Origin: a virus
Direction: 5' to 3' (one strand)
UHGV virus genome: UHGV-1616174
DNA length: 12,393 bases
The notes under the pieces were generated by a model that did not search any database, was not told where the DNA came from, and was given only the letters and a program-made list of their open reading frames with translations. Numbering within the stretch: position 1 is the first letter of the stretch; every line of letters starts with the position of its first letter. This document shows, in pieces, positions 1-12,393 of this stretch. The position numbers were made by a program, and so were the translations under genes.

Positions 1-1005
1 TCCGATGCTGTAAATTTCCCCGGGTACCAGCCTTCCGGTTGGCCCTTGTGGTCCCTGTGGTCCGGTTTTACCATCCAACCCGGGCAGTCCCATCGGCCCT
101 CGCCCTCCGGCAGGGCCCTGTGGCCCCGTTTTACCCGCAGGACCTGCCGGACCAACCGGCCCCGGAACACCCTGTGCCCCCGCTGGTCCCCTTTCACCTC
201 GTGGCCCTGCCGGACCTGCCTTACCTTCCGCTCCGGCGGTACCATCCTTTCCTGCGGGGCCTGCCGGGCCTGCATCACCTTTGGGACCAGGTGCGCCAGC
301 CGGTCCCCGTGGGCCTGCGGGCCCCACTGCACCAGGTGCGCCAGGTTCCCCCCTGTCCCCCTTCGGTCCGGGGACTGCTGCCCGGGTTGCTGCCTCTTCT
401 GCCTTCGTTTTTGCTGCCTGCACTTCTGCCATTACCGCTTTCACAGCCTTTGGGGTTGCCGCTTTTGTTTCATCATCGCTGTTGGTATCGCTGCTCAGCT
501 GTACAACACCTTTCTGTGATGTGCTGGCATCCGGAACACTGGCGACACTGCCTGCGGGACCTGCCGGACCTGTTGCGCCGGGTTCACCTTTATCCCCTTT
601 CGGGCCGGTTTGCCCTGCCGGACCCTGTGGTCCGGGTGGTCCGGGTGGTCCGGCCTCTCCACGTGGGCCGGTGTCACCTTTCGGCCCCGGCTCACCTCTC
701 GGACCAGCATCCCCCTTTGGTCCCTGAGGCCCCCCCGGGTCTCCTTTTTCGCCTCTGGCCCCGGTTTCACCACGCGGCCCCATTGCTCCCTGTGGCCCGG
801 TCGCACCACGTGGGCCAGATGGCCCTGTTGCGCCAGCTGGCCCCTGCACTCCCTGAGGTCCCCGTTCTCCTGTATCACCTTTCTGGCCTGGTATGCCCTG
901 AGGTCCGCGCTCTCCCTGCTCACCTTTCTCCCCACGCGGACCCGCCGGACCTGTTTCACCACGAGGACCAGCATCACCTTTCGGCCCTGTATCGCCTTTA
1001 GGTCC
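1..1005 (-). repeat. Collagen-like (Gly-X-Y)n coding repeat region of the tail fibre gene, in two blocks (about 1..400 and 550..1005)
   Basis: The plus strand shows C-rich triplet periodicity (ccN ccN), and the plus-frame translations in the track are Pro/Gly-rich with no stops (39..1001, 281..727). Minus frame 0 reads as GPx/GxP triplets. Confidence 0.8.
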
Positions 1006-1692
1006 TCGTGCATTCTCAGCCATACGTCTGGCTTCTTCAGCACTAACCGTAGCAGCCTCAGCACGTTTAAGAACGTCTCCGGCGGCCTCCTGAGCCACTC
1101 TGGCGGTTTCAGCATGTTGTCTGGCCTCTTTCGCGTCTGCTGCCGCTGCCTTTTCAGACTCACCTGCCCGGGTCGCCGCCTCTGCCGCCTCACTGGCTTT
1201 TTGTGCAGACTCCGTCGCTTTGCTTGTCGCAGCCTTCGCGCTTTCTGATGCAGTCTTCGCACTGGCAGCAGCGCTTTCCTTCGACTGTGAAGCCTGATTA
1301 TTTTTCACCGCCGTGTCTTCGTTCAGACGACGAATCGTGGCAAGGTCATCCGCCACATTGTTCTGTATCTGCCGGAAATCTGTCAGCAGTTCTCCGGGTA
1401 TGCTCACCTCAACAAGACTGCGGCGTAACAGCATATTGAGCGTCACCGTACTTTCAGTCCCCTCAATACGCACACGTCCGTAGACAGCAGTCTTCCCTTT
1501 CACCGTCACAGAAACCGCATACTCCCCCGGCTCCAGCGTCATTCCGTAATACCCGCCGTCACGAGTCACTGCTGACGCACTGGTGCCGCTGAGCGCATCC
1601 GGTGAAACTGTCAGCGCCGTCAGGGTAATATTTGCGCCTGATATCGCCTCACCATCAGGAGATTTCAGCGTCCCCGAAACAACAACACTCAC
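1..1692 (-). CDS. Side tail fibre protein (Stf-like) with two collagen-like Gly-X-Y blocks; 3' end lies beyond the window start. Putative GTG start at 1690..1692.
   Basis: Hand translation of minus frame 0 gives [27 protein letters not shown]..., then an Ala/Ser/Lys-rich segment, then long runs of [12 protein letters not shown] triplets. Between the two collagen blocks (about plus 430..550) sits [30 protein letters not shown], which matches the conserved tail-fibre repeat I recall from lambda Stf ([29 protein letters not shown]). RBS GGAGG lies 6 nt upstream of the GTG. The six-frame track omits this ORF, presumably because it has no in-window stop. Frame continuity was checked by hand at several points, not computed. 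Confidence 0.8.
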
Positions 1693-2339
1693 ATTCCACC
1701 TCCGTTAAACACCTTCTTGCGGGCAGACAATGCACTGTCTGCACCCTGTTTAATCCCGAGCTGCTCAACAAAACTCTGATAATGTTGTGCTGCCAGTCCT
1801 GACTCTGCACCACCGGCTGCATCCTTGCTGAATGCACGAAACAACATCCAGTCAACCAGCGGGTTAACATAAGCCTCTTCCAGCGGTACAGGCGTGTCAT
1901 CATCCTGCGTCAGAACATACACCGCCTCCGGAATGCGGCTGACCACAGCATCAACACTCACAGCCTCCTCCGGTGCCGGAAACAGCCAGAACACGCGCGG
2001 GGCAAGATCACTGCTGATAAAGCATTCCGGTTTCCCCCTCAGCATGTGCCAGTCGGGATACTGTGCATCAAGCACCTCACGGGATTGCGGTTTTACAGCA
2101 CTGCCATCGCTGAGGCATATCACGTCAAGAAGCTGTATTGCGCCATCAGGCAAAGTCTGACGTGCACCAGGAACACAATTCAGCGTCTCCAGACTTGCGC
2201 CTGCATCCGGCCTTGCCAGAATCACCGCCCGCACAGCATCATTGTAATAATCACACAGCTCAGCCAGAGGCCAGCGCACCATCATCGGGTCAACCAGTTG
2301 CGTGTTCACTCGTCCGATGATTTCAGTAATCGTCGTCAT
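1689..2339 (-). CDS. Hypothetical virion-associated protein (216 aa), function unknown
   Basis: Complete ORF in the six-frame track. Its ATG overlaps the stop of the upstream gene by 1 nt, and its own stop overlaps the tail-fibre GTG. It lies between head genes and the tail fibre. No family recognised by eye. Confidence 0.6.
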
Positions 2340-2902
2340 CAGTAAAACCTTTGTCTGCGGACAGGATTGCGGTATGAGGAGTACGGACTTGTCGCCAGTG
2401 TGTCGCGATATGCCCGACGGATACCCTCAGAAAACAGCACAGAGAAATACTGTGCGCGCGACGGGTCTGACCATGAAACCCCGGTCTGCATGAACAACCG
2501 TTCAAGCGCCCCTGCAGCCACTTCTTCAGACCATGCCCGCAGTTCATCCTGCACCTGACGGCTCCCTGCTTTCGGAGCAACGGCATAAAGCACACTCACC
2601 TCTCCGGGCGAACAGGCAAAATGCATTACCCGCCCCGGGCGGATTTCCACATCATGACCGGCAAAAAGCTCACGCCCGTCAGCGAGGATACGAATAATAT
2701 GTACGCACTCTTCATTCTCCGCGTCATATGGCAGCACACAGTCCTCTCCGGCTGACGGTGACAGCGTGGCTTCACGGCGGCACAACAGGGACTGACGGCA
2801 GAATGCCACTGCCGACATGGATAACGCATCCGTCATCATAATGTTCAGCGGACCACTGATATGGCGACGGACATACGGTAAAAAATCAGTCAGTTCCGCC
2901 AT
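2339..2902 (-). CDS. Hypothetical protein (187 aa from the internal ATG at 2900..2902; the track ORF extends to 2962)
   Basis: ORF 2339..2962 in the track. I chose the ATG beginning MAELTDFLPY because it overlaps the upstream gene stop by only 17 nt, consistent with translational coupling. Function unknown. Confidence 0.55.
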   Translation of the reverse strand: MAELTDFLPYVRRHISGPLNIMMTDALSMSAVAFCRQSLLCRREATLSPSAGEDCVLPYDAENEECVHIIRILADGRELFAGHDVEIRPGRVMHFACSPGEVSVLYAVAPKAGSRQVQDELRAWSEEVAAGALERLFMQTGVSWSDPSRAQYFSVLFSEGIRRAYRDTLATSPYSSYRNPVRRQRFY

Positions 2903-3347
2903 GCTGTTCAGTCTCCGCAACACGACGGCGAAATGCCTCACGCACACGGACACGAAATGCATCAGCCGTTTCTTTCGGGTCTTTGTGAATATTCAGCTCT
3001 TCTGCCTCACACAACGTTGCCAGCCGTGCGGACGTGAGTTTGCTCAAATCCACATCCTGACCACCAACGCTAACCACAAAACTGTTCTCCGCTTCTGCAA
3101 GAGCAACCTGTTCTCTTTCCTGCGCCTGCTGTGCCTGCCGCAACTGCTCATCCTGTTGTTGCTTTTTGAGCACACCATCAAGCTCTTCATGACGAACCCA
3201 GACATCCGGAAAGGCCAGCAACTGCCAGGCAAGCGCGCTGTCAACATGCACCGGCTCAAGACGCGGGAACAGTGTACGACTCCCGGTAAGGGTATCCTTT
3301 TTCACGGGTTTGGGGCCGATATAGACAACGGCAATTTTCTCGCTCAT
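2886..3347 (-). CDS. Hypothetical protein (153 aa) with a Gln/Glu-rich helical middle segment; possible head-completion or connector protein
   Basis: Complete ORF. It begins about 15 nt downstream of a terminator-like hairpin. Contains KKQQQDEQLRQAQQAQEREQ. No family recognised. Confidence 0.55.
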   Translation of the reverse strand: MSEKIAVVYIGPKPVKKDTLTGSRTLFPRLEPVHVDSALAWQLLAFPDVWVRHEELDGVLKKQQQDEQLRQAQQAQEREQVALAEAENSFVVSVGGQDVDLSKLTSARLATLCEAEELNIHKDPKETADAFRVRVREAFRRRVAETEQHGGTD

Positions 3348-3361
3348 ATAATTCCCCGGAT

Positions 3362-3384
3362 AAAAAAGCCCGCATGACGCGGGC
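3362..3384 (-). terminator. Putative rho-independent terminator after the 130-aa gene
   Basis: Minus-strand RNA has stem GCCCGC, loop of about 5 nt, stem GCGGGC, followed by UUUUUUAUCC (plus strand aaaaaa gcccgc atgac gcgggc). Located 14 nt after the stop of the 130-aa CDS. Confidence 0.55.
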
Positions 3385-3397
3385 CGGAAGGTTTATA

Positions 3398-3790
3398 TCA
3401 GTATCCCACCACGGTATAACGCAGCAGAACATTCAGGGTACCGGTTGCAGCTGCTGTCTTAATGGTGACCGTAACCAGCTCTCCGTCACGCTGTGTGGTG
3501 TACGGCTCCACTGGCACATACTTGGTAAAGCTGGCAGTTACTGCACCACTGTCACCAATGAGTTCATGTTCGCCAGATTTAACGCTGACAGTTGCTGTGC
3601 CGCCAAGTCCCTTGGTAGAAACCAGCTGTAACGCATTAATACGAACACCGATCGGCAACGAAAAAAGATGAATAACACTGTCCGCTTCCGCAGCATTCAC
3701 AGTAAACACACCTTCTGCCACCGACTCATTACCGTGCGTACCCGTATAGACCCGTTCACTCAGTGACGGGGCAAGGATGGTCTTTGCCAT
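3398..3790 (-). CDS. Hypothetical small virion protein (130 aa), beta-rich; candidate capsid decoration or Ig-like accessory protein
   Basis: Complete ORF with RBS AGGAG 8 nt upstream of the ATG. Sits immediately after the major capsid gene and is bracketed by hairpin/T-run terminators on both sides. Sequence is Val/Thr/Gly-rich, suggesting beta structure. Confidence 0.6.
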   Translation of the reverse strand: MAKTILAPSLSERVYTGTHGNESVAEGVFTVNAAEADSVIHLFSLPIGVRINALQLVSTKGLGGTATVSVKSGEHELIGDSGAVTASFTKYVPVEPYTTQRDGELVTVTIKTAAATGTLNVLLRYTVVGY

Positions 3791-3805
3791 AATTAATGAC
3801 TCCTG

Positions 3806-3828
3806 AAAAAGCCGGGCGATAACCCGGC
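3806..3828 (-). terminator. Putative rho-independent terminator after the major capsid gene
   Basis: Minus-strand RNA has stem GCCGGG, loop UUAUCG, stem CCCGGC, then UUUUUCAGGAG. The U-tract runs directly into the RBS of the 130-aa gene. Confidence 0.55.
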
Positions 3829-3844
3829 ATGAGGAAAGGAAAAA

Positions 3845-5059
3845 TCAGAGCTTCACTGCGGTATCAACAGCAATCACACCGTGATCCTGCATCCTGCCGC
3901 TCTTCTCCGGGAAACGGATTTTTTTCAGACCGTTGATCCAGCTGATTGCTATCTCAGTACGGTTATCCATATCCGTTTTCTTCTCAACCATGTTGAAGTG
4001 ACCGCCGCCCTTCTGACCGTACGCATTCGCCAGTGCCTGAGCACCCAGCAGCATGGCGCGGTCAATGTTGGTTGCGGCCTGCTTCTCTTCTGTGGTTGCC
4101 GTCAGGTCGTTTTTCGATACCAGAACCTTTGACCCCTGATAGAAACGGATCGGCATCCCCGCATACTTGCGGACCAGGATATTGCGCCACATCGCACATT
4201 CGCCTTTGAACAACGGATGATTAAACCCTTTTGAACGGTTCACGGCACGCGTCATCATCTGGTTCCAGTCCTTGCCGGACGTGGAGGTGTACCAGTCATT
4301 CCACTGACGCGGCGTAACGTACAGGACGTAATACGGATCTTCGCCATGCAGTTCATCTCCGGACAGACGCACCGGCTGTAACGGATGGGCCATCTCGTCA
4401 ATAAACAGCGAGAGATTATCGACCAGCCCAAGGGTGAACAGGTCTGACTGATCAATACCGTCAAAACTCGTCGCATCACCACCAAAAAAATGACGGTCAT
4501 ACGTCGGCGGCAGTACGTCGTTGATCATGATTTTTTTGAATTCAGGGTGATCTGCCGTTGGCAGAATGGTGTCGTCAGCAACAAAATCACCACGGGCACC
4601 GGCAAGATGCACTATCGCACACTGGTCCTGCAGGTCGTTAAAGTACGTACCCAGCAGCGTTCTGGCAGAGGATGCCAGGTTGAACTTCGTACGCTGCTGG
4701 CTCATACGTCCGCCCGCATCCACCAGGTGACGGCCCTGATTAATTTTCAGGGAAAAATCAGCATGGCTGAGGTCTTCACCACGGCCTTCAACGCGCTCAT
4801 CCCCCATCGTCGGACGTTTAGAGAGTTTGTGCATGATGCTGAACGTCACTTCATCACCGGCCTGTTTGTTGAGGTCCGTGATTCGCACAACCGGTGCACC
4901 GGCACTGGTCTGCTTCGTGCTTTTCTTGTCAGGCGAAACTGCTTTTGGTGCATCCTGCTGTTCAGTGAGTATATTCACCATTGAGCGGTTGCGGTTGGCA
5001 GCCGTGAAAAGCGCCACCTGATACAGCTTATTCGCCTGGGCTGTTGTTACTGTGGTCAT
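3845..5059 (-). CDS. Major capsid (coat) protein, 404 aa
   Basis: Complete ORF with RBS AAGGAG upstream. Position is immediately after the scaffold-like gene and before a terminator, and the size is typical for a coat protein. Assignment rests on synteny and size; no specific fold was recognised by eye. Confidence 0.6.
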   Translation of the reverse strand: MTTVTTAQANKLYQVALFTAANRNRSMVNILTEQQDAPKAVSPDKKSTKQTSAGAPVVRITDLNKQAGDEVTFSIMHKLSKRPTMGDERVEGRGEDLSHADFSLKINQGRHLVDAGGRMSQQRTKFNLASSARTLLGTYFNDLQDQCAIVHLAGARGDFVADDTILPTADHPEFKKIMINDVLPPTYDRHFFGGDATSFDGIDQSDLFTLGLVDNLSLFIDEMAHPLQPVRLSGDELHGEDPYYVLYVTPRQWNDWYTSTSGKDWNQMMTRAVNRSKGFNHPLFKGECAMWRNILVRKYAGMPIRFYQGSKVLVSKNDLTATTEEKQAATNIDRAMLLGAQALANAYGQKGGGHFNMVEKKTDMDNRTEIAISWINGLKKIRFPEKSGRMQDHGVIAVDTAVKL

Positions 5060-5081
5060 TACGTCAGTACTCCTTCAGTGG

Positions 5082-6089
5082 TTACCCGAGTTTTTCCAGA
5101 ATCGCGTCAATTTCAGCGTCCGTCATGCCTCGCATGGCTGCTTCAATTTCGGTATGGGAAGCACCAAGTAACCGTTCAAAATTATCACCGGTTCCGACGG
5201 AAGCCGTGTTGCCAAGCTCTGACGGGGAAGCAGGCACTGCCATCTCCCGTTCAGCGGCTTTCACTTTTTCTTCCGCCGTTTTCCGGATATCCGTGTTGTC
5301 TGCCTTGTCATCAGAAGGCGGCTCACTGGCTTCACCGAAAGCAAGCTGCGTACGGCGGGCCACTTCGGCGAAACGTTCAGTGAGCGGTTTGTCTTTCCAT
5401 GCGGGGTCATTCTGGAGCTTCCCGTCGATGGATACGGCAACCGAGAAGCGATCCGGATCGGAGTTCTGCCATGTTTTCAGCACCGGCACGGCATTCATCG
5501 CATCAAGAACCGGTGATAAATCCTCACCACCATGACCTTCTGCCTGCTGTGCTGATTGCTGAACACGGGACTGGAGATAGTTATTTTTACGGATGAGCGA
5601 AGCCACCGCGTCACCAATTTCCGGATACATCTCCCTGATACGGGCAATCTTCTCATCAGAGATTTTTTCGTTTTCCGGTAACGGTGCGGGTTTCATACCG
5701 GCCTGGTGGATCTGAGACGTCAGCAGTTCAACCAGGCGTTTTTCTTCGGCTATCTGTCCCCGAAGAAGTGCGGCTTCCTGTTCGGCCCGCTGCTTACCGG
5801 AACGTTCAGCCTCAAGGACTTCATAGGGAATGACGTGTTTACCATCGCGGGTGAGCACACCCTTCGCCTCCGGCTCCTTCACGTCCTGCGTCTGCTCAGC
5901 ACTGGCATCCGGCGTCGGTGCCGCAGTGTTATCGCCCGTCTGTGTCTGTGCTGCCTCATCCGCATGATTTTCTGTGGCGGCCTCTGTCACGCCGTCCTGT
6001 TCGTGACCGTCAATATCCACATCCCCAAGCCCTTCCAGCATTTTTTCCAGTTGTTCCGGGGTTTCTTCACCCGTAAATTCAAAATCCAT
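5082..6089 (-). CDS. Scaffolding protein (335 aa), acidic and helical
   Basis: Complete ORF located between portal and capsid genes. Highly acidic, Ala/Glu/Gln-rich, with predicted coiled-coil character. No protease motifs noticed. RBS GGAG upstream. Confidence 0.55.
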   Translation of the reverse strand: MDFEFTGEETPEQLEKMLEGLGDVDIDGHEQDGVTEAATENHADEAAQTQTGDNTAAPTPDASAEQTQDVKEPEAKGVLTRDGKHVIPYEVLEAERSGKQRAEQEAALLRGQIAEEKRLVELLTSQIHQAGMKPAPLPENEKISDEKIARIREMYPEIGDAVASLIRKNNYLQSRVQQSAQQAEGHGGEDLSPVLDAMNAVPVLKTWQNSDPDRFSVAVSIDGKLQNDPAWKDKPLTERFAEVARRTQLAFGEASEPPSDDKADNTDIRKTAEEKVKAAEREMAVPASPSELGNTASVGTGDNFERLLGASHTEIEAAMRGMTDAEIDAILEKLG

Positions 6090-6200
6090 AAATAACTCCG
6101 CATGGTCTGTTTATCGGACAGATCCGAATGGTTGAGTAAATAAGGCTTATCGCTGCCCCCGCGAATAAGCGCACCGCTCCCGGAACGCTTATCTCCGGAA

Positions 6201-6228
6201 ACAAAAAACCCCGTACGATGACGGGGTT
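6201..6228 (-). terminator. Putative rho-independent terminator immediately downstream of the portal gene
   Basis: Minus-strand RNA reads AACCCCGU-CAUCGU-ACGGGGUUUUUUGUUU: a GC-rich 6 to 8 bp stem, 6-nt loop and U6 tract, starting 19 nt after the portal stop. Confidence 0.6.
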
Positions 6229-6246
6229 CCGTTAAGTTCAGGATTT

Positions 6247-8391
6247 TCAGAGCGGCATTTCATGCATCCGCTGTTGTAGTGTATGCAGCATCTGTTGCTG
6301 AAGAACTTCCTGCTCCTGTTCCATATTCTGTATGCCGGTAATGATTTCTGCCGTATGTGCCTGGTTAAGCGCATCCACATAACGCTGTCCCTGTGCCGCG
6401 GCGACATCCCGTTGTGCGCCAGCATTATCCCGTTGCGCAGCCGCGCGTGCCCTGGCAGCTTCTGCTTCCAGTTTAGCCACCCGGCCTGTCATTTCGCGCA
6501 TCTGAAGTTCTGCCTGCTGTTGCTCCAGCGCCTGCTGTTGTGCTGCCGCTTCCTGCTCTTCCGGAGTCATCTCATCCGGTGATTTTGGCGTCCCCAGCGC
6601 CGCACGAATACGTTCGACAAATTCCTGTTTCTGCGGCACATCCAGAAGATTAACCCACAGATCGAGCACAACAGCCTGCACCTGAGGCGGCAGCCCCTGA
6701 ATAACCTCTGACATTCTCTGTGCAAGCTGTGCCTTAAACGCCGGTGTCTGCTGAACAGGAGCCAGCGCAATATGTGTATTTAACCTTGAAATATCATTGG
6801 TCAGTTCACCATTATCACCTTCAGCATTGAGGACAATGGTCTGGCGACGCTGACGATCATCGCGATTAATCACCACCGCATGATTGCGCCGCTTTTTCAG
6901 GTCATCAAGAAGATAAGCGAGCAACAGCCTTCCCACCTGCTGGCAGGCAAACTGGTAGTTATCGTTGATTTCGGCAAGGGTTGTGGCTCCCTGCTCCACC
7001 AGGTTGCTGATCGCCACACCGGACGATGCATTTGAATCCTGCCCGAGAAATGCGGAATAAACCCCCATCGTGTCCTGGATAAGTTTTTCCGACTCCTGCA
7101 TGACCTGAAACTGCTGGCTGGCAACCTGAAAATCCTGTTCAACCCGGAAAACATCAGCAACGCTTTTCTGATTTTTTCGGGCCGGATTCAGTTTAATAAT
7201 GCCATCCGGACGCTCGATCTGCTCCATCAGCTCGTTGTCTGACAACTGGGTGGCATCCTCGTCCATAATCACGCGTTTGGCCTGAAGCAACCACGTCAGT
7301 TTTATACGACGAAAATTCACCTCATCCTGTGCCGGAATGGCCCGGGAAATCAGCCCGTAAGGCTCCCCGGTTTTATCCTTCCGGTATCCCCAGAAGGGAA
7401 CCAGCGGGAACATCCCCTGCGGCGCACTGCAGGGGCGATCCACAATAAAGTGCGGTCCCACAAACCAGGCTTCACGAATACGACTTACCCGCCCGACTCT
7501 CACCTGCACCCGCCCGGATGCCACAGCCACCGCATGCATCAGATTATTTTTATCAAAGGCCACCACCCGTCCATTACTGAGTTCAATCACCGGAAGACGC
7601 TCGAATGTACGGTAATAAACCACCTGAAGCAGCACACGACGGCGTTCACGCTGAAGCCATTCGTTCTGCTGTCGATCCCATGACTGATACTCTTCCCATG
7701 CACTCATCAACGGACTGGGCTGGCCTTCAGTAACCGTGGTATCGACAAAACCACGCCAGTCATCAATGGCATAATCGATAACCTGAGCCATTCCCGGAAA
7801 TGTGGCTTTTGCCTCATCGGTATCCATCCAGCGGCGGCGCATCAGCCAGCGGCAGTCACTTAAATCAGCCTCCCGGCTGAGCCAGTCCCAGAACACTTCA
7901 TTCCGGCTGACAGTAGACACCTTAAACTCAGGCCCGAACGGATCGCTGTTCCGTCTGACCTCCACCCAGCTGAGCCCCGCTTTGATTTGTTCCGCATAGG
8001 CATCAGAACGGGCTTTATTCATATTTCCAAGGCGGCAAGCATCGGCAAATTCAGCATTAATAGCTTCAGCCAGTTTTTCTGTTTCATCATCAGGATCATC
8101 TGATATCACCAACAGATCAGTCCGCGTTTTGGCCTCCATACCCAGAACACCATCAACGGTAGGCGCGATGAGGTTATGGATGGTCATCGGCTGACCGCGA
8201 TCTTTCAACACCTGGAGAACTTCCAGTGGCAACTGGTCACCATCGTAATACGCACAGGCCTTGTTTGCGGCATCGCGCCATTTAGGCTGACTGTCAATAT
8301 CAGAACAAAGCGCCTGTAACTGGCGCTGAGAAAAACGCGGCGTGGCTCCGTTGTCGTTTTTCGTCGCCATGGTATTAGTTTCATTTTTCAT
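6247..8391 (-). CDS. Portal protein (714 aa) with a long Gln/Ala/Glu-rich helical C-terminal extension
   Basis: Complete ORF whose start overlaps the terminase large subunit stop by 1 nt. Size and position are portal-typical. The C-terminal roughly 120 aa (EEQEAAAQQQALEQQQAELQ...AEAARARAAAQRD...) resembles the helical barrel extension of P22-type portals, from memory. Confidence 0.8.
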   Translation of the reverse strand: MKNETNTMATKNDNGATPRFSQRQLQALCSDIDSQPKWRDAANKACAYYDGDQLPLEVLQVLKDRGQPMTIHNLIAPTVDGVLGMEAKTRTDLLVISDDPDDETEKLAEAINAEFADACRLGNMNKARSDAYAEQIKAGLSWVEVRRNSDPFGPEFKVSTVSRNEVFWDWLSREADLSDCRWLMRRRWMDTDEAKATFPGMAQVIDYAIDDWRGFVDTTVTEGQPSPLMSAWEEYQSWDRQQNEWLQRERRRVLLQVVYYRTFERLPVIELSNGRVVAFDKNNLMHAVAVASGRVQVRVGRVSRIREAWFVGPHFIVDRPCSAPQGMFPLVPFWGYRKDKTGEPYGLISRAIPAQDEVNFRRIKLTWLLQAKRVIMDEDATQLSDNELMEQIERPDGIIKLNPARKNQKSVADVFRVEQDFQVASQQFQVMQESEKLIQDTMGVYSAFLGQDSNASSGVAISNLVEQGATTLAEINDNYQFACQQVGRLLLAYLLDDLKKRRNHAVVINRDDRQRRQTIVLNAEGDNGELTNDISRLNTHIALAPVQQTPAFKAQLAQRMSEVIQGLPPQVQAVVLDLWVNLLDVPQKQEFVERIRAALGTPKSPDEMTPEEQEAAAQQQALEQQQAELQMREMTGRVAKLEAEAARARAAAQRDNAGAQRDVAAAQGQRYVDALNQAHTAEIITGIQNMEQEQEVLQQQMLHTLQQRMHEMPL

Positions 8392-12393: not shown

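Follow-up and report, generated by a model that had tools for sequence, protein, structure and literature searches.

The 12,393-nt stretch of viral DNA analysed here (the window) is very probably the part of a late operon that runs from lysis through packaging, head and neck genes to the tail fibre in a temperate, short-tailed lambdoid phage of the 933W/Sp5/phi24B type (Sepvirinae, Traversvirus-like). Phages of the 933W/VT2-Sakai/phi24B type have been recognised since 1999-2000 as lambdoid phages with short tails. The present analysis established gene order, homology, fold and the lack of long-tail genes in the window and its relatives; ring stoichiometry, protein contacts and short-tail morphology are taken from the experiments of others. 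These comprise a genetic dissection of Sp5 published in 2016, which reported a short-tailed phage by electron microscopy and no protease (PMC5155283), and a 2026 cryo-EM preprint in which phi24B is short-tailed with two adaptor rings; in both phages the tail measures ~22 nm. The short-tail morphology has been seen in Sp5 and phi24B only.

At the DNA level, the window was ~90-98% identical to 933W/VT2-Sakai (Sp5)/phi24B-type phages. It matched 432 phage records, 171 of which covered at least 80% of its length at 90-98% identity, and nearly all of these were Stx-converting or related Escherichia/Shigella phages. The best-matching record was PhiR12_3 (98.4% DNA identity), with no Shiga toxin gene seen in the region of this phage that was examined. 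The window was collinear with the late regions of VT2-Sakai, PhiR12_3 and phi24B, and the gene order from endolysin to fibre was the same as in phi24B, 933W and VT2-Sakai. Once the phi24B gene names had been mapped to genome coordinates and checked, every window protein had a phi24B counterpart in conserved order (75-97% identity), with values of 97% for the portal, 95% for the major capsid protein (MCP), 91% for a 153-aa protein, 90% for the tail adaptor, 88% for the cement protein and 81% for the neck adaptor. The window differed from phi24B, 933W and VT2-Sakai in its small terminase subunit, which was 75% identical and carried a low-complexity insert, in having two small ORFs in place of the "ant" fragment between R and Rz, in lacking a bor gene between Rz and the small terminase gene, and in a diverged fibre shaft (~50% identity after residue 250). 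The Sepvirinae-type module was complete and in order, namely a P22-type portal, an N4/GP4-type capsid, an Ig-like cement protein, two adaptors and a collagen fibre, as judged from matches to PF16510, PF13252 and PF24175 and from 81-97% identity to the phi24B counterparts.

All features described below lie on the minus strand. The lysis genes were lambdoid by Pfam and included the 3' end of the endolysin gene R (12191..12393; C-terminal 66 codons and stop), which matched the C-terminus of PhiR12_3 lysozyme R, Pfam Phage_lysozyme (E 3.5e-7) and PHROG 7 (endolysin), followed by the Rz spanin gene (11231..11698; PF03245, E 7e-50) with the Rz1 lipoprotein gene embedded in it (11293-11478; PF06085, E 3e-21). 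Packaging genes encoded a 283-aa small terminase subunit (10078..10929; PHROG 370, E 2.5e-117; 75% identity to phi24B Sterm) and a 568-aa large subunit (8391..10097; PHROG 2 and PHROG 38407; 96% identity to phi24B Lterm). The 714-aa portal (6247..8391; 96.6% identity to phi24B gp72) matched Pfam P22_portal (PF16510, E 1e-128) over residues 31-648 and continued into a Q/A/E-rich C-terminal helix, which corresponds to the barrel domain of the 97%-identical phi24B portal; it also carried RRNHAVVINRDDRQRRQTIVLNAEGDN, a segment named in the cryo-EM preprint. An earlier note on this DNA, made from its letters, had described a portal with a P22-like, Q-rich C-terminal extension, and this description held.

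The interval between portal and capsid contained only a non-protease ORF, and prohead protease families found no match in any window ORF (Pfam, PHROG). This ORF encodes a 335-aa acidic, scaffold-like head-assembly protein (5082..6089; 90% identity to phi24B gp70). Its position, together with the finding that deletion of the homologous Sp5 ORF61 results in no heads being made (PMC5155283), suggests that it may act as the scaffold. The 404-aa MCP (3845..5059; N4/GP4-type HK97 fold; PF13252, E 9e-88) was 94.8% identical to phi24B gp69, which was resolved from Thr2 in a T=9 capsid (cryo-EM preprint), in contrast with the N-terminally cleaved capsid proteins of HK97/lambda-type protease systems. 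Pattern scanning and the sequence itself revealed terminator-like hairpins with T-runs 3' of the capsid gene (3811..3828) and 3' of the next gene (3367..3385), and the former may function in attenuation or mRNA stabilisation. This next gene (3398..3790) encodes a 130-aa protein that belongs to PHROG 486 (virion structural protein) and was 88.5% identical to phi24B gp67, an Ig-like cement trimer at three-capsomer junctions (cryo-EM preprint). With the anchor residue His19 conserved, its identity to gp67 marks it as the capsid cement protein.

The minus-strand order was thus capsid, 130 aa, 153 aa, 187 aa, 216 aa and collagen-type fibre. Positions 1689-3347 comprise exactly the 153-, 187- and 216-aa genes, which are translationally coupled to one another and to the fibre gene through overlaps of 17 nt, 1 nt and 4 nt, in that order. 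The earlier note had placed three genes between head and fibre; four lie between capsid and fibre, although it was right to class the 130-aa gene with the head genes, since the product is the cement protein. Its gene order and its report that tail-tube, tape-measure, chaperone and protease genes are missing were borne out by the ORF layout and by family searches of the window. Its broader suggestion of a podovirus-type head and tail module joined to lambdoid lysis genes was likewise confirmed, as this is the late region of Sepvirinae, whose studied members are short-tailed (PMC5155283; phi24B preprint).

The 216-aa protein (1689..2339) was a clear sequence member of the SU10 adaptor family, scoring 111.6 bits against Pfam PF24175 SU10_adaptor (cut-off 27; E 9e-32), with residues 2-203 aligned to profile positions 1-190 of 194. 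It also matched chain 8jov_2 of Ralstonia phage GP4 (E 1.5e-25; 12 chains in the structure) and was 89.8% identical to phi24B gp62. In the cryo-EM preprint, gp62 forms the second dodecameric ring, mediates the change from C12 to C6 symmetry towards the nozzle and anchors the fibres. By homology, then, the 216-aa protein is the tail adaptor, and by analogy with phi24B it would occupy this ring. This assignment meets a conflict, which we counted against our main explanation: the Sp5 homologue of this adaptor, ORF66, was not among the genes whose deletion showed them to be essential (PMC5155283), in disagreement with the phi24B structure. If ORF66 is truly dispensable, a functional tail could assemble on a single adaptor ring.

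The 187-aa protein (2339..2902; 81% identity to phi24B gp64) fell short of the SU10 adaptor Pfam model, with no Pfam match at E <= 0.1, PF24175 included. A precomputed PF24175 match was present in only one of its close homologues, P0080. Its profile matched chain 8jov_G, GP4 gp81 (E 3e-9; 12 chains in 8jov), and its AF2 model (pLDDT 76) had the same chain as its best Foldseek match (TM 0.70, E 3.6e-9). More than 15 podophage adaptors ranked after 8jov_G, the next matches being the adaptors of KHP30, crAss001, SU10, DEV, N4, Pa223, A4 and T7 and also 8jov_2, and the model superposed on the SU10, N4, T7 and crAss001 adaptors. Since profile-profile comparison (hhalign, E 0.24) detected no sequence-level paralogy between the 187-aa family and the 216-aa protein, a shared origin of the two would be a matter of fold. 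A longer, 207-aa reading of this gene from an upstream ATG at 2962 was dropped because homologue alignments begin at its Met21; the 187-aa start is backed by PHROG 437, GP4-like homologues and the PhiR12_3 annotation. In phi24B, gp64 forms a dodecameric ring bound to the portal (cryo-EM preprint), and deletion of the homologous, essential Sp5 ORF65 leaves no DNase-protected DNA (PMC5155283). Based on sequence and model, the 187-aa protein is assigned as the neck adaptor, one of two rings that would be dodecameric as in phi24B. The same Sp5 deletion gave capsid spirals, however, and ORF65 was called a scaffold there (PMC5155283); this label conflicts with a neck adaptor and was also counted against the main explanation.

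The lateral tail fibre gene starts at a GTG at 1692 and runs off the left end of the window (1..1692; first 564 codons); the full-length homologue in PhiR12_3 has 662 aa. Its product consists of an N-terminal beta-sandwich anchor, a coiled coil and a collagen-like shaft, with Pfam matches to Collagen (E 2e-40), Phage_fiber_2 and, at the N-terminus, CarboxypepD_reg. Off-frame shadows of the collagen repeats account for a 255-aa ORF (495-1262) and for further long ORFs in this G+C-rich left end, which were rejected as genes. Residues 1-150 were 90-98% identical to phi24B gp61, in contrast with only ~50% for the collagen shaft, and in phi24B these N-terminal 150 residues dock on the homologue of the 216-aa adaptor (cryo-EM preprint). 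Acquisition of the fibre by recombination, which the earlier note had raised, would therefore hold for the distal part only, the N-terminal anchor having been conserved with the module.

No window ORF matched tail-tube, tape-measure or chaperone families (Pfam, PHROG), no ORF of tape-measure size (>2 kb) lay between the head genes and the fibre gene, and the late regions of complete genomes of 90-98%-identical relatives contained no tube, tape-measure or G/GT-type genes. 3' of the fibre gene, these relatives carry only morons, a nozzle homologue of 541-567 aa that matches 8jov_A (6 chains; E 4e-55), a needle (Phage_Tail_Tip) and a giant protein of ~2,800 aa. Nozzle, needle and giant ejection protein are encoded 3-20 kb downstream in the closest relatives, and the same gene order was found in an Aeromonas prophage (~50% identity) and in Vibrio phage D53. 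In phi24B, cryo-EM and proteomics assign the nozzle to gp57, the needle to gp56 and the internal protein to gp47, in addition to portal gp72, MCP gp69, cement gp67, neck adaptor gp64, tail adaptor gp62 and fibre gp61 (preprint). Since the window ends inside the fibre gene, we infer by analogy that this prophage carries the same downstream genes. The earlier note had proposed the 153-, 187- and 216-aa proteins as candidate adaptor, nozzle or ejection proteins and had named a profile or structure comparison with adaptor families as the check: the 187- and 216-aa proteins matched as adaptors, the model of the 153-aa protein had no adaptor fold, and none of the three is taken to be the nozzle or an ejection protein, both of which are encoded downstream in relatives.

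These data suggest an assembly pathway in which DNA would be packaged by a headful mechanism into a protease-less T=9 procapsid, decorated by trimers of the Ig-like 130-aa cement protein, and a stub of ~22 nm would then be assembled on the P22-like portal itself. The portal would be followed first by the 187-aa neck adaptor and then by the 216-aa tail adaptor, each as a 12-mer ring and both with the same fold. The tail adaptor would make the C12-to-C6 step to a hexameric nozzle and, through its C-terminal helical domain, grip the beta-sandwich at the N-terminus of six trimeric fibres with collagen shafts. The nozzle, the needle and the internal (ejection) protein of ~2,800 aa would be encoded beyond the window. 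On this account, tube, tape-measure and chaperone genes are absent because the virion has no long tail.

The lambdoid lysis and regulation genes, the Stf-like collagen fibre and the Lom protein of relatives would also suit a lambda-like siphovirus with its tail genes further downstream or in another operon, the short gap between head and fibre reflecting a rearrangement. We regard this as extremely unlikely, given that the complete genomes of relatives lack long-tail genes in the late region, that podophage GP4 has counterparts to portal, capsid, adaptors and nozzle alike, and that Sp5 and phi24B have been imaged with short tails. A defective prophage remnant, in which deletion of the tail genes left a stray fibre gene attached to the head module, would be in keeping with the mosaic distal two-thirds of the fibre (~50% identity to phi24B versus ~90% for its neighbours) and with the DNA matches to most Stx phages, which stop at window positions 1007-1337. 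However, the window ORFs are all intact (the fibre being cut by the window end) and tightly coupled, and they are collinear with the inducible, plaque-forming PhiR12_3, Sp5 and phi24B. The fibre anchor is 96-98% conserved and in phi24B docks on the product of the adjacent gene, an adjacency of adaptor and fibre genes that is kept in Aeromonas and Vibrio relatives, so that a remnant is also highly improbable.

The short-tailed phage that we favour resembles P22 in its portal with a C-terminal barrel, in lacking a prohead protease and in building its tail on the portal after packaging. It differs from P22 in its N4/GP4-type T=9 capsid (the P22 coat is T=7), in having two adaptor rings, in carrying collagen fibres instead of tailspikes and, in phi24B-type phages, in having one giant internal protein where P22 has gp7, gp20 and gp16. 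Ralstonia phage GP4 (8JOV) and Dimitile have homologous portal, MCP, both adaptors and nozzle (12, 12 and 6 chains for tail adaptor, neck adaptor and nozzle), although identity to the window proteins is only 20-33%. In contrast with the window, GP4-like phages have the two adaptor genes in swapped order, tail adaptor first, a different 180-aa ORF in the slot of the 153-aa gene, and unrelated fibres.

The 153-aa protein (2886..3347; 91% identity to phi24B vb_24B_33, gp65; Sp5 ORF64) matched PHROG 482 (E 4e-86), an entry without annotation. Neither the protein nor its profile gave a credible match among PDB sequences, Pfam searches of 47 family members gave only scattered chance matches (HeH once, E 0.009), and the protein belonged to none of the gpFI, YqbF or HeH Pfam families. 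Comparison by hhalign with Dimitile D35, which occupies the same gene position in a GP4-like phage and is itself without PDB relatives, was negative. The AF2 model had weak fold matches and no adaptor fold; lambda gpFI, a packaging accessory, and YqbF of the B. subtilis skin prophage shared no sequence similarity with it, and their fold scores were near noise. The portion of the phi24B virion proteome tables consulted contained no ORF ending at phi24B position 36893, where the 91%-identical homologue ends, while it listed proteins with as few as 1-2 spectra and showed the flanking gp67 and gp64 to be abundant. Deletion of Sp5 ORF64 was leaky and strongly lowered infectivity (PMC5155283). Absence from those tables and the leaky deletion therefore suggest that the 153-aa protein probably stays outside the virion and serves as an accessory in packaging or in the completion of heads.

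The alternative, in which it forms part of the virion as an internal (ejection) protein or as a third neck ring, would fit the position of its gene among structural genes, its transcription together with the adaptor genes, the lowered infectivity of the Sp5 deletion, the unassigned diffuse density in the phi24B adaptor lumen that is lost on ejection (preprint), and the one to three adaptor rings of other podophages. This is unlikely, given the missing adaptor fold, the proteome tables consulted, in which its neighbours are abundant, and the absence of the PHROG 482 family from relatives with an identical set of core tail genes (GP4-like phages, DC1, PBC5 and Stean). A speculative and less likely form of the accessory role is that PHROG 482 would represent an uncharacterised class of non-virion helpers in head completion or DNA packaging. 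Proteins of this class, functional analogues of lambda gpFI, would combine a small beta domain at the N-terminus with a charged coiled linker and a HeH-like C-terminal helix pair, and would work at the portal vertex of T=9 Stx-type podoviruses after packaging has ended but before the neck adaptor binds.

Genes that are mostly "hypothetical" in database records can now be named as cement protein, neck adaptor, tail adaptor and lateral fibre. The arrangement of head, neck and fibre genes is already well known and ordinary for Stx-type short-tailed prophages, and the window, rather than being a new tail-less or chimeric element, represents an ordinary late region from a phage group of medical importance.

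Every gene of the window lay on the minus strand. In transcription order, these comprise the final 66 endolysin codons (12191-12393, Phage_lysozyme), two small overlapping ORFs (11706-12067; 71 aa, PHROG 1115, and 73 aa, PHROG 4906), Rz with Rz1 embedded (11231-11698; PF03245, E 7e-50, and PF06085, E 3e-21), the small terminase (10078-10929), the large terminase (8391-10097), the portal (6247-8391; P22_portal, E 1e-128), an acidic, scaffold-like 335-aa protein (5082-6089), the major capsid protein (3845-5059; Phage_capsid_3, E 9e-88), proteins of 130 aa (3398-3790), 153 aa (2886-3347, PHROG 482), 187 aa (2339-2902) and 216 aa (1689-2339), and a fibre that starts with GTG at 1692 and continues past the window end (1-1692). 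This layout bears out the order of capsid, 130-, 153-, 187- and 216-aa proteins and collagen-type fibre read in the earlier note. Since no part of the window resembled, in Pfam and PHROG searches, a gene for a tail tube, a tape measure, the G/GT chaperone pair or a prohead protease, its observation that such genes are lacking is confirmed as written.

The genes from the 153-aa protein through the 187- and 216-aa proteins to the fibre overlap by 17, 1 and 4 nt and are thus translationally coupled. Terminator-like G+C-rich hairpins with a T-run lie on the same strand directly 3' of the portal (6205-6230), capsid (3811-3828) and 130-aa cement (3367-3385) genes; these may be attenuators or mRNA-stabilising structures, matching the step down from the ~540 capsid and cement proteins in a virion to its 12 adaptor copies. 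We rejected a 207-aa version of the 187-aa gene because PHROG 437, the GP4-like homologues and the 187-aa database homologues all start at Met21. ORFs of 320, 255, 212, 157 and 148 aa on both strands at 39-1262, in the 65% G+C left end, were likewise rejected as frame-shadows of the collagen Gly-X-Y repeats. The 71-aa ORF between endolysin and Rz has a hydrophobic C-terminus; in VT2-Sakai and phi24B, an antirepressor fragment occupies the slot of the 71- and 73-aa ORFs. No bor gene was present between Rz and the small terminase, which itself has a central low-complexity insert, SAQKNAQKSAQIDTQKSAQKNAH...

The whole window matched 432 phage records, 171 of which covered at least 80% of it. At 90-98% identity, almost all of these were either Stx1/Stx2-converting phages or related phages of Escherichia and Shigella, and the top DNA match was Escherichia phage PhiR12_3 (98.4%); VT2-Sakai and phi24B are classed as Sepvirinae, Traversvirus. 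Each window protein had a phi24B counterpart in unchanged order. While the large terminase and portal were 96% and 97% identical, the small terminase had diverged (75%); identities were 90% for the 335-aa protein, 95% for the capsid, 88%, 91%, 81% and 90% for the 130-, 153-, 187- and 216-aa proteins, and 65% overall for the fibre. This collinearity, the adaptor matches described below and Rz/Rz1 support the earlier suggestion of a short-tailed head and tail module joined to lambda-type lysis genes.

The same module has been analysed genetically and structurally. Mondal et al. made in-frame deletions across the Sp5 (VT2-Sakai) late region, in which ORF63-67 encode 129, 153, 187, 216 and 645 aa, the same length series as in the window, and remarked on the lack of a protease (PMC5155283). 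A 2026 preprint on the phi24B cryo-EM structure and proteome describes a T=9 capsid of gp69, an Ig-like trimeric cement protein, gp67, anchored by His19, a dodecameric portal with a C-terminal barrel (gp72), two dodecameric adaptor rings of one common fold (gp64, neck; gp62, tail), a hexameric nozzle (gp57), a needle (gp56), six gp61 fibre trimers whose N-terminal beta-sandwiches dock on the gp62 C-terminal helical domain, and a proposed ejection protein of 2,811 aa, gp47 (10.64898/2026.04.10.717836). Checked against the GenBank entry and the proteome table, gp64 maps to 36739-37440, gp62 to 37356-38090 and the end of gp67 to 36382. The 130-aa window protein carries the anchor residue His19.

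Because the phi24B structure is a preprint, we took independent support from the portal-tail complex of Ralstonia phage GP4 (8JOV). The 216-aa protein matched Pfam SU10_adaptor (111.6 bits; cut-off 27) and 8JOV chain 2 (12 copies, E 1.5e-25), and a 17-homologue profile of the 187-aa protein matched 8jov_G (gp81, 12 copies, E 3e-9). Structure prediction, which the earlier note had proposed, gave a 187-aa model (mean pLDDT 76, pTM 0.63) whose top fold match was again 8jov_G (TM 0.70), followed by head-to-tail adaptors of KHP30, crAss001, SU10, DEV, N4, Pa223, A4, VP1 and T7; it also matched 8jov_2, which is homologous to the 216-aa protein. The two window proteins had no recognisable sequence likeness to each other (hhalign E 0.24), in agreement with the 18% identity reported between the phi24B adaptors (10.64898/2026.04.10.717836). 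The neck adaptor gene precedes the tail adaptor gene in Stx, Aeromonas and Vibrio D53 phages (window 1689-2902; comparison locus L007, 5426-6624), whereas the tail-adaptor homologue comes first in GP4-like Dimitile, Burkholderia DC1 and Erwinia Stean (comparison loci L004, 8980-10259; L008, 5983-7256; L010, 5929-7274). Of the roles earlier offered for the 153-, 187- and 216-aa proteins, that of adaptor holds for the latter two; none of the three is a nozzle or, on present evidence, an ejection protein.

The earlier note had proposed looking for tail genes past the fibre gene. We examined this in the relatives PhiR12_3, VT2-Sakai and phi24B, and none of them had either gene past the fibre. Instead, small fibre-related ORFs and morons (DUF4376, YadA-like adhesin, Lom) were accompanied by a 541-567-aa protein matching the hexameric GP4 nozzle (8jov_A, E 4e-55) and a 422-aa needle carrying Phage_Tail_Tip, after which came several small ORFs and a giant protein. 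This gene order was conserved in an Aeromonas prophage (~50% identity) and Vibrio phage D53.

The best explanation is one in which no tail genes are missing: the virion would carry a ~22-nm stub built straight on the portal after packaging, in which the portal is succeeded by the neck-adaptor ring, the tail-adaptor ring, the nozzle and the needle, with the tail adaptor carrying six fibres. DNase-protected DNA was not recovered from the Sp5 ORF65 (187-aa) deletion, while nozzle and needle mutants retained DNA (PMC5155283); the ORF65 phenotype fits a neck adaptor, since heads unable to close would be expected to leak DNA. Binding of the fibre product to the tail adaptor would likewise account for the adjacency of their genes. 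The earlier alternative, a fibre gene acquired by recombination beside a head module, holds only for the distal part of the fibre. Over fibre residues 1-150, identity to phi24B gp61 is 90-98%, against ~50% in the collagen shaft beyond residue ~250, and DNA matches to most Stx phages end at 1007-1337; together, these sequence comparisons indicate that recombination exchanged the distal fibre and did not put a foreign gene beside the head module.

Two published readings do not fit easily with the phi24B architecture. ORF66, the 216-aa adaptor, is missing from the essential-gene list of Mondal et al., and their primers point to a complete in-frame deletion (PMC5155283), yet in phi24B its homologue links neck adaptor to nozzle and holds the essential fibres (10.64898/2026.04.10.717836). 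ORF65 was read as a scaffold on the basis of capsid spirals, although it was deletion of the 335-aa homologue that abolished head formation (PMC5155283). The available part of the phi24B proteome reports 224 spectra of that homologue, gp70, in purified virions (10.64898/2026.04.10.717836), which is unusual for a scaffold, as it should leave the head.

The 153-aa protein belongs to PHROG 482, a family without annotation that has ~190 representatives at 50% identity and is most conserved near its N-terminus (motif VYIG.K..K.DT..G...FPR) and in a helix-loop-helix, 'DL.K.T...L.T', at the C-terminus. Its AlphaFold model (pLDDT 76, pTM 0.40) combines a small beta domain with a charged helix of 35 residues, a hairpin and a helix pair, and fold searches gave only weak matches, to a few BFVD proteins with Rho_N or HeH labels (E > 0.01). 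The protein occupies the same place between cement and neck-adaptor genes in phages of E. coli, Aeromonas and Vibrio (window 2886-3347; comparison loci L007, 4959-5426, and L005, 7001-7438). The family was not found in GP4-like, DC1, PBC5 or Stean relatives; GP4-like, DC1 and Stean phages share the tail core but have unrelated 180-245-aa ORFs in this slot. Deletion of Sp5 ORF64 was leaky (PMC5155283), and the available portion of the phi24B virion proteome tables, which include proteins with 1-2 spectra, contains no ORF ending at 36893. The 153-aa protein is neither adaptor nor nozzle and, on present evidence, is not an ejection protein; our best guess, though less likely than not, is a non-virion packaging or head-completion helper analogous to lambda gpFI.

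The finding on this module is already known, reportedly from genome papers of 1999-2000, and also from the 2016 genetics and the 2026 structure. Its sole mildly novel element is the unassigned 153-aa accessory protein.
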